Sequence record: OK018184
DNA length: 64,000 nucleotides
Strand: one strand, 5' to 3'
Origin: Shigella phage CT01
Shown: one piece after another, positions 1-64,000 of the stretch
How the letters are laid out: every line of letters starts with the position of its first letter
How positions within the stretch are numbered: the stretch's first letter is position 1
Notes under the pieces: model-generated
The model's database searches: none
Told to the model about the DNA's origin: nothing
Seen by the model: the letters and a program-made list of their open reading frames with translations, nothing else
Translations under genes and position numbers: made by a program

Positions 1-7
1 TTATAAA

Positions 8-463
8 TTAAAAGAGGCTGTTCATTATTCGGTAAAGTGAAGGGCCCATCACATATTGCCACTGGGTATGAGGAATAAGAGCAAAAGCATCCATCTCTGG
101 AATCATAACGCCATCTTTATTTTCAAAATAAGACTCGCAATGGCAATTTCTAAACATCTCATGCTCTACTGGAATCGTATAATAAAATAACTGTAAGTCT
201 TTATTACTAGAATATTTAAATACACCTAGGTCTTCTAGAAGGTCTGGATTATAATTGCTAAAGCCAGTCTCTTCTAAACATTCTCTTCGTGCTGCATCTA
301 GCGCGCTTAAATCAGAATTTTCTACACGGCCCTTTGGAATATCCCAGCGATGGGCCATCATTCCAGGCTTACGAGAACCAGTAACCCGTCCCATGAATAA
401 ATCTTTATCTTCTGTCATAAAGATAATACCAGCTGATAGTGTTTTCATTTTAATTTCCTGCAT
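8..463 (-). CDS. nudE: NUDIX hydrolase (NudE-like)
   Basis: 151 aa; Nudix box visible (…RRECLEETG…); position matches T4 e.1/nudE next to the e.2-e.8 small ORFs. Confidence 0.8.
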   Translation of the reverse strand: MQEIKMKTLSAGIIFMTEDKDLFMGRVTGSRKPGMMAHRWDIPKGRVENSDLSALDAARRECLEETGFSNYNPDLLEDLGVFKYSSNKDLQLFYYTIPVEHEMFRNCHCESYFENKDGVMIPEMDAFALIPHTQWQYVMGPSLYRIMNSLF

Positions 464-933
464 TCAGTGATAAAGTTATTTAAATTTTGAGTATATTTCT
501 TTTCATCAAAAATCTTTTGTTGTCTGCGTAGCCGCCATGGCATTTCTATGAACGTGTACCATATCCCAGATAATATTGCTGCTGTAAAAATATTAACAAG
601 TATGGTTAAAAGAATCCAATCTCCTATTCTGTCCATTGGATTTTTTATAAAAAAGTAAAATATGAATGATGTCACAGGAAGACTAATAATATACCACAGA
701 ATCATAATTTTATCTGTGAACCAATCAGCGTTCGTTAACTTAGCGCGACCATTATAAATACACACGAATTTATCATCTGTTGCAGTAGATGGCTTAACTG
801 GTTGATATCCCATTCTAAACTCCCTAATTAACAAATTTTTCATATCTTCGGAACAGCCATTCCAGTCAACTCTATCAACTGGAATGCCATCATCCCCATC
901 ATCTAAATCATACCAGCGAGTTTTTAAAATCAT
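445..933 (-). CDS. small membrane protein (T4 e.x-like region)
   Basis: 162 aa ORF with hydrophobic segments; overlaps neighbours by a few codons, suggesting translational coupling. Confidence 0.5.
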   Translation of the reverse strand: MILKTRWYDLDDGDDGIPVDRVDWNGCSEDMKNLLIREFRMGYQPVKPSTATDDKFVCIYNGRAKLTNADWFTDKIMILWYIISLPVTSFIFYFFIKNPMDRIGDWILLTILVNIFTAAILSGIWYTFIEMPWRLRRQQKIFDEKKYTQNLNNFITECRKLK

Positions 934-1292
934 TTAATTTTCCTACAATCACTCACAAACTCTTCCATTGATTCTTTTTCAATATAAGACATGTAGTTAT
1001 TATATTCCTTTAATTGTATTTTGTAATCCTTTTTTCTTTGCCAATTTATTTTAAAATTATCATAATGAAAATATAGCATGGTGCCAAAGAATGAAAATAA
1101 TGAAATCGCTATAGTATAACGAAGTTCACTCCAAACTTCTATTATATTTACTGTGCCGTCAATGTTTAAAATAAGACAGTCAATTAACAATCCAAAAAGA
1201 CTACCCGCAAGAGCTGCAGCCAACGCCACAGCAAAAATTAAAAATGACTCAGGAAGCGAATATTTGACTTTATTTAGTTTTGGCTTTTGCAT
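930..1292 (-). CDS. small membrane protein
   Basis: 120 aa, two hydrophobic helices (…LIFAVALAAALAGSLFGLLI…); coupled to flanking ORFs. Confidence 0.5.
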   Translation of the reverse strand: MQKPKLNKVKYSLPESFLIFAVALAAALAGSLFGLLIDCLILNIDGTVNIIEVWSELRYTIAISLFSFFGTMLYFHYDNFKINWQRKKDYKIQLKEYNNYMSYIEKESMEEFVSDCRKIK

Positions 1293-1687
1293 CGTGATTC
1301 CTTAACAAATTTCATAATTTCATCAAATTCATATGCAGCAAGTTTAAGCTGGTGTTCCTTTTTAATCTTTTTGCACTGTGCTTTCCAATCACGTACGCGT
1401 TTACGATAATGTCTTCCTTGATACCAGTATCCTACCCAATTTACAGGTACTAATAAAAATGGAACTACTAATGGAAGAATTAATACTGACAGAAATATTA
1501 CACCAGATTCAATATCAGTCATAACGTCTATAACCATTCCAATAATCAATAGAATTACAAATGATATAGCTGTCACAGGACCTATTAATACATCGGTAGA
1601 AATTATCTGGTGCTTTGGTTCATACTTCAAAGGTTTACTTGGAAGGTATAGTAATGGCTTTGACATATTCTCTACATTCCTTAACAA
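1274..1687 (-). CDS. small membrane protein
   Basis: 137 aa with long hydrophobic stretches and a basic C-terminus. Confidence 0.5.
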   Translation of the reverse strand: MLRNVENMSKPLLYLPSKPLKYEPKHQIISTDVLIGPVTAISFVILLIIGMVIDVMTDIESGVIFLSVLILPLVVPFLLVPVNWVGYWYQGRHYRKRVRDWKAQCKKIKKEHQLKLAAYEFDEIMKFVKESRCKSQN

Positions 1688-2249
1688 ATTTTTCTAGTAA
1701 TAAATCGCTTTCAAAATTAGGATTTTCCACGAATTTATCAAAAAGATCATCAATAATAGTCAAGATATTCCTTTTATTAAGAATACGCTTATTTTCATAT
1801 TTTGTTTCAGAGTCAACTATAAGAGTAAAGAAATATTTCTTTCCCTGAAATTTTACCGTAGTATCAATATAAAATAAATTTGACTTTTGTAAATTACGTC
1901 TAAACCACGCGTCACTTAAACTATAAACGCCAAGATAATCATAATCGTCATTTAAATAACAAACTGTCCATTCAGGAGAAATGAAATCAGTAAATTCAAC
2001 ATCAAAATCACACGTCAATGAATGAATTGATTCAATACTGTTAATGAGTATTCCAGGACGTATTAAAGACTTTTTACCTCTAGAAAATCTTCCAGAAAGA
2101 CTTTCATCAGTTTCATATGAAGACCCCCAATAGTAATTACGTCCTTCTGCCATACGTTTAAGAGCATTTAGTAATTGGTCTGGAACATCAACCTGTCTTT
2201 GGAACTCTTCAAACATTGAATTGAAATCACTTTGCATTTTCATTTTCAT
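1635..2249 (-). CDS. hypothetical protein (accessory)
   Basis: 204 aa ORF, same strand as the surrounding operon; no motif recognised. Confidence 0.5.
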   Translation of the reverse strand: MKMKMQSDFNSMFEEFQRQVDVPDQLLNALKRMAEGRNYYWGSSYETDESLSGRFSRGKKSLIRPGILINSIESIHSLTCDFDVEFTDFISPEWTVCYLNDDYDYLGVYSLSDAWFRRNLQKSNLFYIDTTVKFQGKKYFFTLIVDSETKYENKRILNKRNILTIIDDLFDKFVENPNFESDLLLEKFVKECREYVKAITIPSK

Positions 2250-2267
2250 TCCTATTTACTCCAAGTA

Positions 2268-2287
2268 TAAGGGGCCGAAGCCCCTTA
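2268..2287 (-). terminator. GC-rich hairpin between accessory genes
   Basis: taaggggccgaagcccctta hairpin between ORFs 1635-2249 and 2291-2884. Confidence 0.35.
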
Positions 2288-2290
2288 TCA

Positions 2291-2884
2291 TTATTTCAGA
2301 GAATTAATGTATTCCTGAACATCGGCAGAGGTAGTTTCAACCCCGGAAATATTACCGTTAAAGGTTTCAACTCGAGCAAGAGTATCTTCAATATCAACCT
2401 TAGTTAGCGCTGCAATTTCAACTACATCATCGGCAGTACTAATTCCAAGGGCATTTGCCGCACGAGTTTCACGGATATATTCCAATTTAACCGCAAGTTC
2501 TTGGCGAGCATCATCTAACTCAACTACTTTCTTGGCGATTTCAATTCGCATTTCAGCATAACCATCAGCTTTAGTAGTCAACTGCTCAGCTGTTCGACGA
2601 TATAGTAAACCGAGCTTAGCATGCATTGTTACATCTTGACCTTCGGAAAGAAGTTTGCGAATTTCACACTCTTTTGATTCGGCTTGTCGATTCTTTTCGA
2701 TAACAAGTTCACGAATACGTTTTTCTTCATTAATAGATTTAACAGAAGCAGTTTTTAGGTCTTTAATTTTATCAAGAAGTTTTGCTGCTGCAGCAGTATA
2801 CTGTTCTTCAACAGATAGATTTTTAGCCATAGCAGAACCAAGTTTAGTGCGAATAAACTCAACAATTTTCTTCAGTGTGTTCAT
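2291..2884 (-). CDS. PspA/IM30-like coiled-coil protein
   Basis: 197 aa, highly helical and charged; by eye resembles the PspA core (…[16 protein letters not shown]… vs PspA …[22 protein letters not shown]…). Confidence 0.45.
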
Positions 2885-2927
2885 AGTATTTCCTTAGGTT
2901 GATTAAAAATTAAAATCTGTGGAAGAA

Positions 2928-3458
2928 TTATATCATGCTATTTAAGAGATGTAAACTATTTTTAATTTTACAAATTCGTTCAGCTTCTTCAACAGCGGCG
3001 GCGATAATGCTTTTAGCTATAGGAGTACTAATACTAGTAGCTTTTACACTTAACACGATTTCTTTATCTTTACCAGGCCAACCCCACGATTTTTCACCGT
3101 GAGTGCCTTTAATTACAGCAGACACCTCAAGTGAGCATCCATTATCATATGTTTTTACATTGACAACCCAAGGTTCACTTTTCTCAATCGGTTTCTCAAT
3201 CGGTTTATCCCAGTAAATATTAAGAATACGTGGGACATCAAATTTGGCAGGACAAATCTTAACTGTAAGACCTTCGCTTTCTAGCCAATTAATAAGAGGG
3301 CGTTCATACAGGCGACGATGTGGGCTTGGGATTCGACAAGCCTTATGTCCGTTGCTTGCGGCTTCACTAAGCTGTTCTAATACCTGCTTTTGCATTATTG
3401 ATAAGATACCATCAAAAGATTTTTCGGAAGTTTCATTCAGTTCGGTATAAAGAGACAT
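2928..3458 (-). CDS. hypothetical protein (accessory)
   Basis: 176 aa ORF; internal PIEKPIEK duplication; early-type promoter motif upstream. Confidence 0.5.
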   Translation of the reverse strand: MSLYTELNETSEKSFDGILSIMQKQVLEQLSEAASNGHKACRIPSPHRRLYERPLINWLESEGLTVKICPAKFDVPRILNIYWDKPIEKPIEKSEPWVVNVKTYDNGCSLEVSAVIKGTHGEKSWGWPGKDKEIVLSVKATSISTPIAKSIIAAAVEEAERICKIKNSLHLLNSMI

Positions 3459-3483
3459 AACAGTTTCCTCAAATTATAGGCTC

Positions 3484-3513
3484 ATAATATCTCAATCATG
3501 AGCCTATGTAAAC
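3484..3513 (-). promoter_or_regulatory. early-type sigma70 promoter (minus strand) within an inverted repeat
   Basis: minus strand reads GTTTACA, 17-nt spacer, TATTAT; overlaps a perfect 10-bp inverted repeat. Confidence 0.4.
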
Positions 3514-3831
3514 TTATTTCATATTATTAAAATATTCTTCTGCGATTTCGTCGTTATCATGGTAAACTTTAGAAGACAGTTTAACATAACCTTCAGCAGT
3601 GAACATGTTAATCACAACCTTTACAGTATACCACTGACCATCTTCATTACCCATTACTGCGTAAGTTTCAAACATCGGATGGTCAGGACCGATAACTTTA
3701 ATATCATTCACTGTACGACCGAAATCTTCTGAAACGCATTTCATAAAGAAGTTGAACAGTTCGCCGTAATTATCCATTTCATTCTCCAAGTTGTTTTTCT
3801 GTATCAGTAGTTGATAGTTGTATAGTACCAT
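3514..3831 (-). CDS. hypothetical protein (accessory)
   Basis: 105 aa ORF on the operon strand. Confidence 0.45.
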   Translation of the reverse strand: MVLYNYQLLIQKNNLENEMDNYGELFNFFMKCVSEDFGRTVNDIKVIGPDHPMFETYAVMGNEDGQWYTVKVVINMFTAEGYVKLSSKVYHDNDEIAEEYFNNMK

Positions 3832-4017
3832 GGAAGAACGGGGATGTAAACCGTTTTGTGAAAAAATTTTTAAAAAGTTTTAGGGAATTCTAGGGCAGGG
3901 ATGGGCAATTAAAAGGTAGGATAATATATTATAAAGGGTATAAACTAAATGATGCCTAGAGAGGTCTGGAAAGGCCTAGATACCAAAAAGCCCTATCATT
4001 TAGATAGGGATTTAAAA

Positions 4018-4506
4018 TTATTTACCTAGTTTAGTTATTATAGCTTCGGCAGCAGCTTTTAGCTTAGATGCAGTGTTAATACGATTTTTAATTTCAGTAT
4101 AAGCATCGCCAAGAACATCAAGGCTATCAGAATAAACACTTACACTATTGCGTTCGCTATTTGAAATAGAACCTTTAGTTTTACGATCAAAATCGGTATA
4201 CACGTCTTGAAGATCACGGGCTGCCTTCTTTGCATCATCCAATGCATCAAGAGCTTTATTCAAAGCATTGACATATTTTTTAGTGTCAAACATATTCTTA
4301 GAAATTTTGAAAAATGCTTTATTGAAATTATTTTCTTGACTCATCGTAAAAGAACTATTATCGATGTTATACATTTCAATAGCTTTAGCTTTCCACTTAA
4401 GAAAATCGCCCCGGTCTTTTGGGTCCAAGTGGAAGAATACTTTAGTAAGATCTGCTTCAGATGGTAATTTTGCTGCTTCGGTTAAAAATTCGGCATAAGT
4501 TTTCAT
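4018..4506 (-). CDS. internal-protein-like protein with capsid targeting sequence
   Basis: 162 aa; N-terminus MKTYAEFLTE matches the T4 internal-protein CTS and ends in an L-x-E site of the kind cut by the gp21 prohead protease. Confidence 0.55.
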   Translation of the reverse strand: MKTYAEFLTEAAKLPSEADLTKVFFHLDPKDRGDFLKWKAKAIEMYNIDNSSFTMSQENNFNKAFFKISKNMFDTKKYVNALNKALDALDDAKKAARDLQDVYTDFDRKTKGSISNSERNSVSVYSDSLDVLGDAYTEIKNRINTASKLKAAAEAIITKLGK

Positions 4507-4591
4507 TTAAAATCCTTGAAATAATTTATTGGTTATTAATTATTTATCACGTTGTTATCATCCATGTTAGCATTCTCTGAGTGATTCAAAC

Positions 4592-4620
4592 TAAAAAGCC
4601 CCAACCTTTCGGTCGGGGCT
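4592..4620 (-). terminator. GC-rich hairpin plus T-run on minus strand
   Basis: agcccc…ggggct stem followed by a T-run on the minus strand. Confidence 0.4.
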
Positions 4621-4624
4621 AAGC

Positions 4625-4764
4625 CTTGCGGCAACCTTGTCGGGGTTCCACCTGCTAAGGCAAGTGTTTGTACGAAACGCCGGGATTCGAACCCGGTTAT
4701 TAAGTAGTTGACGCTACTCAATATTTTTAAAAGGCCATATCTCGACCATATCCGAACGTTCCGT
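4625..4764 (-). ncRNA. tRNA-like structured RNA(s), possibly rnaC/rnaD-like
   Basis: canonical T-arm ccggg-ATTCGAA-cccgg (plus strand 4680-4696) and a 7-bp acceptor-like pairing between 4673-4679 and 4757-4763; no clean anticodon/D arm resolved. Confidence 0.3.
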
Positions 4765-4926
4765 CAAAAACGCTACTCGGCTTACGGCAAAGATATTTCC
4801 TCGAATCGATAATTCGGTGCGCCGTTTCTGCTGTGATAGTAAAGAATCAGAACACAGTAAAACTGTGGGAGAAACTATACTCCAGGGAACATCAGTCCGA
4901 CGACTTACCGGTAGCGACCCGGTTTC

Positions 4927-5277
4927 TTAGTATTCTTTTAAAGCATCAACCTGTCCACGACGTTTACGCCATAAATCAATTACTTCATACGCAGATTCAG
5001 CATTTCGAATTGGACGGCATTTATATAAAGACTTGTGATTTTGATATTGTGTAGATAATGGAATTTTATCTAAAAGGTCTTTACGTTCAAAGTATTCGTA
5101 ACCATCTAAACCAAATGAACGATTTTTGAGAAATTGCCAATGACCGTATTCGTTTTCGACATAAACATAATCTGCATGCTGATAAAGTAAATTAATTACA
5201 CGTTCAGAAATAACAGTGTCATTGTGATTAAAATAGAATGTTAAATCATGAACTACTAAATAAACATTACCTTTCAT
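4927..5277 (-). CDS. hypothetical protein within the tRNA region
   Basis: 116 aa ORF between the small-RNA region and tRNA-Arg; no endonuclease motif seen. Confidence 0.4.
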   Translation of the reverse strand: MKGNVYLVVHDLTFYFNHNDTVISERVINLLYQHADYVYVENEYGHWQFLKNRSFGLDGYEYFERKDLLDKIPLSTQYQNHKSLYKCRPIRNAESAYEVIDLWRKRRGQVDALKEY

Positions 5278-5293
5278 ATTTTCCTCACTTAAT

Positions 5294-5369
5294 TGGTCGA
5301 GGCAGTAGGGATCGAACCTACGACCTAGGACTTAGAAGGTCCTTGCTCTTCCTTCTGAGCTATGCCTCG
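5294..5369 (-). tRNA. tRNA-Arg (anticodon UCU)
   Basis: manual cloverleaf: acceptor 5298-5304/5363-5369, T arm gtagg-gatcgaa-cctac, anticodon loop CUUCUAA, CCA encoded. Confidence 0.7.
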
Positions 5370-5373
5370 GATT

Positions 5374-5448
5374 TGGCGGACGTGATAGGATTCGAACCTA
5401 TAACCAATCGCTTAACAGGCGATCGCTCTGCCATTGAGCTACACATCC
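5374..5448 (-). tRNA. tRNA-Asn (anticodon GUU)
   Basis: manual cloverleaf: acceptor ggacgtg/cacatcc, T arm atagg-attcgaa-cctat, anticodon loop CUGUUAA, D stem gctc/gagc, CCA encoded. Confidence 0.7.
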
Positions 5449-5452
5449 AAAT

Positions 5453-5539
5453 TGGTGGGGAGTGGTGGAGTCGAACCACCCGAGTCGCAATGACAATGGA
5501 TTTACAGTCCACACCGCTACCTCTACGGGATAACTCCCC
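5453..5539 (-). tRNA. tRNA-Tyr (anticodon GUA), type II
   Basis: acceptor ggggagt/actcccc, T arm ggtgg-agtcgaa-ccacc, long variable arm, anticodon loop CUGUAAA. Confidence 0.6.
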
Positions 5540-5548
5540 AAATTAATT

Positions 5549-5623
5549 TGGTGGCCCTGGGTGGAATTGAACCACCATCTGGCGATTATGAGTCGCTTGC
5601 TTGAACCTTCCAGCTACAGGGCC
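5549..5623 (-). tRNA. tRNA with CAU anticodon (Ile2 or Met), copy 1
   Basis: acceptor ggccctg/cagggcc, T arm ggtgg-aattgaa-ccacc, anticodon loop CUCAUAA; position matches T4 tRNA-Ile. Confidence 0.6.
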
Positions 5624-5624
5624 T

Positions 5625-5700
5625 TGGTGCTGATTGACGGAATCGAACCGCCGACCTTCTCATTACAAGTGAGTTGCTCTACCTACTGAGCTAAATCAGC
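5625..5700 (-). tRNA. tRNA-Thr (UGU), copy 1
   Basis: acceptor gctgatt/aatcagc, anticodon loop CUUGUAA. Confidence 0.7.
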
Positions 5701-5705
5701 AAAAC

Positions 5706-5795
5706 TGGCGGAGGCGATAGGATTTGAACCTATGAGTCGCCGGAGCGACTGCCGGTTTTCAAGACCGGTGCATTAAACCACTCTGCCACGCCTCC
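5706..5795 (-). tRNA. tRNA-Ser (UGA), type II, copy 1
   Basis: acceptor ggaggcg/cgcctcc, long variable arm, anticodon loop CUUGAAA. Confidence 0.7.
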
Positions 5796-5797
5796 AG

Positions 5798-5871
5798 TCT
5801 CCATACAAGGATTTGAACCTTGGACCTCCTGATCCCAAATCAGGCGCTCTACCAAACTGAGCTACACGGAG
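5798..5871 (-). tRNA. tRNA-Pro (UGG), copy 1
   Basis: acceptor ctccata/cacggag (two G-U pairs), anticodon loop UUUGGGA; CCA not encoded. Confidence 0.6.
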
Positions 5872-5881
5872 TAAATTAAAT

Positions 5882-5955
<74 letters not shown>

Positions 5956-5960
5956 AAATT

Positions 5961-6047
5961 TGGTGCGAGAAGTGGGACTCGAACCCACAAGGAAATCATT
6001 CCGCAGCATTTTAAGTGCTGTGCCTTTACCAATTTGACCATTCTCGC
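5961..6047 (-). tRNA. tRNA-Leu (UAA), type II, copy 1
   Basis: acceptor gcgagaa/ttctcgc, T arm gtggg-actcgaa-cccac, long variable arm, anticodon loop CUUAAAA. Confidence 0.7.
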
Positions 6048-6048
6048 G

Positions 6049-6115
6049 CTGGGAATAAAGGACTCGAACCTTTGCATCCTGGAATCAAAATCCAGTGCCT
6101 TACCAATAACTCCCC
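6049..6115 (-). pseudogene. chimeric pseudo-tRNA at duplication junction (tRNA-Gln 3' body fused to tRNA-Tyr 5' end)
   Basis: Gln T arm and anticodon arm intact to 6106, then the sequence switches to the tRNA-Tyr 5' terminus; D-stem 5' strand lost and acceptor strands no longer pair. Confidence 0.6.
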
Positions 6116-6124
6116 AAATTAATT

Positions 6125-6199
6125 TGGTGGCCCTGGGTGGAATTGAACCACCATCTGGCGATTATGAGTCGCTTGCTTGAACCTTCCAGCTACAGGGCC
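6125..6199 (-). tRNA. tRNA with CAU anticodon (Ile2 or Met), copy 2
   Basis: identical to copy 1, offset +576. Confidence 0.6.
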
Positions 6200-6200
6200 T

Positions 6201-6276
6201 TGGTGCTGATTGACGGAATCGAACCGCCGACCTTCTCATTACAAGTGAGTTGCTCTACCTACTGAGCTAAATCAGC
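6201..6276 (-). tRNA. tRNA-Thr (UGU), copy 2
   Basis: identical to copy 1, offset +576. Confidence 0.7.
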
Positions 6277-6281
6277 AAAAC

Positions 6282-6371
6282 TGGCGGAGGCGATAGGATT
6301 TGAACCTATGAGTCGCCGGAGCGACTGCCGGTTTTCAAGACCGGTGCATTAAACCACTCTGCCACGCCTCC
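6282..6371 (-). tRNA. tRNA-Ser (UGA), copy 2
   Basis: identical to copy 1, offset +576. Confidence 0.7.
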
Positions 6372-6373
6372 AG

Positions 6374-6447
6374 TCTCCATACAAGGATTTGAACCTTGGA
6401 CCTCCTGATCCCAAATCAGGCGCTCTACCAAACTGAGCTACACGGAG
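6374..6447 (-). tRNA. tRNA-Pro (UGG), copy 2
   Basis: identical to copy 1, offset +576. Confidence 0.6.
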
Positions 6448-6457
6448 TAAATTAAAT

Positions 6458-6531
<74 letters not shown>

Positions 6532-6536
6532 AAATT

Positions 6537-6623
6537 TGGTGCGAGAAGTGGGACTCGAACCCACAAGGAAATCATTCCGCAGCATTTTAAGTGCTGTGCC
6601 TTTACCAATTTGACCATTCTCGC
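6537..6623 (-). tRNA. tRNA-Leu (UAA), copy 2
   Basis: identical to copy 1, offset +576. Confidence 0.7.
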
Positions 6624-6624
6624 G

Positions 6625-6697
6625 CTGGGAATAAAGGACTCGAACCTTTGCATCCTGGAATCAAAATCCAGTGCCTTACCAACTTGGCTAATTCCCA
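6625..6697 (-). tRNA. tRNA-Gln (UUG), the only intact copy
   Basis: acceptor tgggaat/attccca, T arm aaagg-actcgaa-ccttt, anticodon loop UUUUGAU. Confidence 0.7.
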
Positions 6698-6794
6698 ATT
6701 ATTAACAAAGGCTCTCAAACAAGAACCCTTGATGATAGAGGGTATTAATCAGTGCGATATGAGTTAATAATAACAAATAATTCTTAAAGCATAT

Positions 6795-7082
6795 TTACCA
6801 TTTATGATAATACATATTTACGATGCATTCAAGACCCAAAGGATTCTTGAAAATATCATATTCAAGAGGACCTTTTTCCGTTTCAATAAAGAAATCAAAA
6901 TTTACTGTATTAAATTTACGGTCTTCCTTCACTAATTTAACTTGAGAAGATGAACGATCAATGTAAACCTTTTCAACTTCAAAACATGTTAAAATGCCAT
7001 AATCATCAATCAAGGCTTTAGCTGCTTCTTGATCATATTTATATCCATTTTCAATGGATGATACTTTCGCATAAAGAATCAT
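6795..7082 (-). CDS. hypothetical protein
   Basis: 95 aa ORF on the operon strand between the tRNA cluster and ipI. Confidence 0.45.
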   Translation of the reverse strand: MILYAKVSSIENGYKYDQEAAKALIDDYGILTCFEVEKVYIDRSSSQVKLVKEDRKFNTVNFDFFIETEKGPLEYDIFKNPLGLECIVNMYYHKW

Positions 7083-7084
7083 TA

Positions 7085-7489
7085 TTAACCTTTATCAACA
7101 ATAGTATGTGTATGGGCATTTACGATTTGCCACCAGTCAAAACTATCGCCAAATCGTTTTGATTTATTGTCTTCAATAATTTGGCGTAATTCATCTTCTG
7201 TTTCAGCATACGCAATCAAATCATCATATCCACCGCAAGGATAGTAATTATCGCCTGCGAACAAAAGAAAATTTACTTTAGATGGGTCTACATAATAATG
7301 CTCTTTAGGATATTTAGTTCCTTTCCAATCAGTTACTTCAACATAACGATAAGAAAATCCATTTTTACTTTCAACCCAACTCCACGCTTCAAAAGGAGTA
7401 TTAAAAACTCTATCAGGTATTAAATTACCTTCAAAATGAGAAGGATTTGCATAATCCCCAGCATAAACATAATATTCGTTAATATTCAT
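7085..7489 (-). CDS. hypothetical protein
   Basis: 134 aa ORF, aromatic-rich; stop adjoins the next start. Confidence 0.5.
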   Translation of the reverse strand: MNINEYYVYAGDYANPSHFEGNLIPDRVFNTPFEAWSWVESKNGFSYRYVEVTDWKGTKYPKEHYYVDPSKVNFLLFAGDNYYPCGGYDDLIAYAETEDELRQIIEDNKSKRFGDSFDWWQIVNAHTHTIVDKG

Positions 7490-7675
7490 TTATTCACCTT
7501 TAGAAATTTTATCCATAACAATAGCGATTAAACCAATTAAAAATGCTACTACAAGTGAAAAAACATTTTCTGCTGTAGTCAATAATCCACATATAAATCC
7601 AACAAACATTGAAAAACTAAAAGCAGAAGCAGAAATTGCAATAGCAACATTTCGAATTAATTCACAACGTTTCAT
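7490..7675 (-). CDS. small membrane protein
   Basis: 61 aa, single long hydrophobic segment; early-type promoter and GAGGAG RBS upstream. Confidence 0.4.
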   Translation of the reverse strand: MKRCELIRNVAIAISASAFSFSMFVGFICGLLTTAENVFSLVVAFLIGLIAIVMDKISKGE

Positions 7676-7704
7676 TTTATTCTCCTCAGTAGTTGATAGG
7701 GTAA

Positions 7705-7734
7705 TAGTATCACAACTAAAACCCTATGTAAACA
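7705..7734 (-). promoter_or_regulatory. early-type sigma70 promoter (minus strand)
   Basis: minus strand reads GTTTACA, 17-nt spacer, TACTAT; embedded in a 20-bp motif repeated at 8094-8113. Confidence 0.4.
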
Positions 7735-7751
7735 ACTTTGTGAAATATTTA

Positions 7752-8039
7752 TTACAAAAGATTTTTAGCAATAATCTTGAGATGTGCCGCAGAAATGTGT
7801 TTAGCTTTAAACAACGCAGTTTCTTCAGCAGGAGAGATAATGATTGTAGCACCATCCTTTTTAGCAGACCACCCATCACCTAGGTAAACAGTACCTTTGA
7901 TTTCTTCGCCATCAACCAAACTAATCATTGGTTTACCTTCTCGTCCTTTATTTGCTTTAATAACTTCAGAAGTAAGAGTAGCTTCAGTAATAGTAGAAAC
8001 CGGGGTAGTTGTAGAAGTAAATTCTTTGAAAGTTTTCAT
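7752..8039 (-). CDS. ipI: internal protein I precursor
   Basis: 95 aa; N-terminal 19-aa CTS MKTFKEFTSTTTPVSTITE ending in an I-x-E protease site; size and position match T4 IPI. Confidence 0.7.
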   Translation of the reverse strand: MKTFKEFTSTTTPVSTITEATLTSEVIKANKGREGKPMISLVDGEEIKGTVYLGDGWSAKKDGATIIISPAEETALFKAKHISAAHLKIIAKNLL

Positions 8040-8069
8040 TTTATTTTCCTAATTAATTTTGATGAGATA

Positions 8070-8100
8070 ATAGTATCACTACCTCATCAACGTGTAAACA
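8070..8100 (-). promoter_or_regulatory. early-type sigma70 promoter (minus strand) upstream of ipI
   Basis: minus strand reads GTTTACA, 18-nt spacer, TACTAT; same 20-bp motif as at 7728-7747. Confidence 0.4.
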
Positions 8101-8111
8101 ACTTTGTGAAA

Positions 8112-8808
<697 letters not shown>

Positions 8809-8809
<1 letters not shown>

Positions 8810-9522
8810 TATAGTACCTTTAGTGTATTTTTAATTTTAGAAAAAAGTTCTTCAAGAGAACCATCATTTGTAATTACTAAATCACCATCACGAATTGGCA
8901 ATCCAGCTTCTGTAATATGAGTATCATTGGATTTTTGACCAGGACGAACTACATGAATTACTGTAGCACCCATCGCCCTAGCCGCATCCATTTCATGATC
9001 TTGACGAGTATCAGGAACGATATAATAATCATAACCTGAATTAAATTTATCAAGATAATCTAAAGCAAATAATTTTACCCAATACATGCGGTCGAAGTTA
9101 TTAACAATCAAATCCGTACCTAGGGCTTGCATCAGACGACGGACTGACCATTGATCTTCAATATTATTTATAACGTCAGCAATCTTGTTAAATGCTACGA
9201 AATTAACTGCGTCATCAAAAACAAACACACCTTTAATTGGGCTTTTACTATTAAGATAGCAAAATGCTTGTTCCATAATCGTAATTACTTCTAATTTAGT
9301 CAGATTTAAATTAGTCTCACGATCATAGTCAATTCCTTCAAACTCTTTACGAGTTAAGCAAGGATAGTCAGTGTTTGCTGCAAATACACCCCATGCATAA
9401 GCCAATGCATCCTTAATAGGACCAGCAAGTTGATATTTAACTGCAGAATAATTATTCATAATAAAATCTGCAGTAGTATCTTTTCCACTACGCTTTACAC
9501 CACTTAAAAAGATTAGTTTCAT
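8809..9522 (-). CDS. 1: deoxynucleoside monophosphate kinase (gp1)
   Basis: 237 aa; P-loop GVKRSGKDT near the N-terminus; T4 order 57A-1-3-2-4. Confidence 0.85.
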
Positions 9523-9547
9523 ATGTTTCTCCTCAAATTTAGTTAAG

Positions 9548-9571
9548 ATTATAACACATGAAACTGAAGCA
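9548..9571 (-). promoter_or_regulatory. MotA-dependent middle promoter candidate for gene 1
   Basis: minus strand TGCTTCA (MotA box) 11 nt upstream of TATAAT. Confidence 0.4.
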
Positions 9572-10102
9572 TTAAACTTCTGCTATAATTTTGCCATCTT
9601 TTTCTACTTGAAAATACGTATAAGGAATCGTTGCTGTACATACTAAAGCTGGGTCTGAATCTTCCGTGTAGCTAAATTCTACTTCAGACAGGTCAGAAAC
9701 CCAAGGCTTATAAAAATTTATTGACATCACGATTTCAGTTTTACTGTTATCTAAAATGTAAAGCGTAATGTATTCAGGACCTGTTTTTTGGGCAGTATTT
9801 TCGCCTGTAAGATAGTTACTAGTTCCTAGCATCCATTCATACATTCCTATCCACGACTTAAGCTCTTCATCAACTATAAATCTCACAATGAGTGGGTCGT
9901 ACTCAAATGTAACTCCTGGACGCTGTGCTCGGCCTAGTCCAAACGGCCCAGTCACGGTATCAGTAACAGGTATCCTAATTCCCGGAATAGGAACTGACTG
10001 AGCATTTAAAGTAAAAGCAGATGTAGTATTACTATGTGGTATTGATACTACAAAGTTAGTTGTATTTGCTTGGTTAAAAATTTGTTGTAGTGCTTGCGAC
10101 AT
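9572..10102 (-). CDS. 3: tail completion / sheath stabiliser gp3
   Basis: ORF track gives 203 aa from 10183; the internal Met (MSQALQQ…) gives 176 aa, matching T4 gp3, so start taken as 10102. Confidence 0.6.
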   Translation of the reverse strand: MSQALQQIFNQANTTNFVVSIPHSNTTSAFTLNAQSVPIPGIRIPVTDTVTGPFGLGRAQRPGVTFEYDPLIVRFIVDEELKSWIGMYEWMLGTSNYLTGENTAQKTGPEYITLYILDNSKTEIVMSINFYKPWVSDLSEVEFSYTEDSDPALVCTATIPYTYFQVEKDGKIIAEV

Positions 10103-10208
10103 ATATTCCTCATAATGCTTTATAAATGTTGGTGGTATAATGGGTCTAAGTCCCTTCCATTCAATTCCAATTAGAACAAACAATAGAAAAGAATGGAAGA
10201 TAATAGAA

Positions 10209-10397
10209 TTAATTTATTAGACTTCTTAAACGAGCAGAAGTCATAAATGGAAATTTTTCTAAAGTTGGCTTTCGCCAATATCTTGGATGACAAGTTGATT
10301 TAAAATCAAGAACAATTTTCTTTGCTTCATCAATAGTGCTAACCCTATCAATTAGTGAATTATAAATTTTTTCATAATTCATCGTACATTGCTCCAA
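10209..10397 (-). CDS. small hypothetical ORF between genes 3 and 2
   Basis: 62 aa ORF filling an otherwise ~190-bp gap; no motif; may be non-coding. Confidence 0.25.
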
Positions 10398-11206
10398 ACT
10401 TTGTTTGCAGAGAAACGTTTTCCTTTGGAGTAGAAGCTTTGGAGTGGCATTAACACAACGTTCGCCCAGTCTTTCGGGGCGATTTCAACAAGGCTACCCA
10501 TAATATTACCGGGTATATATGCCTTAATCATTTGGTCTGCACCCCTAAATCCTTTCACTTGACTCCAATCAATTTTTAATTTCGTTTTATTAGTAATAGT
10601 AGGTGTATTTGAATATTGCTTTAAAAGCTCTTCTAGAAATTGCTGACGAGCTTTAGGTGGAATATAGTGCAAGTTCAATCCGTACATTAAATTATGTTTA
10701 CCTAAACCAAGGTAAATTATCAAAGGAAATTTATCCCAATAAGGAAGAGTTTCTTTGTGTTTAGCGTCGTAAGCAAAAGCATATATTCGTCCCGGCTGCG
10801 GGCGAACAACTTTATGTCCTTTTACCTGTTTAATAGTTTCAGCAAACCACTTTCTGGTTTTATTATTAATTGCTGCGCCTTCATTACGAATTTTATCACG
10901 CAATGTTTGTCTGAATGAATTTATCATAAGCAGTTGTCTTTCTTGCTTATTGAGTTTATTCATTGGTTTTGATTCAAGCTTTTGAATCTTTTCAGCTGTT
11001 TTAATTCCTGAAGCATATTTTGACATTGCCGAAGTAAACGTAGAATATTTAATTCCTTTTTCTTCAGCAAATTGCTTTCCTGTCATTCCTTTTGCTTTGG
11101 CCTTTTTGTATTCAAGACCTATCTGAATCCATTTCTTTTCGTTTAATGATTGCTTAACCTTTGGAACTTGGGGAGTGCTTTCATTAATTATTTGAAAAAT
11201 AGCCAT
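10379..11206 (-). CDS. 2: DNA end protector protein gp2
   Basis: 275 aa, basic; position and size match T4 gp2. Confidence 0.65.
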
Positions 11207-11658
11207 TATGCCCCCTTAAAGCCAAGAGCTCGTAATCCATCTTCTGTTAAAATTCTAAATTTTATTCCACGCTTTTCAGCTAAAGCTTGAGCTGCTTTCC
11301 ATTTGTCAGTATTAACTGAATATGTATAAATTTCATTCATAAATCTTTTCTTCGCTGCAGTTGTTAGATGTGCTGGTTTAATTGGTGGTTGTGTTTCTTT
11401 TTTAGGCTTTATTTCAATAAAAAATTCTTGTCCAGAAGAATCTTTCATCCAAATATCCATGAAGTATCTACGTTTTTTCCCTTCTGCATTACAAAAATAA
11501 GGAATTACTGCTGTTTCACTACCCCATGCAATAATTTCTGGATTTTTATCTAACCATTCAAAAAAGAATTTTTCCCAATTTGATCTATACGTAATTTTTT
11601 TAGGGTCACCTCTATATTTTGATATATTTTTAGGAACCCATTTTCCAGAATATGCCAT
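11206..11658 (-). CDS. 4: head completion protein gp4
   Basis: 150 aa; stop/start overlap with gene 2; size matches T4 gp4. Confidence 0.65.
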
Positions 11659-11669
11659 TGGATTCTCCT

Positions 11670-11677
11670 TATAAATA
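11670..11677 (+). promoter_or_regulatory. late promoter TATAAATA for gene 53
   Basis: exact TATAAATA about 30 bp upstream of the gp53 ATG. Confidence 0.6.
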
Positions 11678-11684
11678 GATAATA

Positions 11685-11692
11685 TATTTATA
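11685..11692 (-). promoter_or_regulatory. late promoter TATAAATA (minus strand) for gene 4
   Basis: plus-strand TATTTATA about 27 bp upstream of the gp4 start; divergent from the gene 53 promoter. Confidence 0.5.
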
Positions 11693-11705
11693 AACAGGAG
11701 GGCCC

Positions 11706-12296
11706 ATGCTCTTTACATTTTTTGATCCGATTGAATATGCGGCCAAAACGGTGAATAAAAACGCGCCGACTATTCCTATGACAGATATTTTTAGAAACTA
11801 TAAAGACTATTTTAAACGCGCTCTTGCGGGATACCGTTTACGTACTTATTATATTAAAGGTTCACCACGCCCGGAAGAATTAGCAAATGCTATATATGGA
11901 AATCCACAGTTGTATTGGGTTTTATTGATGTGTAATGATAATTATGATCCGTATTATGGATGGATTACTTCGCAAGAAGCTGCTTATCAAGCATCTATAC
12001 AAAAATACAAAAATGTAGGTGGAGACCAAATAGTATATCATGTGAATGAGAATGGTGAAAAATTTTATAATTTAATATCATACGATGATAATCCATATGT
12101 TTGGTATGACAAAGGCGATAAAGCTAGAAAATATCCTCAATATGAAGGAGCACTTGCTGCGGTCGATACGTATGAAGCTGCTGTTCTTGAAAATGAAAAA
12201 CTTCGTCAAATAAAAATAATAGCAAAATCAGACATCAATTCATTTATGAACGACCTTATACGTATAATGGAGAAATCTTATGGAAATGATAAGTAA
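11706..12296 (+). CDS. 53: baseplate wedge protein gp53
   Basis: 196 aa, immediately upstream of gene 5 as in T4. Confidence 0.7.
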   Translation: MLFTFFDPIEYAAKTVNKNAPTIPMTDIFRNYKDYFKRALAGYRLRTYYIKGSPRPEELANAIYGNPQLYWVLLMCNDNYDPYYGWITSQEAAYQASIQKYKNVGGDQIVYHVNENGEKFYNLISYDDNPYVWYDKGDKARKYPQYEGALAAVDTYEAAVLENEKLRQIKIIAKSDINSFMNDLIRIMEKSYGNDK

Positions 12297-14007
12297 TAAC
12301 CTCAATTGGTTTGTTGGTGTTGTTGAAGATAGAATGGACCCATTAAAATTAGGTCGTGTTCGTGTTCGTGTGGTTGGTCTGCATCCACCTCAAAGAGCAC
12401 AAGGTGATGTAATGGGTATTCCAACCGATAAATTGCCATGGATGTCAGTTATTCAACCGATAACTTCTGCAGCAATGTCTGGAATTGGAGGCTCCGTTAC
12501 TGGTCCGGTAGAAGGAACTAGAGTTTATGGTCATTTTTTAGACAAATGGAAAACTAACGGAATTGTTCTTGGCACGTATGGTGGAATAGTTCGCGAAAAG
12601 CCTAATAGACTTGAAGGATTTTCTGACCCGACTGGACAGTATCCTAGACGTCTAGGAAATGATACTAACGTATTAAACCAAGGCGGAGAAGTAGGATATG
12701 ATTCGTCTTCTAATATTATCCAAGATAGTAATTTAGATACTGCGATAAATCCCGATGATAGACCACTATCAGAGATTCCAACTGATGATAATCCAAATAT
12801 GTCAATGGCTGAAATGCTTCGCCGTGATGAAGGATTAAGACTAAAAGTTTATTGGGATACTGAAGGATATCCGACAATTGGTATTGGTCATCTTATCATG
12901 AAGCAGCCAGTTCGTGATATGGCCCAAATTAATAAAGTTTTATCAAAACAGGTTGGTCGTGAAATTACCGGAAATCCAGGTTCTATTACAATGGAAGAAG
13001 CGGTAACTTTATTTGAACGTGATTTAGCTGATATGCAACGTGACATTAAATCACATTCTAAAGTTGGCCCAGTTTGGCAAGCAGTTAATCGTTCTCGTCA
13101 AATGGCATTAGAAAATATGGCATTTCAGATGGGTGTTGGCGGTGTAGCTAAATTTAACACAATGTTAACTGCTATGTTAGCCGGAGATTGGGAAAAAGCA
13201 TATAAAGCTGGTCGTGATTCATTGTGGTATCAACAAACAAAAGGCCGTGCATCTCGTGTTACCATGATTATTCTTACAGGGAATTTGGAATCATACGGTA
13301 TTGAAGTGAAAACACCAGCTAGGTCTTTGTCGGCAATGGCTGCTACTGTAGCAAAGTCTTCTGATCCGGCCGATCCTCCTATTCCGAATGATTCGAGAAT
13401 TTTATTTAAAGAACCTGTTTCTTCATATAAAGGTGAATATCCATATGTTCACACAATGGAAACTGAAAGCGGTCATATTCAGGAATTTGATGATACGCCT
13501 GGACAAGAACGATACAGATTAGTTCATCCGACTGGAACATATGAGGAAGTATCACCGTCAGGAAGAAGAACAAGAAAAACTGTTGATAATTTGTATGATA
13601 TAACAAATGCTGACGGTAATTTTTTGGTAGCCGGCGATAAAAAGACTAACGTCGGTGGATCAGAAATTTACTACAACATGGATAATCGTCTTCACCAAAT
13701 AGATGGAAGCAACACAATATTTGTCCGTGGCGATGAAACTAAGACAGTTGAAGGTAATGGAACTATCCTAGTTAAAGGTAATGTTACTATTGTAGTCGAA
13801 GGTAATGCTGACATTACAGTTAAAGGAGATGCTACCACTTTAGTTGAAGGAAATCAGACTAATACAGTAAATGGAAATCTTTCTTGGAAAGTTGCTGGGA
13901 CAGTTGATTGGGACGTTGGTGGTGATTGGACAGAAAAAATGGCATCTATGAGTTCTATTTCATCTGGTCAATACACAATTGATGGATCGAGGATTGACAT
14001 TGGCTAA
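12280..14007 (+). CDS. 5: baseplate hub / cell-puncturing protein with lysozyme domain (gp5)
   Basis: 575 aa; N-terminus MEMISNNLNWFVGVVED…; lysozyme motif GLRLKVYWDTEGYPTIGIGHL; C-terminal VxGxxxxx beta-helix repeats. Confidence 0.9.
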   Translation: MEMISNNLNWFVGVVEDRMDPLKLGRVRVRVVGLHPPQRAQGDVMGIPTDKLPWMSVIQPITSAAMSGIGGSVTGPVEGTRVYGHFLDKWKTNGIVLGTYGGIVREKPNRLEGFSDPTGQYPRRLGNDTNVLNQGGEVGYDSSSNIIQDSNLDTAINPDDRPLSEIPTDDNPNMSMAEMLRRDEGLRLKVYWDTEGYPTIGIGHLIMKQPVRDMAQINKVLSKQVGREITGNPGSITMEEAVTLFERDLADMQRDIKSHSKVGPVWQAVNRSRQMALENMAFQMGVGGVAKFNTMLTAMLAGDWEKAYKAGRDSLWYQQTKGRASRVTMIILTGNLESYGIEVKTPARSLSAMAATVAKSSDPADPPIPNDSRILFKEPVSSYKGEYPYVHTMETESGHIQEFDDTPGQERYRLVHPTGTYEEVSPSGRRTRKTVDNLYDITNADGNFLVAGDKKTNVGGSEIYYNMDNRLHQIDGSNTIFVRGDETKTVEGNGTILVKGNVTIVVEGNADITVKGDATTLVEGNQTNTVNGNLSWKVAGTVDWDVGGDWTEKMASMSSISSGQYTIDGSRIDIG

Positions 14008-14536
14008 TATACTTCCAATGAGCGCTGATTTAGGAGAATCCATGGAAGGTTCTTCTATTGACGTCACCTTTACCGCTCAATTAGAAACAGGTGAAACGTT
14101 AGTATCTATAAATATAACTAGTTACGAAGAAACTCCTGGGGTTTTAGTAGAAGAAAATCGTTTATATGGAACGTATGAATCTGTGTTTGGATTTGGAAAT
14201 GACGCACTAAAATATCGTTTAGATAATGAATTTAAAACTGCTGCTTCATGGGAAGACCTTCCAACTGATTCTAATACTCAGTTATATCTATGGAAAGCTC
14301 CTCAAAACCTCCAGAAGACATTCACTTACGAAGTAACATTAATATATGACTATCAAGAACAAAGTGAATCTGGAGGTTCTGGTAGTAATTCTAGGTCATC
14401 TTCTGATACTACTGAACCAACGGATCCTCCTGCTCCAATAAGAAAAACTCTTGTTAAAAATTACACAAAAACTATAGTTGGAAATTGGAGTCGTTGGGCT
14501 AATAAATTAAGAAGCTACGTATATGAGAGGCAATAA
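13979..14536 (+). CDS. 5.1: gp5.1-like protein
   Basis: 185 aa ORF between gene 5 and the PAAR gene. Confidence 0.5.
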
Positions 14537-14829
14537 TGTCAGGATTAAGTTATGATAAGTGTGTTACTGCTGGTCATGAAGCGTGGCCTCCAACAGTTGT
14601 GAATGCTACACAAAGTAAAGTATTCACTGGAGGAATTGCTGTTCTCGTGGCAGGTGATCCAATTACAGAACATACAGAAATTAAAAAGCCATATGAAACA
14701 CATGGCGGAGTGGCACAACCTAGAACTTCTAAGGTATATGTCACTGGAAAGAAAGCTGTTCAAATGGCTGATCCAATATCATGCGGTGATACTGTGGCTC
14801 AGGCATCATCTAAAGTATTCATTAAATAG
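14536..14829 (+). CDS. 5.4: PAAR-repeat spike tip protein (gp5.4)
   Basis: 97 aa; PAAR-like pattern (…[12 protein letters not shown]…, …[17 protein letters not shown]…). Confidence 0.75.
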
Positions 14830-14837
14830 GATTTAAA

Positions 14838-16820
14838 ATGGCAAATACCCCTGTAAATTATCAATTAACAAGAACAGCAAATGCTATTCCCGAGATATTC
14901 GTCGGGGGTACATTTGCTGAAATAAAACAAAACCTCATTGAATGGCTTAATGGTCAAAATGAATTTTTGGATTATGATTTTGAAGGCTCAAGATTAAACG
15001 TTCTGTGTGACCTTTTAGCTTATAATACATTATATATTCAGCAGTTTGGTAATGCTGCCGTATATGAAAGCTTTATGCGTACTGCTAACTTACGTAGTTC
15101 AGTAGTTCAAGCGGCACAAGATAATGGATATTTACCTACTTCAAAATCAGCTGCTCAAACTGAAATTATGCTAACTTGCACAGACGCATTGAATAGAAAT
15201 TACATTACTATTCCTCGTGGTACTCGCTTTTTAGCATATGCAAAAGATACTTCCGTTAATCCTTATAACTTTGTATCTACTGAAGATGTTATTGCTATTC
15301 GCGATAAAAATAACCAATATTTTCCGCGTTTAAAATTAGCCCAAGGACGTATAGTAAGAACTGAAATCATTTATGATAAATTAACACCTATTATCATTTA
15401 TGACAAAAATATAGATAGAAACCAAGTTAAACTATACGTTGATGGAGCAGAATGGATTAACTGGACAAGAAAGTCAATGGTTCATGCTGGTTCTACATCA
15501 ACAATTTACTACATGCGTGAAACTATTGATGGAAATACTGAATTTTATTTTGGTGAAGGTGAGATTTCCGTTAATGCGGCAGAAGGAGCATTGACCGCTA
15601 ATTATATTGGAGGTCTTAAACCTACCCAGAACTCTACGATTGTTATTGAGTACATCAGTACTAACGGTGCAGATGCGAATGGCGCAGTCGGATTTTCATA
15701 TGCAGATACATTAACAAATATAACTGTCATCAATATTAATGAAAATCCAAACGACGACCCAGATTTCGTTGGAGCAGACGGCGGTGGTGACCCAGAAGAT
15801 ATTGAGCGTATTCGCGAATTGGGTACTATTAAACGCGAAACCCAACAACGCTGCGTAACTGCGACTGATTATGATACATTCGTTTCAGAGAGATTTGGTT
15901 CTATTATTCAAGCAGTTCAAACTTTCACTGATTCTACAAAACCCGGTTATGCATTTATTGCTGCTAAACCTAAATCAGGTCTGTATTTAACTACTGTACA
16001 GCGTGAAGATATTAAAAATTATCTCAAAGACTATAATTTAGCTCCTATTACACCATCAATTATTTCTCCTAATTACCTTTTTATTAAGACTAATTTAAAA
16101 GTCACATATGCTTTAAATAAGCTGCAAGAATCCGAACAGTGGCTCGAAGGTCAAATAATTGATAAAATTGATCGTTATTATACCGAAGATGTAGAAATTT
16201 TTAACTCATCTTTCGCTAAATCTAAGATGTTGACATATGTAGATGATGCAGATCATTCTATCATTGGCTCATCAGCGACAATTCAAATTGTTCGTGAAGT
16301 ACAAAACTTCTATAAAACGCCTGAAGCAGGTATTAAATACAATAATCAAATAAAAGACCGTTCTATGGAATCTAATACGTTTTCATTTAATTCTGGACGA
16401 AAGGTTGTAAATCCTGATACTGGTTTAGAAGAAGATGTATTATATGACGTTCGTATAGTATCAACAGACCGAGATTCTAAAGGAATTGGTAAAGTTATTA
16501 TTGGTCCATTTGCTTCGGGTGATGTTACAGAAAATAAAAACATTCGTCCATATACAGGCAACGATTTTAATAAATTAGCAAATTCTAGTGGACGCGACAA
16601 ATACTATGTTATCGGTGAAATAAATTATCCAGCTGATATGATTTATTGGAATATCGCTAAAATTAATTTAACATCCGATAAATTTGAGGTTCAGACTATT
16701 GAGCTATATTCTGATCCAATAGACGATGTTATTTTCACACGCGATGGTTCACTGATTGTATTTGAAAATGATTTACGTCCACAATACTTAACTATCGATT
16801 TGGAGCCTATATCACAATGA
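14838..16820 (+). CDS. 6: baseplate wedge protein gp6
   Basis: 660 aa, T4 gp6 size and position. Confidence 0.8.
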   Translation: MANTPVNYQLTRTANAIPEIFVGGTFAEIKQNLIEWLNGQNEFLDYDFEGSRLNVLCDLLAYNTLYIQQFGNAAVYESFMRTANLRSSVVQAAQDNGYLPTSKSAAQTEIMLTCTDALNRNYITIPRGTRFLAYAKDTSVNPYNFVSTEDVIAIRDKNNQYFPRLKLAQGRIVRTEIIYDKLTPIIIYDKNIDRNQVKLYVDGAEWINWTRKSMVHAGSTSTIYYMRETIDGNTEFYFGEGEISVNAAEGALTANYIGGLKPTQNSTIVIEYISTNGADANGAVGFSYADTLTNITVININENPNDDPDFVGADGGGDPEDIERIRELGTIKRETQQRCVTATDYDTFVSERFGSIIQAVQTFTDSTKPGYAFIAAKPKSGLYLTTVQREDIKNYLKDYNLAPITPSIISPNYLFIKTNLKVTYALNKLQESEQWLEGQIIDKIDRYYTEDVEIFNSSFAKSKMLTYVDDADHSIIGSSATIQIVREVQNFYKTPEAGIKYNNQIKDRSMESNTFSFNSGRKVVNPDTGLEEDVLYDVRIVSTDRDSKGIGKVIIGPFASGDVTENKNIRPYTGNDFNKLANSSGRDKYYVIGEINYPADMIYWNIAKINLTSDKFEVQTIELYSDPIDDVIFTRDGSLIVFENDLRPQYLTIDLEPISQ

Positions 16821-19800
16821 CAGTAAAAGCACCTTCAGTCACTAGTCTCAGAATTTCCAAGTTATCCGCAAATCAGGTGCAAGTACGCTGGGATGACGTT
16901 GGTGCTAATTTCTACTATTTTGTAGAAATCGCTGAGACAAAAACAAACTCGGGGGAAAATCTCCCGAGCAATCAATACAGATGGATTAACTTAGGATATA
17001 CTGCAAATAACAGCTTCTTTTTTGATAATGCTGACCCATTGACATCATACGTTATTAGAGTAGCTACAGCTGCACAGGATTTTGAGCAGTCTGATTGGAT
17101 TTATACCGAAGAGTTTGAAACTTTTGCTACAAACGCTTATACATTTCAAAACATGATTGAAATGCAATTAGCTAATAAATTCATTCAGGAAAAATTTACT
17201 CTTAATAATTCTGACTATGTTAATTTTAATAATGACACTATAATGGCTGCATTGATGAATGAATCATTCCAGTTCAGCCCATCATATGCTGATGTTTCAT
17301 CAATAAGTAATTTTATTATTGGTGAAAATGAGTATCATGAAATACAAGGTTCTATTCAGCAAGTATGTAAGGATATTAATCGAGTTTATTTGATGGAATC
17401 AGAAGGGATTCTATATCTTTTTGAGCGTTATCAACCTGTAGTTAAAGTATCCAATGATAAAGGTCAAACCTGGAAAGCTGTAAAGCTCTTCAATGACCGT
17501 GTAGGATATCCTTTATCTAAGACTGTATATTACCAATCTGCGAGCACAACATACGTTCTAGGATACGACAAGATTTTCTATGGCCGCAAATCTACTGATG
17601 TTAGATGGTCAGCTGATGGTGTCAGATTTAGTTCGCAGGATATAACATTCGCTAAACTTGGTGATCAACTTCATTTGGGATTTGATGTTGAAATCTTTGG
17701 TACTTATGCTACATTACCTGCAAATGTGTATCGTATAGCTGAAGCTATTACTTGCACCGATGATTACATTTACGTTGTCGCCAGAGACAAAGTTAGATAC
17801 ATAAAAACGAGTAATGCACCTATAGATTCTGATCCATTATCTCCAACATATTCGGAAAGACTTTTTGAACCTGATACAATGACTATAACCGGAAATCCTA
17901 AAGCAGTATGCTATAAAATGGATTCTATCGGTGATAAAGTTTTTGCTCTTATTATTGGTGAAGTTGAAACATTAAATGCTAATCCTAGAACATCAAAAAT
18001 AATTGATTCTGATGATAAAGGAATATACGTTTTAAATCATGATACAAAAACGTGGAAAAGAGTTTTTGGCAACACTGAAGAAGAAAGAAGACGTATTCAA
18101 CCTGGATATGCGAATATGTCAACTGATGGTAAATTAGTTTCTCTGTCTTCGAGTAATTTTAAATTTTTAAGTGATAACATTGTTAATGACCCTGAAACTG
18201 CAGCGAAATATCAGTTAATCGGTGCTGTTAAATATGAATTTCCTCGCGAATGGTTAGCTGATAAGCATTATCATATGATGGCATTTATAGCAGATGAAAA
18301 ATCTGATTGGGAAACTTTTACGCCTCAACCGATGAAATATTATGCAGAACCATTCTTTAACTGGTCTAAAAAATCTAACACACGTTGTTGGATAAACAAC
18401 TCTGACAGAGCTGTAGTAGTTTATGCTGATTTAAAATACACTAAAGTTATAGAAAATATTCCGGAAACATCGCCAGATAGATTAGTTCATGAATACTGGG
18501 ATGATGGTGATTGCACGATAGTAATGCCAAATGTTAAATTCACGGGATTTAAAAAATATGCGTCTGGGATGCTTTTTTATAAATCTTCTGGTGAAATAAT
18601 TTCTTACTATGATTTTAACTATCGAGTGAGAGACACGGTTGAAATAATTTGGAAGCCAACTGGAATATTTTTAAAAGCATTTTTACAAAACCAAGAGCGT
18701 GAAACTCCTTGGTCACCAGAAGAAGAGCATGGATTAGCTGACCCTGATTTAAGACCATTGATTGGCACAATGATGCCTGATTCTTATTTACTACAAGATT
18801 CGAATTTTGAGGCATTTTGCGAAGCATATATTCAATATCTTTCTGATGGATATGGAACTCAGTATAACAATTTACGAAATTTAATTCGTAACAAATATCC
18901 ACGAGAAGAGCATGCATGGGAATATTTGTGGTCAGAGATATATAAAAGAAACATTTATTTAAATGCTGACAAACGTGATGCTGTTGCAAGATTTTTTGAA
19001 TCACGTAGCTATGATTTTTATTCTACTAAAGGAATTGAAGCATCATACAAATTTCTTTTTAAAGTTCTTTATAATGAAGAAGTTGAAATTGAAATTGAAT
19101 CTGGGGCTGGTACTGAATATGATATAATCATTCAATCTGATTCTTTGACTGAAGACTTAGTAGGACAAACGATTTATACAGCTACAGGAAGATGTAATGT
19201 TACTTATATAGAAAGAAGTTATTCTAACGGTAAATTGCAATGGACTGTAACTATTCATAATCTTTTGGGAAGATTAATTGCCGGTCAAGAAGTTAAAGCA
19301 GAAAGACTCCCTAGTTTTGAAGGCGAAATTATTCGCGGGGTTAAAGGAAAGGATTTGCTTCAAAATAATATAGACTATATTAATAGAAGTCGATCATATT
19401 ATGTAATGAAAATTAAATCCAATTTACCTTCTTCCCGCTGGAAATCTGACGTTATTCGTTTTGTTCATCCAGTAGGATTTGGATTTATAGCAATTACTCT
19501 TTTAACAATGTTTATTAATGTCGGTTTAACTCTTAAACATACAGAGACTATAATTAATAAATACAAAAACTACAAGTGGGATTCTGGATTGCCTACTGAA
19601 TATGCTGATAGAGTAGCTAAATTAACTCCAACTGGTGAAATTGAACATGATTCAGTAACAGGAGAAGCAATTTATGAACCTGGCCCAATGGCTGGTGTAA
19701 AATATCCTCTTCCTAATGACTATAATGCTGAAAATAATAATTCAATATTTCAAGGTCAATTGCCTTCTGAACGACGCAAGTTAATGAGTCCTCTATTTGA

Positions 19801-19915
19801 CGCATCTGGAACAACATTTGCACAGTTTAGGGATTTAGTTAATAAACGTCTAAAAGATAATATAGGAAATCCAAGAGACCCTGAAAATCCAACACAGGTT
19901 AAAATAGATGAATGA
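16817..19915 (+). CDS. 7: baseplate wedge protein gp7
   Basis: 1032 aa, T4 gp7 size and position. Confidence 0.8.
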   Translation: MTVKAPSVTSLRISKLSANQVQVRWDDVGANFYYFVEIAETKTNSGENLPSNQYRWINLGYTANNSFFFDNADPLTSYVIRVATAAQDFEQSDWIYTEEFETFATNAYTFQNMIEMQLANKFIQEKFTLNNSDYVNFNNDTIMAALMNESFQFSPSYADVSSISNFIIGENEYHEIQGSIQQVCKDINRVYLMESEGILYLFERYQPVVKVSNDKGQTWKAVKLFNDRVGYPLSKTVYYQSASTTYVLGYDKIFYGRKSTDVRWSADGVRFSSQDITFAKLGDQLHLGFDVEIFGTYATLPANVYRIAEAITCTDDYIYVVARDKVRYIKTSNAPIDSDPLSPTYSERLFEPDTMTITGNPKAVCYKMDSIGDKVFALIIGEVETLNANPRTSKIIDSDDKGIYVLNHDTKTWKRVFGNTEEERRRIQPGYANMSTDGKLVSLSSSNFKFLSDNIVNDPETAAKYQLIGAVKYEFPREWLADKHYHMMAFIADEKSDWETFTPQPMKYYAEPFFNWSKKSNTRCWINNSDRAVVVYADLKYTKVIENIPETSPDRLVHEYWDDGDCTIVMPNVKFTGFKKYASGMLFYKSSGEIISYYDFNYRVRDTVEIIWKPTGIFLKAFLQNQERETPWSPEEEHGLADPDLRPLIGTMMPDSYLLQDSNFEAFCEAYIQYLSDGYGTQYNNLRNLIRNKYPREEHAWEYLWSEIYKRNIYLNADKRDAVARFFESRSYDFYSTKGIEASYKFLFKVLYNEEVEIEIESGAGTEYDIIIQSDSLTEDLVGQTIYTATGRCNVTYIERSYSNGKLQWTVTIHNLLGRLIAGQEVKAERLPSFEGEIIRGVKGKDLLQNNIDYINRSRSYYVMKIKSNLPSSRWKSDVIRFVHPVGFGFIAITLLTMFINVGLTLKHTETIINKYKNYKWDSGLPTEYADRVAKLTPTGEIEHDSVTGEAIYEPGPMAGVKYPLPNDYNAENNNSIFQGQLPSERRKLMSPLFDASGTTFAQFRDLVNKRLKDNIGNPRDPENPTQVKIDE

Positions 19916-20912
19916 TTCAAGTGTTATCTATCGTGCGATAGTTACTTCAAAATTTAGAACAGAAAAAATGTTGAATTTTTATAATTCAATTGGAAGTGGT
20001 CCGGATAAAAACACTATCTTTATTACATTTGGAAGATCAGAACCGTGGTCATCAAACGAAAATGAGGTGGGATTTGCCCCACCTTATCCCACTGATTCTG
20101 TGTTAGGTGTAACTGACATGTGGACTCATATGATGGGAACCGTAAAGGTTCTTCCATCTATGCTTGATGCAGTTATTCCTCGTAGAGATTGGGGAGATAC
20201 TAGATATCCGGATCCATACACATTTAGAATTAACGATATTGTAGTGTGTAACTCAGCTCCTTACAATGCTACCGAATCAGGTGCAGGTTGGTTAGTATAT
20301 CGTTGTTTAGATGTTCCTGATACAGGAGTGTGCTCAATTGAGTCTTTAACTAATAAGGATGAATGCCTTAAGCTAGGTGGAAAATGGACTCCTTCTGTTA
20401 GGTCAATGACTCCTCCTGAAGGTCGAGGAGACGCGGAAGGAACAATCGAACCTGGAGACGGGTATGTATGGGAATATCTTTTTGAGATTCCGCCTGATGT
20501 ATCTATAAACAGATGCACAAATGAATATATCGTCGTTCCTTGGCCCGAGGAATTAAAAGAAGACCCGACTAGATGGGGGTATGAAGACAACCTCACTTGG
20601 CAGCAAGATGATTTTGGATTAATTTACCGGGTTAAGGCAAATACTATTCGTTTTAAAGCATACTTAGATTCAGTTTATTTTCCTGAAGCTGCATTGCCAG
20701 GAAATAAAGGATTTAGACAAATATCGATAATCACAAATCCTCTTGAAGCTAAAGTTCATCCAAATGACCCAAACGTTAAAGCTGAAAAGGATTACTATGA
20801 TCCGGAAGATTTAATGAGGCATTCGGGCGAAATGATTTATATGGAAAATAGGCCACCTATTATTATGGCAATGGATCAAACAGAAGAAATCAATATTCTG
20901 TTTACATTTTAA
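19908..20912 (+). CDS. 8: baseplate wedge protein gp8
   Basis: 334 aa; overlaps the gp7 stop. Confidence 0.8.
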   Translation: MNDSSVIYRAIVTSKFRTEKMLNFYNSIGSGPDKNTIFITFGRSEPWSSNENEVGFAPPYPTDSVLGVTDMWTHMMGTVKVLPSMLDAVIPRRDWGDTRYPDPYTFRINDIVVCNSAPYNATESGAGWLVYRCLDVPDTGVCSIESLTNKDECLKLGGKWTPSVRSMTPPEGRGDAEGTIEPGDGYVWEYLFEIPPDVSINRCTNEYIVVPWPEELKEDPTRWGYEDNLTWQQDDFGLIYRVKANTIRFKAYLDSVYFPEAALPGNKGFRQISIITNPLEAKVHPNDPNVKAEKDYYDPEDLMRHSGEMIYMENRPPIIMAMDQTEEINILFTF

Positions 20913-20917
20913 ATTAA

Positions 20918-20940
20918 GGGAGCCCATGGGCTCCCTTTTT
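20918..20940 (+). terminator. intrinsic terminator after gene 8
   Basis: gggagccc-atgg-gctccc hairpin followed by TTTTTC. Confidence 0.55.
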
Positions 20941-20943
20941 CTT

Positions 20944-20951
20944 TATAAATA
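20944..20951 (+). promoter_or_regulatory. late promoter TATAAATA for gene 9
   Basis: exact TATAAATA about 25 bp upstream of the gp9 ATG. Confidence 0.6.
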
Positions 20952-20975
20952 CTATAAACTCATAAGGAAACCGCT

Positions 20976-21842
20976 ATGTTCATTCAAGAACCAAAGAAAT
21001 TGATTGATACCGGCGAAATTGGTAACGCTTCTACTGGTGATATCTTATTCGACGGTGGTAATAAAATTAATAGTGATTTTAACGCAATTTATAACGCGTT
21101 TGGCGATCAGCGTAAAATGGCAGTAGCAAATGGCACTGGTGCTAACGGCCAAATTATCCATGCTACTGGATATTATCAAAAGCATTCTATCGCAGAGTAC
21201 GCAACTCCGGTGAAAGTTGGTACTAGACATGATATTGATACCTCTACTGTTGGTGTTAAAGTTATCATTGAAAGAGGCGAACTTGGCGACTGCGTTGAAT
21301 TTATTAACTCAAATGGATCAATATCAGTTACTAATCCTTTAACGATTCAAGCTATTGATTCAATTAAAGGCGTTTCAGGTAATTTGGTAGTAACTAGCCC
21401 ATATAGTAAAGTTACTTTACGTTGTATTTCATCTGATAATTCTACGTCAGTTTGGAATTATTCTATTGAAAGTATGTTTGGCCAAAAGGAATCACCGGCC
21501 GAAGGTACATGGAATATTTCTACGTCTGGATCAGTTGACATTCCGCTATTTCATCGTACTGAATATAACATGGCTAAATTGTTAGTTACATGCCAATCAG
21601 TAGATGGAAGAAAAATTAAAACAGCAGAAATAAATATTCTTGTAGATACTGTTAATTCAGAGGTCATTTCTTCTGAATATGCTGTCATGCGAGTTGGGAA
21701 TGAAACCGAAGAAGACGAAATCGCTAATATTGCATTTAGTATTAAAACAAATTATGTAACAGCGACTATAAGTTCTTCAACTGTCGGTATGAGAGCAGCA
21801 GTTAAAGTTATCGCTACGCAGAAAATCGGGGTGGCTCAATAA
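20976..21842 (+). CDS. 9: baseplate wedge / long tail fibre socket gp9
   Basis: 288 aa, T4 gp9 size and position. Confidence 0.75.
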   Translation: MFIQEPKKLIDTGEIGNASTGDILFDGGNKINSDFNAIYNAFGDQRKMAVANGTGANGQIIHATGYYQKHSIAEYATPVKVGTRHDIDTSTVGVKVIIERGELGDCVEFINSNGSISVTNPLTIQAIDSIKGVSGNLVVTSPYSKVTLRCISSDNSTSVWNYSIESMFGQKESPAEGTWNISTSGSVDIPLFHRTEYNMAKLLVTCQSVDGRKIKTAEINILVDTVNSEVISSEYAVMRVGNETEEDEIANIAFSIKTNYVTATISSSTVGMRAAVKVIATQKIGVAQ

Positions 21843-23647
21843 TGAAACAAAATATTAATATCGGTAATGTTGTTGATGATGGTACCGGTGACTACCTGCG
21901 TAAAGGTGGTATAAAAATAAATGAAAACTTTGATGAACTTTATTATGAACTTGGCGATGGAGATGTTCCATATTCAGCCGGTGCCTGGAAAACTTATAAT
22001 GCTTCATCTGGACAAACACTAACGGCAGAATGGGGAAAATCATACGCTATTAATACCTCTTCTGGAAGAGTAACTTTACAACTTCCTAAAGGAACTGTTA
22101 ATGATTATAATAAAGTAATTAGAGCTAGGGATGTATTTGCAACATGGAACATCAATCCAGTTACTTTAGTAGCTGCTTCTGGAGATACAATTAAAGGGTC
22201 GTCATCATCGGTTGAAATTAATACTCAATTTAGTGATTTAGAGCTCGTTTATTGCGCTCCAGGACGTTGGGAATATGTCAAAAACAAACAAATTGACAAA
22301 ATTGTTAGTTCAGATATTAGTAATGTAGCTCGCAAAGAATTTTTAGTTGAAGTTCAAGGACAAACTGACTTTTTAGATGTTTTCAATGGAACTAGTTATA
22401 ATGTCAATAACATCAGAGTAAAACATCGTGGTAACGAATTATATTACGGCGATGTATTTAGTGAAAACAGTGACTTTGGCTCTCCAGGGGAAAATGAAGG
22501 AGAACTAATTCCTCTCGATGGATTTAATATTAGGCTAAGACAGCCATGTAATATTGGTGACACCGTTCAAATTGAAACATTTATGGATGGTGTATCACAA
22601 TGGAGAAGTTCATATACTAGACGCCAAATAAAAGTACTAGATTCAAAACTAACATCAAAGACTTCTTTAGAAGGAAGCATTTATGTTACTGATTTATCGG
22701 CGATGAAATCAATTCCATTTTCTGCATTTGGATTAATTCCTGGTGAACCTATTAATCCTAATTCTCTTGAAGTTCGTTTTAATGGAATTTTACAGCAACA
22801 AGCTGGAACAGCTGGATATCCTCTGTTTTTGTGTGAAGGCGCTAGTTCAGATACACAAGAAGGTTGTATATCTCTTGGTGGTGAATGGAAAGAATCAAAC
22901 ACAGATTATTCTATAGAATATGAAGATGGAAAACCTACCAGTCTTTTATTTGATAGAAAATTTGAATCAGGTGATATAATCGTTATAACGTGGTTCAATA
23001 ATGATTTAGGAACTCTTTTAGAAAAAGATGACATCATTGAATTGACTGATGACCGTTATGTTAGTAAAGGATCATCTACCGAAGTTACTGGTGATGTAGC
23101 CTTAACGGATTTTGATAAAATCGGTTGGCCAAATGTTGAAAAAGTTGATTCTTATACTAGAACGTATAATTCAATATCATCTATTTTCGATAGCATTTAT
23201 CCTGTAGGTTCAATTTATGAAAATGCTATAAATCCAAATAATCCGGCGACTTATATGGGATTTGGTTCATGGAAATTATTTGGTAAAGGACGGGTTTTAG
23301 TAGGATGGAATGATGATGTTACGGATCCAAACTTTGCTTTAAACAATAATGATTTAGATTCTAGCGGAAATCCTTCACATACTGCCGGTGGTACAGTTGG
23401 AACAACATCAGTAACGCTTGAAAACGCAAATCTTCCTGCAACTAAAACCGACGAAAGAGTTTTAATTGAAGATGAAAATGGATCGGTTATTATTGGAGGT
23501 TGCCAATATGACCCAGATGAAACTGGTCCTATATATACAAAATATCGTGAAGACTACGCAACAACAAACTCTTCACATACTCCTCCTGCTAATATTAGTA
23601 ATATTCAACCGTCTATTACTGTATACCGTTGGATAAGGATTGCATAA
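21842..23647 (+). CDS. 10: baseplate wedge protein gp10
   Basis: 601 aa, T4 gp10 size and position. Confidence 0.8.
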
Positions 23648-24306
23648 TGAGTTTACTTAATAATAAAGCGGGAGTTATTTCCCGCTTAGCAGATTTTCTT
23701 GGTTTTAGAACTAAGAAAAATGATATTTCGGTTATGAATAATCAGCCAGTAGGTGCTGTAACAATTTCACAAATAGCAAAAGGTTTTTATGACCCAAATG
23801 TAGAATCTGCTATCAATGATGTTAGAAATATGGCAGAGCAACAGGTTGGAGCTGTATTAGTTAATATAAGCGGCGTATCTCCTACTGGTGTGCAGCAAAC
23901 AGACTATTGGTCATTTGAAGGAACTGTTACTGATACTTCAGCCAAACCAGGTGACCCAGTTATTGTTAACATGTTTGGTATTCCAGTTAAAGCTACTAAC
24001 GGAATGACTTCAATCGAATTTACCAGTGCCGTTAGAACAGCTCTACAGGAAATGGTTGCAAAATTTATTGCAATTGATTCATTTGAAGACCATCCTACAA
24101 TAGGAAATAAAATACAAGTTAAGTATTTAGATAACCAGGAACATATCTTAGAACAATACTCTGATAAAGGAATTACTTTCAAACAAGAAATAATTTCTCC
24201 TTCTAAACCTGGATACGGAACTTGGCAATTATTAGGTGCGCAAACTGTTACGCTAGATAGTCACACACAACCTACGGTATTTTATTATTTTGAGAGAATA
24301 GCATGA
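23647..24306 (+). CDS. 11: baseplate wedge / short tail fibre attachment gp11
   Basis: start taken at [10 protein letters not shown]… (219 aa, TAATG overlap with the gp10 stop); the ORF track extends it to 23629. Confidence 0.75.
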
Positions 24307-25853
24307 GTAACAATACATATCAGCACGTATCAAATGAATCAAAATATGTTAAATTCGATCCAGTAGGATCGAATTTTCCTGACACTGTCACGACAGTGCA
24401 GTCTGCATTATCAAAAATAAGTAATATCGGCGTAAATGGTATTCCTGATGCAACTATGGAAGTTAAAGGAATAGCAATGATTGCGTCAGAGCAAGAGGTT
24501 TTAGATGGAACTAATAATTCTAAAATCGTTACACCAGCTACATTAGCAACAAGATTATTGTATCCAAATGCTACTGAAACTAAGTATGGTTTAACGCGCT
24601 ATTCAACAAATGAAGAAACATTAGAAGGCTCAGATAATAATTCATCAATAACGCCGCAAAAACTGAAATACCATACTGACGATGTGTTCCAAAATAGATA
24701 TTCGTCTGAGTCATCAAACGGGGTTATTAAAATATCATCTACACCTGCAGCTTTAGCTGGAGTTGATGATACTACGGCAATGACTCCATTAAAAACACAA
24801 AAACTTGCAATAAAATTAATTTCACAAATAGCTCCTTCCGAAGATACTGCATCAGAATCTGTGAGAGGTGTAGTTCAATTATCTACTGTTGCGCAAACTC
24901 GTCAAGGAACTCTCCGCGAAGGATATGCAATTTCTCCGTATACCTTTATGAATTCTGTTGCAACACAAGAATATAAGGGTGTTATACGTTTAGGAACACA
25001 ATCGGAAATTAACAGTAATTTGGGAGATGTTGCAGTAACGGGTGAAACACTAAATGGTCGAGGAGCTACTGGTTCTATGCGTGGAGTAGTTAAATTAACG
25101 ACGCAAGCCGGTATTGCCCCTGAAGGTGATAGCTCTGGTGCATTAGCATGGAACGCAGATGTAATTAATACTCGTGGTGGACAAACTATTAATGGTTCTT
25201 TAAATTTAGACCATCTTACAGCAAACGGAATTTGGTCGCGTGGTGGAATGTGGAAAAATGGCGATCAGCCAGTTGCCACTGAAAGATATGCGTCCGAAAG
25301 AATTCCAGTTGGGACTATTATGATGTTTGCAGGTGATTCAGCACCTCCTGGTTGGCTTATGTGCCATGGTGGAACCGTGTCAGGTGACCAATTTCCTGAT
25401 TATAGAAACGTAGTTGGAGGAAGATTTGGTGGGGATTGGAATAATCCAGGGATTCCTGATATGCGAGGTCTTTTCGTCAGAGGAGCCGGCACAGGCGGTC
25501 ATATTTTAAATCAACGTGGACAAGATGGCTATGGAAAGGATAGACTGGGCGTAGGATGTGACGGAATGCATGTTGGTGGTGTTCAGGCACAACAAATGTC
25601 ATACCATAAACATGCTGGTGGTTGGGGTGAATATAACAGAAGTGAAGGCCCATTTGGCGCGTCAGTTTATCAAGGATATCTTGGAACTAGAAAATATTCC
25701 GACTGGGATAATGCTTCATACTTCACTAATGATGGATTTGAATTAGGTGGACCGAGAGATGCTCATGGTACACTTAATCGTGAAGGATTAATTGGTTATG
25801 AAACTAGACCATGGAATATATCATTAAACTATATTATTAAAGTTCATTACTAA
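24303..25853 (+). CDS. 12: short tail fibre gp12
   Basis: 516 aa; Gly-rich C-terminal receptor-binding region; T4 gp12 position. Confidence 0.8.
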
Positions 25854-25862
25854 GGATTACAA

Positions 25863-27320
25863 ATGATTGAATTAAAAGAGTTACCTTTTGTTGATAGCGT
25901 TCCTGACGAAGGTCAGGAACGCATTTCATGGATTAAAAATGGTGAAGAAATATTAGGAGCTAGTACTAAGTATGGAAATGATGGATCAATGAATAGACCA
26001 ATTGTTTCCGTGTTTAAAAACGTCGAAGTTCTTGATGAAAATGTGGGAATTCTTAAAACTGCCATTGAAACATCACAGAAAGATATTAAAACAATTCAAG
26101 GAGTTTTAGACGTATCAGGAGATATAGAAGCGCTATCGCAGATCAGTGTTAATAAAAATGACATATCAAATTTAAAGACACTTACTAGTGAACACACTGA
26201 TATATTAACTGGAACTAATAATACAGTTGACAAAATTATTGCTGATATAGGTCCATTTAATGATGAAGAAAACTCTGTTTATAGAACAATTAGAAATGAT
26301 TTACTGTGGATTAAACAGGAATTAGGACAATATTCTGGCCAAGACATTAATGGTCTTCCTGTTGTTGGTAATGCTAGCACAGGAATGAAACACAGAATAA
26401 TAACAAATAGCACATTATTATCTTCACAAGGCATTCGTTTAAGCGAATTAGAAAATAAATTTACTGAATCTGACGTAGGATCATTAACTGTTGAAGTTGG
26501 TAAATTACGTGATGAACTTGGTAATAAACCGGTAGATTTTGGACCAAATATTTATAATAGATTAAACGCTATAGATGATAAACAAACTTTAATAAATTCT
26601 GATATAGCAGAAATTAAATCTTCTATTGGATACCCAGAAAATGTTTCTATAATAACAGAAATTAATAATAACAAAAGTAGCATTGAAGCTATTAATAATG
26701 AATTAAATCAGAGTGAAGGTGTTAAACAGCGCTTAACGGCTATTGAAACTTCTATCGGTTCAGATGATATTCCTTCTAGTATTAAAGGAAAAATTAAAAA
26801 TCACACAAATTCTATTGAGTCTTTAAACGGAATTGTTGGTGAAAACACTTCGTCTGGTTTAAGAGCGAATGTTTCGTGGTTAAATCAAATTGTTGGAACT
26901 GACTCCAGTGGAGGACAACCGTCTCCTTCTGGATCTCTATTAAATAAAGTTTCAGTGCTTGAAGGAGAAGTTTCAGTTTTAAACAATAATGTTCAAAATA
27001 TACAAGTTGAAATAGGAAATAATAGAACAGGAATTAAAGGTCAAGTTATTGAACTTACTTCACTTATAAATGGAAATAATCCTGACGGATCAACTGTTGA
27101 AGAACGAGGATTAACTAATTCTGTAAAAACGAATGAAACCAACATTGCGGCAGTCACACATGAAGTAAATACAGCTAAAGACAATATATCCTCTTTACAG
27201 AGCAGCGTTCAAGCTCTACAAGAAGCAGGTTATATTCCTGAAGCTCCAAAAGATGGCCAAGCTTACGTTCGTAAAGACGGCGAATGGGTACTACTTTCTA
27301 CCTTTTTATCACCAGCATAA
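25863..27320 (+). CDS. wac: fibritin (whisker) Wac
   Basis: 485 aa coiled coil ending in the foldon [27 protein letters not shown]. Confidence 0.9.
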
Positions 27321-27323
27321 CAT

Positions 27324-27350
27324 GGGGCCGCAAGGCCCCAAAGGATTTTT
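27324..27350 (+). terminator. hairpin terminator after wac
   Basis: ggggccgcaaggcccc hairpin followed by a T-rich tract. Confidence 0.45.
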
Positions 27351-27352
27351 AA

Positions 27353-29054
<1,702 letters not shown>

Positions 29055-29095
29055 TAAATATTATAAACTAATTAAAGCCCAGATTAGGAGAAATC

Positions 29096-32236
<3,141 letters not shown>

Positions 32237-32264
32237 TATTAAAGCATATTAAAGAGGATTAAAA

Positions 32265-34244
32265 ATGACTTTATTATCTCCGGGCATTGAGCTCAAAGAA
32301 ACTACGGTTCAAAGCACCGTGGTTAATAACTCTACTGGTACAGCAGCTTTGGCCGGTAAATTCCAGTGGGGTCCTGCTTTTCAGATCAAACAGGTTACAA
32401 ATGAAGTAGATTTAGTTAATACTTTTGGTCAACCTACAGCTGAAACTGCTGACTATTTTATGTCTGCAATGAATTTCTTACAATATGGAAATGATTTGCG
32501 AGTTGTGCGTGCTGTCGATAGAGATACCGCTAAAAACTCATCTCCGATTGCTGGTAATATTGAATACACTATTTCTACTCCAGGTAGTAACTACGCGGTT
32601 GGAGATAAAATCACAGTTAAGTATGTTTCAGAAGACATTGAAACGGAAGGTAAAATTACCGAAGTAGATGCTGATGGAAAAATTAAGAAAATTAGTATTC
32701 CTACCGCAAAAATTATCGCTAAAGCGAAAGAAGTCGGTGAATATCCAGCATTAGGTTCTAACTGGACCGCGGAAATTTCTTCGTCTTCATCTGGTTTAGC
32801 TGCAGTAATAACTCTTGGAAAAATTATTACTGATTCCGGTATTTTATTAGCTGAGATTGAAAATGCTGAAGCTGCTATGACAGCGGTTGACTTTCAGGCA
32901 AATCTCGAAAAATATGGAATTCCAGGAGTAGTAGCTCTTTATCCGGGCGAGTTGGGCGATAAAATCGAAATTGAAATCGTATCTAAAGCTGACTACGCAA
33001 AAGGTGCTTCTGCATTACTTCCAATTTATCCAGGTGGCGGAACACGCGCATCTACTGCCAAGGCAGTTTTTGGATATGGACCACAAACTGATTCGCAATA
33101 CGCTATTATAGTTCGTCGTAATGATGCTATTGTTCAAAGTATTGTTCTTTCAACAAAGCGTGGTGAAAAAGATATTTACGATAGTAACATCTACATTGAT
33201 GACTTTTTCGCAAAAGGCGGTTCAGAATATATTTTCGCAACTGCACAAAACTGGCCAGAAGGATTCTCTGGAATTTTAACTCTGTCTGGTGGATTATCAT
33301 CAAATGCTGAAGTAACAGCAGGAGATTTAATGGAAGCCTGGGACTTCTTTGCTGACCGTGAATCTGTTGACGTTCAGTTGTTTATTGCGGGTTCTTGTGC
33401 CGGTGAATCTTTAGAAACAGCATCTACTGTCCAAAAACACGTCGTTTCAATTGGGGATGCTCGCCAGGATTGCTTAGTATTGTGCTCACCACCGCGCGAA
33501 ACTGTAGTTGGAATTCCTGTAACTCGCGCTGTTGATAACTTAGTCAATTGGAGAACCGCAACAGGTTCATACACTGATAATAACTTTAATATCAGTTCAA
33601 CCTACGCAGCAATTGATGGTAACTACAAATATCAGTATGACAAATATAATGATGTAAATCGTTGGGTTCCATTAGCAGCTGATATTGCCGGTTTATGTGC
33701 AAGAACCGATAACGTTTCTCAGACTTGGATGTCTCCAGCTGGTTATAATCGCGGCCAGATTCTTAACGTTATTAAACTTGCTATTGAAACTCGCCAAGCT
33801 CAGCGCGACCGTTTATATCAAGAAGCTATCAACCCAGTAACTGGTACAGGTGGTGATGGTTACGTATTGTATGGTGATAAAACAGCTACTTCTGTTCCTT
33901 CTCCATTTGATCGTATTAACGTTCGTCGTCTGTTTAATATGTTGAAAACGAATATCGGACGTAGTTCAAAATATCGTTTGTTCGAATTAAACAACGCGTT
34001 TACTCGTTCATCATTCCGCACAGAAACTGCCCAATACTTACAGGGAATTAAAGCTCTCGGTGGAATTTATGAATATCGTGTAGTTTGCGATACAACAAAT
34101 AACACTCCGTCAGTAATTGATAGAAATGAGTTTGTTGCAACATTCTACATCCAACCGGCCAGAAGCATTAACTACATTACCTTGAACTTCGTAGCAACTG
34201 CTACTGGTGCAGATTTCGATGAGTTAACTGGTCTTGCAGGTTAA
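32265..34244 (+). CDS. 18: tail sheath protein gp18
   Basis: 659 aa, T4 gp18 size and position. Confidence 0.9.
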   Translation: MTLLSPGIELKETTVQSTVVNNSTGTAALAGKFQWGPAFQIKQVTNEVDLVNTFGQPTAETADYFMSAMNFLQYGNDLRVVRAVDRDTAKNSSPIAGNIEYTISTPGSNYAVGDKITVKYVSEDIETEGKITEVDADGKIKKISIPTAKIIAKAKEVGEYPALGSNWTAEISSSSSGLAAVITLGKIITDSGILLAEIENAEAAMTAVDFQANLEKYGIPGVVALYPGELGDKIEIEIVSKADYAKGASALLPIYPGGGTRASTAKAVFGYGPQTDSQYAIIVRRNDAIVQSIVLSTKRGEKDIYDSNIYIDDFFAKGGSEYIFATAQNWPEGFSGILTLSGGLSSNAEVTAGDLMEAWDFFADRESVDVQLFIAGSCAGESLETASTVQKHVVSIGDARQDCLVLCSPPRETVVGIPVTRAVDNLVNWRTATGSYTDNNFNISSTYAAIDGNYKYQYDKYNDVNRWVPLAADIAGLCARTDNVSQTWMSPAGYNRGQILNVIKLAIETRQAQRDRLYQEAINPVTGTGGDGYVLYGDKTATSVPSPFDRINVRRLFNMLKTNIGRSSKYRLFELNNAFTRSSFRTETAQYLQGIKALGGIYEYRVVCDTTNNTPSVIDRNEFVATFYIQPARSINYITLNFVATATGADFDELTGLAG

Positions 34245-34260
34245 TACTGTGCATTCTAAA

Positions 34261-34278
34261 GGCCTGTTTCGGCAGGCC
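34261..34278 (+). terminator. hairpin after gene 18
   Basis: ggcctg-tttcgg-caggcc perfect hairpin, immediately followed by a late promoter motif. Confidence 0.4.
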
Positions 34279-34338
34279 ATATAAATACACTATATCCTTA
34301 ATTCTTTAATTCTATATGCCCTAGGTTAAACATAGGGA

Positions 34339-34346
34339 TATAAATA
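34339..34346 (+). promoter_or_regulatory. late promoter TATAAATA for gene 19
   Basis: exact TATAAATA about 15 bp upstream of the gp19 ATG; a second copy lies at 34280-34287. Confidence 0.55.
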
Positions 34347-34360
34347 CTACAGAGGCTAAT

Positions 34361-34852
34361 ATGTTTGTAGATGATGTAACACGAGCGTTTGAATCTGGTG
34401 ATTTTGCTCGACCTAACTTATTCCAAGTAGAAATTTCTTATCTTGGACAAAATTTCACGTTTCAATGTAAAGCCACTGCTTTACCAGCTGGTATTGTAGA
34501 AAAAATTCCAGTCGGATTTATGAACCGTAAAATTAACGTAGCAGGCGATCGTACATTCGATGACTGGACTATTACAGTAATGAATGATGAGGCGCATGAT
34601 GCACGCCAGAAGTTTGTTGACTGGCAAAGCATTGCTGCTGGGCAAGGAAACGAAATTACTGGTGGAAAACCAGCAGAGTATAAAAAGAGCGCTATTGTAC
34701 GCCAATATGCTCGTGACGCTAAAACTGTAACAAAAGAAGTCGAAATTAAAGGCCTGTGGCCTACTAACGTGGGTGAACTTCAGTTAGATTGGGATTCAAA
34801 CAATGAAATCCAAACCTTTGAAGTAACTCTCGCTCTCGATTATTGGGAATAA
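34361..34852 (+). CDS. 19: tail tube protein gp19
   Basis: 163 aa, T4 gp19 size and position. Confidence 0.85.
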   Translation: MFVDDVTRAFESGDFARPNLFQVEISYLGQNFTFQCKATALPAGIVEKIPVGFMNRKINVAGDRTFDDWTITVMNDEAHDARQKFVDWQSIAAGQGNEITGGKPAEYKKSAIVRQYARDAKTVTKEVEIKGLWPTNVGELQLDWDSNNEIQTFEVTLALDYWE

Positions 34853-34884
34853 AATGAATGGGGAGAAATCCCCATCCTGCTTAA

Positions 34885-36509
<1,625 letters not shown>

Positions 36510-36510
<1 letters not shown>

Positions 36511-36758
36511 TGGAAGGTTTAATTGAAGCTATTAAATCAAACGACCTCGTAGCCGCTCGTAAATTATTTGCTGAAGCCATGGCTGCAAGAACGATTGATT
36601 TAATTAAAGAAGAAAAAATCGCTATCGCTCGTAATTTCTTAATTGAAGGTGAAGAACCTGAAGACGAGGATGAAGATGATGACGAAGATAGCGATGATAA
36701 AGACGACAAAAAAGACAAAGACTCTGATGAAGATGACGAAGACGAGGATGATGAATAA
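36510..36758 (+). CDS. 67: prohead core protein gp67
   Basis: 82 aa with a strongly acidic D/E-rich C-terminal tract. Confidence 0.7.
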
Positions 36759-37183
36759 TGCTTCTGATCCCTGAAACTCATGAATTAGTTCTCGAGAATG
36801 TCGAAGCACTTATTCCTGAAGCACAGGGTCGCTTTGACGAATTGTCTTCTGCTTTAAATAAAGACGATATAAATACAATTGTCGAGAATATGCTTGATGA
36901 TGAAACTGATTTAGCAGTTGCATTAGCTTCTATTAATGAAAATATGCCGTTAAATGAATTCATCGTTAAACATGTTTCTGCCCGTGGTGAAATTACTCGC
37001 ACTAAAGATCGCAAAACCCGCGAACGAAATGCATTTCAAACCACCGGGCTGTCTAAAGCAAAACGTAGACAAATTGCTCGTAAAGCTACCAAAACGAAGA
37101 TTGCCAATCCAGCAGGTCAATCTCGTGCTCAGCGTAAGCGTAAAAAAGCTCTTAAACGCCGTAAAGCATTAGGATTAAGCTAA
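36758..37183 (+). CDS. 68: prohead core protein gp68
   Basis: 141 aa, basic C-terminus; between 67 and 21 as in T4. Confidence 0.7.
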
Positions 37184-37821
37184 TGAATGAACCCCAATTA
37201 CTAATTGAAACTTGGGGTCAACCTGGCGAAATTATTGATGGCGTGCCAATGCTTGAATCTCACGATGGAAAAGACTTAGGTTTAAAACCGGGTTTATACA
37301 TTGAAGGAATATTCATGCAAGCGGAAGTCGTCAATAGAAATAAACGTCTTTATCCAAAACGCATATTAGAAAAAGCGGTAAAAGACTATATTAATGAGCA
37401 AGTTTTAACTAAACAAGCTCTCGGAGAATTAAATCATCCTCCACGCGCTAATGTTGACCCGATGCAAGCCGCTATCATTATAGAAGATATGTGGTGGAAA
37501 GGAAATGACGTATACGGACGAGCTCGTGTTATTGAAGGTGACCATGGTCCTGGAGATAAATTAGCAGCTAATATTCGTGCCGGATGGATTCCAGGAGTTT
37601 CTTCTCGTGGATTAGGTTCATTGACTGACACAAATAAAGGTTATCGTATCGTAAACGAAGGATTCAAATTAACTGTAGGTGTTGATGCAGTATGGGGTCC
37701 AAGTGCTCCAGATGCATGGGTAACTCCTAAGGAAATTACCGAATCACAGACGGCGGAAGCCGATACAAGTGCCGATGACGCCTATATGGCTCTCGCAGAG
37801 GCCATGAAAAAAGCGTTATAA
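37183..37821 (+). CDS. 21: prohead core protease gp21
   Basis: 212 aa, T4 gp21 size and position. Confidence 0.85.
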   Translation: MNEPQLLIETWGQPGEIIDGVPMLESHDGKDLGLKPGLYIEGIFMQAEVVNRNKRLYPKRILEKAVKDYINEQVLTKQALGELNHPPRANVDPMQAAIIIEDMWWKGNDVYGRARVIEGDHGPGDKLAANIRAGWIPGVSSRGLGSLTDTNKGYRIVNEGFKLTVGVDAVWGPSAPDAWVTPKEITESQTAEADTSADDAYMALAEAMKKAL

Positions 37822-37824
37822 ATA
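37817..37824 (+). promoter_or_regulatory. late promoter TATAAATA for gene 22
   Basis: exact TATAAATA overlapping the gp21 stop, about 28 bp upstream of gp22. Confidence 0.55.
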
Positions 37825-37851
37825 TTATTATCTAAACAACAGGACTACAAA

Positions 37852-38661
37852 ATGCTTAAAGAACAACTGATTGCTGAAGCGCAAAAAATTGATGCTTCCG
37901 TTGCTCTTGATAGTATTTTCGAATCAGTTAATATTTCTCCGGAAGCAAAAGAAACTTTCGGCACTGTATTCGAAGCTACCGTCAAGCAGCACGCCGTTAA
38001 ATTAGCTGAATCTCATATCGCTAAAATTGCTGAAAAAGCAGAAGAAGAAGTAGAAAAAAATAAAGAAGAAGCAGAAGAAAAAGCTGAGAAGAAAATCGCT
38101 GAGCAAGCTTCTAAATTCATTGACCATCTTGCGAAAGAATGGCTCGCTGAAAATAAATTAGCAGTTGATAAAGGCATCAAAGCCGAACTGTTTGAATCCA
38201 TGCTTGGTGGATTAAAAGAGCTCTTTGTTGAACACAACGTTGTTGTTCCAGAAGAATCAGTTGATGTTGTGGCTGAAATGGAAGAAGAGCTGCAAGAACA
38301 TAAAGAAGAATCAGCTCGTCTGTTCGAAGAACTCAATATGCGCGACGCATATATTAATTATGTGCAGCGTGAAGTGGCATTGAGCGAAAGTACTAAAGAT
38401 CTGACTGAGTCTCAAAAAGAAAAAGTCTCTGCTCTGGTCGAAGGTATGGATTATTCAGATGAATTCTCAAATAAATTGAGTGCCATCGTAGAAATGGTGA
38501 AGAAGTCTAATAAAGATGAAAGCACTATTACTGAGGGTATAAATACTCCTGATACTGAAGCAGCCGGACTGAATTTCGTCACTGAAGCTGTAGAAGATAA
38601 AGCTGCACCTGGTGCAGAAGATATTGTAAGTGTATATGCGAAAGTCGCATCTCGTTTCTAA
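37852..38661 (+). CDS. 22: prohead scaffold protein gp22
   Basis: 269 aa, highly charged helical protein. Confidence 0.8.
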   Translation: MLKEQLIAEAQKIDASVALDSIFESVNISPEAKETFGTVFEATVKQHAVKLAESHIAKIAEKAEEEVEKNKEEAEEKAEKKIAEQASKFIDHLAKEWLAENKLAVDKGIKAELFESMLGGLKELFVEHNVVVPEESVDVVAEMEEELQEHKEESARLFEELNMRDAYINYVQREVALSESTKDLTESQKEKVSALVEGMDYSDEFSNKLSAIVEMVKKSNKDESTITEGINTPDTEAAGLNFVTEAVEDKAAPGAEDIVSVYAKVASRF

Positions 38662-38679
38662 TTTTAAAGGTTAACACAA

Positions 38680-40245
38680 ATGACTATCAAAACTAAAGCT
38701 GAACTTTTGAACAAATGGAAGCCATTACTGGAAGGTGAAGGTTTACCGGAAATTGCTAATAGCAAACAAGCGATTATCGCTAAAATCTTTGAAAACCAGG
38801 AAAAAGATTTCCAGACAGCTCCAGAGTACAAAGACGAAAAAATTGCTCAGGCATTCGGTTCTTTCTTAACAGAAGCTGAAATCGGTGGTGACCACGGTTA
38901 CAACGCTACTAACATCGCTGCTGGTCAGACTTCTGGCGCAGTAACTCAGATTGGCCCAGCTGTTATGGGTATGGTACGTCGTGCTATTCCTAACCTGATT
39001 GCTTTCGATATTTGCGGTGTTCAGCCGATGAACAGCCCAACTGGTCAGGTATTCGCACTGCGTGCTGTATATGGTAAAGACCCAATCGCTTCAGGTGCTA
39101 AAGAAGCATTCCACCCAATGTATGGTCCAGATGCAATGTTCTCTGGTCAGGGTGCTGCTAAGAAATTCGCTGCTTTGAAAGCAAGTGATACTCTTGAAGT
39201 TGGAACTATTTACACCCACTTCTTCCAGGACACTGGTACTGTGTATCTGCAAGCTACAGAAGCTAAACAAATTGATTCCACTGCATCTGACGTAGCTAAA
39301 TTAGATGCTGAAATTAAGAAACAAATGGAAGCTGGTGTACTGGTAGAAATCGCTGAAGGTATGGCTACTTCTATCGCTGAACTTCAGGAAGGTTTCAACG
39401 GTTCTACCGATAACCCATGGAATGAAATGGGCTTCCGTATCGATAAACAAGTTATCGAAGCTAAATCTCGTCAGCTGAAAGCTGCTTACTCTATCGAATT
39501 AGCACAAGACCTCCGCGCTGTTCACGGTATGGATGCTGATGCTGAACTGTCTGGTATTCTGGCTACCGAAATCATGCTGGAAATCAACCGTGAAGTTGTT
39601 GATTGGATTAACTACTCAGCTCAGGTTGGTAAATCTGGTATGACCCTGACTCCAGGTTCTAAAGCTGGTGTATTTGACTTCCAGGATCCGATTGATATTC
39701 GTGGTGCTCGCTGGGCGGGTGAATCCTTTAAAGCTCTGTTGTTCCAGATTGACAAAGAAGCAGTTGAAATTGCTCGTCAGACCGGTCGTGGTGAAGGTAA
39801 CTTCATTATCGCTTCCCGTAACGTAGTTAACGTTCTGGCTTCAGTTGATACTGGCATTTCTTATGCTGCACAGGGTCTGGCTACCGGCTTTAACACTGAT
39901 ACTACCAAGTCAGTATTTGCTGGTGTTCTGGGTGGTAAATACCGTGTATATATCGACCAGTATGCTAAACAGGATTATTTCACTGTAGGTTATAAAGGTC
40001 CGAACGAAATGGATGCTGGTATTTACTATGCTCCATATGTAGCTCTGACTCCGCTGCGTGGTTCCGATCCGAAGAACTTCCAACCAGTAATGGGATTCAA
40101 AACTCGTTACGGTATCGGTATCAACCCATTTGCAGAATCCGCTGCTCAGGCTCCGGCTTCTCGCATCCAGAGCGGTATGCCTTCTATTCTGAATAGCCTT
40201 GGTAAAAACGCTTACTTCCGCCGTGTATATGTTAAAGGTATCTAA
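38680..40245 (+). CDS. 23: major capsid protein gp23
   Basis: 521 aa; MTIKTKAELLNKWKPLLEGEGLPEIANSKQAIIAKIFENQ… closely matches remembered T4 gp23. Confidence 0.95.
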   Translation: MTIKTKAELLNKWKPLLEGEGLPEIANSKQAIIAKIFENQEKDFQTAPEYKDEKIAQAFGSFLTEAEIGGDHGYNATNIAAGQTSGAVTQIGPAVMGMVRRAIPNLIAFDICGVQPMNSPTGQVFALRAVYGKDPIASGAKEAFHPMYGPDAMFSGQGAAKKFAALKASDTLEVGTIYTHFFQDTGTVYLQATEAKQIDSTASDVAKLDAEIKKQMEAGVLVEIAEGMATSIAELQEGFNGSTDNPWNEMGFRIDKQVIEAKSRQLKAAYSIELAQDLRAVHGMDADAELSGILATEIMLEINREVVDWINYSAQVGKSGMTLTPGSKAGVFDFQDPIDIRGARWAGESFKALLFQIDKEAVEIARQTGRGEGNFIIASRNVVNVLASVDTGISYAAQGLATGFNTDTTKSVFAGVLGGKYRVYIDQYAKQDYFTVGYKGPNEMDAGIYYAPYVALTPLRGSDPKNFQPVMGFKTRYGIGINPFAESAAQAPASRIQSGMPSILNSLGKNAYFRRVYVKGI

Positions 40246-40260
40246 TCTTTGACGATTTAA

Positions 40261-40290
40261 GGGACCTTCGGGTCCCTTTAGTTGTTTTTA
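40261..40290 (+). terminator. intrinsic terminator between genes 23 and 24
   Basis: gggaccttcgggtccc hairpin followed by a T-rich tract. Confidence 0.55.
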
Positions 40291-40293
40291 TGG

Positions 40294-40301
40294 TATAAAT
40301 A
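40294..40301 (+). promoter_or_regulatory. late promoter TATAAATA for gene 24
   Basis: exact TATAAATA about 28 bp upstream of the gp24 ATG. Confidence 0.55.
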
Positions 40302-40328
40302 AATCATATAAACCAAAAGGAAAGCGCA

Positions 40329-41612
40329 ATGGCTAAAATCAACGAACTTCTGCGCGAATCAACCACAACGAATAGCAACTCAATCGGTCGCCCAAATCTC
40401 GTTGCTTTGACTCGCGCTACCACTAAATTAATATATTCTGACATTGTAGCAACGCAAAGAACTAATCAACCTGTTGCTGCTTTTTATGGTATCAAATACC
40501 TTAATCCAGATAACGAATTTACTTTTAAAACTGGTGCTACTTACGCTGGCGAAGCTGGATATGTAGACCGAGAACAAATCACAGAATTAACAGAAGAGTC
40601 TAAATTAACTCTCAATAAAGGCGATTTATTCAAATATAATAATATCGTTTATAAAGTATTAGAAGATACACCATTTGCTACCATTGAAGAAAGCGATTTA
40701 GAATTAGCTCTTCAGATTGCAATTGTTCTTTTAAAGGTTCGTCTATTTTCTGATGCAGCATCAACAAGCAAATTTGAAAGTTCTGATAGCGAAATTGCGG
40801 ATGCTAGATTCCAGATTAATAAATGGCAAACCGCAGTTAAATCTCGTAAACTTAAAACTGGCATCACAGTTGAATTAGCACAAGATTTAGAAGCAAATGG
40901 ATTCGATGCTCCTAATTTCTTGGAAGATTTGCTTGCAACTGAAATGGCGGATGAAATCAATAAAGATATTCTGCAGTCTTTGATTACAGTATCAAAACGA
41001 TATAAAGTTACAGGAATTACTGATACTGGATTCATTGATTTGAGTTATGCATCTGCACCTGAAGCTGGCCGTTCATTATACCGAATGGTATGTGAAATGG
41101 TTTCGCATATCCAAAAAGAATCAACTTATACTGCAACGTTCTGTGTTGCTTCAGCTCGTGCCGCTGCGATTCTTGCTGCATCAGGTTGGTTAAAACATAA
41201 ACCAGAAGATGATAAATATCTTTCACAAAATGCCTATGGGTTCTTAGCTAATGGTTTACCGCTTTATTGCGATACTAACAGCCCATTAGATTATGTAATC
41301 GTTGGTGTAGTAGAAAATATCGGTGAAAAAGAAATTGTTGGATCAATTTTCTATGCTCCGTATACAGAAGGTCTTGACTTAGATGACCCTGAACATGTAG
41401 GTGCATTTAAAGTTGTAGTTGATCCAGAAAGTTTGCAGCCATCTATCGGTTTATTAGTTAGATATGCTTTATCAGCAAATCCTTACACTGTAGCAAAAGA
41501 TGAAAAAGAAGCAAGAATAATTGATGGTGGAGACATGGATAAAATGGCGGGTCGTTCAGATTTGTCTGTTTTATTAGGTGTTAAGCTACCAAAAATTATC
41601 GTTGATGAATAA
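40329..41612 (+). CDS. 24: capsid vertex protein gp24
   Basis: 427 aa, gp23 paralogue by size and position. Confidence 0.85.
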   Translation: MAKINELLRESTTTNSNSIGRPNLVALTRATTKLIYSDIVATQRTNQPVAAFYGIKYLNPDNEFTFKTGATYAGEAGYVDREQITELTEESKLTLNKGDLFKYNNIVYKVLEDTPFATIEESDLELALQIAIVLLKVRLFSDAASTSKFESSDSEIADARFQINKWQTAVKSRKLKTGITVELAQDLEANGFDAPNFLEDLLATEMADEINKDILQSLITVSKRYKVTGITDTGFIDLSYASAPEAGRSLYRMVCEMVSHIQKESTYTATFCVASARAAAILAASGWLKHKPEDDKYLSQNAYGFLANGLPLYCDTNSPLDYVIVGVVENIGEKEIVGSIFYAPYTEGLDLDDPEHVGAFKVVVDPESLQPSIGLLVRYALSANPYTVAKDEKEARIIDGGDMDKMAGRSDLSVLLGVKLPKIIVDE

Positions 41613-41618
41613 AACAAA

Positions 41619-41640
41619 GGGACCGAAAGGTCCCTTTTTA
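41619..41640. terminator. bidirectional hairpin terminator between gene 24 and rnlB
   Basis: gggaccgaaaggtccc flanked by A-run and T-run, between convergent genes. Confidence 0.55.
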
Positions 41641-41641
41641 T

Positions 41642-42646
41642 TTAACTTACCAATTCAATCCAAGCCGGACGAAGTACATCTTGTACCATTTTAACTAATT
41701 CCTTTTTAATCAAAGAAGGATTATCTGCTTGAGTTAGAGTAATACCTTCACGAGAAGTTTCTTCCAAAATATCTTGAACAGTTAGTCCCATCACCTTTCC
41801 AAAATCCTTTGGACCAATTTCGCCAATTTTAGAAATAACGTTATTTACTCGGTTCAGTGTAACATAGCAAGCTAAAATTCCCAGCAATTTATTATCAGCT
41901 TCTGACAGCTCAACTTTAGCTTTAATAGGCTTATCAGACTTTTTCTTTTCGCTAAATTTAGAGTTCTTGCATTTGATGGCTACGCGATTGCCATTAGGCA
42001 TCCAAGAAGGATAACAAGGTTTCAATACATATCCTTCAGCAGTAAATACTTCGCCTTTTGCTTCTGCATTCCAAACGCATTTATTTGCATCAACTAATCC
42101 AGCATGGTCTACTGTAAAATTATAATCCTGGACAACAGAATCTAAATCGTTTGGCAATTTAATAAGCTCTTCAAATTTACCGCGACCTAAAAGTGGAGCC
42201 ATTTTAAATTTAAATGTATTACAAAATGATTCCATCATATAATCATCGACATAAGTTACATCACCGCTTTCCGTAGTAACAATAATGTCAAATACATAAA
42301 AATCTTTATCACCATAATCGACATTCTTCTGAATGCCAGGTCCAGCGAATTCGCCGAAGACTTGATAAGATACAACTGCTGAAGTTTCCATAATATCTTG
42401 TACTGCTTTAATGGAATCAGCGTAATTCTTTAGAATAATTTCATACCCAAAGAAATCTTCAGCAGGAAGAATAGGACCAGTACGTTTAGCACAAGTTACT
42501 TTATCACGCTCAATAATCAATGAAAAGTTTGTACCATGAATCTTTTCACGAGCTACCCATTCGCCGCCAGTCAATCCTAAACTGTAAAGTTTTTCAATGA
42601 ATTTAGAATTGTAATGATTTTCAAGACTGCTATACTTTTTAAACAT
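41642..42646 (-). CDS. rnlB: RNA ligase 2
   Basis: 334 aa; nucleotidyltransferase motif I KIHGTN. Confidence 0.8.
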
Positions 42647-42655
42647 AATTAATCC

Positions 42656-42934
42656 TCAAAATGTAATTTCTAACCAATCACCATCACGTTGATCACTATT
42701 GACTTTAAAGCTAAATCCTTCTTTTCTCAGCCAATCACCAATTTCTTCAGTAATCAATTTATCGCGAGCGGTACAATAATAACTAAAATATGTTTTACCT
42801 TGTTCAGCTGCTTTATTAGCAAGTTCCGAAAAATCTTTAATAAAACACTCTAGTTTAAACTGTTTACTTTTAAGTGCTTTTTCGCGTAATTGATTAGCAA
42901 AAGATTCATTTTCATAAAGATCATACTGTTCCAT
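42656..42934 (-). CDS. hypothetical protein
   Basis: 92 aa ORF on the operon strand. Confidence 0.45.
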   Translation of the reverse strand: MEQYDLYENESFANQLREKALKSKQFKLECFIKDFSELANKAAEQGKTYFSYYCTARDKLITEEIGDWLRKEGFSFKVNSDQRDGDWLEITF

Positions 42935-43136
42935 TTTTCACCTTTTTATTAATATGTCTTTTTCTATAGACAACTTTTTCTCGAGTCTCAAATTTATTCT
43001 TAGCAGTCATAGCTCGAGCCCACAATACAGCCACTTCTTTCGCCTGTAAGTTCAATTCACGAGCAATTTCAATGAATGACTTTCCAGACTCATGAAGAGT
43101 AAACACCACAACCTCAGTTCTCATAATCAATCTCAT
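42921..43136 (-). CDS. small putative DNA-binding protein
   Basis: 71 aa; possible helix-turn-helix (…SGKSFIEIARELNLQAKEVAVLWARA…). Confidence 0.35.
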   Translation of the reverse strand: MRLIMRTEVVVFTLHESGKSFIEIARELNLQAKEVAVLWARAMTAKNKFETREKVVYRKRHINKKVKNGTV

Positions 43137-43202
43137 GTTATCGAGTTGGTGACATTATATACATCGTTTTCTGATTGTGTTTTGTGTGCTTTCAAAATGA
43201 AG

Positions 43203-43220
43203 AAAGGGGCCGAAGCCCCT
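43203..43220 (-). terminator. hairpin downstream of hoc
   Basis: aaggggccgaagcccctt hairpin just past the hoc stop. Confidence 0.4.
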
Positions 43221-43225
43221 TATGA

Positions 43226-44356
43226 TTATGGATAGGTATAGATGATACCAGTTTCTAAAGCAGTTTTATGAATGATGTATCCATTGCGCGATTCTTGAAC
43301 ATCAACTTCTGGATAGTCTTTCATCATCTTCTGAAGAGTGTAACGATGCAAGTAGTACTTACTATCTGGGTCGTCAGTTTTCCAATCTTTACCTTCTTCA
43401 GTCATTTTTTGGATTTCATCCATAACCCACCAACCACACCAGATGTAAGCTGAAGTGCGATGTGGAAGAGGATGAACATAAGGTAATTCACCTTCTGGTT
43501 CCGGAGCAACTTTATCAGTTACCTGAACTTGACCTTCTGCTGTAATAGTTTTGCTATCATAATCAGTAGCGGTAACAGTTGCAGTAACTTCAATAGTTTG
43601 ACTTCCAATAGATGATGTATCAACGGTGTATACATTAGTTGACCCTTCTACTGGAGAAGAATCTTTCTTCCATGAATATTCAATTTGCGCTTCTTCTGGA
43701 GCATCAGTGACATTAGCAGTAAATGTAGCTGAAGCATCTTGTTGAACGTTAATAGAAGGAGGAGTCAATGTAACCTGTGGATTCATTGTCTTCTTATTAA
43801 CTGTTAATGATACTTCATTAGAAGTAACTTCCTTTGCATCATAATCAGCCGCGGTTACTTGAGCTACACACTTAATTGTTTTAACTCCGCTTGCATCAGG
43901 AGTGTAATTGAATGTAGCAGAAGTTGCTTCGCTTACAGGAGAACCGTCAACGTACCATTGATACGTAGCAGATGCACCTGATGGCTGTGAAGCTAAGGCA
44001 GCGGTAAATTCAATTGGAGTTCCAATCACTCCAGCATCAGGGCTACCAGGAGTTACAGCTAAGGTAGTTGTCTGTGTCTTATTTTGAACTGTGATAGTTG
44101 TACTAATTTCAGCTGTTTCAACTTCAGCTTCTGGAACTGTATTTGTTGCAACGACTTTAATAGTCTTTTGACCGGCAGGTCCTTTTAATACATAATCAAA
44201 AGTTGCGGCTGATCCTTCTTGTGGAGCATTATCTACACTCCAAGCATAGGTAATAGTTCCACCTCCAGTTTCACCACTGGGTGTAGCAGTAAACTGCTGA
44301 GTCTGATCTATAACTCCAGTAGGTGTTTTAGGAGTTATATCAACTGTAAAAGCCAT
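43226..44356 (-). CDS. hoc: highly immunogenic outer capsid protein Hoc
   Basis: 376 aa; repeated Thr/Val-rich beta (Ig-like) segments; T4 Hoc size and position. Confidence 0.8.
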   Translation of the reverse strand: MAFTVDITPKTPTGVIDQTQQFTATPSGETGGGTITYAWSVDNAPQEGSAATFDYVLKGPAGQKTIKVVATNTVPEAEVETAEISTTITVQNKTQTTTLAVTPGSPDAGVIGTPIEFTAALASQPSGASATYQWYVDGSPVSEATSATFNYTPDASGVKTIKCVAQVTAADYDAKEVTSNEVSLTVNKKTMNPQVTLTPPSINVQQDASATFTANVTDAPEEAQIEYSWKKDSSPVEGSTNVYTVDTSSIGSQTIEVTATVTATDYDSKTITAEGQVQVTDKVAPEPEGELPYVHPLPHRTSAYIWCGWWVMDEIQKMTEEGKDWKTDDPDSKYYLHRYTLQKMMKDYPEVDVQESRNGYIIHKTALETGIIYTYP

Positions 44357-44365
44357 AAGTTATCC

Positions 44366-45046
44366 TTATTTTAATGTTACGAAAGAAGAATTACGTGTTT
44401 CACGAATTAGAACTGATCCGTCACGGTTAATGTAGTAAATTAAGCTAAACAGAGTTTGATGTGCCGACGCGTGTTCAAAACTAGTTGGGTGAGATTTCCA
44501 ATCCGGAGTTTCAGCAATCCATTGGTAAATCCACCAAGGAACAGTACAGAATCCTGGATTTTTTCCAATCAGCTGAAGATTCGGACTAAAGTTTTCCGGA
44601 AGAGTAAATACAGACGGCTTTTCAGATTCAATAATCTCAGCTACAGCCTGTTCGAATTTTTCTTCAACAAAAGGAGTATCTTCAATCAAAACATCGGTAT
44701 TTTCAGGAATTTTATCCATTTCTACTACTTCAATTTTAATGTCAGATTTAACCGGAGAATCAATCAGAAGTGCTGCTTCTGGATTGACTTCTTCATCGTC
44801 ATATTTTAATCCCTCTGCAGCATCAGCAGCATTAATTAAGTCTTTAATAGATAACCCATCAGTCTCTGGCATAGGTTCACTAGCGAGCTTCTGGAGAGCT
44901 TCTTCAATATCATTAACGATATTATCAAAAGATTTATTCTTTTTGACCTTTATACCAAACTGTTCAGCATATTCAGCTAATTTAGCTTTAGCTTCTTTAT
45001 TATCATCAAGAGCCTTCAGCTCTGCAATATAATCTTTATCTATCAT
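44366..45046 (-). CDS. inh: inhibitor of prohead protease Inh
   Basis: 226 aa, acidic N-terminal half; adjacent to hoc as in T4. Confidence 0.65.
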   Translation of the reverse strand: MIDKDYIAELKALDDNKEAKAKLAEYAEQFGIKVKKNKSFDNIVNDIEEALQKLASEPMPETDGLSIKDLINAADAAEGLKYDDEEVNPEAALLIDSPVKSDIKIEVVEMDKIPENTDVLIEDTPFVEEKFEQAVAEIIESEKPSVFTLPENFSPNLQLIGKNPGFCTVPWWIYQWIAETPDWKSHPTSFEHASAHQTLFSLIYYINRDGSVLIRETRNSSFVTLK

Positions 45047-45059
45047 AATATTTCCTCAG

Positions 45060-45067
45060 TATAAATA
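45060..45067 (+). promoter_or_regulatory. late promoter TATAAATA for uvsW
   Basis: exact TATAAATA about 30 bp upstream of the uvsW ATG. Confidence 0.5.
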
Positions 45068-45096
45068 TAGATATATTTATTACATGGTATTTAGAC

Positions 45097-46608
45097 ATGA
45101 CTGACATTAAAGTACATTTTTATGATTTTAGTCACGTGAGAATTGATTGTGAAGAAAGTACATTTCATGAACTCCGTGATTTCTTTAGCTTTGAAGCTGA
45201 TGGGTATCGTTTTAATCCGAAGTACAAATATGGCCACTGGGATGGACGAATCCGTCTTTTAGATTATAATCGTCTTCTTCCATTCGGCTTAGTCGGACAA
45301 ATTAAAAAGTTCTGCGATAACTTTGGCTATAAAGCCTGGATTGACCCGCAAATTAACGAAAAAGAAGAATTATCAAGAAAAGATTTTGATGAATGGCTTT
45401 CTAAATTAGAAATCTATTCAGGAAATAAAAGAATTGAACCGCATTGGTATCAAAAAGATGCAGTGTTCGAAGGATTAGTTAATCGTCGTAGAATTCTTAA
45501 TCTACCAACATCCGCAGGTAAATCTTTAATTCAAGCTTTGCTTGCACGTTATTATTTGGAAAATTATGAAGGTAAAATTCTTATCATTGTTCCAACAACC
45601 GCTTTAACAACTCAGATGGCTGATGACTTTGTTGACTATCGTTTATTCAGTCATGCAATGATAAAGAAAATTGGCGGTGGAGCATCAAAAGATGATAAAT
45701 ATAAAAATGATGCACCAGTCGTTGTTGGTACATGGCAAACTGTAGTAAAACAACCGAAAGAATGGTTCTCACAGTTTGGAATGATGATGAATGATGAATG
45801 CCATCTTGCTACAGGAAAAAGTATTTCATCTATCATATCAGGTTTAAATAACTGCATGTTTAAATTCGGTCTATCAGGTTCATTACGTGATGGCAAAGCC
45901 AATATCATGCAGTATGTTGGAATGTTTGGTGAAATATTTAAGCCAGTAACGACTTCTAAATTAATGGAAGATGGACAAGTAACTGAGTTAAAAATTAATA
46001 GTATTTTTCTTCGCTATCCCGATGAGTTCACTACTAAATTAAAGGGAAAAACTTACCAAGAAGAAATAAAAATTATTACTGGGCTCAGTAAAAGAAATAA
46101 ATGGATCGCTAAATTAGCTATTAAGCTTGCGCAAAAAGATGAAAACGCTTTTGTCATGTTTAAACACGTATCACACGGTAAAGCTATTTTCGATTTAATT
46201 AAAAATGAATACGATAAAGTTTATTACGTATCAGGGGAAGTTGATACCGAAACACGCAACGTAATGAAAACCCTAGCTGAAAACGGTAAAGGAATAATTA
46301 TAGTAGCTAGTTATGGTGTATTTTCTACTGGTATTTCAGTTAAAAATCTGCATCACGTTATTTTAGCACACGGTGTTAAATCTAAAATTATTGTATTGCA
46401 AACAATAGGTCGCGTATTACGTAAGCATGGTTCTAAAACAATCGCAACAGTCTGGGACCTCATAGATGATTGCGGTGTTAAGCCAAAATCTGCTAATACG
46501 AAAAAGAAATACGTTCATTTGAACTATCTTTTAAAACACGGCATTGATCGTATTCAGCGCTACGCAGATGAAAAATTTAATTACGTAATGAAAACAGTTA
46601 ATTTATAA
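45097..46608 (+). CDS. uvsW: UvsW DNA/RNA helicase
   Basis: 503 aa; helicase motif I PTSAGKS and motif II DECH. Confidence 0.85.
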   Translation: MTDIKVHFYDFSHVRIDCEESTFHELRDFFSFEADGYRFNPKYKYGHWDGRIRLLDYNRLLPFGLVGQIKKFCDNFGYKAWIDPQINEKEELSRKDFDEWLSKLEIYSGNKRIEPHWYQKDAVFEGLVNRRRILNLPTSAGKSLIQALLARYYLENYEGKILIIVPTTALTTQMADDFVDYRLFSHAMIKKIGGGASKDDKYKNDAPVVVGTWQTVVKQPKEWFSQFGMMMNDECHLATGKSISSIISGLNNCMFKFGLSGSLRDGKANIMQYVGMFGEIFKPVTTSKLMEDGQVTELKINSIFLRYPDEFTTKLKGKTYQEEIKIITGLSKRNKWIAKLAIKLAQKDENAFVMFKHVSHGKAIFDLIKNEYDKVYYVSGEVDTETRNVMKTLAENGKGIIIVASYGVFSTGISVKNLHHVILAHGVKSKIIVLQTIGRVLRKHGSKTIATVWDLIDDCGVKPKSANTKKKYVHLNYLLKHGIDRIQRYADEKFNYVMKTVNL

Positions 46609-46621
46609 GGGCTTCGGCCCT

Positions 46622-46864
46622 TTGGAGAAAAAGATGTTACTAGAATTTAAACAATTTCTTTATGAAGCTTCTATTGATGAATTTATGGGTAAAATTGCCT
46701 CTTGTCAAACATTAGAAGGTCTAGAAGAACTTGAAGCTTATTATAAGAAAAGAGTTAAAGAAACTGAATTAAAAGATACTGATGACATCTCTGTGAGAGA
46801 TGCTTTGGCAGGAAAAAGAGCTGAATTAGAAGATTCAGACGATGAAGTAGAAGAAAGCTTTTAA
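46622..46864 (+). CDS. uvsW.1: UvsW.1-like small acidic protein
   Basis: 80 aa acidic ORF immediately after uvsW. Confidence 0.6.
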   Translation: MEKKMLLEFKQFLYEASIDEFMGKIASCQTLEGLEELEAYYKKRVKETELKDTDDISVRDALAGKRAELEDSDDEVEESF

Positions 46865-46919
46865 ATTAAAAAAGGCCCAACCAAAAAGGAAGGGCCAAAA
46901 CTATAGACTAAAGGTCACA

Positions 46920-47087
46920 CTATAGCAAAAGTTGTGTTTCATTTAATTGTTCTTCCGAACTTTCTGAAACTGGTAGTTCTTTAATGTAATTATAACAAGG
47001 CCCAGGATGTACAGGACCTTTGTCTGTTTCAACAACCAATGCAGAATCGATTGGAGTTTTACAGACAACACAAATCTTATCTGACAT
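46920..47087 (-). CDS. small 55-aa protein (uvsY.-1-like position), not in the ORF track
   Basis: hand-translated minus strand: MSDKICVVCKTPIDSALVVETDKGPVHPGPCYNYIKELPVSESSEEQLNETQLLL; GAGGAG 6 nt upstream of ATG; two TATAAATA motifs upstream. Confidence 0.4.
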   Translation of the reverse strand: MSDKICVVCKTPIDSALVVETDKGPVHPGPCYNYIKELPVSESSEEQLNETQLLL

Positions 47088-47112
47088 GATTGTCTCCTCT
47101 AAATTATATATC

Positions 47113-47132
47113 TATTTATATATCTATTTATA
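47113..47132 (-). promoter_or_regulatory. two tandem late promoter motifs (minus strand)
   Basis: plus-strand TATTTATA at 47113-47120 and 47125-47132 inside a duplicated atatatctatttat block. Confidence 0.45.
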
Positions 47133-47352
47133 TAACTCTCATATGCATATCAATGCCCATATCTTTGGAATAAAAATATTCATCAAGATATCCGGCAAAT
47201 TTTCCTTTAATATAAAGTACATCTTCACCGCATGGGTGGTCGGCCAGGATACGAATATCCTGACGCTTGAGATTATACTTTTTCATTAAGAATTGAATTT
47301 CCGTTTCGAATTCTTCTTCATAATTAAAAGCATCATCAATGCTATATTTCAT
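47128..47352 (-). CDS. small protein (uvsY.-2-like position)
   Basis: 74 aa ORF directly downstream of uvsY on the same strand. Confidence 0.5.
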   Translation of the reverse strand: MKYSIDDAFNYEEEFETEIQFLMKKYNLKRQDIRILADHPCGEDVLYIKGKFAGYLDEYFYSKDMGIDMHMRVI

Positions 47353-47765
47353 TATTTTCCAGCCTCAAATGCTCGCATGTCTTGAATATGCTTAATAGCA
47401 AATCCACGTGATTTAATAGCATCAAGAGCTCCGCTACAGAAATCCAATAAAATTCCCCAATATTGTAATGAAGTATCAACTTTTAAAACATCCTTATCAG
47501 CTGATAGAACTGTCTTCATTTCTGATTTCTCATAACGGTCCATACTAAATTCATCACCATCTCCTCGTCCCGAGTAGTAGTCTAATTTAGCTTTAAGAGC
47601 AACTTTTTTCTGCGCTTCAATTCTAAGCATTTCCTTTTTAATACTTGAATGCTTATTAAGCCATTTACTATATAACATCACATTATTAGCTGCTTCATAC
47701 TGTAATTTAGTCGAATCTATAAACACATCTTTCTTCAATTCTTCTTGAAGATCTTCTAATTTCAT
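47352..47765 (-). CDS. uvsY: recombination mediator UvsY
   Basis: 137 aa; between uvsW and gene 25 as in T4. Confidence 0.75.
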   Translation of the reverse strand: MKLEDLQEELKKDVFIDSTKLQYEAANNVMLYSKWLNKHSSIKKEMLRIEAQKKVALKAKLDYYSGRGDGDEFSMDRYEKSEMKTVLSADKDVLKVDTSLQYWGILLDFCSGALDAIKSRGFAIKHIQDMRAFEAGK

Positions 47766-47831
47766 ATTGTTCTCTATTCAATTGTTATTGGATGGACTTA
47801 GATTCATTATACCACGTTTATACGTGAAGCA

Positions 47832-48230
47832 TTATACTCTATTACTGGAAGCCAGTTGCAGTTTTATCTGCTCAATATCATCAGGGTTATCGATGACCGA
47901 AAAGCGTATTTCTACTATAAGAGTATAATCATCATAAACCGGTATTACATTAACTGCTAATTTATCAATACGTGGCTCGTAGTTTCTTACTGCGCTTTCG
48001 ATGTTACGCTCAACTGTATCAGCAGTAAGAGGAGTCATATTCTCAAAAAGTTGATCAGATAAATCGCATCCAAATTCTGGGTCAAACGGTCTCGACCCTT
48101 TTCTGGTTGTGATAATTCCCAAAAGGCTATTTTTAATTGACCTTAATCCAAGAGATCTAGAAACATCTTTGTCCCAATCCATTTTCATTTCTGGGTCAAT
48201 GTCAGAATAAAGCTTATTAATATTTGCCAT
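47832..48230 (-). CDS. 25: baseplate wedge protein gp25
   Basis: 132 aa, T4 gp25 size and position. Confidence 0.8.
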   Translation of the reverse strand: MANINKLYSDIDPEMKMDWDKDVSRSLGLRSIKNSLLGIITTRKGSRPFDPEFGCDLSDQLFENMTPLTADTVERNIESAVRNYEPRIDKLAVNVIPVYDDYTLIVEIRFSVIDNPDDIEQIKLQLASSNRV

Positions 48231-48856
48231 TACAATAGCTCAAAGAATTCTTTGAGTCCTCTTATTACATGAGCGTGAGATTTTCCACACTCTGGACACT
48301 TAATTGGAACAGCCAAATAAACAGTAGGCTTTAAAAGCATATCTTTTATAGCTACAATATCTGACTCTGTGATGATAGAATATAAATCTTCCAACTCTTT
48401 TTCATTTAAGTCTTCAACTGGAATGCTTTCACCGTTAGCATGAATCGTTTCTATACATGATACTATCATGTGGGCTATATTTTTATCATCAAAAATTTTA
48501 GGGTAATGGAACTTAATTTTAATGTCACCCAGTGTATACCAGAGGTCTTCTGGTGCATCTATTTGTGTATGTAATAGATTTATATGGGTTGGTATTTCAG
48601 TTCCACAGGTGCACTTCCAGGAGTTTTCGTGATTAACTTCTCCAAGAGAATGTGCCCATAAATGAATCAATAGTAGTTCTGATTCTTGGCGGTTTAAATC
48701 TTTTGCATTTGTGCATTCTTTGATTAGCTTTTTAACGATCTCTTCTACTGAACCGTTCTTTTTAGCAGTAATAAGTTCTAGATATTCTTTAAGAGTAAAT
48801 GCGCGACAGTTGATTATTTTAGAACCAACTCTCACATCAAATTTGTATTCATACAT
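48230..48856 (-). CDS. 26: baseplate hub protein gp26
   Basis: 208 aa; Cys/His cluster; stop/start coupled to gene 25. Confidence 0.75.
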
Positions 48857-48877
48857 ATTTAGCTCCTTTATTTATCA

Positions 48878-48889
48878 TATTTATAAATA
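48878..48889. promoter_or_regulatory. overlapping divergent late promoters for gene 26 (minus) and gene 51 (plus)
   Basis: TATTTATAAATA contains TATAAATA on both strands, in the 50-bp gap between divergent genes. Confidence 0.5.
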
Positions 48890-48906
48890 GAATAAAAGGA
48901 GCATCT

Positions 48907-49656
48907 ATGGCAAACATTATTCGTTGTAAATTACCAGATGGTGTTCATCGTTTTAAACCATTTACGGTAGAAGATTATCGAGATTTTTTGTTAGTTCGAA
49001 ACGATATAGAACATCGGTCACCACAAGAACAAAAAGAAATAATTGCTGATTTAATTGCTGATTATTTTGGAGACTATCCGAAGACTTGGCAACCATTTAT
49101 ATTTTTGCAGGTATTTGTAGGGTCAATAGGTAAAACTAAAGTACCGGTCACATTTGTATGTCCAAAATGTAAAAAAGAAAAGACAGTTCCATTTGAAATA
49201 TATCAAAAAGAATTAAAGGAACCTGTTTTTGATGTAGCTAATGTTAAAATTAAATTAAAGTTTCCTTCTGAGTTTTATGAAAATAAAGCAAAGATGATTA
49301 CTGAAAATATTCATTCTGTTCAAGTAGATGAAACATGGTATGATTGGAAGGAAATTAGTGAATCAAGCCAAATAGAACTTGTTGATGCCATCGAGATAGA
49401 AACATTAGAAAAAATTCTCGATGCAATGAATCCTATTAATTTAACGCTACATATGTCCTGCTGTGATAAGTATGTAAAAAAATACACTGATATAGTAGAT
49501 GTGTTTAAGCTATTAGTTAACCCAGATGAGATATTTACTTTTTATCAAATTAATCACACACTCGTAAAAAGTAATTATAGCTTAAATTCAATAATGAAAA
49601 TGATTCCTGCTGAGCGCGGATTCGTATTAAAACTGATTGAGAAGGATAAACAATAA
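48907..49656 (+). CDS. 51: baseplate hub assembly catalyst gp51
   Basis: 249 aa, T4 gp51 size and position. Confidence 0.75.
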
Positions 49657-50831
49657 TGAGTATGTTGCAACGCCCTGGATATCCAAATCTCAGCGTTAAA
49701 TTATTTGATAGCTACGACGCTTGGAGTAATAATAGATTTGTTGAATTAGCTGCTACTATTACCACATTAACTATGCGGGATTCTCTTTATGGCCGAAATG
49801 AAGGAATGCTGCAGTTTTATGATTCTAAAAACATCCATACAAAAATGGATGGAAATGAAATAATTCAGATTTCTGTAGCTAATGCAAACGATATTAATAA
49901 TGTTAAAACAAGAATTTATGGATGTAAGCATTTTTCTGTGTCAGTAGATTCAAAGGGTGATAACATCATTGCTATTGAATTGGGAACTATTCATTCTATA
50001 GAAAATCTTAAATTTGGCAGACCGTTTTTCCCTGATGCAGGTGAATCTATAAAGGAAATGCTTGGCGTCATTTATCAAGACCGCACATTATTAACTCCAG
50101 CAATAAATGCTATAAATGCTTATGTTCCTGATATTCCGTGGACTAGTACATTTGAAAACTATTTGTCATATGTCAGAGAAGTTGCTCTAGCTGTAGGAAG
50201 TGACAAATTTGTATTTGTATGGCAAGACATCATGGGAGTTAACATGATGGACTATGATATGATGATAAATCAAGAACCGTATCCAATGATTGTCGGTGAG
50301 CCATCTTTAATAGGTCAATTCATCCAAGAATTAAAATATCCATTGGCATATGATTTCGTTTGGTTGACTAAATCGAATCCTCACAAACGTGACCCAATGA
50401 AAAACGCTACTATCTATGCTCATTCATTTTTAGATTCTTCATTGCCAATGATTACTACAGGAAAGGGCGAAAACTCTATTGTAGTGTCAAGGTCAGGTGC
50501 TTATTCTGAAATGACTTATAGGAATGGATATGAAGAAGCTATTCGTCTTCAAACTATGGCGCAATACGATGGCTATGCTAAATGTTCTACTGTCGGTAAT
50601 TTTAACTTGACACCTGGCGTTAAAATTATTTTTAATGATAGTAAAAACCAATTTAAAACAGAATTTTACGTTGATGAAGTCATCCATGAATTATCCAATA
50701 ATAATTCAGTAACTCATCTATATATGTTCACTAATGCAACGAAACTGGAAACAATAGACCCAGTTAAGGTTAAAAATGAATTTAAATCTGATACTACCAC
50801 TGAAGAAAGTAGTTCTTCCAATAAGCAATAA
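49656..50831 (+). CDS. 27: baseplate hub protein gp27
   Basis: 391 aa, T4 gp27 size and position. Confidence 0.8.
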
Positions 50832-51309
50832 AGAAGTTTCTATTCCTAAAATGGGTCTTAAACATTATAACATTTTAAAAGATGTTAAAGGTCCTGATGA
50901 AAATTTAAAACTTCTTATTGATTCTATTTGTCCGAATTTATCACCGGCAGAAGTTGATTTCGTTTCTATTCATTTATTGGAATTTAATGGAAAGATTAAA
51001 TCTCGTAAAGAAATAGATGGTTATACTTATGACATTAATGATGTTTATGTATGCCAAAGATTGGAATTTCAATACCAAGGAAATACATTTTATTTTAGAC
51101 CGCCTGGAAAATTTGAACAATTTTTAACTGTGAGCGATATGTTATCCAAATGCTTGCTTAAGGTCAATGATGAAGTTAAAGAAATTAATTTTCTTGAGAT
51201 GCCAGCATTCGTTTTAAAATGGGCAAATGATATTTTTACAACTTTAGCAATTCCTGGCCCTAATGGTCCAATAACCGGAATTGGCAATATTATTGGATTA
51301 TTTGAATGA
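50776..51309 (+). CDS. 28: baseplate hub distal subunit gp28
   Basis: 177 aa; overlaps the gp27 3' end. Confidence 0.7.
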
Positions 51310-53078
51310 AAAAGCCACAAGAAATGCAAACGATGCGTAGAAAAGTTATTTCAGATAATAAACCAACACAGGAAGCGGCTAAATCCGCTTCCAACACTTT
51401 ATCTGGACTTAATGATATATCTACGAAATTGGATGATGCTCAAGCTGCTTCTGAATTAATTGCTCAAACTGTCGAAGAAAAATCGAATGAAATAGTTGGA
51501 GCAATTGATAATGTAGAAAGCGCAGTGAGTGATACTACTGCTGGTTCTGAGTTAATTGCTGAAACTGTCGAAATTGGCAACAATATTAATAAAGAAATCG
51601 GTGAATCACTCGGGAGCAAATTAGATAAATTAACAAGTTTACTAGAGCAAAAAATTCAGACAGCCGGAATTCAACAAACAGGAACTAGTTTAGCTACGGT
51701 TGAAAGCGCTATTCCTGTTAAAGTTGTTGAGGACGATACAGCTGAATCTGTGGGTCCTTTATTACCGGCTCCTGAAGCAGTTAATAATGATCCTGATGCT
51801 GATTTTTTCCCTACCCCTCAGCCAGTTGAACCCAAACAAGAATCGCCAGAAGAAAAACAGAAAAAAGACGCATTTAACTTAAAATTATCTCAAGCTTTAG
51901 ATAAATTAACAAAGACTGTTGATTTTGGATTTAAGAAATCCATTTCAATTACTGATAAAATATCAAGCATGTTATTTAAGTACACCGTTAGTGCTGCTAT
52001 TGAAGCTGCTAAAATGACTGCAATGATATTGGCTGTTGTTGTTGGAATAGACCTGTTGATGGTTCATTTTAAATATTGGTCAGATAAATTTTCACAGGCT
52101 TGGGATTTGTTTAGTACAGACTTTACTAAATTCTCTAGCGAAACCGGAACATGGGGTCCTTTATTACAGAGCATCTTTAGTTCTATTGATGAAATTAAAA
52201 AATTCTGGGAAGCGGGAGATTGGGGCGGTTTGACTGTAGCTATTGTAGAAGGGCTTGGAAAGGTTCTTTATAATTTAGGAGAACTTATTCAGCTTGGAAT
52301 GGCTAAATTATCTGCGGCAATTCTTCGAGTTATTCCTGGTATGAAGGATACCGCTGATGAAGTGGAAGGAAGAGCGCTAGAAAATTTCCAAAATTCTACT
52401 GGAGCATCTCTCAATAAAGAAGACCAGGAAAAAGTTGCAAATTATCAAGATAAACGAATGAATGGAGACCTTGGTCCGATAGCAAAAGGATTAGATAAAA
52501 TTGCTAATTGGAAAACTCGTGCATCTAACTGGATTCGTGGCGTTGATAATAAAGAAGCACTAACTACCGACGAAGAACGTGCAGCAGAAGAAGAAAAATT
52601 AAAGCAACTTTCACCTGAAGAAAGAAAAAATGCTTTAATGAAGGCTAATGAAGCGCGCGCCGCGATGATTCGCTTTGAAAAATATGCTGATTCAGCTGAT
52701 ATGAGTAAAGACTCAACAGTTAAATCAGTTGAAGCTGCCTATGAAGACCTCAAAAAACGGATGGATGACCCAGATTTAAATAATTCACCGGCAGTTAAAA
52801 AAGAACTTGCTGCTAGATTTTCTAAAATTGATGCTACTTATCAAGAGCTCAAGAAAAATCAGCCTAATGCCAAACCTGAAACTTCTGCTAAATCGCCAGA
52901 AGCAAAACAAGTCCAGGTAATAGAAAAGAACAAAGCACAGCAAGCTCCTGTTCAACAAGCATCTCCTTCAATCAATAATACTAATAATGTTATTAAGAAA
53001 AATACTGTCGTTCATAATATGACACCTGTTACGAGTACAACTGCTCCCGGTGTATTTGACGCGACAGGAGTTAATTAA
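51306..53078 (+). CDS. 29: tail tape measure / baseplate hub protein gp29
   Basis: 590 aa; helical N-terminal half, hydrophobic segment, charged C-terminal half. Confidence 0.75.
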   Translation: MKKPQEMQTMRRKVISDNKPTQEAAKSASNTLSGLNDISTKLDDAQAASELIAQTVEEKSNEIVGAIDNVESAVSDTTAGSELIAETVEIGNNINKEIGESLGSKLDKLTSLLEQKIQTAGIQQTGTSLATVESAIPVKVVEDDTAESVGPLLPAPEAVNNDPDADFFPTPQPVEPKQESPEEKQKKDAFNLKLSQALDKLTKTVDFGFKKSISITDKISSMLFKYTVSAAIEAAKMTAMILAVVVGIDLLMVHFKYWSDKFSQAWDLFSTDFTKFSSETGTWGPLLQSIFSSIDEIKKFWEAGDWGGLTVAIVEGLGKVLYNLGELIQLGMAKLSAAILRVIPGMKDTADEVEGRALENFQNSTGASLNKEDQEKVANYQDKRMNGDLGPIAKGLDKIANWKTRASNWIRGVDNKEALTTDEERAAEEEKLKQLSPEERKNALMKANEARAAMIRFEKYADSADMSKDSTVKSVEAAYEDLKKRMDDPDLNNSPAVKKELAARFSKIDATYQELKKNQPNAKPETSAKSPEAKQVQVIEKNKAQQAPVQQASPSINNTNNVIKKNTVVHNMTPVTSTTAPGVFDATGVN

Positions 53079-53086
53079 GGAATAAT

Positions 53087-54181
53087 ATGGCAATTGTTAA
53101 AGAAATAACTGCTGATTTAATTAAAAAGTCCGGTGAGAAAATTTCAGCCGGACAGAGTACTAAATCAGAAGTAGCAACTAAAACATACACTGCCCAGTTT
53201 CCAACTGGGCGTGCTAGTGGTAATGACACTACAGGAGACTTCCAGGTAACAGATCTATATAAGAATGGATTATTATTTACTGCATACAATATGTCATCTA
53301 GGGATTCTGGAAGTCTTAGATCGATGAGATCTAACTACTCTTCTTCATCTTCGAGTATTTTACGTACAGCCAGAAACACTATCAGTAATACAGTATCAAA
53401 ACTGTCAAATGGATTAATATCAGATAATAATTCAGGAACAATAAGTAAAGCTCCTGTCGCAAACATTCTTTTACCGAGATCTAAATCTGACGTTGATACA
53501 TCATCACATAGATTTAATGATGTTCAAGAAAGTCTTATCAGTAGAGGCGGAGGAACTGCTACTGGTGTGCTAAGTAATATTGCTTCAACTGCAGTATTTG
53601 GGGCACTGGAAAGTATAACACAAGGTATAATGGCTGATAATAATGAACAGATTTATACGACAGCCAGAAGTATGTATGGTGGCGCTGAAAATAGAACTAA
53701 AGTGTTTACATGGGATTTGACTCCACGTTCCACAGAAGATTTAATGGCTATTATTAATATCTATCAATATTTTAACTATTTTTCTTATGGTGAAACTGGC
53801 AAATCTCAATATGCTGCTGAAATAAAGGGGTATTTAGATGATTGGTATCGTTCTACGTTAATTGAACCTTTATCTCCGGAAGACGCAGCTAAAAATAAAA
53901 CACTATTTGAGAAAATGACATCGAGTTTAACTAACGTTCTAGTAGTTTCAAACCCGACAATTTGGATGGTGAAAAACTTTGGTGCAACATCTAAGTTTGA
54001 TGGAAAAACTGAAATATTTGGTCCATGCCAAATACAGAGCATCAGATTTGATAAAACACCTAATGGTAACTTTAACGGATTAGCTATTGCTCCAAACCTC
54101 CCTAGTACATTTACTCTCGAGATTACTATGAGAGAAATTATCACGTTAAACCGTGCTTCTTTATATGCGGGGACTTTTTAA
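53087..54181 (+). CDS. 48: baseplate tail-tube junction protein gp48
   Basis: 364 aa, T4 gp48 size and position. Confidence 0.75.
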   Translation: MAIVKEITADLIKKSGEKISAGQSTKSEVATKTYTAQFPTGRASGNDTTGDFQVTDLYKNGLLFTAYNMSSRDSGSLRSMRSNYSSSSSSILRTARNTISNTVSKLSNGLISDNNSGTISKAPVANILLPRSKSDVDTSSHRFNDVQESLISRGGGTATGVLSNIASTAVFGALESITQGIMADNNEQIYTTARSMYGGAENRTKVFTWDLTPRSTEDLMAIINIYQYFNYFSYGETGKSQYAAEIKGYLDDWYRSTLIEPLSPEDAAKNKTLFEKMTSSLTNVLVVSNPTIWMVKNFGATSKFDGKTEIFGPCQIQSIRFDKTPNGNFNGLAIAPNLPSTFTLEITMREIITLNRASLYAGTF

Positions 54182-55146
54182 TGTATTCTTTAGAGGAATT
54201 TAATAATCAAGCAATAAACGCAGATTTCCAACGTAATAATATGTTTAGCTGCGTTTTTGCGACAACTCCATCAACTAAAAGCTCTTCGTTGATAAGTTCA
54301 ATTAGCAACTTTTCCTATAATAACTTGGGCCTAAATTCAGATTGGTTAGGATTGACTCAAGGCGATATTAATCAGGGAATTACTACGCTAATTACTGCTG
54401 GCACACAAAAACTGATAAGAAAATCAGGGGTTAGTAAATATCTTATTGGTGCCATGAGTCAACGTACAGTTCAAAGTTTATTAGGCTCATTTACAGTTGG
54501 TACATATTTAATTGACTTCTTTAACATGGCATATAACTCATCTGGATTGATGATATACTCCGTAAAAATGCCAGAGAATAGATTATCCTATGAAACTGAC
54601 TGGAACTATAATTCTCCTAATATTCGCATAACCGGAAGAGAATTAGACCCTTTGGTTATTTCATTTAGAATGGATTCAGAGTCGTGTAATTATCGTGCAA
54701 TGCAAGACTGGGTTAACGCTGTTCAAGACCCAGTAACTGGACTGCGTGCTTTGCCACAAGATGTCGAGGCAGACATTCAGGTTAATCTTCATGCTCGTAA
54801 TGGATTACCTCATACTGCTGTGATGTTCACTGGATGCATTCCAGTGTCAGTGAGCGCTCCTGAGTTATCATACGATGGAGATAACCAAATAACTACATTT
54901 GATGTTACTTTTGCGTATAGAGTCATGCAGGCTGGAGCGGTTGATAGACAAGCTGCGCTTGAGTGGCTTGAATCTGCTGCTATAAATGGCATTCAAAGCG
55001 TTCTCGGAAATAGCGGAGGTGTTACTGGACTATCTAATTCGCTTTCACGACTTAGTAGATTAGGAGGAACTGCAGGAAGCATTTCAAACATTAATACTAT
55101 GACAGGAATTGTCAATTCGCAAAGTAAAATATTAGGAGCAATATAA
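54181..55146 (+). CDS. 54: baseplate tail-tube initiator gp54
   Basis: 321 aa, T4 gp54 size and position. Confidence 0.75.
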   Translation: MYSLEEFNNQAINADFQRNNMFSCVFATTPSTKSSSLISSISNFSYNNLGLNSDWLGLTQGDINQGITTLITAGTQKLIRKSGVSKYLIGAMSQRTVQSLLGSFTVGTYLIDFFNMAYNSSGLMIYSVKMPENRLSYETDWNYNSPNIRITGRELDPLVISFRMDSESCNYRAMQDWVNAVQDPVTGLRALPQDVEADIQVNLHARNGLPHTAVMFTGCIPVSVSAPELSYDGDNQITTFDVTFAYRVMQAGAVDRQAALEWLESAAINGIQSVLGNSGGVTGLSNSLSRLSRLGGTAGSISNINTMTGIVNSQSKILGAI

Positions 55147-55150
55147 CAAT

Positions 55151-55177
55151 GGGGACCGAAAGGTCCCCATATTTTTA
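55151..55177. terminator. bidirectional hairpin terminator after gene 54
   Basis: ggggaccgaaaggtcccc followed by a T-rich tract, between convergent genes. Confidence 0.55.
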
Positions 55178-55465
55178 TTTACGGAATGAAATAAAAGCAG
55201 CAACTGAAGCAACTAAACTGTCTTCAATATAAACTTCAATTTTTACCGGAGCTTCTGACTCAAATTTACCTGTTACTACACCTTGGAAAATGCTTTCAGT
55301 CTGTTCTGGCTTTGAAAAATTTTCAGAAGGAAAAATTCCGAACTTTTTATCTGTTCCAAAAATTTTGATAAATTCATCGTAAACTGCTTCATTAAAAGCG
55401 TTATCAGCAGGAATAACGCCTTCAACTACGAGTTCTTGACCTAAAAAGCGTAAAGAAGATTTCAT
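55175..55465 (-). CDS. hypothetical protein downstream of alt
   Basis: 96 aa ORF between gene 54 and the alt pair. Confidence 0.45.
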   Translation of the reverse strand: MKSSLRFLGQELVVEGVIPADNAFNEAVYDEFIKIFGTDKKFGIFPSENFSKPEQTESIFQGVVTGKFESEAPVKIEVYIEDSLVASVAAFISFRK

Positions 55466-55525
55466 TTTGTGTTCCTCATGTTATGTCAGTAAAATTATTA
55501 TAACACAACACGAGGGACTTGTAAA

Positions 55526-57583
55526 CTACATTTTGAACTTTTTAGACATTTCGTTGATGTTAACCAAAGAAGCCAAGATTTGAGAAACTTCGTTTTCCTC
55601 TTCTTTTGATTCTTCTACAAGGAATTGATTAAATCCAGCCATTGGACGAACTTCACCAGTTTCCATCAGGTGGTCGCCATCATATACCGATTCTTCTAAT
55701 TGTTCAGAAGGAGGAACGATTGTGCCTTCGATTAGATACTTGTTATAAGCAGTTTCTTTCATCATGTACGTACTCACTTTATTAATCTTCAGTAAAATTC
55801 CACGTGGTAAAATAACTTCAGCTTCTGATGGAAATCCTGATAAATGACCCGGAACGATAACTTTGATTCGCTCAGCTCCTTTAATTACCATACCCACGCT
55901 AGTTTCAGCATCTTCATTCGCATAAGCAGAGTGACTGCCCATATGCATTAAATCTTCAGCATCAACTGAACCTTCTCCTTCACCAGAAAATACTGCACCA
56001 GAATCATCTAGAGCCATATAGTTTTTACCATACTCACCGAAGATATTTGGTTTAAGCGATGTGGATACGAAGTTCTTGAAATAGAACATTTTATTTTCAA
56101 TATTATGACGTAAAGTTTTAAAGGTAACTTCTTGTCCACGGTAAAGTGTAGTTCCTGGAGGAAGAACTGATCCTTTGGCAAAGGCAGAATCCATTGTCTC
56201 GATGTGTTTAATAGCTCGTTCCATGTATTCTTCACGTGTAGAATCTGGTTTACCTAAAAGGAACGAGTTCATTTCAACATATGAATCTGCACAATAATCT
56301 TCAATTACATCAGACTCAGCCTGAGTTAATCCTTTTGGAGTTACTTCAGTACTTGCATATTCATACGCTTGAGAAGCAGACTCATTAATCAATTTATAAA
56401 TGCCATTCATGACAAATTGAATAATAGCTACCTTTTCATCTGGCGTGGCTTTAGAACCTTTAACTAAATCATTGACAATTTTCTTAATAACATCAAAACT
56501 ATTAGAAATATTAATGTCAGCAAGATCGCTTAAAATTTTATCGGTTTTATAATCAAAAAATTCTTTATTCTTTAAATATTCTTGAGAACCTTGATATGTT
56601 ATATCGCTCTGTAACTTGATAGATGGATCACGTAAACGTGCATGAGCCAATGCAATATGATTTCGGAAGCTTTCTAGTTCATAATCACTAGATTTAAAAC
56701 GAGAAGCACTTCTCATACCACCGATAGCTCCTTTGCTGAAGTTTGAACCAACCTGAATAACGCCGGAGTTCATTGGTCCTTCTGCTTTATATACCGGAAC
56801 TTTAGATTCAAACTCTTGATATTTCTTAGCAGCGAAGCTATCACCCTGAAGTGAAGCATCGACAGTAGAGTATTGAGCTTGTGCTGCTAATCGACGACTA
56901 ATTTTAGTTTTCTGAATAACAGCTTGATCCGTGCGCTTATCATTTTCTAAAGCAATAGAAGCAGCAACAGCAACAGCTTTAGGAACAGCATTGCCTGTTT
57001 TAACATCTACATAAACATCACCAACCTTTGATTCAACTTTTGTGAATAACTCAGTTGAAATAGGAGGTACACCTGGAATGTCTTCTAAATTGGCATTTTT
57101 ACGGTAAACCATAATATATGCATATTTCTTATCATAGTCCCAGATTTCTTTTAAAAGAACATATCGACCTGCTCCTTTAGTACGTACTAAACGGTCGGCA
57201 ATAACCTGCATTTGACGAGCTGCGCCATTTGTTTTACTTTTTAGTACGCGGAATAAGCATGCGTCAATTTTATACTGTTTCATTGTTTGAAGAGCAGTAT
57301 CAAAAACGGCATTAATGACACCAATTGGATTTCCACCCAAGTTTTTAAGTTTAACTAATGATAGTTTCTCATTAACACCTATCATTACGATATGCATCAT
57401 TTTATCGCCTGGCTTAACATTTTTATTTGTATCACCACCAGAGGTGTATGTACAAAATCTAAATCCAGGAAGCACACTTTCTTCGCCTGCTTGAATAGCA
57501 AAAATTTGAGGTATTTTATGCTTCGGATTTAAGTTAACAACCGGCGCTTCGGCGCCGTCAAATAATTCTGTAATAAGTTCCAT
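55526..57583 (-). CDS. alt: Alt-type ADP-ribosyltransferase, paralog A
   Basis: 685 aa; N-terminal MELITELFD… with I-x-E site; C-terminal R (TLYRGQ), STS (FVSTSL) and E-x-E (SEAEVILPRG) motifs. Confidence 0.8.
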   Translation of the reverse strand: MELITELFDGAEAPVVNLNPKHKIPQIFAIQAGEESVLPGFRFCTYTSGGDTNKNVKPGDKMMHIVMIGVNEKLSLVKLKNLGGNPIGVINAVFDTALQTMKQYKIDACLFRVLKSKTNGAARQMQVIADRLVRTKGAGRYVLLKEIWDYDKKYAYIMVYRKNANLEDIPGVPPISTELFTKVESKVGDVYVDVKTGNAVPKAVAVAASIALENDKRTDQAVIQKTKISRRLAAQAQYSTVDASLQGDSFAAKKYQEFESKVPVYKAEGPMNSGVIQVGSNFSKGAIGGMRSASRFKSSDYELESFRNHIALAHARLRDPSIKLQSDITYQGSQEYLKNKEFFDYKTDKILSDLADINISNSFDVIKKIVNDLVKGSKATPDEKVAIIQFVMNGIYKLINESASQAYEYASTEVTPKGLTQAESDVIEDYCADSYVEMNSFLLGKPDSTREEYMERAIKHIETMDSAFAKGSVLPPGTTLYRGQEVTFKTLRHNIENKMFYFKNFVSTSLKPNIFGEYGKNYMALDDSGAVFSGEGEGSVDAEDLMHMGSHSAYANEDAETSVGMVIKGAERIKVIVPGHLSGFPSEAEVILPRGILLKINKVSTYMMKETAYNKYLIEGTIVPPSEQLEESVYDGDHLMETGEVRPMAGFNQFLVEESKEEENEVSQILASLVNINEMSKKFKM

Positions 57584-57586
57584 GAT

Positions 57587-59683
57587 TTATCCTTGAACGA
57601 ACTTGTAAGGCATGTTTGTAATATCTATGCAAGACGCAATAATTCCAAGAGATGATTCTACTTTCTGTTTAACGTTTGATGAAACAAATGATGCAAAGTC
57701 AACTCTGTCTTCTACTTCAATATCACCTGTCATTGCAACTACTTCGCCGGTTTCCATTAGACGGTCACCGTCATAAATGACTGATTCGGTGAGTTCTTCC
57801 GTAGTCATAACTTCAGCTTGAATGAGTTTTGTATTATTAGATGTTGTTCCGTCATTATTAGAAGCATCAGTTATTTTATTAACTTTGACCATCAATCCGC
57901 GCGGTAGAATAACTTCAGCTTCAGTTGCTATTCCGAGACTTCCTGGATATACAACATTAACTTTATGAGCTCCATCAATTGCCCATCCTATTTGAACTTT
58001 AACGTATTCAGGATTTTCTTTATACGCTCTTATTTCGTTTGGATTAATAGTTATTCCTTCTTCATTTTTATCAACTGTTAATTCATTACGAGCTTCTGGT
58101 TCTAAAAGACCGATACCAGCATGTGTAATTCCAAAACGTCCAAAAATGATAGGAGTTAAAGAAGTAGATACAAAATTTCTGAAATAGAACACTTTATTTT
58201 TAACTAGCGCTTCGTATATAGGAGCAGTCATACTTTGAGCACGATAAACTGTAATGCCTTCTGGTATACGGTCACCATTTTCAAAAGCTGAATCTAAATT
58301 ATTTATCGCAGATTCAATTTCTTTTTCACTCATTACATCATATCGTTCTGGATTGTAGCGGCCTAAAAGAAGATTATTGATGTCAGTATATCCTGATCCA
58401 CAATACTCTCTAATGCCGCGCTTTTGCGATGGAGTATATTTAGAACCATCACGTGCAATGGTAATATCAATCATTGGACCTGCACCAATTCCAGAAAAAC
58501 TATAAATCATTCGTTTGAGGAATTTAGTTTTTGCTGCGTTCCAGGAATTTTTAGTTATTTCTTCCCAGACTTCATCTGGCTGCCCTTTACGAGTTTTATT
58601 ATGTTTATCAAGCCAATTATCTTTATATTCTTCAAAGAATTGATTAACAGCTGCTGCGTATTTCTCTAAACATTTTATTGAAGTAGTTGGTTCATTTTTA
58701 ATCGCATTAAGAATTACATCTTTAATTTTTTCAGAAACTTCATTAACCTCACTTTTTGAAAAGAATTTATAGTCATAGTGAAGTTCATCTGCGGTTCCTT
58801 CGGCAATAATTTTTGCTGCCTTAGTTTTAGAAGCTAATGAATTAATTCCAAGCTTCATTTCTTCTGCTTCTGGAATTAAAGGAGCAGTAGCAGGTTTATT
58901 AAAATTAGCTGCGGTAGATTCATACTTCTGAAATAATTCACTTTCAAATCTAGAAGATTCTAATGATTGACTTTGTGCAATTGCTCTACGGGAAATTTTA
59001 ACTTTAACTATTACAGCTTGGTCAGAACGTTTATCATTTTCTTGCGCAATAGATGCTGCAATTGCTTCATTTTTAGTTACTTGAGCTCCAGTATCTTTAT
59101 TGATATAAACATCGCCGACCTTCGATTCAACTTTAGTAAAGAGCTCGGTACTAATTTCCGGAACTCCTGGAATGTCTTCTAGTGATACATTTTTGCGATG
59201 TATAAGAATATATGCATACTTTTTATCATAATCCCAGAGTTCCTTAAGAAGGACGTATCTGCCACCTGAACGACTACGGATAAGTCTATCAGCAATAAGT
59301 TGAATTTGTCGAGCTTGACCAGCAGTTTTAGACTTAAGAATACGAAGCATGCAGGCATCAATTTTATACTGACGCATCGTCTGCATTGCAACAGTAAAAA
59401 CTGAATTGATATAATTAATTGGGCTTGGACCGAGACCTTTCAATTTAGCAATTGAACCTTTAGCAGTTAATGTAAAAGGAACAATGTGCATCATTTTATC
59501 GCCCATCTTTAGATCACGGTTAGTATCACCTCCAGATGTATAGGTACATAAACGAAAGCCTGGTTGTTCAATTGCGTCATCAACATGAACTGAAAAAATT
59601 TGCGGTATTTTCTTCTTTGGATTTAAGTTTGTAATCGGAAGAGTAGTATCTTCGTCAAATAATTCTGTAATGAGTTCCATCAT
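57587..59683 (-). CDS. alt: Alt-type ADP-ribosyltransferase, paralog B
   Basis: 698 aa; same N-terminal ~230 aa family, diverged middle, C-terminal TVYRAQ / FVSTSL / TEAEVILPRG; 3-bp gap to paralog A. Confidence 0.8.
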   Translation of the reverse strand: MMELITELFDEDTTLPITNLNPKKKIPQIFSVHVDDAIEQPGFRLCTYTSGGDTNRDLKMGDKMMHIVPFTLTAKGSIAKLKGLGPSPINYINSVFTVAMQTMRQYKIDACMLRILKSKTAGQARQIQLIADRLIRSRSGGRYVLLKELWDYDKKYAYILIHRKNVSLEDIPGVPEISTELFTKVESKVGDVYINKDTGAQVTKNEAIAASIAQENDKRSDQAVIVKVKISRRAIAQSQSLESSRFESELFQKYESTAANFNKPATAPLIPEAEEMKLGINSLASKTKAAKIIAEGTADELHYDYKFFSKSEVNEVSEKIKDVILNAIKNEPTTSIKCLEKYAAAVNQFFEEYKDNWLDKHNKTRKGQPDEVWEEITKNSWNAAKTKFLKRMIYSFSGIGAGPMIDITIARDGSKYTPSQKRGIREYCGSGYTDINNLLLGRYNPERYDVMSEKEIESAINNLDSAFENGDRIPEGITVYRAQSMTAPIYEALVKNKVFYFRNFVSTSLTPIIFGRFGITHAGIGLLEPEARNELTVDKNEEGITINPNEIRAYKENPEYVKVQIGWAIDGAHKVNVVYPGSLGIATEAEVILPRGLMVKVNKITDASNNDGTTSNNTKLIQAEVMTTEELTESVIYDGDRLMETGEVVAMTGDIEVEDRVDFASFVSSNVKQKVESSLGIIASCIDITNMPYKFVQG

Positions 59684-59703
59684 ATCCTCTCTAGTGTTTA
59701 TTC

Positions 59704-59711
59704 TATTTATA
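59704..59711 (-). promoter_or_regulatory. late promoter TATAAATA (minus strand) upstream of alt paralog B
   Basis: plus-strand TATTTATA about 20 bp upstream of the alt-B start. Confidence 0.5.
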
Positions 59712-59716
59712 AAATT

Positions 59717-59734
59717 AAAGGCCCGAAGGCCTTT
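59717..59734. terminator. hairpin aaaggcccgaaggccttt
   Basis: perfect GC-rich hairpin between the 62-aa ORF and the alt promoter. Confidence 0.4.
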
Positions 59735-59921
59735 AATAATCTAATGGTAAGAGAGTACGATATATTTCAAACTTTGGCCCTTTTTCATAGGCATCAAATG
59801 TTTCTGTAAATTTATTATAAGCATATGCATCTACAAATTCGAGAATGACTTGTGATACAGAAGTAGAAACATCTCCACCTTCTTTTTGAGCTATAACAAT
59901 TGTTTCTAAGTAAGCTTTCAT
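59733..59921 (-). CDS. small hypothetical protein
   Basis: 62 aa ORF; start overlaps the ligase stop. Confidence 0.4.
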   Translation of the reverse strand: MKAYLETIVIAQKEGGDVSTSVSQVILEFVDAYAYNKFTETFDAYEKGPKFEIYRTLLPLDY

Positions 59922-61378
59922 AGACCAGTTACCTCATGAAAATCACCAAATACATCCTCGAATGTATTAGCTTTAGTTTTATCTTCACGTAAACGAATCG
60001 CAATCGGAAGAAATAATTTAACGTAATCAGTGCGGCCATCAGATTTTAACCAACCGTTGCATTCGCACTCTAGAATTTTTCCAATATAATAATTTTGGTT
60101 TTCCATAATGCGAGTACGGTCAAGTTCATGTGATTTTACACCAGCTTTATCTTTTAAACCTGAACCAGCATTTACCTTAATTTTTCCACACTCTGATTCA
60201 AGAATAAATCCACCTGCTTTAGTAGGGTCTTTACGGTGAGGATAAATTCCTACAATTTTTAAATCAACATCAATTACTTCTTTAAATTTATAGAGATTTT
60301 TTGAACGAGCATTTTCCCACAATCCATCGGTATTTTTGAGAATAATACCTTCAAGACCTCGGTCAATATATTTTTTATAAATTACCTTAGCTTCATCTAG
60401 GTTATTTACTACCTGGTTTTCAATTAAAATTACTTTATCATATCCTGATGTCATTTGTTCTAGTTTAGAAAAACGTACATCATATTTTAAACGAAACGCC
60501 GGAAGACCGTATATTTCTACCAACGGGACATAATCCCAGACCTGAAACTTCATACATTTGGCTTCTTTTTCTGAAATAGTTCCCTTTAAAGATTTATTGG
60601 CGATTCCATTAGAAGCAGTACGAGATTCAGCTACTTCAGCAAACTCTTTAACTTTACTATTTTCAGGAGAGTCAAAAAGAAAATCTAGGCCTTCTGGCTC
60701 CTTTTCAACTTGCTCATGGTATACCAATTCGCCATCAATTAACACACCTTCTGGATGAATCTGGCGGGCTTCAGCAGTCATTTTGATTAGATCTTCCTTA
60801 AGAAGATCTAATCCTAGATATTCATTACCAGCTCGCGATAAAAGACGAACATCATCTAATTCATCGCCTCGGACTTCAGCAAAACACCGAGCTCCATCTG
60901 CTTTTAACTGCGCAAAAGCTGGAAACTTGATATTCTTACTAATGCCTTTTTCATCATAAGAACTTGCCAGCATTTGAGGTTGTTCAGGAATTAAACCTGG
61001 CCAAACTTTGTTTGCAATAGATACTGAAGCACCACATTCAAGGTCTCGCATCATAACTCGACGCAAAACTTCAACATCATCCTTTTTACCATCGGTGATA
61101 TATCCAGTTAATTCCTCAATTGCTGCATTGCCAGTTAATTTCCGAGTAGCTAACGTGAATTCAATGAAGTCAAGCATATCGGTAATAGTCAGCATTCCAA
61201 AACTCTGGGTAGCAATACCAGGTTTAGGCCATTTCTTGATATAATACTGTAACCCACGAGAATAAGTCAGACGATATACTCGTTTAAGCAATTCATTATC
61301 TTTATTCTTTTCAAGAATTGCTTGCTTCTGCTTAGTTGAACCAATAGATGCTATTTCATTTAGAATTTCAAGAATCAT
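59918..61378 (-). CDS. 30: ATP-dependent DNA ligase gp30
   Basis: 486 aa; adenylation motif KADGARC; T4 gp30 size. Confidence 0.9.
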   Translation of the reverse strand: MILEILNEIASIGSTKQKQAILEKNKDNELLKRVYRLTYSRGLQYYIKKWPKPGIATQSFGMLTITDMLDFIEFTLATRKLTGNAAIEELTGYITDGKKDDVEVLRRVMMRDLECGASVSIANKVWPGLIPEQPQMLASSYDEKGISKNIKFPAFAQLKADGARCFAEVRGDELDDVRLLSRAGNEYLGLDLLKEDLIKMTAEARQIHPEGVLIDGELVYHEQVEKEPEGLDFLFDSPENSKVKEFAEVAESRTASNGIANKSLKGTISEKEAKCMKFQVWDYVPLVEIYGLPAFRLKYDVRFSKLEQMTSGYDKVILIENQVVNNLDEAKVIYKKYIDRGLEGIILKNTDGLWENARSKNLYKFKEVIDVDLKIVGIYPHRKDPTKAGGFILESECGKIKVNAGSGLKDKAGVKSHELDRTRIMENQNYYIGKILECECNGWLKSDGRTDYVKLFLPIAIRLREDKTKANTFEDVFGDFHEVTGL

Positions 61379-61644
61379 TGCTCATCCTTCAAGGTTTGGT
61401 TTACAGCTCTATTATAAATCAATTCATCATTAAGCTCAGGCAAAGACTTATGATATGTAGTTCTAACTTTATTTCCTTGCATCCAGTGCTTGACGTAAAT
61501 GAAACCTTGCTCTACACATTTTTTAAAAATTCGTTCATCCTTTTGAGCACGGAACTCTGGATTACATCTAAAAAATTGATTTACGTGACCGTAATCACGT
61601 GTAGTATTACCTTCATTTTCATAAATAGTATGAACAACAAACAT
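61375..61644 (-). CDS. hypothetical protein (30.1 position)
   Basis: 89 aa ORF coupled to the ligase start. Confidence 0.45.
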   Translation of the reverse strand: MFVVHTIYENEGNTTRDYGHVNQFFRCNPEFRAQKDERIFKKCVEQGFIYVKHWMQGNKVRTTYHKSLPELNDELIYNRAVNQTLKDEQ

Positions 61645-62576
61645 TAGAATGCTCCTTGAAAAATATTATCACCACTAGTAGGTCTATTATACAAATACTC
61701 TATGCCACCAGGTTTAATATAGTTCCATGTCTGAAACGGATGTGTCTGATATGGATGATATAGATGATTATTAGGTCTATTATACAAATACTCTATGCCA
61801 CCAGGTTTAATATAGTTCCATGTCTGAAACGGATGTGTCTGATATGGATGATATAGATGATTATAAGGATTTAATCCAGGCGTTCTCCAGGTAGTGTTCC
61901 AAGGAAAAGAATCGTTTTTAACCATCTTCTCAATTAAATCTTTTATAGCTTTTTCACTATCAAAACTTTCTTTATTTTCCTTCGGCGAAAAAAGCTTATT
62001 TTCTACATCATTCCATGTATAAACTCGCTGCGCAGTTTTTGGAATATTGTCACGCTCTCCTCGAGCCATCCAATAAACAGGAACATTTAATATTTCACTC
62101 GCATGATCGCAGTGATGAGCGAGATCGTCAATATAACAAATTACGTTATATTTCTCTTTTGCCTTTTTGAACAGCTCTTCTTTTGAAGAATCATGACCAC
62201 ACATCATTACTTCCGAGAAAGCACCAGGAAAAAGAGCATTCAAATTAAATTGACGATTCAACAGAGCGTCAATAGAATCACCCAATGCTGTAACAGCTAC
62301 AAAATTATAATCTTCTTTTAATTTGTTAATTACACACAGGGCATCTTTATACGGAGACAAGTAACGAATAAAATCTGAACGATTGTATTTTTCAATTAAC
62401 TTGACGCCAAGTTCTTCGTCACAATTAAAGAGTTTACCCGGAGAAATAAATTTCTCATCTTGGATCATTTTTAAAATATGTTCTAATGGAAGATTATATT
62501 TCTGAGCAAAATAAGGAAGGCCTGATTGCCAGCTTAAACATACTCCATCAATATCAGTTAAAATAGTTGGCTTCAT
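61644..62576 (-). CDS. HAD-superfamily nucleotidase-like protein with duplicated C-terminal motif
   Basis: 310 aa; HAD motif I DIDGV near the N-terminus, YIDDLAHH later; C-terminus has a 31-aa Tyr/His/Pro-rich unit twice. Confidence 0.5.
   Translation of the reverse strand: MKPTILTDIDGVCLSWQSGLPYFAQKYNLPLEHILKMIQDEKFISPGKLFNCDEELGVKLIEKYNRSDFIRYLSPYKDALCVINKLKEDYNFVAVTALGDSIDALLNRQFNLNALFPGAFSEVMMCGHDSSKEELFKKAKEKYNVICYIDDLAHHCDHASEILNVPVYWMARGERDNIPKTAQRVYTWNDVENKLFSPKENKESFDSEKAIKDLIEKMVKNDSFPWNTTWRTPGLNPYNHLYHPYQTHPFQTWNYIKPGGIEYLYNRPNNHLYHPYQTHPFQTWNYIKPGGIEYLYNRPTSGDNIFQGAF
61681..61866. repeat. 93-bp in-frame tandem duplication inside the HAD-like gene
   Basis: 61681-61773 and 61774-61866 are near-identical direct repeats (ggtctattatacaaatactctatgccaccagg…). 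Confidence 0.8.
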
Positions 62577-63037
62577 AGAGAGTCTCTTAATAGGTTTAAC
62601 ACATCAATAAATTCAGCTTCGGTTAGTATTGTATCATCTTTTGTTAGACCACTAGCCATGCTGTGCTTCAAAACTTTTCCTTTCGAGGCTTGTAATGCAT
62701 CACGAAAGCCCCTGTTTTGGATTGCTGCTTCAAAATATGCATTTGTGTATAATTCTTTCCATGCTGGAGAGTATCTTGAAAATGGAACTCCAAGCCAAAA
62801 GAGGGTCCCACGGTCCTGAGCTCTAGCATAAGACCTTCCAGCTTGTTGGGCGGCAAGCCCGGACATCCCAAATATACGTCTTTGCTGTTCAACATTTTTC
62901 ACCTTACATCCTTGGAGGAATCCTTCGAGACCTCCAAATTGGATACCATCCATAACGAAAGGCCATTGAGCGAAATTGCTTAATGCACATGATGGCCATC
63001 TAAAATTGCTTCTTATCTCTAGCTCAGACATTTTCAA
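62573..63037 (-). CDS. NADAR (YbiA-like) domain protein
   Basis: 154 aa; signature …LSNFAQWPFVMDGIQFGGLEGFLQGCK… resembles the YbiA/NADAR core …FSNFAAWPIKVDGKTWPTSEHYFQAQK…. Confidence 0.5.
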   Translation of the reverse strand: MKMSELEIRSNFRWPSCALSNFAQWPFVMDGIQFGGLEGFLQGCKVKNVEQQRRIFGMSGLAAQQAGRSYARAQDRGTLFWLGVPFSRYSPAWKELYTNAYFEAAIQNRGFRDALQASKGKVLKHSMASGLTKDDTILTEAEFIDVLNLLRDSL

Positions 63038-63230
63038 TACTTATAATTTCAACATCAGCCCAATGACCATAGCAAGGAAGACGAAATTCAACTGGCCAGT
63101 TAGGGTCCTTTTCTAATATAATAGACTTAACTTGTGGTTCTTCATGTTCATCGGTATACGGACCTTTATATGTTACTTTATATGTGACCTTAATGTACTG
63201 AATTCCAAAAATCTTATTAATTATATTCAT
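63024..63230 (-). CDS. small hypothetical protein
   Basis: 68 aa ORF, coupled in the operon. Confidence 0.4.
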   Translation of the reverse strand: MNIINKIFGIQYIKVTYKVTYKGPYTDEHEEPQVKSIILEKDPNWPVEFRLPCYGHWADVEIISIENV

Positions 63231-63424
63231 ACTAATTCCTTTAATCCATAGATAGGAGATAATTCATCGCCCATACGAAGGTCTTCATTTCCATCTACCC
63301 AAGAAACAATATAAGCTTCTTTTATTTGAACGTCTCTCCATTTAAATGCAGGCAAAACCTTAGAAATTAATCCAGGTATACCGACTCCCTTTAATTCAAC
63401 AGTTTGACCCAAAAAGAATTTCAT
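63227..63424 (-). CDS. small hypothetical protein
   Basis: 65 aa ORF, coupled in the operon. Confidence 0.4.
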   Translation of the reverse strand: MKFFLGQTVELKGVGIPGLISKVLPAFKWRDVQIKEAYIVSWVDGNEDLRMGDELSPIYGLKELV

Positions 63425-63762
63425 TAGAACCTCATCTGAAATCCGTGCGATTTAACATTACCACCACCAATGTCAGAAATATTAATTTCACGCGCAATTG
63501 AAGGGTCAATGTCAATTTCACGATTAAGTTTAGTGATAGCTAAAGTATCACGCCCATTTACAGTACGGAACTCTAAAGGGCAGACTACATTAACATAGTT
63601 TTTAATCGATTCACTAGTAGGCTGCAAATGAGCAGGAAGGTCTTTAGGCGCCTTAGAGAAAACCACTTCACAGAAATTTTTGCGGGTATCAAAATAAGTA
63701 GTCATAAACATAACATTTTCCTCAGTAAGGGGCCAAAGCCCCTCATTTATTTTAAATATCAA
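63424..63762 (-). CDS. hypothetical protein
   Basis: 112 aa ORF. Confidence 0.45.
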   Translation of the reverse strand: MIFKINEGLWPLTEENVMFMTTYFDTRKNFCEVVFSKAPKDLPAHLQPTSESIKNYVNVVCPLEFRTVNGRDTLAITKLNREIDIDPSIAREINISDIGGGNVKSHGFQMRF

Positions 63763-63982
63763 ATTCGTTAAGAACTACATCAAAGATTGCTTCAAGATGC
63801 TCAGGTTTAGCTCTGTTACTCAGAATATGACGAATCCAAGTTTTAACCAAAAGCTTGCGATTAACGCCATTCCAGCAAGGATGAGTCCCTAAATCGCGTT
63901 CACGGAAATCATCATCCAGAGCGATTTTAAAGTTGGAACCTTCCATCGTGATTGAAACCGTGATACCGTTTTCAAATCGCAT
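63752..63982 (-). CDS. hypothetical protein
   Basis: 76 aa ORF at the window edge. Confidence 0.4.
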   Translation of the reverse strand: MRFENGITVSITMEGSNFKIALDDDFRERDLGTHPCWNGVNRKLLVKTWIRHILSNRAKPEHLEAIFDVVLNEFDI

Positions 63983-64000
63983 ATAAACGTAGTTAGGAGT

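Follow-up and report, generated by a model that had tools for sequence, protein, structure and literature searches.

Gene e.6 and its genomic neighborhood

The sequence analyzed here, referred to as the window, is a 64,000-nucleotide stretch of DNA from Shigella phage CT01 (record OK018184). It comes from a Tequatrovirus, and over its first 8 kb it shares 97.7% identity with Escherichia phages EcNP1 and vB_EcoM_Nami. A previous reading of these letters without database searches (the sequence-only reading) had drawn attention to a 197-residue ORF at positions 2291-2884. This ORF was confirmed with an ATG start codon and exactly these coordinates; it lies on the minus strand, which that reading had not mentioned. 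The following features were located (window coordinates).

445-933: e.2
930-1292: e.3
1274-1687: e.4
1635-2249: e.5
2267..2288, minus strand: GC-rich stem-loop AUAAGGGGC-UUCG-GCCCCUUAU (GGGGC-UUCG-GCCCC), beginning 3 nt past the e.6 stop codon
2291..2884, minus strand: e.6 coding sequence, 197 aa plus stop; ortholog of T4 e.6 (UniProt P39224), PHROG 1203
2889..2895, minus strand: Shine-Dalgarno sequence AAGGAAA, 6 nt 5' of the e.6 ATG, as read from the sequence; identical in T4
2927..2955, minus strand: putative sigma70-type promoter with an extended -10 (TTTACA, 17 nt spacer, TG-n-TATAAT), a consensus match

The flagged ORF is the long-known conserved T4 gene e.6. In T4 (NC_000866), the gene is found at 69312-69905 with the same length and within the same block (nudE-e.2...e.8-tRNA), and its product is 98.0% identical to the window protein, differing by four substitutions (V61I, I62V, R66K and C73R). 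Thus, the sequence-only reading, which knew of no PspA homolog in T4 at this locus, was wrong on this point, and the gene is not a novelty of Shigella phage CT01. The two genes differ at 23 nucleotides, with 17 synonymous and 4 non-synonymous codons, which indicates purifying selection. The window protein matched PHROG 1203, whose function is listed as unknown, with an E-value of 4.7e-87. By tblastn, homologs were detected in 1,099 phage records at identities ranging from more than 99% down to approximately 33%, including phages of Escherichia, Klebsiella, Aeromonas and Cronobacter as well as RB43, and several of these records use the name e.6. The ORF is a genuine conserved gene, and a chance ORF was dismissed.

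When a profile built from a narrow alignment of close relatives (A1, at least 47% identity to the window protein) was compared with 1.84 billion representative proteins, we found a small closed family of 45 clusters at 50% identity, whose full-length members were mostly ~195-205 residues long. This family (e.6, or PHROG 1203) is common to Straboviridae (T4-like phages) and Ackermannviridae, and the phages in which we found it infect Enterobacterales and Aeromonas. Its Ackermannviridae carriers include Taipeivirus, Serratia phage Muldoon and Erwinia phage phiEa2809; this is the branch of the family that the Pfam PspA_IM30 model still detects. Several database records misname e.6-family proteins as “tail completion protein” or “host specificity protein”.

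A Pfam scan of seven adjacent window ORFs revealed no domain, including no AAA+ ATPase domain, and neither pspF, pspB/pspC nor another known Psp partner was present among the ORFs beside e.6. Genes e.5, e.7, e.4, e.3 and e.2 belong to PHROGs of unknown function (the neighbors of e.6 falling in PHROGs 2607, 6869, 2604, 2330 and 2203). In Klebsiella phage May (Ackermannviridae), the e.6 homolog has different neighbors (a membrane protein, a DNA ligase and helicases), and therefore T4-like phages and Ackermannviridae have no conserved e.6 partner gene in common. The e.7 slot immediately upstream is variable; the gene at 2928-3458 encodes 176 residues in the window (PHROG 6869) versus 111 residues for T4 e.7, and e.6, its promoter hexamers and the downstream hairpin are conserved. 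On the other side, a crude Kyte-Doolittle scan indicated hydrophobic, transmembrane-like segments in three small ORFs downstream of e.5 and e.6. An F(I/V)xEC(R)K-type motif is common to the C-termini of their products and of the soluble e.5 product, the instances in e.2-e.5 being NFITECRKLK, EFVSDCRKIK, KFVKESRCKSQN and KFVKECREYVK, and the best E-value in pairwise BLASTP comparisons of e.2-e.5 was 0.01 (e.2 vs. e.3). These small ORFs (e.2-e.4) may represent a diverged paralogous set of membrane proteins adjoining the PspA-like gene.

Several other observations were made in this part of the window. The region 4018-5277, where T4 has rnaC, rnaD and segB, contains ORFs at 4018-4506 (162 aa, PHROG 2280) and 4927-5277 (116 aa). 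At 4620-4597 there is also a strong hairpin of the terminator type, similar to the “RNA C” terminator that has been listed for phage UFV13. The tRNA cluster includes an exact tandem duplication of 576 bp (5530-6682, with 5530-6106 and 6106-6682 being 100% identical), which copies tRNA-Met, Thr, Ser, Pro, Gly and Leu; either a genuine recent event or an assembly artifact could account for it. ARAGORN predicted 16 tRNA genes in the cluster, versus 10 annotated in the 97.7%-identical phage Nami. An Rfam search of window positions 1-8000 at the gathering threshold returned tRNAs only.

Expression signals and timing

The promoter-like site lies inside the upstream gene, at its 3' end, and precedes the e.6 ATG by ~40 nt; it was the best such site in a scan of positions 1500-4800, with 11 of 12 matches plus the TG. 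Both the -35 and the -10 elements are retained in T4 (GTTTACA ... TGATATTAT) despite the differing flanking e.7 sequence. We assign the conserved putative sigma70-type promoter to e.6 itself. In the supplement of a T4 omics study (PMC9697503), e.6 is classified as an early RNA and a middle protein.

The stem-loop that follows the gene is nearly identical in T4. In our scan it was scored on the plus strand, where the T-run is located, and the coding (minus) strand has no U-tract 3' of it. It is a putative weak terminator or RNA-stabilizing hairpin; it has been listed as a rho-independent terminator with -13.9 kcal/mol (PMC5931544).

Sequence relationship to PspA

The sequence-only reading had described the e.6 product as PspA/IM30-like and had named a Pfam search as a check. 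For the window protein itself, this search gave no PspA_IM30 (PF04012) match even at E<=10, the gathering score being 33.9. Similarly, an NCBIfam search and PADLOC yielded nothing meaningful, and phmmer found no sequence match in PDB. All four single-sequence searches returned noise-level coiled-coil matches only, and single-sequence detection fails for e.6. A direct BLASTP comparison of the window protein with E. coli PspA did produce an in-register alignment with 24% identity and an E-value of 0.023, which applies to a single comparison.

Profile-based searches were more sensitive. Against PDB, the A1 profile matched Vipp1 chains at E-values of 1.2-2.8, with query residues 4-143 aligned to Vipp1 residues 4-145, and these chains were the only PDB sequences matched in register. 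For profile-profile comparison, we assembled a PspA/Vipp1 alignment of 14 sequences (A4), which included PspA of E. coli (from MG1655) and of four other enterobacteria, Synechocystis Vipp1 (read off the PDB alignment) and eight PspA homologs from IMG/VR viral contigs. Attempts to collect additional PspA sequences gave Enterobacterales proteins only, at least 78% identical, so the diversity of A4 comes from the Vipp1 and IMG/VR sequences. The hhalign comparison of A1 with PspA/Vipp1 gave an E-value of 0.024. As A1 was too shallow, a broader alignment was needed, and 38 full-length e.6-family members with identity down to 18% were taken from the search of 1.84 billion representative proteins (A2).

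When all A2 members were scanned with Pfam, 5 of 38 matched PspA_IM30. Two of them scored above the gathering score of 33.9, namely P0184 (E-value 8.9e-10, 39.0 bits) and P0183 (E-value 1.4e-8, 35.1 bits), with their residues 6-146 placed on profile positions 2-143. The same two proteins were retrieved over their full length by the e.6 profile, with E-values of 3e-20 and 1e-21. We regard these matches as the decisive sequence link between the e.6 family and PspA. Protein P0184 shares ~84% identity with proteins from the Klebsiella phages May and UPM 2146 (Ackermannviridae, genus Taipeivirus). The phage May homolog (L092:4001-4609) also belongs to PHROG 1203 (E-value 1.2e-64), aligned with the window protein over 194 residues at 24.7% identity (E-value 4.7e-20 in a local database of ten proteins), and matched PspA_IM30 slightly below the cut-off (E-value 1.1e-7, 32.1 bits).

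Comparison of A2 with A4 by hhalign gave a probability of 93.6% and an E-value of 2e-7, with e.6 residues 1-138 aligned to PspA residues 1-133 at 12% identity and with the local alignment beginning at residue 1 of both families. In global mode, the two families were collinear to both C-termini (e.6 1-197 vs. PspA 1-214, E-value 5.8e-8), with low posterior confidence in the C-terminal third. The real pair scored 50.6, and the controls scored far lower (17-20 for reversed alignments and 9-18 for 30 column shuffles), and the signal is therefore not due to coiled-coil composition. In addition, a 2021 genome announcement (PMC7862958) described a homolog of T4 e.6 in Klebsiella aerogenes phage Metamorpho, gp163, for which HHpred gave an alignment to E. 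coli PspA (4WHE_A) at 99.9%.

These data bear on the idea that the e.6 product is a coiled-coil protein of a generic kind that works away from the membrane, for instance as an assembly chaperone or scaffold, or in the “tail completion” or “host specificity” function given in some records, and that its likeness to PspA reflects convergence on a helical hairpin. An in-register profile match over 133-140 residues, beginning at residue 1 and standing up to the reversal and shuffling controls, is not what convergence of composition would give. Besides, the records offer nothing to back the structural-protein names, and early transcription does not suit a structural role. We consider this explanation very unlikely, and on the sequence comparisons it is disfavored. 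As for the two annotations, we rejected them as unsupported propagated names after comparing them with genomic context and timing.

In summary, e.6 is very probably a PspA homolog, and the family-level evidence supports its placement in the PspA/IM30(Vipp1)/ESCRT-III superfamily, as a member that is compact (197 aa) and highly divergent. The PspA/IM30 assignment therefore stood at the level of the family, through P0184 and P0183 passing the Pfam gathering score, the hhalign E-value of 2e-7 and the Foldseek matches to Vipp1 described below; it did not stand for the window protein taken singly, which lacked a Pfam match.

Predicted fold

The e.6 product has a calculated mass of 22.0 kDa and a pI of 5.7. 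It had been characterized from its letters as a charged helical protein, and this description agreed with both its composition (32 K+R and 34 D+E) and two AlphaFold2 models, built from A1 and A2, which were almost entirely helical (mean pLDDT of 75.6 and 83.4, respectively). Helices at residues 2-22, 25-80, 86-145 and 186-196 were agreed by both models, and short helices between residues 150 and 175 varied slightly (151-160 and 166-174 in the A2 model). The following parts were distinguished, with window coordinates.

2819..2881, minus strand: residues 2-22, counterpart of alpha0, a predicted cationic amphipathic helix (models, hydrophobic moment, family conservation, hhalign)
2450..2812, minus strand: residues 25-145, predicted helical hairpin, the ESCRT-III/PspA core (AlphaFold2 models, hhalign, Foldseek)
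2297..2434, minus strand: residues 151-196, predicted short C-terminal helices at 151-160, 166-174 and 186-196 (models, motifs)

In these models, the helix order is that of PspA, Vipp1 and ESCRT-III proteins, i.e., alpha0, an alpha1-alpha2/3 hairpin and short C-terminal helices. The hairpin consists of alpha1 (25-80), a turn (81-85) and alpha2/3 (86-145), with equal boundaries in both models and pLDDT values of 85-98. Residues 151-196 are modeled as a shortened counterpart of PspA alpha4/alpha5. This region contains two conserved motifs, LARVETF and YINSLK; within A1, T174 and F175 are invariant and Y192, S195, L196 and K197 nearly so. Both BLASTP and global hhalign placed LARVETF on PspA MARFESF and YINSLK on LAQLK, with low posterior confidence.

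The sequence-only reading had also proposed a structural comparison with PspA, Vipp1 and ESCRT-III, and its outcome was favorable. The top eight Foldseek matches in PDB were all Vipp1 (entries 7o3w, 7o3x, 8qbs, 8qbw, 9eom, 8qbr and 6zvr among them), with E-values of 2e-3 to 2e-2 and a probability of 1.00. Rank 9 was a domain of Legionella LegC3, and the archaeal ESCRT-III protein CdvB2 appeared from rank 10. A fold search of BFVD returned e.6-family proteins of T4-like phages and Ackermannviridae at the top, with lower matches to a Snf7 family protein and to the PspA/IM30 family protein of Acinetobacter phage ME3. In these single-chain models, the number and order of helices fit the five-helix ESCRT-III core, and ESCRT-III proteins were weaker structural matches.

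Amphipathic helix alpha0

Residues 2-22 were placed on PspA residues 1-22 by hhalign. They have a hydrophobic moment of 0.453 (0.42 in PspA and 0.57 in Vipp1) and a net charge of +4. In a shuffle test on this single sequence the moment was not significant, as 11% of shuffles reached the observed value (p ~0.11), so the case for an amphipathic alpha0 rests on the conservation pattern across the family. In all 38 e.6-family members the net charge of this helix was +1 to +5, and hydrophobic positions (3/4, 7/8, 10/11, 15 and 18/19) as well as basic positions (5, 6, 12, 14 and 21) were conserved. According to PMC4556811, the N-terminal amphipathic helices of PspA and Vipp1 are required for membrane binding. 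The KAEDP motif at the alpha0/alpha1 junction, which is invariant in the 14 sequences of A4, is missing from e.6, where the junction reads K21-N-L-S-V-E26 (K-N-x-S-x-E in the family, with K, N and E conserved and no D-P). KAEDP is a conserved signature and not a formal definition of the PspA/IM30 family.

The character of alpha0 is relevant to the question of whether e.6 acts on the host Psp system. Enterobacterales carry PspF-PspABC systems, and Aeromonas is believed to carry them as well; the occurrence of the e.6 family in phages of these hosts would suit a PspA mimic that works as a regulator rather than a membrane effector, binding the host AAA+ activator PspF, or PspB/PspC, and silencing or redirecting the host Psp response, although such a host-range bias may only mirror the choice of phages for sequencing. 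Given the general shut-off of host transcription by T4, there would seem to be little need for a repressor dedicated to a single sigma54 operon. With regard to the protein itself, the homologous region spans PspA residues 1-133 and the crystallized 4WHE fragment corresponds to E. coli PspA 1-144, and negative regulation involves the binding of PspF by a lower-order PspA oligomer (PMC3128695). However, identity to E. coli PspA is only 24% by BLASTP and 12% by hhalign, and consequently no PspA interaction surface is visibly conserved in e.6, and the conserved cationic amphipathic alpha0 suggests membrane binding instead. A regulatory role of this kind appears quite unlikely to us.

Possible function in membrane protection

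The host psp operon requires sigma54/PspF-dependent transcription for its induction, and T4 shuts off host transcription. Because this shut-off should prevent induction, the phage would need its own copy of PspA. PspA has been reported to have an ESCRT-III fold and to remodel membranes (bioRxiv 10.1101/2020.09.23.309765). By analogy, the e.6 product would build up in the cytoplasm soon after infection, attach to the inner membrane via alpha0 and the hairpin, and polymerize there in the manner of PspA and Vipp1. Such a polymer might seal or stabilize membrane harmed by penetration of the tail tube, by superinfection or by the accumulation of holin, and would thereby preserve the proton motive force needed by the phage. 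Early expression from a promoter used by the host polymerase means that the timing would fit this mechanism. We consider protection of the inner membrane and the proton motive force by a PspA-like polymer a tentative proposal, with a little less than an even chance of being right.

A related possibility is that e.6 serves in anti-defense, as a PspA-like membrane stabilizer directed against abortive-infection effectors that depolarize or perforate the inner membrane. It draws on the same structural evidence as membrane protection, and would be in keeping with early expression of e.6 from a putative promoter of its own and with the position of the gene in an accessory region that varies, e.7 and the genes next to the tRNAs being different in T4. 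However, conservation at one locus in ~1,100 phage genomes and across two phage families better suits a housekeeping function in infection, PADLOC gave no meaningful match, and beyond the HHpred note in PMC7862958 the literature searched contained no paper on e.6 and PspA. We regard a dedicated anti-defense role as unlikely.

Returning to membrane protection, if confidence in homology and confidence in mechanism are combined as a compromise, it appears somewhat probable that e.6 is a member of the PspA superfamily that acts by protecting the membrane. A more specific version is more doubtful, in which e.6 would be a working phage-encoded ESCRT-III-like membrane-repair polymer that replaces the host phage-shock response blocked by T4 shut-off. 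It is possible, although less likely than not, that this polymer would be needed to hold the proton motive force while the tail tube punctures the membrane, during superinfection and over a prolonged lysis inhibition; alternatively, the need that it serves might be to blunt membrane-depolarizing abortive-infection effectors, a variant that we hold just as tentatively. The roles in envelope integrity, lysis timing or superinfection suggested by the sequence-only reading are plausible candidates.

Prior knowledge and significance

The homology between e.6 and PspA is already known from the 2021 announcement (PMC7862958). Besides that report, our literature search found no paper that pairs e.6 with PspA and none on phage-encoded PspA/ESCRT-III proteins, and no functional study of e.6 was found in the literature searched. 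Phage homologs were not discussed in the main text of two PspA/ESCRT-III surveys, and a CRISPRi-ART T4 preprint contained no e.6 entry in its text or in the supplement examined.

PspA, Vipp1 and ESCRT-III proteins are universal polymers of membrane repair and remodeling. The presence of a conserved, early-expressed relative in T4, ~1,100 related phages and Ackermannviridae suggests that large virulent phages come equipped with a membrane-maintenance protein of their own. As e.6 is small and T4 genetics is mature, this idea is directly testable. If e.6 is indeed a membrane-repair polymer, it would be the first viral protein of the PspA/Vipp1 branch with a defined function, and in the best-studied phage. 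The remaining value of e.6 lies in this experimental lead and in correction of the “host specificity protein” and “tail completion protein” names in databases.

Comparison with known systems

Compared with E. coli PspA (PF04012; PDB 4WHE), the e.6 product shows the same predicted helix order from residue 1 and an alignment that is collinear end to end. Both have an amphipathic alpha0, a hairpin (~56 + 60 residues in e.6) and short C-terminal helices, and the C-terminal LARVETF of e.6 resembles MARFESF of PspA. In contrast, e.6 is shorter (197 vs. 222 aa, with identity of 12-24%), lacks the KAEDP junction motif present in PspA, carries a more positive alpha0 (net charge +4 vs. 0) and, in the window, falls below Pfam PspA_IM30 detection. 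The genetic setting also differs; e.6 has no adjoining pspF or pspBCD, and its putative promoter is of the sigma70-type phage early class by consensus match, whereas E. coli PspA has a sigma54 stress promoter.

ESCRT-III proper (Snf7/CHMP and archaeal CdvB) has a helical-hairpin core like that predicted for e.6, and CdvB2, CHMP1 and Snf7 were among the structural matches, which were much weaker than those to Vipp1. ESCRT-III often works with an AAA+ partner, and no AAA+ ATPase domain was present in the seven ORFs adjacent to e.6. Cyanobacterial and chloroplast Vipp1/IM30 proteins (PDB 7O3W, 6ZVR, 8QBS and others) were the best structural matches of e.6, at weak E-values (1.2-2.8 in the sequence search, 2e-3 with Foldseek). 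The C-terminal extension specific to Vipp1 is missing in e.6, which stops where the PspA core stops.

Other phages encode canonical PspA_IM30 proteins of the same superfamily, for example Acinetobacter phage vB_AbaM_ME3 and IMG/VR viral contigs L084-L091, some of which are 260-360 kb in length; all eight of these contigs encode such a protein. Thus, carriage of PspA by phage is not unique to e.6. The canonical phage proteins match the Pfam model at E-values of 1e-28 to 1e-37 (three scanned) and keep KAEDP in 8 of 8 IMG/VR contigs; the e.6 family (PHROG 1203) is a separate and much more divergent lineage.

Follow-up and report, generated by a model that had tools for sequence, protein, structure and literature searches.

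A phrog_2280 gene of Shigella phage CT01 likely encodes a packaged internal head protein of the T4 type

Introduction

The internal proteins (Ips) of bacteriophage T4 are carried in the head and delivered with the genome. IPI*, Ip2, and Ip3 follow a common route in which a capsid targeting sequence (CTS) is followed by gp21 processing and by co-injection with glucosyl-hmC DNA. For T4 IPIII, the first ten residues are enough for incorporation into the head (PMC9026906). The targeting information of the T4 CTS resides mostly in residues 4 and 7 (Y/F and F in IPIII) and the processing information in residues 8 and 10 (PMC9026906). The assembly that takes in CTS proteins is the gp22 core, and gp21 cuts behind the Glu of an L/I-X-E site (PMC9026906). 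The structure of IPI* has two β sheets with terminal helices flanking them (PMC3012670).

Ip1, Ip2, and Ip3 of T4 were each found in 2025 to be a specific inhibitor of a distinct GmrSD-family type IV restriction enzyme (PMC12373910). Because all three T4 internal proteins proved to be GmrSD inhibitors, any further CTS-bearing protein is a candidate injected counter-defence factor. We analyzed such a protein encoded by Shigella phage CT01 in a 64-kb stretch of DNA, referred to here as the window. Its gene is a member of phrog_2280 and, judging from its sequence, likely encodes a packaged internal head protein of the T4 type. Like IPI*, Ip2, and Ip3, the protein is accessory and is predicted to take the route from CTS through gp21 to injection. 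By analogy with them, we tentatively raise the possibility that the 162-aa product acts as an injected anti-defence effector. The family is an unnamed addition to the known class of CTS-bearing internal proteins and not a new principle.

Results

The 162-aa product begins with a predicted capsid targeting sequence

The window comes from a Tequatrovirus (T4-like) genome and encodes nudE and genes 57B, 1, 3, 2, 4, and 53, followed by the head genes. The records nearest to it are P922 (97%) and RB14. The CDS under study lies at 4018-4506 on the minus strand, the stop codon being counted in the end coordinate, and codes for a 162-aa precursor of 18.3 kDa with an in-frame 25-aa deletion. It starts with ATG, preceded by a Shine-Dalgarno sequence, AAGGA, at 4513-4517 (minus strand), and its product has the N-terminus MKTYAEFLTEAAKL. 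Codons 1-10 (4477-4506, minus strand) encode the predicted CTS and propeptide, MKTYAEFLTE. The residues L8-T9-E10 before Ala11 fit the L/I-X-E rule for gp21 sites, with Glu and not Asp at position 10, and gp21 is predicted to cleave the product after Glu10. The predicted mature protein (residues 11-162) would have 152 aa, a mass of 17.1 kDa, a pI of 9.1, and 21 Lys, making it Lys-rich and basic, and would begin at Ala11 with the peptide AAKLPSEADLTK. L8-T9-E10 is the sole [LIV]xE site in the 162-aa product. We dropped the absence of internal L/I-X-E sites as an argument since about one is expected by chance.

The ten residues resemble the known CTSs closely. They are identical to the CTS of Ip4 (MKTYQEFITE) at eight positions, and to those of Ip7 (MKTYQEFINE) and of T4 IPII and IPIII (MKTYQEFIAE) at seven positions each. 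Y4, F7, L8, and E10 agree with all four functionally mapped positions of the T4 CTS. Counting nested starts, the window has 573 ORFs of 40 aa or more that start with ATG. Just two of them, the 162-aa ORF and ipI, begin MK[TS][YF]xEF. A looser CTS pattern was applied to about 130 kb of related loci. It matched annotated internal proteins, homologues of the 162-aa product, and one unannotated ORF at the ipII position of P922. The CTS motif of the 162-aa ORF is not a chance match.

The gene forms a discrete cassette downstream of the tRNA cluster

The tRNA cluster of the window spans 5294-6697. On its far side lies the ipI ortholog (7752-8039, minus strand; PF11634, E 2e-53), the only other CTS-bearing ORF in the window. 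The 162-aa ORF is downstream of rnaC (4809-4671) and of the tRNA-unit terminator and upstream of e.8 (3777-3514). An intrinsic terminator, a hairpin with a T-run at 4592-4620 on the minus strand, ends the tRNA/rnaD/rnaC unit and, in comparison with T4, bounds the cassette on its upstream side. The downstream boundary is the ORF's own intrinsic terminator (CCCTATCTAAATGATAGGG plus CTTTTT) at 3986-4009 on the minus strand. Both boundaries are terminator T-runs with an identical GGGCTTTTT end. Alignment of T4, RB14, and the window delimits a discrete cassette of about 610 bp composed of a late-promoter-like box, the ORF, and its own terminator. T4 has intergenic DNA only at this site and no gene.

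The first-pass annotation of this DNA was correct on the coordinates, length, and MKTYAEFLTE start of the ORF and on the gp21-type site, which is present as L8-T9-E10 before Ala11. Its description of an internal-protein-like CTS gene also stands, as Y4, F7, L8, and E10 are present and the motif is shared only with ipI in the window. It was right as well that an ipI ortholog lies across the tRNA cluster. It erred in equating the position of the gene with that of the T4 tRNA.x ORFs. The tRNA.2 to tRNA.4 orthologs map to 6795-7675, flanked by ipI and the tRNA cluster, and so lie across the cluster from the 162-aa ORF. Like the 162-aa ORF, T4 tRNA.2, tRNA.3, and tRNA.4 are small accessory ORFs beside the tRNA cluster. 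Unlike it, they have no CTS and their sequences are unrelated.

A late-promoter-like box precedes the ORF

A box resembling a T4 late promoter, GATAAATA, is found at 4541-4548 on the minus strand, 34 nt upstream of the ATG. It differs from the late consensus TATAAATA by one mismatch, at the first base. Perfect TATAAATA boxes in the window stand 14-29 nt ahead of gp53, gp18, gp19, gp20, gp22, gp24, and other late genes. The sequence (T/G/C)ATAAATA is present about 30-45 nt upstream of the ATG in all ten homologue upstream regions compared, nine of them distinct. In the homologues, this ATAAATA box is directly past a terminator hairpin, and the surrounding upstream DNA is otherwise unalignable.

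No sigma-70-type promoter was found on the minus strand between the upstream terminator and the ATG. MotA-type middle and sigma-70 early promoters were considered upstream of the ORF and gave no convincing match. With the late-type box and no sigma-70-type promoter found, we infer from the sequence that the ORF is a late, monocistronic gene. The ip genes compared (ipI, ipII, ipIII, Ip4, Ip5, and Ip7) have GTTTAC-type early promoter/stem-loop cassettes upstream; the 162-aa ORF has the late-type box only.

The window encodes the head-assembly machinery

The head genes gp20 (portal), gp67, gp68, gp21, gp22, gp23, and gp24 occupy 34924-41612 and were identified with Pfam, except for gp68. The gp68 gene (36758-37183) had no Pfam match and was assigned from its position between gp67 and gp21. 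The gp21 prohead serine protease (Peptidase_S77, E 1.5e-111), the predicted remover of the propeptide, is encoded at 37183-37821 on the plus strand. The gp22 scaffolding core protein (T4_CASP, E 1e-89) follows at 37852-38661, also on the plus strand.

phrog_2280 is conserved in position across eight genera

Apart from its 25-aa deletion, the 162-aa product is RB14ncORF136c, also recorded as Shfl2p135; its counterpart in RB69 is the frameshifted pair RB69ORF148c/149c. Residues 1-156 match profile positions 1-178 of 178 in phrog_2280 (E 1.5e-44), a family listed as "unknown function", and the counterparts of the product are annotated as hypothetical in every record. A literature search found no paper naming RB14ncORF136c or RB69ORF148c/149c, and the sequence of the 162-aa product is not among the supplements of the Silas 2025 screen.

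Close homologues are encoded in 164 of the 771 phage records that share the surrounding DNA; the gene is absent from about four fifths of them. Indels aside, the protein is 98-100% identical across these 164 Tequatrovirus/Mosigvirus-type records. Searched exhaustively with HMMER, 1.84 billion representative proteins yielded only five matches, one of which, P0015, is a distant full-length relative (E 2.4e-5). When P0015 was used as a bridge query, 351 phage records matched. Diverged syntenic homologues are present in at least seven other genera: Mosigvirus, Dhakavirus (JS98 orf135), Karamvirus, Kanagawavirus, Kagamiyamavirus, Jiaodavirus, and Marfavirus. The gene is downstream of tRNA genes at every homologue locus fetched. 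In JS98, RB69, and mar005P1/mar008P4, whose records use T4-style gene names, it is just before e.8/e.6. All the diverged homologues tested match phrog_2280. When the profiles of the Tequatrovirus type and the Mosigvirus/Dhakavirus type were compared with hhalign, the probability was 95.2% (E 2.7e-8) over 166 columns. The first-pass annotation had expected a novel protein from a hypervariable locus. Neither term suits phrog_2280, given its synteny in eight Tevenvirinae-type genera and its near identity, indels aside, among the 164 records.

Overall identity to the diverged homologues is only 18-27%, yet they keep three to eight of the first ten residues. In the eight that keep the N-terminal register, four to eight are retained. 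Few columns are nearly invariant in the diverged family, and F7, E10, and A11 are three of them. The N-termini include MKTYNEFLNE in JS98, MYTFNEFLAE in mar005P1, MITFNEFLNE in P0015, MLNFKEFIAE in KMB19, and MLKFKEFISE in EcS1. In several homologues, a second I/L-X-E follows within a few residues of the first (for example FIAE/SDSDMITE/AG, with slashes after each site), and these double N-termini resemble the 19-residue propeptide of IPI.

Members of the family share a common architecture. A CTS-like propeptide leads into a helical N-domain that is conserved, after which come a linker rich in Pro, Ala, and Lys, whose length ranges from about 25 to about 60 residues across homologues, and a helical C-terminal part. 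The latter exists in at least two unrelated versions, the Jiaodavirus type being distinct. The mature products have a pI of 9.1-9.8, compared with 9.0-9.7 for the known Ips. Inactivated copies are found in RB69 (frameshifted), G29 and OE5505 (split), and ValerieMcCarty01 (truncated). As T4 does not have the gene, copies elsewhere are broken, and only 164 of the 771 records sharing the neighborhood encode it, the phrog_2280 gene is accessory and dispensable.

A Mosigvirus homologue is present in purified virions

Michniewski et al. (2019) analyzed CsCl-purified virions of the Mosigvirus vB_Eco_mar005P1 by nanoLC-ESI-MS/MS and detected five proteins (PMC6563131). They were the tail sheath, the prohead core protein gp68, the major capsid protein, the packaged ADP-ribosyltransferase (Alt), and a hypothetical protein, MAR005P1_00015 (PMC6563131). 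The GenBank note on the latter reads "confirmed structural protein by MS". MAR005P1_00015 is a member of phrog_2280 (E 3.3e-57) encoded at the syntenic position, 6284-6910 of its record. Its detection among so few proteins suggests that it is abundant in virions. The first-pass annotation had named virion mass spectrometry as a check on its proposal. At the family level only, such a result exists for this distant homologue, and it speaks in favor of the proposal that the protein is packaged.

Like the window ORF, MAR005P1_00015 has a late box and belongs to the same PHROG, with the same map position and the same architecture of CTS-like N-terminus, N-domain, linker, and helical C-terminus. In the hhalign profile alignment, identity between the two proteins is about 22%, and a pairwise BLASTP search of the 162-aa product against MAR005P1_00015 was not significant. 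The link between them is drawn from the profiles, the intermediate sequence P0015, synteny, and architecture. MAR005P1_00015 differs in its length of 208 aa, its long PAK-rich linker, and its double L/I-X-E propeptide (MYTFNEFLAE/TEVITE/AG), the window product having a single site. Its authors named it a structural protein without relating it to internal proteins or to a CTS. In the part of the Jiaodavirus virion MS supplement available to us, there were no phrog_2280 peptides. The sole copy examined from that group, that of ValerieMcCarty01, which is not one of the MS phages, is truncated and so the null result is uninformative.

Fold predictions are helical and of low confidence

Searches of the candidate against Pfam, NCBIfam, PDB sequences, and PDB folds returned sub-threshold or chance matches only. 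Cytochrome b562, which scored 18.8 bits where the cut-off was 30, was rejected as a relative, and a match to the proline-rich linker of TonB was likewise set aside as chance or sub-threshold. Neither sequence nor fold searches found similarity to IPI* (PF11634), IPII, IPIII, or any known inhibitor. AlphaFold (AF2) models built from 10- and 18-sequence inputs were of low confidence, with pLDDT values of 65.5 and 59.7. Both models are all-helical and predict a long antiparallel C-terminal helical hairpin at about residues 75-110 and 116-161. A Foldseek search against viral models matched only family members and one protein of the Yersinia phage fHe-Yen9-01. The models, at a pLDDT of 60-65, add nothing structural in favor of an inhibitor role, and the fold searches offer no clue to a target.

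The window allele has lost its linker

The window protein is 100% identical to that of RB14 except for a clean in-frame deletion of 25 aa (75 nt) that removes the linker KISKKLASGAQVPKSALATPERAPV. In RB14-type alleles, two copies of a 16-nt direct repeat, TCAAAATTTCTAAGAA, flank the 75 nt encoding this linker. One copy is left in the window, at 4295-4310 on the minus strand, and forms the deletion junction. The long form is present in every matching phage record listed, each of which aligns with the window gene in two pieces. The assembly collection (153 billion gene positions) contains no record of exactly this 162-aa product, and the deletion is apparently unique to the window allele. The CTS, N-domain, and C-terminal helices are untouched by the deletion. 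Because linker length is free to vary in phrog_2280, we regard the short allele, on sequence grounds, as probably functional.

Discussion

The closest described proteins are IPII and IPIII together with Ip4 and Ip7 of RB14/P922-type phages. They share with the candidate a near-identical 10-residue N-terminus with an L/I-X-E site followed by Ala, and their mature part is small, basic, and Lys-rich, as is predicted for the 162-aa product. They too are encoded by non-essential accessory genes of the e-tRNA-ipI region in phages that also encode the gp21 and gp22 machinery. The detection of one distant family member in virions is a further likeness. The candidate differs in having no similarity to these proteins past the CTS and in its assignment to PHROG 2280, the known Ips being in PHROGs 5341, 7857, 3155, and 2667; it has never been annotated as an Ip. 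Its promoter differs from theirs as noted above, and its position is conserved in eight genera whereas the ipI locus is hypervariable. Compared with IPI*, no homology was found and the candidate is predicted to be all-helical with a long C-terminal hairpin in place of β sheets.

Packaging, cleavage, and ejection of the 162-aa product are steps that we infer from these comparisons. The ORF would be transcribed from its own late promoter, GATAAATA, and the 10-residue CTS at the N-terminus of the precursor would recruit it into the gp22 scaffolding core of the prohead. A gp21 cut after Glu10 would free the 152-aa mature protein, which, being basic, Lys-rich, and presumably all-helical, may be retained in the head with the DNA and leave with it at infection. 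After injection, its job would most likely be to block a host defence against the incoming modified T-even DNA. By analogy with Ip1, Ip2, and Ip3, a GmrSD-family type IV restriction enzyme would be the first candidate target. Since each of these three inhibits a GmrSD-type enzyme, anti-restriction is the strongest prior for a function in the host. The exchangeable C-terminal module suggests target-driven change. The conserved position across genera and the near-invariance in Tequatrovirus fit a housekeeping role in the head at least as well as a role in anti-defence.

A broader reading, which we consider unlikely, takes phrog_2280 as an ancient modular injected effector of the Tevenvirinae. 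The CTS and N-domain would serve for delivery or anchoring, with a PAK linker joining them to at least two exchangeable C-terminal modules. The target would then be a defence other than GmrSD, or the protein may serve two purposes, one of them being, for example, to coat the leading end of the DNA. If this were true, phrog_2280 would be the first family of internal proteins to be conserved among genera that modify cytosine in different ways. Several hundred sequenced phages of the therapeutic type, with E. coli, Shigella, Yersinia, Klebsiella, and Enterobacter as hosts, encode a member of the family. Joining the CTS, the late promoter, and the overlooked virion MS detection yields a directly testable hypothesis for a family of "hypothetical proteins", and the annotation of hundreds of phage genomes would improve.

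Two alternatives would keep the protein out of the mature head, and virion MS of the homologue and the conserved signal make both unlikely. The product could be a prohead core or scaffold accessory like gp67 or gp68 that enters the core by its N-terminus and is degraded and expelled at maturation without being injected. CTS-type targeting and L/I-X-E sites also occur in core proteins, and multiple internal [LIV]xE sites are present in some of the diverged homologues. The Tequatrovirus-type protein, however, has a single such site, at residues 8-10, and the Mosigvirus homologue was found in mature CsCl-purified virions, so we give this reading very little weight. We hold it just as improbable that the product is an unpackaged cytoplasmic late protein whose CTS-like N-terminus came by descent from, or recombination with, ip genes. 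Recombination among ip genes could spread CTS-coding segments, and a metagenomic variant, P0011, consists of the C-terminal half behind a different, CTS-less N-terminus. Against this, the CTS-like N-terminus is kept in homologues that are otherwise about 20% identical, the motif is elsewhere restricted to Ips, and, again, a homologue is present in virions.

If the product is a packaged internal head protein, as we favor, it may still have no specific host target and instead serve a structural or DNA-handling role, whether as a counter-ion or spacer, as a helper of core assembly, the role proposed for IPIII, or as an aid to ejection. We regard this as somewhat unlikely, though the predicted mature protein, with 21 K and a pI of 9.1, is basic and rich in Lys, and most homologues have a long low-complexity linker of Pro, Ala, and Lys that recalls DNA-binding segments of the histone-tail type. 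Head assembly is aberrant in IPIII mutants (PMC9026906), and the map position kept in eight genera and the near-invariance in Tequatrovirus are unlike those of arms-race loci. The gene is nevertheless dispensable, being absent from T4 and from about four fifths of the neighborhood-sharing records and frameshifted or truncated in RB69, G29, OE5505, and ValerieMcCarty01. The window allele has lost its whole linker with the frame intact, and Jiaodavirus-type members have exchanged the C-terminal module for another, a swap suggestive of diversification driven by a target. Ip2 and Ip3 were themselves long considered "structural" before they proved to be specific inhibitors (PMC12373910). A last alternative concerns the window allele alone, which could be impaired without the 25-aa linker. 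That the 75-nt deletion inactivates the protein and leaves an idle, decaying gene in this phage is improbable, even with the long form in all 164 phage records, as judged from the matches listed, with the exact 162-aa product missing from the assembly collection, and with recurrent inactivation of phrog_2280 elsewhere. The deletion is in frame and removes only a low-complexity linker whose length varies freely among homologues, and the CTS, N-domain, and C-terminal helices remain 100% identical to those of RB14.

Shuffling and inactivation in the candidate's family

The 118-aa metagenomic protein P0012 is a chimera of parts of the candidate internal head protein and of NudE, in which candidate residues 72-97 (...DDAKKAAR) are followed in frame by the C-terminal part of NudE (RECLEETG...). 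The window positions matching this junction are ~290 and ~4220. The chimera implies that relatives exist in nature in which recombination at a short AAR/AARRE microhomology has deleted ~3.9 kb, including e.2-e.8. A 116-aa variant, P0011, found in two related loci (L016 1800-2150 and L017 481-831), has another N-terminus without a capsid targeting sequence (CTS; MNIEDKEMKKLYDSL...), followed by the candidate's C-terminal helical part, starting at ALDDAKKAARDLQ..., and is evidence for shuffling of domains within the family. Members of the Jiaodavirus type keep the CTS and N-domain, but their C-terminal module (IPGLKVRGKYGSIIGSGE...LVELSRQTGLSYNV; columns ~110-227 of the family alignment) is unrelated.

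The family has also been inactivated repeatedly. In RB69 a frameshift divides the copy (L012 2001-2563) into ORF149c/148c, only 58 aa are left of the truncated copy in Jiaodavirus ValerieMcCarty01 (L013 5001-5177), and in several Tequatrovirus records two annotated ORFs lie beneath the match. On the metagenomic contig encoding the distant full-length homologue P0015, the product of the next downstream gene (L004 2092-2526) has ART-PolyVal/DUF3990 ADP-ribosyltransferase-type domains, whereas in coliphages the gene following the family member is e.8.

Upstream cassettes of the classical ip genes

A near-identical cassette precedes each of the classical ip genes that were compared (ipI, ipII, ipIII, Ip4, Ip5, and Ip7); in it, GTTTAC is followed by an inverted repeat, next by a -10-like box, and finally by AATTAGGAAAATAAA or TTTAAAGGAAACAT. 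The comparison covered window 7675-7760 and the region upstream of ipI, together with the ip genes of two related loci (L002 and L003). These cassettes are promoter/stem-loop modules of the kind proposed as mediators of shuffling. Unlike these genes, the candidate gene has no such cassette. Phage P922 most likely encodes a further internal protein, BD_149 (L001 806-1087; 93 aa), which adjoins denV in the ipII position and, though annotated only as a 'hypothetical protein', carries a CTS (N-terminus MKTYSEFLSESILNEATD).

The tRNA cluster and the rnaD/rnaC region

The tRNA cluster contains a perfect 576-bp tandem duplication (5530-6682), with 577 nt identical between the copies at 5530-6106 and 6106-6682. 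The genes for tRNA Met/Ile(CAU), Thr, Ser, Pro, Gly, and Leu are consequently present twice, as against one set each in RB14 and T4. The sequence at the duplication junction (6049-6116) scores weakly as tRNA-like in Rfam (32.6 bits), without an ARAGORN call, and is probably a chimera of a tRNA-Tyr 5' end and a tRNA-Gln body. The duplication could be real or an artefact of assembly.

An additional 116-aa ORF of unknown function (4927-5277; phrog_3355) separates tRNA-Arg from the small stable RNAs, with nothing at the corresponding place in T4. The rnaD region seems to have been remodelled, because within 4810-5277 only the first ~50 nt of T4 rnaD are matched (4927-4878) while rnaC (4809-4671) is 99% identical to that of T4.

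Follow-up and report, generated by a model that had tools for sequence, protein, structure and literature searches.

T4 Alt is a head-packaged, injected NAD:arginine mono-ADP-ribosyltransferase (ART), and the textbook view of T-even host takeover was built on T4, with one packaged ART. In the DNA analyzed here, a stretch of 64,000 nucleotides from Shigella phage CT01 (OK018184; the window), two Alt-type genes lie in tandem. This locus raises the question of whether the second gene is a redundant copy, a decaying duplicate or an effector in its own right, and of how T4 came to differ.

Organization and expression signals of the locus

The ORF listing of the window contains two minus-strand frames, 3 nt apart, at 55526–57583 (685 aa) and 57587–59683 (698 aa), which agrees with the head-to-tail pair of 685 and 698 aa with a 3-bp gap in the initial annotation, apart from one start codon. 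The longer frame opens with MMELITE, an extra upstream ATG extending it to 59683. The second ATG (59680) has the better GAGG spacing and is the start used in T4 Alt and in the nearest annotated phage; with the start set there, the Alt protein has 697 aa. The alt stop codon TAA lies at 57589–57587 and the ATG of the second gene, hereafter alt2, at 57583–57581. As in T4, the slot is flanked by alt.1 and alt.-3 (55175–55465), and the source phage is a Tequatrovirus (T-even) with what is probably the ancestral two-gene alt locus. The features are collected in Table 1.

The T4-type late promoter upstream of alt is the sole exact copy of TATAAATA on this strand within 55400–60000; over the whole window the motif occurs 22 times, an enrichment over the 9.7 copies expected. 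The stem-loop that precedes it is likely the terminator of the upstream early unit; Yersinia phage fPS-65 has a terminator annotated at the equivalent place, as well as a predicted early promoter at the position of the alt.-3 promoter. Neither a late promoter (exact or near) nor a MotA-box middle promoter was found ahead of alt2 or inside alt. The one MotA-like match (56858) is positioned inside alt2, and sigma-70-like matches (17) are not above the 18.4 of shuffled sequence, so that a promoter belonging to alt2 itself was rejected. These features suggest that a single late promoter upstream of alt would drive both genes as one transcript, and that Alt2 would be translated from the ribosome-binding site located in the last codons of alt.

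Table 1. Features of the alt–alt2 locus in window coordinates.
Feature	Position	Strand	Remarks
alt	57587..59680	(-)	697 aa; ortholog of T4 Alt
Alt variable effector cassette, ~aa 240-588	57916..58960	(-)	deeply diverged from T4 allele
Alt ART module, ~aa 406-616	57832..58462	(-)	common to Dhakavirus IME08 altA
Alt catalytic Arg480, motif VYRAQ	58241..58243	(-)	aligns to CDTa toxin motif 'TVYR'
Alt S505-T-S507	58160..58168	(-)	family alignment
Alt E587-A-E589 (ARTT loop)	57914..57922	(-)	family alignment
Alt L630-T-E632, then Ser	57785..57793	(-)	motif; equivalent of T4 Alt LTE-619
alt2	55526..57583	(-)	685 aa; second full-length Alt paralog
Alt2 hexapeptide MELITE, gp21 site I-T-E6	57566..57583	(-)	motif
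Alt2 N-terminal domain, aa 7-235	56879..57565	(-)	68% identical to Alt's
Alt2 central all-helical region, aa 240-415	56339..56866	(-)	19% identical to Alt
Alt2 ART domain, aa 416-625	55709..56338	(-)	PF03496 and Foldseek
Alt2 catalytic Arg482, motif LYRGQ	56138..56140	(-)	family alignment
Alt2 S507-T-S509	56057..56065	(-)	family alignment
Alt2 E587-A-E589	55817..55825	(-)	family alignment
Alt2 L629-E-E631, then Ser, predicted C-terminal gp21 site	55691..55699	(-)	motif
Alt2 predicted acidic propeptide, residues 632-685	55529..55690	(-)	disordered in model
Upstream copy of 9-bp direct repeat CTAAAAAGT	57236..57244	(-)	Alt2 codons 114-117
Downstream copy of CTAAAAAGT	55537..55545	(-)	Alt2 codons 680-683
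T4-type late promoter TATAAATA	59704..59711	(-)	21 nt upstream of alt start codon
Stem-loop AAAGGCC-TTCG-GGCCTTT, then T-run	59717..59734	(-)	between alt.1 stop codon and late promoter
AAGGA ribosome-binding site for Alt2	57590..57594	(-)	within last codons of alt
Early-type sigma-70 promoter TTTACA-17-TATAAT	55497..55525	(-)	11/12 matches, with TG; directly past Alt2 stop; drives alt.-3

Relationship of Alt2 to Alt

Alt and Alt2 align over their full length with 41% identity (BLASTP, E = 6e-162), namely 68% over residues 1–235, 19% over the central residues 240–415, 37% over the ART domain (416–625) and 42% in the C-terminal tail. The Pfam family PF03496 (ADPrib_exo_Tox; cut-off 23.4 bits) matches both Alt2 (E = 2.6e-20, 73 bits) and Alt (E = 1.9e-37, 129 bits), and both cover the whole profile of phrog_802, 'Alt-like RNA polymerase ADP-ribosyltransferase' (E = 1.6e-255 and 1.1e-272, respectively). 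The Mod families are absent from the PHROG matches of either protein, and no NCBIfam model matches them. PF26846 (Tevenvirinae_ADPRT) is precomputed for homologs 88–98% identical to Alt2; our local Pfam search reported no match to this model for either window protein.

In an alignment of 22 Alt-family proteins, 41% to 98% identical to Alt2, the R, STS and ExE motifs and their neighboring residues are invariant, and neither paralog is without the catalytic residues. The loop between STS and ExE could not be aligned between Alt and Alt2, and that of Alt2 is acidic. BLASTP, Pfam, PHROG and motif tests all agree with the initial annotation, which had proposed diverged tandem Alt-type paralogs sharing the N-terminal ~230 residues and the R / S-T-S / E-x-E triad, with strong divergence in the central region and around the catalytic motifs.

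The AF2 model of Alt2 has a mean pLDDT of 74.8, the STS-to-ExE loop being less confident (10-residue block means mostly 57–76) than the flanking ART core. Foldseek matched the model to Vis, C3bot, CDTa, iota, VIP2 and Certhrax (E = 1e-7 to 1e-4, probability 1.00, TM to target 0.55–0.68); the model and Foldseek cover Alt2, while the fold of Alt rests on Pfam. In a phmmer search of solved structures (E < 0.01), Alt2 gave no match, and Alt gave only weak matches (E = 4e-4 to 9e-3), in the helix preceding its catalytic Arg, with CDTa, iota and toxins related to them. These toxins of the R-S-E clade (C3 exoenzyme, VIP2, iota-Ia, CDTa and Vis; PF03496) have the same ART fold and the same R, S-T-S and E-x-E motifs as Alt and Alt2. 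The N-terminal inactive ART-fold adaptor of the binary-toxin A components VIP2, iota-Ia and CDTa, which binds the pore-forming B component, is absent here.

Processing sites and packaging

Mass spectrometry mapped the cleavage of T4 Alt to ITE-6 and LTE-619 (PMC5694885), and the protein is present at ~40 copies per head (PMC9958956). The initial annotation had noted a gp21-type I-x-E site in both window proteins, and ITE6 is indeed found in each; by motif presence, ITE6 and a C-terminal L-x-E are common to Alt, Alt2 and the IME08 proteins altA and altB. The predicted propeptide of Alt comprises the 65 residues beyond L630-T-E632, and the Alt2 model is disordered past residue 629. At the level of sequence and model, Alt and Alt2 share one layout: a cleavable hexapeptide ending in ITE, then the N-terminal domain, which is specific to the family, a central helical region, an ART domain of the C3/VIP2 type with R-STS-ExE, and an acidic propeptide behind L-x-E and Ser.

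Alt2 is probably packaged, a proposal that is strengthened because the second, C-terminal gp21 site is also kept, with the predicted cut between LEE-631 and Ser. Since both proteins have the hexapeptide and the C-terminal propeptide, both would be assembled into the core of the prohead, and gp21 would trim each at its two ends, giving mature sizes of ~70.2 kDa (Alt) and ~69.1 kDa (Alt2); they may then be retained in the head and injected along with the DNA. The one dataset of virion mass spectrometry found for a phage with both genes, that of SH7, is shallow, comprising 13 structural proteins and an ADP-ribosylase (PMC5238451); it contained the alt product only, with 2 peptides, and not Alt2. 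We matched the ADP-ribosylase to alt by its coordinates.

Distribution of Alt2 and its loss in T4

Full-length Alt2 is found in 399 of 497 Tequatrovirus records at 93–99.6% nucleotide identity, including T2, T6 and the RB phages. Both genes are annotated as Alt-like in GenBank, where some records name Alt2 'alt.-2' (full-length in RB6, RB32, RB51, ime09, T2 and T6) and its Dhakavirus counterpart is 'altb'. The rarity implied by the initial annotation thus does not hold: most T-even phages have the two-gene arrangement, which is already known from annotations and from mentions in publications. That annotation had also allowed for an arrangement both universal and already characterized. It is common and known, but in the literature searched for the function or proteomics of the second paralog we found descriptive mentions only, two papers naming the paralogs, and no functional characterization.

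In T4, as the initial annotation had suggested, there is a single full-length alt (682 aa); beside it are two small ORFs, alt.-1 (NP_049810) and alt.-2 (NP_049809), whose annotation reads 'an old duplication of the first part of gene alt'. These ORFs are 94.8% identical to alt2 over its first 348 nt. They correspond to the same gene, but broken by a 1-nt deletion (frameshift) at approximately window position 57424 and short of 1,699 bp between the two copies of CTAAAAAGT, recombination between which yields this deletion. The last 10 codons of T4 alt.-2 are read from sequence that lies past the Alt2 stop codon here. Because of the 1-nt deletion and the missing 1,699 bp, alt.-1 and alt.-2 are, on the sequence evidence, the decayed remnant of a full-length Alt2 paralog and not a partial duplication. 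The deletion junction is common to 91 records. T4, with ~18% of its relatives, is the exception, having lost most of the second copy through a defined deletion.

Selection and modular evolution

Alt2 is under strong purifying selection, with dN/dS of 0.02–0.08 over its whole length and dS up to 0.33. It appears to be an old, conserved paralog and not a recent duplicate. Dhakavirus IME08 has the same tandem, altA and altB (YP_003734339 and YP_003734338), between alt.-3 and alt.1. In the central, ART and tail regions alta groups with Alt and altb with Alt2; altb is taken as the Alt2 ortholog because these regions are 45, 58 and 64% identical, respectively, versus 14–39% to the other type. The N-terminal domains group by genome instead of type (67–68% within a genome versus 42–46% across genera). 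Recent gene conversion as the cause of the similar N-terminal domains is unsupported, since in the window these domains have a saturated dS (1.7) and alt and alt2 have no exact match longer than 19 nt; an older conversion or shared constraint is possible.

The window Alt is the ortholog of T4 Alt (NP_049811, 682 aa), with the same slot, late promoter, ITE-6 and LTE gp21 sites and R/STS/ExE. It is 72% identical overall, 99% over residues 1–236 and 94% in the C-tail, but differs in the central (32%) and catalytic (66%) cassettes. In domain order and motifs Alt2 agrees with T4 Alt, yet overall it is only 41–42% identical to either Alt type. Between the window and T4 alleles, the variable cassette has a dS of 1.2–1.3, against ~0.15–0.30 in the flanking gene parts. 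The window-type allele occurs in 316 of 538 records (~60%), and T4-type records match just 51–58% of the window's alt gene. The ART module of alt is 91.8% identical to that of IME08 altA in nucleotides and 96% in amino acids, with a dS of 0.35. Outside this module, the remainder of alt and the neighboring genes are saturated (dS > 2), a pattern that suggests that the cassette was exchanged later. The alt locus is modular, with N- and C-terminal segments common to the paralogs and central and catalytic cassettes diverged or exchanged, and it probably evolves through exchange of effector cassettes while the delivery ends stay constant.

Natural single-gene hybrids with the N-terminal part of Alt and the C-terminal part of Alt2, known from metagenome and SRA assemblies, reveal recombinational instability of the array. 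No isolate genome with the junction of the hybrid L011 was found, the best match having 90% identity over 82% of the probe. In EC121, BW-1, ECP2301 and Sfk20, alt was recovered as two BLAST pieces spanning 2.7 kb; these apparent 'insertions' may be an effect of joining the similar N-terminal parts of the paralogs.

Discussion

We consider it likely that this is an ancestral two-gene locus encoding two arginine ARTs that are packaged in the head, injected and directed at different targets, and that of these Alt2 is old and was lost in T4. E-x-E is the arginine-type signature of the ARTT loop, a rule that comes from other ART families, and in C3-like ARTs the STS-to-ExE loop holds substrate-contacting elements. 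In the new host, both enzymes would mono-ADP-ribosylate arginines, as their E-x-E motifs suggest, and their target sets would differ, as the initial annotation had suggested, because the helical middle and the STS-to-ExE loop are almost unrelated; the central helical region of Alt2 is a candidate target-recognition module. Several observations count against this reading: Alt2 is dispensable, being absent from T4 and 91 records; the SH7 virion data contain no Alt2; its ART domain is more diverged than that of Alt, with no match among solved structures; and its STS-to-ExE loop is acidic and modelled less confidently.

A more specific version, which we put forward tentatively and regard as rather doubtful, is that Alt2 has a target of its own other than RNA polymerase, such as a host defence or translation protein, and that the locus is a two-slot array of exchangeable cassettes on constant head-delivery modules. 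Alt2 would have been missed by T4-based biology because T4 lost the gene. Alt has been placed among head-packaged effectors by Aravind and colleagues (PMC9503650), and the locus follows the logic of polymorphic toxins and polyvalent effectors in having constant ends and a variable, exchanged effector middle. It differs from polymorphic toxins in having two slots only and no immunity genes, Rhs/PAAR or secretion-system domains, and is therefore an analogy and not a member.

The common architecture, processing motifs and catalytic residues would also suit a dosage copy, in which Alt2 is packaged and active on essentially the targets of Alt (RNA polymerase alpha Arg265 and a broad set), providing more enzyme or a backup. 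T4 does well without Alt2, and the substrates of T4 Alt are already many, the three ARTs of T4 having between them more than 30 host protein substrates (PMC10468400). We nevertheless find redundancy improbable, given the identity of just 19% in the central region and 37% in the ART domain, the unalignable loop, and effector lineages that stay separate across two genera under strong purifying selection, which is unexpected for redundant genes.

An equally small chance falls to an Alt2 that is active but not a virion protein, made late and acting in the producing cell, or modifying phage components or nucleic acid, or transferring NAD-capped RNA as ModB does. Its absence from the SH7 virion data, the unusual acidic insertion in its ART domain and the ability of T4 ARTs to use NAD-RNA, Alt weakly (PMC10468400), are consistent with such a role. 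T4 ModA and ModB are likewise phage-encoded R-S-E ARTs, and act on host transcription and translation proteins (PMC10468400), but both are small proteins that the infected cell produces early, with neither the N-terminal domain of Alt nor gp21 sites. Alt2, however, sits in what would be the late operon of alt, carries the arginine-type signature, and keeps the ITE site, the N-terminal domain and the propeptide behind L-x-E and Ser, which in T4 Alt are linked to head incorporation and gp21 processing. Finally, a decaying or catalytically dead Alt2, a structural head-core passenger heading to the T4 state, is very improbable and already disfavoured by the selection data: T4 proves that loss is possible and the hybrids attest to instability, but the frame is intact in 399 records, dN/dS is low along its whole length, and the catalytic residues and their neighbors are invariant.

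To conclude, the locus is not a new kind of system; the value of this work lies in a cleaner account of its organization and of the true nature of T4 alt.-1 and alt.-2. Most T4 relatives, among them T2, T6 and the RB phages on which anti-phage defence systems are commonly tested, would inject two ARTs, and ~60% have an Alt catalytic cassette unlike that of T4. The proposal is readily testable, as T4 can dispense with these genes, the ends of the mature proteins are predictable and T4 is a natural alt2 null. If Alt2 does have targets of its own, it would be an unstudied effector of the first minutes of infection, and, together with the alternative Alt cassette, it could explain in part why T2 or T6 differ from T4 in host takeover or in sensitivity to defence.

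Two tandem Alt-type genes at the alt locus

By nucleotide sequence, the genome in the window is that of a T-even phage: over positions 55100-60000 it shares 99.8% identity with Shigella phage SF2-1, and 97-98% with hundreds of Tequatrovirus records. The alt and alt2 genes are flanked by gene 30 (DNA ligase) and alt.1 on one side, and by alt.-3 and gene 54 on the other. The initial annotation described two tandem, diverged Alt-type ADP-ribosyltransferase (ART) paralogs at this locus, and our analyses confirmed them. In the pairwise alignment that it had proposed, Alt and Alt2 show 41% identity from end to end (E = 6e-162), and both proteins matched PF03496 and phrog_802 'Alt-like RNA polymerase ADP-ribosyltransferase' in profile searches. 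The R / S-T-S / E-x-E motifs claimed for the two paralogs were found in each, and none of these residues varies across an alignment of 22 family sequences. The start of alt should be the second ATG (59680), giving a predicted protein of 697 aa, in agreement with the T4 and SF2-1 annotation.

The tandem pair is not new, because it is the ordinary state of T-even phages and was annotated before. Full-length alt2 is present in 399 of the 497 records matching it (93-99.6% nt identity), T2 and T6 each carry a 685-aa plus 697-aa pair, and the full-length gene bears the label 'alt.-2' in RB6, RB32, RB51 and ime09. As in the window, the Alt2-type altb and the Alt-type alta of Dhakavirus IME08 occupy this slot. 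The Alt N-terminal domain occurs at 1,819 places, spread over 1,201 phage records. Paralogs of alt had been catalogued by Nolan et al. (2006), with a full-length one in phage 44RR (PMC1524935), and two Alt-like paralogs with 43% identity were described in 2026 in phage 6phi13 (PMC13600099). We found no functional work on a second Alt paralog in the literature.

GenBank product names of the small flanking genes are unreliable at the same locus across records: alt.-3 is labelled 'double-stranded DNA-binding protein' in SF2-1, and alt.1 'siderophore-interacting protein' in T6. Other neighbour-gene names in T2/T6, such as 'high-light inducible protein' and 'terminase large subunit' (a 95-aa ORF), look foreign to the alt locus. 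Separately, an exact 93-bp tandem duplication (61679-61868; 2.0 copies, 98% match) lies within the minus-strand ORF 61644-62576, a gene 30.2 homolog, and doubles about 31 aa (NHLYHPYQTHPFQTWNYIKPGGIEYLYNRP) close to its C-terminus; this homolog has 310 aa in the window, and its T4 and SF2-1 counterparts have 278 and 287 aa, respectively.

Features of the alt locus and regional comparisons of its products (nucleotide positions in the window unless a contig is named)
Feature	Position	Strand	Value or basis
alt ORF	57587-59683	minus	ORF listing
alt2 ORF	55526-57583	minus	ORF listing; 3 nt from alt ORF
T4 late promoter TATAAATA	59711-59704	minus	sole exact copy in region on minus strand
CTAAAAAGT repeat copies	57244-57236 and 55545-55537	minus	flank deletion seen in T4
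Alt catalytic residues	R480, S505-S507 (S-T-S), E587/E589 (E-x-E)		family alignment
Alt2 catalytic residues	R482, S507-S509 (S-T-S), E587/E589 (E-x-E)		family alignment
Alt vs Alt2, N-terminal	residues 1-235		68% identity
Alt vs Alt2, central helical	residues 240-415		19% identity
Alt vs Alt2, ART domain	residues 416-625		37% identity
Alt vs Alt2, C-terminal tail			42% identity
Window vs T4, Alt N-domain			dS 0.15; 99% aa
Window vs T4, Alt central and ART	about 57916-58960		dS 1.2-1.3, saturated; 32% and 66% aa
Window vs T4, Alt C-tail			dS 0.30; 94% aa
Window vs T4, ligase and gp54 (flanking controls)			dS 0.14-0.16; 96% nt
Window vs IME08 alta (L009), ART module	57832-58462		dS 0.35; 91.8% nt, 96% aa
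Window vs IME08, rest of alt; ligase and gp54			dS above 2, saturated; 54-67% nt (alt), 61-64% nt (flanks)
Hybrid genes	L011 5001-7055; L012 5001-7061; L013 and L014 3501-5561		contigs from metagenomes and SRA data, ERZ27282683 and SRR24155011 among them

Predicted expression, packaging and function of Alt and Alt2

We consider it probable that Alt and Alt2 are two arginine ARTs that are made late, packaged in the head and injected, and that differ in their targets; we infer their expression, packaging and activity as well as what they act on. Both proteins would be made late. The T4 late promoter TATAAATA lies 21 nt 5' of alt, just past the hairpin downstream of alt.1. A promoter scan of the region found no promoter of alt2's own, and its AAGGA ribosome-binding site is placed within the final alt codons; a single late transcript probably covers both genes. 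Directly past the alt2 stop codon begins an early-type promoter, which serves alt.-3. A GC-rich hairpin (55149-55170) with a 9-bp stem and T-runs on both strands sits in the gap between gene 54 (+) and alt.-3 (-); it is a likely bidirectional terminator, and is annotated so in Yersinia phage fPS-65.

Packaging in the head would be accompanied by trimming by the prohead protease gp21. Each T4 head holds ~40 copies of Alt, a protein of the head core (PMC9958956), and mass spectrometry placed the gp21 cuts in T4 Alt at ITE-6 and LTE-619, with a mature protein of 68.2 kDa (PMC5694885). In the alignment, Alt2 keeps ITE-6 and has L629-E-E631 followed by S at the position equivalent to the C-terminal site, and Dhakavirus Alt-family proteins have LNE and LQE or LSE followed by S at the gp21-site positions. 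It is at the level of such motifs that packaging of Alt2 is suggested. The predicted mature sizes are 70.2 kDa for Alt and 69.1 kDa for Alt2, and the two would run almost together on a gel. The only virion proteome of a two-gene phage that we found in the literature, that of SH7, was very shallow and recorded 2 peptides of the alt product but none of Alt2 (PMC5238451). That Alt2 is an active enzyme outside the virion, or one acting on another substrate class, seems unlikely to us.

Once injected, Alt and Alt2 may each modify different targets. Their identity swings sharply from region to region, and the stretch from S-T-S to E-x-E could not be aligned among Alt, Alt2 and T4 Alt. The AlphaFold model of Alt2 (pLDDT 74.8) begins with an alpha/beta N-domain, followed by a helical middle and an ART domain, and past residue 629 its tail is disordered; in a Foldseek search with this model, the ART domain grouped with Vis, C3, CDTa, iota, VIP2 and Certhrax. 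That Alt2 is a redundant copy serving dosage seems as unlikely to us as the reading of an enzyme outside the virion or with another substrate class. The strong constraint on alt2 (dN/dS 0.02-0.08, dS up to 0.33) disfavours a dying duplicate, which we regard as very improbable.

Probable cassette exchange and hybrid genes

The regional dS and identity values reveal that alt is a mosaic gene, and the window-type Alt allele is found in 316 of 538 records. Since the ART module retains a low dS with IME08 while the remainder is saturated, the comparison points to a swap of this module between the genera. In the central, ART and tail parts, Alt groups with alta and Alt2 with altb; the N-domains of all four group by genome. 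Queries with alt gave a two-piece match spanning 2.67-2.77 kb, not 2.1 kb, in EC121, BW-1, ECP2301 and Sfk20, which may reflect an insertion or rearrangement, or an artefact joining the similar N-terminal parts of the paralogs.

In four database proteins, the N-terminal part of Alt passes cleanly into the C-terminal part of Alt2 (Alt(N)-Alt2(C) chimeras), at a different point in each (about aa 54, 108, 190 and 222); these hybrid genes look as if the tandem genes had recombined unequally with each other. On a 109.8-kb ENA contig and on a 65-kb Logan contig, the hybrid is the sole alt gene between alt.1 and alt.-3, and the other two contigs stop directly past it. K-mer collapse is an unlikely source, because the switches mapped in L012 (nt 150-159) and L011 (nt 546-558) fall in identities of 8-11 nt, and no exact alt/alt2 match is longer than 19 nt. 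The L011 junction, the only one probed, was absent from isolate genomes.

Origin of T4 alt.-1 and alt.-2

The small T4 ORFs alt.-1 and alt.-2 (positions 5066-5451 of L001, from T4 NC_000866) match the first 348 nt of alt2 with 94.8% identity, and not T4's own alt. Compared with the intact gene, they carry two lesions: loss of one A from an A-run (about window 57424), which shifts the frame at codon 54, and a 1,699-bp deletion bounded exactly by two 9-bp CTAAAAAGT repeats. The alt.-2 tail, SLQVPRVVL, comes from the promoter region past the alt2 stop codon. A 121-nt probe across the deletion junction matched 91 records at 96.7-100% identity, field isolates among them. The alignment, the two lesions and the shared junction identify alt.-1/alt.-2 as a pseudogenised full-length Alt2. 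GenBank's 'duplication of the first part of gene alt' can thus be sharpened to the remnant of a full-length paralog, and this account of the origin of T4 alt.-1/alt.-2, together with the cassette structure of the alt locus, is a useful by-product of the present analysis.

Follow-up and report, generated by a model that had tools for sequence, protein, structure and literature searches.

The genome of Shigella phage CT01 (accession OK018184.1; PMC13602300) contains, within the 64,000-nucleotide stretch analysed here and referred to below as the window, a minus-strand gene in which the same 93 bp are read twice in succession near the end of the coding sequence. This raises the question of which protein has been lengthened in this way, what the doubled segment adds to it, and whether the duplication arose in the phage or in the assembly of its genome.

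Gene 30.2 and the geometry of its repeat

The gene is the known, conserved and uncharacterised T4 gene 30.2. Its product is 87% identical to the 278-aa T4 product annotated between 30.3 and 30.1, and the order of genes at the locus, 30.3 – 30.2 – 30.1 – 30 (DNA ligase), is that of the T4 block. The genes concerned are as follows.

61644–62576, minus strand: coding sequence of the T4 gene 30.2 ortholog, 310 aa (open reading frame; exact match to UDY80593.1; phrog_420, E = 5e-93)
62573–63037, minus strand: gene 30.3, identical with AdfN, the upstream neighbour (PF08010, E = 4e-70)
61375–61644, minus strand: gene 30.1 (DUF3045), the downstream neighbour (PF11243, E = 6e-63)
59918–61378, minus strand: gene 30, ATP-dependent DNA ligase (open reading frame; annotation of orthologous regions)

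The start of 30.1 overlaps the stop of 30.2 (TAATG). The two genes also meet in P0015, a 302-aa protein from a Logan assembly that combines a 30.2-like HAD protein with a PF11243 domain (DUF3045, that is, gp30.1) and that either is a natural fusion of 30.2 with 30.1 or results from read-through where stop and start overlap in TAATG. As for the upstream neighbour, AdfN (gp30.3) is a NADAR DNA ADP-ribosylglycohydrolase which counters DarTG1, and an additional T-even protein has been suggested as a possible requirement for its full activity (PMC11825919). No paper on the function of gp30.2 or gene 30.2 was found, and PADLOC returned nothing for the three genes 30.1, 30.2 and 30.3. Some of the source annotations already carry the HAD/nucleotidase-like prediction for 30.2; modestly useful by-products of the present analysis are a description of gp30.2 at the level of its motifs, given below (HAD core plus disordered tail with a conserved C-terminal motif), and the adjacency of its gene to that of the anti-DarTG factor AdfN. 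Elsewhere on the minus strand, 55526–57583 and 57587–59683 are occupied by a pair of neighbouring paralogues that encode alt-like ADP-ribosyltransferases of 685 and 698 aa; the two genes share stretches of 72–73% DNA identity at a spacing of ~2095 bp, which indicates an old tandem gene duplication.

The repeat within 30.2 is a head-to-tail direct repeat at 61679–61868 (TRF: period 93, 2.0 copies, score 373), and a repeat scan identified it as the sole such array in that part of the window. When the sequence is compared with itself at an offset of 93, an unbroken run of 93 matches extends over 61679–61771 and is bounded by mismatches at 61678 and 61772, so that the exact units are 61679–61771 and 61772–61864, identical at 93 of 93 positions. 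Counted from the N-terminus of the protein, they are:

61772–61864, minus strand: repeat copy 1, N-terminal-proximal, approximately residues 239–269 (93/93 identity to 61679–61771; no second copy in phage DCP2)
61679–61771, minus strand: repeat copy 2, approximately residues 270–300 (the alignment with DCP2 puts the 93-bp insertion here)

The sequence-only reading had reported near-identical units at 61681–61773 and 61774–61866. The repeat itself is present and even perfect, while those units lie 2 nt off; the single mismatch noted then (61772 T versus 61865 A) is a consequence of their having been placed 2 nt rightward. The repeat is in frame and comprises 31 codons, so that the segment NHLYHPYQTHPFQTWNYIKPGGIEYLYNRP occurs twice in the protein, at approximately residues 239–269 and 270–300, and the final ten residues, SGDNIFQGAF, lie outside it. 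Composition (Tyr 16%, Pro 13%, Asn 13%, His 10%) and translation both bear out the initial description of a Tyr/His/Pro-rich 31-aa unit encoded twice near the C-terminus of a minus-strand gene. At the junction, 61771/61772, GATGATTAT abuts TAGGTCTATT; no perfect microhomology was found there, the flanks sharing only an imperfect TA..AGG similarity.

That the repeat might be a duplicated regulatory or RNA element was considered and rejected. No Rfam match was found in the repeat region at E ≤ 1, the number of promoter-like sites (9 versus 6.2 ± 2.4) shows no enrichment and none of them is doubled, and terminator-like sites are absent from the region. The one strong minus-strand promoter-like site (61889–61860) spans the right boundary of the repeat, which is unique, and is present once.

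The HAD domain and the C-terminal tail

The 310-aa protein consists of a confidently modelled domain and a C-terminal extension, predicted to be disordered, in which the repeat is located. The relevant features are listed below.

61992–62576, minus strand: residues 1–195, HAD-superfamily phosphatase domain with a helical C1-type cap (D8-x-D10, T96, K132, D150-D151)
61647–61904, minus strand: residues 225–310, C-terminal tail, predicted to be disordered (pLDDT, composition)
61773–61802, minus strand: residues 259–268, extra internal copy of the motif GGIEYLYNRP (motif found in 16 homologue clusters)
61680–61709, minus strand: residues 290–299, copy of GGIEYLYNRP at the native position, followed by T300 and the conserved SGDNIFQGAF

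Structure prediction models residues 1–195 as a capped HAD-superfamily phosphatase with a Rossmannoid alpha/beta core, in which the four motifs of the superfamily occupy their expected places. Motif I, D8-I-D10-G-V12 (the DIDGV of residues 8–12), follows strand 4–7, and both of its aspartates, D8 and D10, are invariant across sets of 70 and 73 homologues; motif II, T96, closes strand 91–96; motif III, the invariant K132, stands just ahead of helix 133–142; and motif IV, D150-D151, closes strand 145–150. Motifs II and IV are each retained by at least 90% of homologues. The long helical insertion that separates motif I from motif II (residues ~16–86) constitutes a C1-type cap. In the T2 record (MH751506.1), residue 11 of 30.2 is changed from Gly to Glu, giving DIDEV for DIDGV in motif I. 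At least 90% of homologues share this glycine, and the T2 sequence may represent an inactive allele or a sequencing error.

Assignment below the level of the superfamily is less straightforward. The curated models gave no Pfam match to the 310-aa protein at E ≤ 1 except noise, and no NCBIfam match. PF00702 is reached at E ≤ 0.01 by 10 of 70 homologues; PF06941 is matched weakly by five of the 70 (best E = 1.2e-4), the 310-aa protein itself giving no match to this model. A phmmer search against PDB sequences returned noise only, and the sole match in a PDB profile search was mouse cdN (2jao), a weak one at E = 0.1; in this alignment the invariant W16 pairs with the Phe of DMDGVLADF. In the structure search, 3bwv, 2jao and 2i7d were among the best matches, with many other HAD-IA enzymes lying within 0.4 Z; the fold comparison was also run against BFVD. 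Of the earlier proposal that the DIDGV motif suggests an HAD-type 5′-nucleotidase, the superfamily is thus borne out by fold and motifs, while the nucleotidase label is only plausible, given structural ties and no family model.

Fold and motifs support the view that gp30.2 is, at the level of the superfamily, a capped HAD phosphomonoesterase, and a deoxyribonucleotidase-like assignment is plausible. In the predicted enzyme, Asp8 would serve as the nucleophile and Asp10 as the acid/base, with Thr96, Lys132 and, for Mg2+, Asp150/151 completing the site. A cap in HAD enzymes goes with small-molecule rather than polynucleotide substrates. The predicted substrate is probably a small nucleotide-like phosphate ester.

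The tail has a pLDDT of 37–54 in the duplicated form. Charged residues make up 9% of it, as compared with 29% of the domain, and Tyr, Pro, Asn and Thr are abundant. That a tail with a single copy of the unit would be folded was considered and rejected, since the pLDDT of the tail in the single-copy protein P0001 is still 37–60. Among 100 homologue clusters the tail is absent in 43 and otherwise highly variable. Despite this variability, a motif of the form G-I-E-Y-L-x-x-Q/R-P-T recurs at a distance of 6–10 residues from the C-terminal end in 16 homologue clusters from other genera, whose disordered tails are otherwise unrelated. A different subgroup of homologues carries L-R/K-A-Y-Y at the same position of the tail. 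The duplicated 31 aa contain the conserved near-C-terminal motif, in the form GIEYLYNRPT. In Tequatroviruses GDNIFQGAF comes after it, and the conserved GIEYLYNRPT...GDNIFQGAF is probably a short linear docking motif for a partner.

The two-copy protein retains the native N-terminal 268 and C-terminal 42 residues and gains an internal copy of the motif. Other Tequatroviruses show small indels (278–287 aa) in a PY/HLYH micro-repeat just upstream of the unit, and the segment therefore appears to tolerate changes in length. Neither the HAD domain nor the 42 residues of the native C-terminus is altered, so that the protein is expected to function as before, whichever origin of the duplication proves correct.

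Origin of the duplication

The nearest relative at this locus is Escherichia phage DCP2, which over 60.8–63.5 kb differs from CT01 by one SNP (61448) and by having exactly 93 bp less. Both CT01 copies equal the single DCP2 copy, and there has accordingly been zero divergence since the duplication. No one-piece match to an 80-nt junction query was found in 50,697 phage records, 649 of which contain the locus (OK018184.1 is not among them); the best 40 of the 649 span 1299–1314 bp of a 1401-bp query, mostly 1308 bp and thus shorter by precisely one 93-bp unit, which corresponds to one copy. Neither IMG/VR nor metagenome contigs nor GTDB genomes contain the exact 32-nt junction, and an exact look-up among ~15 billion proteins placed the 310-aa sequence on one contig only. 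All sampled orthologues (T4, T2, T6, DCP2, BP32, SP1, LH2 and ECML-134) have one unit, and the representative of the 1386-member cluster has 279 aa. The duplication is thus private to OK018184.1 and of zero age. It had been described as recent, in agreement with copies of zero divergence and with a closest relative that is single-copy and otherwise identical bar one SNP. The accompanying suggestion that it may be length-polymorphic between isolates finds no counterpart in these data: the second-copy junction was seen in none of the 649 related phages nor in any contig set searched, and the copy number in the sampled orthologues is always one.

The duplication may be an untrimmed assembly overlap, a reading to which we assign a probability of roughly one half. 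Genomes of T4-like phages are circularly permuted, and de Bruijn assemblers accordingly yield contigs whose ends overlap by k; when such ends are joined and the contig is rotated without trimming, the record is left with an internal duplication that is exact and has the odd length k. In the present case, a 'circular' contig with an end overlap of k = 93 would have been joined untrimmed, leaving a tandem duplication inside the record, and rotation of the contig to the T4 convention would have brought the 93-bp doubled stretch to an internal position. The record appears to be T4-collinear, position 1 of the window mapping to ~63.4–65.2 kb of rIIA-first records with the strand as in T4, and this start and strand indicate that the assembly was re-oriented by hand. 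The run of 93 matches is exact and without junction microhomology, as expected for a join made in silico, and 93 is odd, like de Bruijn k values, which favours an artefact. Exact copies, occurrence in a single record, lack of junction homology and an odd, k-compatible length are all found here; these properties are necessary for such an artefact and insufficient to establish it. To our knowledge, 93 is not a default k of common assemblers, which weighs against an artefact, as does the good base-level quality of the record, in which all essential structural genes have T4 lengths.

The case is complicated by another perfect tandem duplication, likewise private, elsewhere in OK018184.1.

5530–6681, minus strand: 576-bp unit present twice (5530–6105 identical to 6106–6681; 577 successive positions match at offset 576)

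It lies in the minus-strand tRNA cluster that spans 5294–6697 and doubles six tRNA genes, those for Met(CAU), Thr, Ser, Pro, Gly and Leu, bringing the total to 16. At its junction, 6105/6106, CCTTACCAAT abuts AACTCCCC, so that 10 nt from the start of tRNA-Tyr run directly into the final 58 nt of tRNA-Gln; this junction is absent from all phage records searched and from IMG/VR. A single circularisation join can explain only one of the two duplications, which leaves one or both to be accounted for in another way. Moreover, both lie in 'soft' places, the disordered tail of a non-essential gene and a tRNA cluster, which fits selection acting on real events rather than random joins. The same part of the window also contains a four-member family of 54-nt direct repeats (3473–3526, 3811–3864, 7693–7746 and 8059–8112), which on the minus strand read GTTTACA, ~17 nt and then TACTAT, and which resemble T4 early promoters on either side of the tRNA region.

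As a control for untrimmed joins, ~0.4 Mb of other T4-like genomes, at least 17 in number, was scanned for perfect tandem duplications of at least 30 bp. The single example detected is a 55-bp duplication in IMGVR_UViG_2974742932_000001 (169,650 bp), at 19680–19789 of locus L016 (the same as L028, from 18566). It frameshifts the essential baseplate gene 28 into ORFs of 59 and 103 aa; deletion of one copy restores a 177-aa gp28 ORF that matches window positions 50776–51249 with 100% identity across 158 aa. As the 55-bp copy breaks an essential gene, an untrimmed-overlap artefact is proven for that genome; 55 is a default k of SPAdes.

Alternatively, the CT01 duplication may be genuine and very recent, having arisen in the phage stock when two non-homologous sites at a distance of 93 bp underwent illegitimate recombination or replication slippage, and having been fixed by a plaque-purification bottleneck. 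We regard this as a serious possibility, though a somewhat doubtful one. The duplication is in frame and affects a segment predicted to be disordered in both forms, in a part of the tail that varies slightly among Tequatroviruses (278–287 aa). The 576-bp repeat also stands in a harmless place, which would be unlikely for random join errors, whereas the proven artefact hit an essential gene; the record is otherwise clean; and assemblers usually collapse repeats rather than expand them. If real, the duplication would be neutral and tolerated, being in frame within a disordered tail and leaving the HAD domain and C-terminus intact. On the other hand, it is private and of zero age, unseen in the 649 related records and the contig collections, and it shows no junction microhomology. 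That two unselected perfect duplications should have been fixed together in one isolate is a priori improbable, and, in the small sample available, join artefacts are the commoner class (1 versus 0 in ~0.4 Mb). Recombination of the T4 type should in addition delete a real tandem duplication by unequal crossing-over and thereby render it unstable. On balance, an artefact is about as likely as a real event, or slightly likelier.

It is tempting to speculate that the duplication is not only real but also adaptive, in that a doubled motif or a longer linker alters the docking of the phosphatase and has been selected in a Shigella host. We consider this very improbable. The unit does hold the only tail motif that is conserved across genera (16 clusters), and it is the tail that evolves rapidly in this protein. 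Against this, the doubled form is absent from all other phages searched, including Tequatroviruses that infect Shigella; its zero divergence gives no sign of persistence; and the unchanged native C-terminal copy makes any effect speculative. Equally far-fetched is the more specific version in which the motif would be a docking peptide that tethers a nucleotide-type phosphatase to a phage complex, with selection acting on the valency or reach of the tether. If docking were true, AdfN (gp30.3) or the replication/dNTP-synthesis machinery would be candidate partners. Finally, an ancient repeat architecture with two units as the normal state of the family, for which only the two units of this one record speak, is ruled out by copies that are identical in DNA, by single-unit orthologues and a 279-aa representative of 1386 members, by the unrelated or missing tails of distant homologues and by the comparison with DCP2.

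Whether it is an untrimmed overlap or a real event, the 93-bp duplication is a singleton in a known gene and biologically ordinary. Its practical significance lies elsewhere. With perfect tandem duplications of 93 bp and 576 bp, both private to it, OK018184.1 should be flagged for quality. Join artefacts also inflate apparent protein diversity; the 310-aa form is clustered under a 220-aa representative.

Comparison with known systems

Among characterised enzymes, the phage T5 dNMP phosphatase Dmp has motifs I (DLDGT) and IV (IDD) that align in register with those of gp30.2. The similarity between the two proteins is, however, not significant (hhalign E = 0.029, probability 1.7%), and a common family is not demonstrable; Dmp itself has no Pfam match. 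The phosphatase domain of T4 Pnkp (1ltq, 5uj0) aligns with gp30.2 over 124–129 residues, that is, over the core alone; in contrast to T4 Pnkp, gp30.2 possesses the helical cap insertion at residues ~16–86 and no kinase domain. With respect to the 5′(3′)-deoxyribonucleotidases (cdN/mdN, NT5C, PF06941; 2jao, 2i7d, 3bwv), the sequence signal of gp30.2 is below every curated threshold, and their structural scores tie with those of phosphoglycolate phosphatases, beta-phosphoglucomutase-like proteins and dehalogenases. Furthermore, the cdN/mdN enzymes are without the disordered aromatic tail that is present in gp30.2.

As regards the duplication, the artefact in IMGVR_UViG_2974742932_000001 resembles the CT01 repeat in being exact, of odd length, private and devoid of junction homology. 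The two differ in that the 55-bp artefact destroys an essential gene, whereas the 93-bp repeat is in frame and harmless, has a length that is not a default k and is accompanied by the 576-bp duplication.

The closest counterpart of the CT01 protein is the uncharacterised 278-aa product of T4 gene 30.2 (PHROG 420), which it resembles in position, in the 87% identity over its full length, in the HAD motifs, in the tail and in the motif at its end. The difference resides in the 31-aa segment, which occurs once in the T4 protein and in every other sampled ortholog, and twice in that of CT01.

Follow-up and report, generated by a model that had tools for sequence, protein, structure and literature searches.

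Gene content and organization of the 30.3 region

The analyzed DNA, here called the window, is a stretch of 64,000 nucleotides from Shigella phage CT01 (sequence record OK018184). It is the DNA of a T4/T2-like Tequatrovirus. A 3-kb stretch around gene 30.3 shares 99.6% identity with Escherichia phage DCP2 and 95-99% with hundreds of Tequatrovirus records. At its right end the window is colinear with T4, and the genes on the minus strand follow the T4 order, which is 30.6-30.5-30.4-30.3-30.2-30.1-30 (DNA ligase)-alt.1-alt, and a second alt gene comes next. The features at gene 30.3 and at the boundary of alt are the following:

62573..63031, minus strand: coding sequence of adfN (gene 30.3), 152 aa plus TGA stop, predicted from the sequence to encode a NADAR-fold DNA ADP-ribosylglycohydrolase
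63024..63031, minus strand: overlap ATGTCTGA between the stop of gene 30.4 and the start of gene 30.3, as read from the sequence
62573..62576, minus strand: ATGA overlap between the stop (TGA) of gene 30.3 and the start (ATG) of gene 30.2, as read from the sequence
59704..59733, minus strand: hairpin AAAGGCCTTCGGGCCTTT with T-run, then a match to the T4 late-promoter consensus TATAAATA; boundary of alt, outside gene 30.3

An uninterrupted ORF is located on the minus strand at 62573..63037, and its translation holds the motif LSNFAQWPFVMDGIQFGGLEGFLQGCK. The earlier note had quoted this motif from an ORF of 154 aa. Both the ORF and the motif are present and the frame is open throughout, but the length has to be corrected. 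The program-called start is a TTG at 63037, and an ATG is found two codons further in, at 63031. This ATG is almost certainly the true start of gene 30.3, which results in a protein of 152 aa, because T4 gp30.3 is annotated from the same ATG, full-length homologues open with MSELEIRSN, and the published numbering of E36 and K43 then lands on Glu and Lys. At the other end of the gene, the ATGA overlap is consistent with translational coupling of 30.3 to the downstream gene 30.2, which encodes a HAD-family hydrolase.

The protein shows 149 of 152 identical amino acids (98%) when compared to T4 gp30.3/AdfN. It has the same length, the same overlaps with 30.4 and 30.2, and the same place in the string of 30.x genes and the ligase gene. 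The differences are three conservative substitutions (M56L, R107K and M125I), none of which affects E36, K43 or H123. At the DNA level the identity to T4 is 95.4%. Of the nucleotide changes, 17 are synonymous and 4 non-synonymous, which argues that the 30.3 frame is under purifying selection. T4 is also annotated with an internal out-of-frame ORF, 30.3', which is open in the window. It differs from T4 in 11 of 75 residues, compared to 3 of 152 in the 30.3 frame, and was not accepted as a conserved coding feature.

The assignment to the gp30.3 family is clear. The Pfam family PF08010 (Phage_30_3) was matched with an E-value of 3.9e-70 and 234.5 bits (cut-off 36) over profile positions 1-138 of 138, and PHROG 652 was matched with an E-value of 1.8e-51. 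By tblastn, homologues of gp30.3 were found in 1510 of 50,697 phage records. They occur in T4-like phages of Escherichia, Klebsiella, Shigella, Aeromonas, Acinetobacter, Vibrio and other hosts. The gene is the already known and characterized T4 gene 30.3/adfN, and nothing novel is added to it by the window.

The downstream neighbour gp30.2 is a HAD-superfamily hydrolase, in which D8xD10, T96, K132 and D150-D151 are invariant. It is nearest to 5'(3')-deoxyribonucleotidase-like HAD enzymes. In its predicted model the N-terminal 200-225 residues are confident, and the C-terminal tail appears disordered. In contrast to T4, gene 30.2 of the window, as assembled, contains an extra 31-aa tandem repeat, encoded by a 93-bp duplication within 61679..61868. 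The junction of this duplication was searched in other phages; the best matches among 344 records were two-piece matches, and none of the records listed shows the duplication.

The window also differs from T4 in its alt genes, two of which are intact, whereas T4 has one alt gene and a remnant. According to the earlier note, 30.3 is located two genes from the alt pair. The distance is larger, as four ORFs (30.2, 30.1, the ligase gene 30 and alt.1) with about 2.9 kb lie between them. Directly past alt.1, a GC-rich hairpin followed by a T-run was identified at 59733..59712 on the minus strand. The late-promoter match TATAAATA at 59704..59711 (minus strand) is located about 20 nt ahead of the alt start codon (ATG, 59683). 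Because of this hairpin, the T-run and the late promoter, alt and the 30.x genes are probably separate transcription units, and from its sequence context alt appears to form a late unit of its own. In T4, the Alt protein is packaged into the virion. A scan for sigma-70 promoters and terminators over 59500..64000 gave sites that were no commoner than in shuffled sequence, and is uninformative on the promoter of 30.3.

Relationship to the NADAR superfamily

The earlier note described the product as a NADAR-type protein tied to the reversal of ADP-ribosylation and named a search with PF08719 as a check. In this search the window protein gave no match even at E ≤ 1; its Pfam family is PF08010. No NADAR match was obtained in the NCBIfam scan of the 30.3 protein, and no DarG model was matched in the PADLOC scan. 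Direct scans with Pfam, NCBIfam and PADLOC are limited in sensitivity, and profile and fold methods were needed for this protein.

With such methods the relationship becomes visible. PF08719 was matched by 19 of 52 diverse members of the gp30.3 family, with a best E-value of 1.5e-7, and several family members are named 'YbiA (DUF1768 family)' by JGI. Reciprocal matches of PF08010 are present on some proteins of the YbiA family. When the gp30.3 family profile was compared to the PDB sequences, the sole match was E. coli YbiA (2b3w, E 0.0019). A comparison of the gp30.3 family with the YbiA-family alignment by hhalign resulted in a probability of 97.5% and an E-value of 7.3e-12 over 126 columns. 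The predicted model of the 30.3 protein, in which the core fold begins at residue 3 of 152, gave 2b3w, 8bau and 8bat as the top three Foldseek matches. Based on these comparisons, the 30.3 protein is assigned to the NADAR superfamily with its YbiA fold. The classification by the earlier note was right, by way of transitive matches, profile-profile comparison and the conservation of Glu36 and Lys43.

Catalytic residues and C-terminal helix

The positions of the putative catalytic residues and of the C-terminal helix in the window are the following:

62924..62926, minus strand: Glu36 codon GAA, predicted catalytic glutamate, equivalent to YbiA E48, PnNADAR E43 and E. coli C7 NADAR E88
62903..62905, minus strand: Lys43 codon AAG, predicted phosphate-coordinating lysine, equivalent to YbiA K55, PnNADAR K50 and C7 NADAR K95
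62663..62665, minus strand: His123 codon CAC, clade-specific histidine in the last strand, in place of Glu (YbiA family) or Asp (DarG1 family)
62579..62620, minus strand: C-terminal alpha-helix, residues 138-151, intact in the predicted model

The mapping of catalytic residues, which had been proposed as a further check, supports the assignment. Glu36 and Lys43 are retained; the third catalytic acid is not conserved, and the clade-specific His123 is found instead. Glu36 and His123 are invariant in 52 homologues, and Lys43 is present in at least 90% of them. The alignment of E36 with YbiA E48 and of K43 with YbiA K55 was obtained by both HMMER and hhalign. The E36A and K43A mutants of T4 AdfN are impaired (PMC11825919). 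E43 and K50 of PnNADAR and E88 and K95 of the E. coli C7 NADAR are required for hydrolysis of guanine-ADPr, and the role of K95 in the C7 protein has been described (PMC11543638).

The third position is less exactly placed. In the hhalign alignment, His123 is set opposite YbiA H126, one residue past E125, with a register that is uncertain by one residue; the YbiA E125 position falls on Lys122/His123 with the same one-residue ambiguity. Proteins of the YbiA family use Glu as the third catalytic acid, DarT1-linked NADARs use Asp, and phage NADARs have His at the position where the YbiA family has Glu (PMC11125620). According to a later study, the phage NADAR clade and its histidine were recognized bioinformatically in 2012 by de Souza and Aravind (cited in PMC11125620). 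In the proposed mechanism, Glu36 would be in contact with the distal ribose and Lys43 with the diphosphate, and His123 would stand where other NADARs have their third catalytic acid.

The adfN allele of RB69 is frameshifted, 15 residues short and inactive or weaker, the C-terminal truncation is impaired, and full activity depends on the C-terminal helix (PMC11825919). Truncated gp30.3 clusters are also found in public data, e.g., 109-aa and 126-aa forms. It could be asked whether the ORF in CT01 is a decayed or inactive allele of this kind and inconsequential for the phage. We consider this extremely unlikely, and at the sequence level it is refuted. In the window, the gene encodes all 152 aa, and the C-terminus is complete compared to T4, with no truncation of the RB69 type. 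The residues E36, K43 and H123 as well as the C-terminal helix are intact and common to both proteins. The identity to the active T4 protein is 98% and the nucleotide changes are mostly synonymous. Judged from its sequence, the ORF is presumably an intact, active adfN allele.

Function of T4 AdfN and proposed role in CT01

The function of the T4 protein has been described in detail. Resistance of T-even phages to DarTG1 was mapped to gene 30.3, which was renamed adfN (Johannesman, Awasthi, Carlson and LeRoux, Nat Commun 2025; PMC11825919). In this study, T4 and T2 without adfN formed no plaques on DarTG1 cells, RB69 was rescued on DarTG1 cells by ectopic adfN, and T4 gp30.3 was found to be necessary and sufficient against DarTG1. 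Purified T4 AdfN strips ADP-ribose from DNA modified by DarT1, and AdfN is without effect on DarTG2, which forms thymidine-ADPr (PMC11825919). Independently, Cihlova et al. (Toxins 2024; PMC11125620) showed that guanosine-ADPr is hydrolysed by gp30.3 in vitro and that thymidine-ADPr is not. In a transposon screen, 30.3 was dispensable on K-12, and insertions were lost only on DarTG1 hosts (HIDEN-SEQ preprint).

T4 AdfN does not rescue uninfected cells from DarT1 toxicity, and non-T-even phages were helped only weakly (PMC11125620, PMC11825919). The authors infer that a further T-even factor is required by AdfN (PMC11825919). As AdfN is weak outside T-even infection, the simple picture of a free-standing eraser is incomplete.

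A mechanism can be proposed for CT01 on this basis. The DarT1 toxin of E. coli carrying DarTG1 would ADP-ribosylate guanines of the phage DNA, by which replication would be blocked. AdfN would be produced from the early/middle 30.x gene string and, with its NADAR/YbiA fold, would cleave the N-glycosidic bond that links ADP-ribose to the guanine N2 in DNA. Removal of the adduct would allow replication of the phage to proceed. By analogy with T4, we infer that the CT01 copy shares the activity of T4 AdfN, i.e., hydrolysis of guanine-ADPr and protection against DarTG1. Given the 98% identity to the active T4 protein and the intact residues, the best explanation is an intact adfN allele, whose product would be an orphan-antitoxin-like enzyme that erases the marks of host DarT1. 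We estimate a probability of about 90% that the ORF is the orthologue of T4 gene 30.3 (adfN, anti-DarT factor NADAR) and works as an anti-DarTG1 DNA de-ADP-ribosylase.

Another possible role would be that gp30.3 mainly acts on small molecules, either as a YbiA-like N-glycosidase on intermediates of the riboflavin pathway or by scavenging soluble immune signals derived from ADPr or RNA-repair by-products. Such a role would agree with the position of the gene next to the ligase, the HAD hydrolase and the pseT/rnlA repair genes, and the direct neighbour gp30.2 is a 5'(3')-deoxyribonucleotidase-like HAD hydrolase. The nearest solved structures include YbiA, which is an N-glycosidase. Furthermore, phage NADARs were proposed to favour low-molecular-weight ADPr derivatives (Iyer et al. 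2022; PMC9503650). Nevertheless, a main activity on small molecules is highly improbable here. Instead of the catalytic Glu characteristic of the YbiA family, 52 of 52 relatives carry His, and for the T4 protein there is direct biochemical and genetic evidence for DNA-ADPr as a substrate (PMC11825919, PMC11125620, HIDEN-SEQ preprint). In addition, no phenotype is seen on hosts without DarTG1 (PMC11825919, HIDEN-SEQ preprint).

Relation of 30.3 to the alt genes

The position of 30.3 near the alt genes had led the earlier note to suggest a writer/eraser pairing between the protein and the two ADP-ribosyltransferases encoded by alt. In this case gp30.3 would be an eraser for the ADP-ribosyltransferases (ARTs) of the phage itself, i.e., the two Alt paralogues and possibly ModA/ModB, and would tune or recycle their modifications. 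The substrates proposed for this role are arginine-linked ADP-ribose or ADPr-linked RNA on host proteins. Several observations would agree with such a role. Gene 30.3 and the two alt genes share one strand and lie within some 3 kb of each other, and the arrangement 30.3-30.2-30-alt is also found in Acinetobacter phage fHyAci03. That T4-like NADARs are associated with ARTs by genomic context was noted earlier by Iyer et al. 2022 (PMC9503650). The need of T4 AdfN for a further T-even factor (PMC11825919) would be compatible as well. Our literature searches turned up neither later work on AdfN nor a report in which gp30.3 was tried on Arg-ADPr.

However, four ORFs, the hairpin with its T-run and the late promoter TATAAATA separate 30.3 from alt, and the linkage of the two genes is lost in the more distant T4-like phages KP27, AP1 and D483. 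In fHyAci03 the order 30.3-30.2-30 is retained, but alt is located on the opposite strand. Klebsiella phage KP27 contains 30.3, 30.2 and the ligase gene with no Alt homologue within 20 kb. In Aeromonas phage AP1, 30.3 stands alone beside baseplate genes, and alt, the ligase gene and 30.2 are absent nearby. In Vibrio phage D483, 30.3 is found beside gp47/gp46, and an Alt-like gene is located 6.5 kb away on the other strand. The numbers of phage records also differ, with 1510 for gp30.3 homologues compared to 1222 for Alt, and in Klebsiella phages with 272 compared to 163. All NADARs tested to date are specific for guanine-ADPr (PMC11125620, PMC11543638). The sole phenotype of adfN loss is sensitivity to DarTG1, and the gene is dispensable on K-12 (PMC11825919, HIDEN-SEQ preprint).

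An eraser role of gp30.3 for the phage ARTs therefore has very little probability. With probably separate transcription units, a linkage that is lost in more distant phages and DNA guanine-ADPr as the known substrate, the pairing of 30.3 with alt is unsupported rather than disproved. The comparison shows that the closeness of 30.3 to alt is inherited T4 synteny and not a functional pairing.

We considered gp30.2 as a candidate for the further factor on which AdfN depends, but this is speculative, as it has no mechanistic tie to ADP-ribose and its synteny tracks the ligase. In Vibrio phage D483, 30.2 goes with the ligase gene and not with 30.3. Since the linkage of 30.3 is inconsistent across distant T4-like phages, synteny nominates no partner for AdfN. 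It is very unlikely that the T-even partner of AdfN is a neighbour (gp30.2 or an Alt ART), or else that AdfN has a second substrate made by the phage ARTs (Arg-ADPr or ADPr-linked RNA). If one of these were true, the neighbourhood of 30.3 and alt would be functionally meaningful after all.

Comparison with other NADAR proteins and anti-DarT factors

The DarG1 antitoxins (BC4488 family; e.g., the E. coli C7 NADAR and the Geobacter lovleyi NADAR 8BAT) are linked to DarT1. In contrast, 30.3 is a phage orphan; its neighbours are the T4 genes 30.4 and 30.2 (HAD hydrolase), and no DarT1 toxin gene is adjacent. DarG1 antitoxins have an N-terminal extension and an Asp in the last strand, whereas the 30.3 protein lacks the extension, carries His instead and has no PADLOC match. 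T4 gp30.3 is unable to replace DarG1 in uninfected cells (PMC11125620, PMC11825919).

E. coli YbiA and its family (PF08719; 2B3W) share about 20% identity with the 30.3 protein. The YbiA family proper consists of N-glycosidases of riboflavin intermediates and is characterized by the last-strand glutamate E125. This glutamate is absent from the 30.3 protein, which has His123 there. Unlike phage 30.3, ybiA belongs to the host, where it is a housekeeping gene in an SOS operon and is tied to riboflavin intermediates.

Other phage proteins, namely AdfN-Bas32, AdfN-Bas60, AdfA (gp61.2) and AdfM (Tk.4), follow the same strategy as 30.3, which is the phage-encoded neutralization of DNA ADP-ribosylation by DarT (PMC11825919, HIDEN-SEQ preprint). 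[quoted passage not shown] AdfA is not an enzyme of the NADAR fold. AdfM is a macrodomain that acts on thymidine-ADPr and against DarTG2, in which it differs from 30.3.

The ORF in the window can be annotated with confidence as an intact, presumably active adfN allele. It is predicted that the phage resists E. coli strains carrying DarTG1, which is relevant to the prediction of host range for therapeutic Tequatroviruses.

A HAD-superfamily hydrolase gene downstream of adfN

Features of the gene 30.2 region:
61644..62576, minus strand: gene 30.2 (gp30.2), HAD-superfamily hydrolase
61679..61868, minus strand: 93-bp tandem duplication in gene 30.2, 2.0 copies, 98% match

The stop codon of adfN overlaps the start codon of gene 30.2 in the sequence ATGA. 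The product, gp30.2, is labelled "hypothetical" in nearly all records. All four catalytic motifs of the HAD-superfamily hydrolase (D8xD10, T96, K132 and D150D151) are invariant, and the nearest folds are 5'(3')-deoxyribonucleotidase-like enzymes (3bwv, 2jao, 2i7d). The protein comprises 310 aa, compared with 278 aa in T4. A 93-bp duplication doubles the 31-aa segment NHLYHPYQTHPFQTWNYIKPGGIEYLYNRP, which is located in the disordered C-terminal tail. The matching region is 93 bp shorter in all of the 15 closest phage records, which therefore lack the duplication. It could be a genuine recent event or an assembly artefact.

The internal frame 30.3' and truncated or fused gp30.3 products

Feature within gene 30.3:
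62668..62895, minus strand: ORF 30.3', out-of-frame, 75 aa, annotated in T4

The reading frame of 30.3' is open in the window phage, as in T4. Between these two phages 11 of its 75 residues differ, whereas only 3 of 152 differ in the overlapping 30.3 frame. 30.3' thus shows no sign of coding constraint, because the nucleotide changes which alter it are synonymous in 30.3.

In many public T4-like genomes and contigs the gp30.3 product is truncated or fused (database clusters P0004-P0007, P0013-P0018 and P0035). Shortened examples are a 109-aa form in phage SV76 and forms of 126 aa; fused examples carry PF11097, PF06919 or PF06019. This suggests either that adfN has repeatedly been lost or frameshifted in nature, as in the RB69 allele, or that there are errors of annotation or assembly.

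Distant T4-like phages have other NAD/ADPr-related genes in these same early regions. According to the depositor annotations, these are a Sir2-like gene in Vibrio phage D483 (L005, 2270..2947) and a Nudix hydrolase gene adjoining pseT in Acinetobacter phage fHyAci03 (L002, 16866..17393).

Late promoters and the two alt paralogues

Features of the alt region:
59704..59733, minus strand: hairpin AAAGGCCTTCGGGCCTTT with T-run, then late-promoter consensus TATAAATA
57587..59683, minus strand: upstream alt paralogue, 698 aa, full-length
55526..57583, minus strand: downstream alt paralogue, 685 aa, full-length

The hairpin and its T-run lie directly 3' of alt.1, and the T4 late-promoter consensus follows about 20 nt ahead of the alt ATG. 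This terminator-like site was absent from the consensus-scan output. The whole window contains 22 copies of the late-promoter consensus, where 9.7 would be expected, and none of 100 shuffles attains 22. The majority are plus-strand copies located in the interval from 32 to 45 kb, which is consistent with late structural-gene clusters.

The two alt paralogues share 41% identity. The upstream one is 98.6% identical to T2 alt and 70% identical to T4 Alt, compared with 42% to T4 Alt for the downstream one. The first ~116 residues of the downstream paralogue, however, show 95-98% identity to the alt.-1/alt.-2 remnant of T4. The window phage therefore retains intact the second alt copy that was lost in T4.
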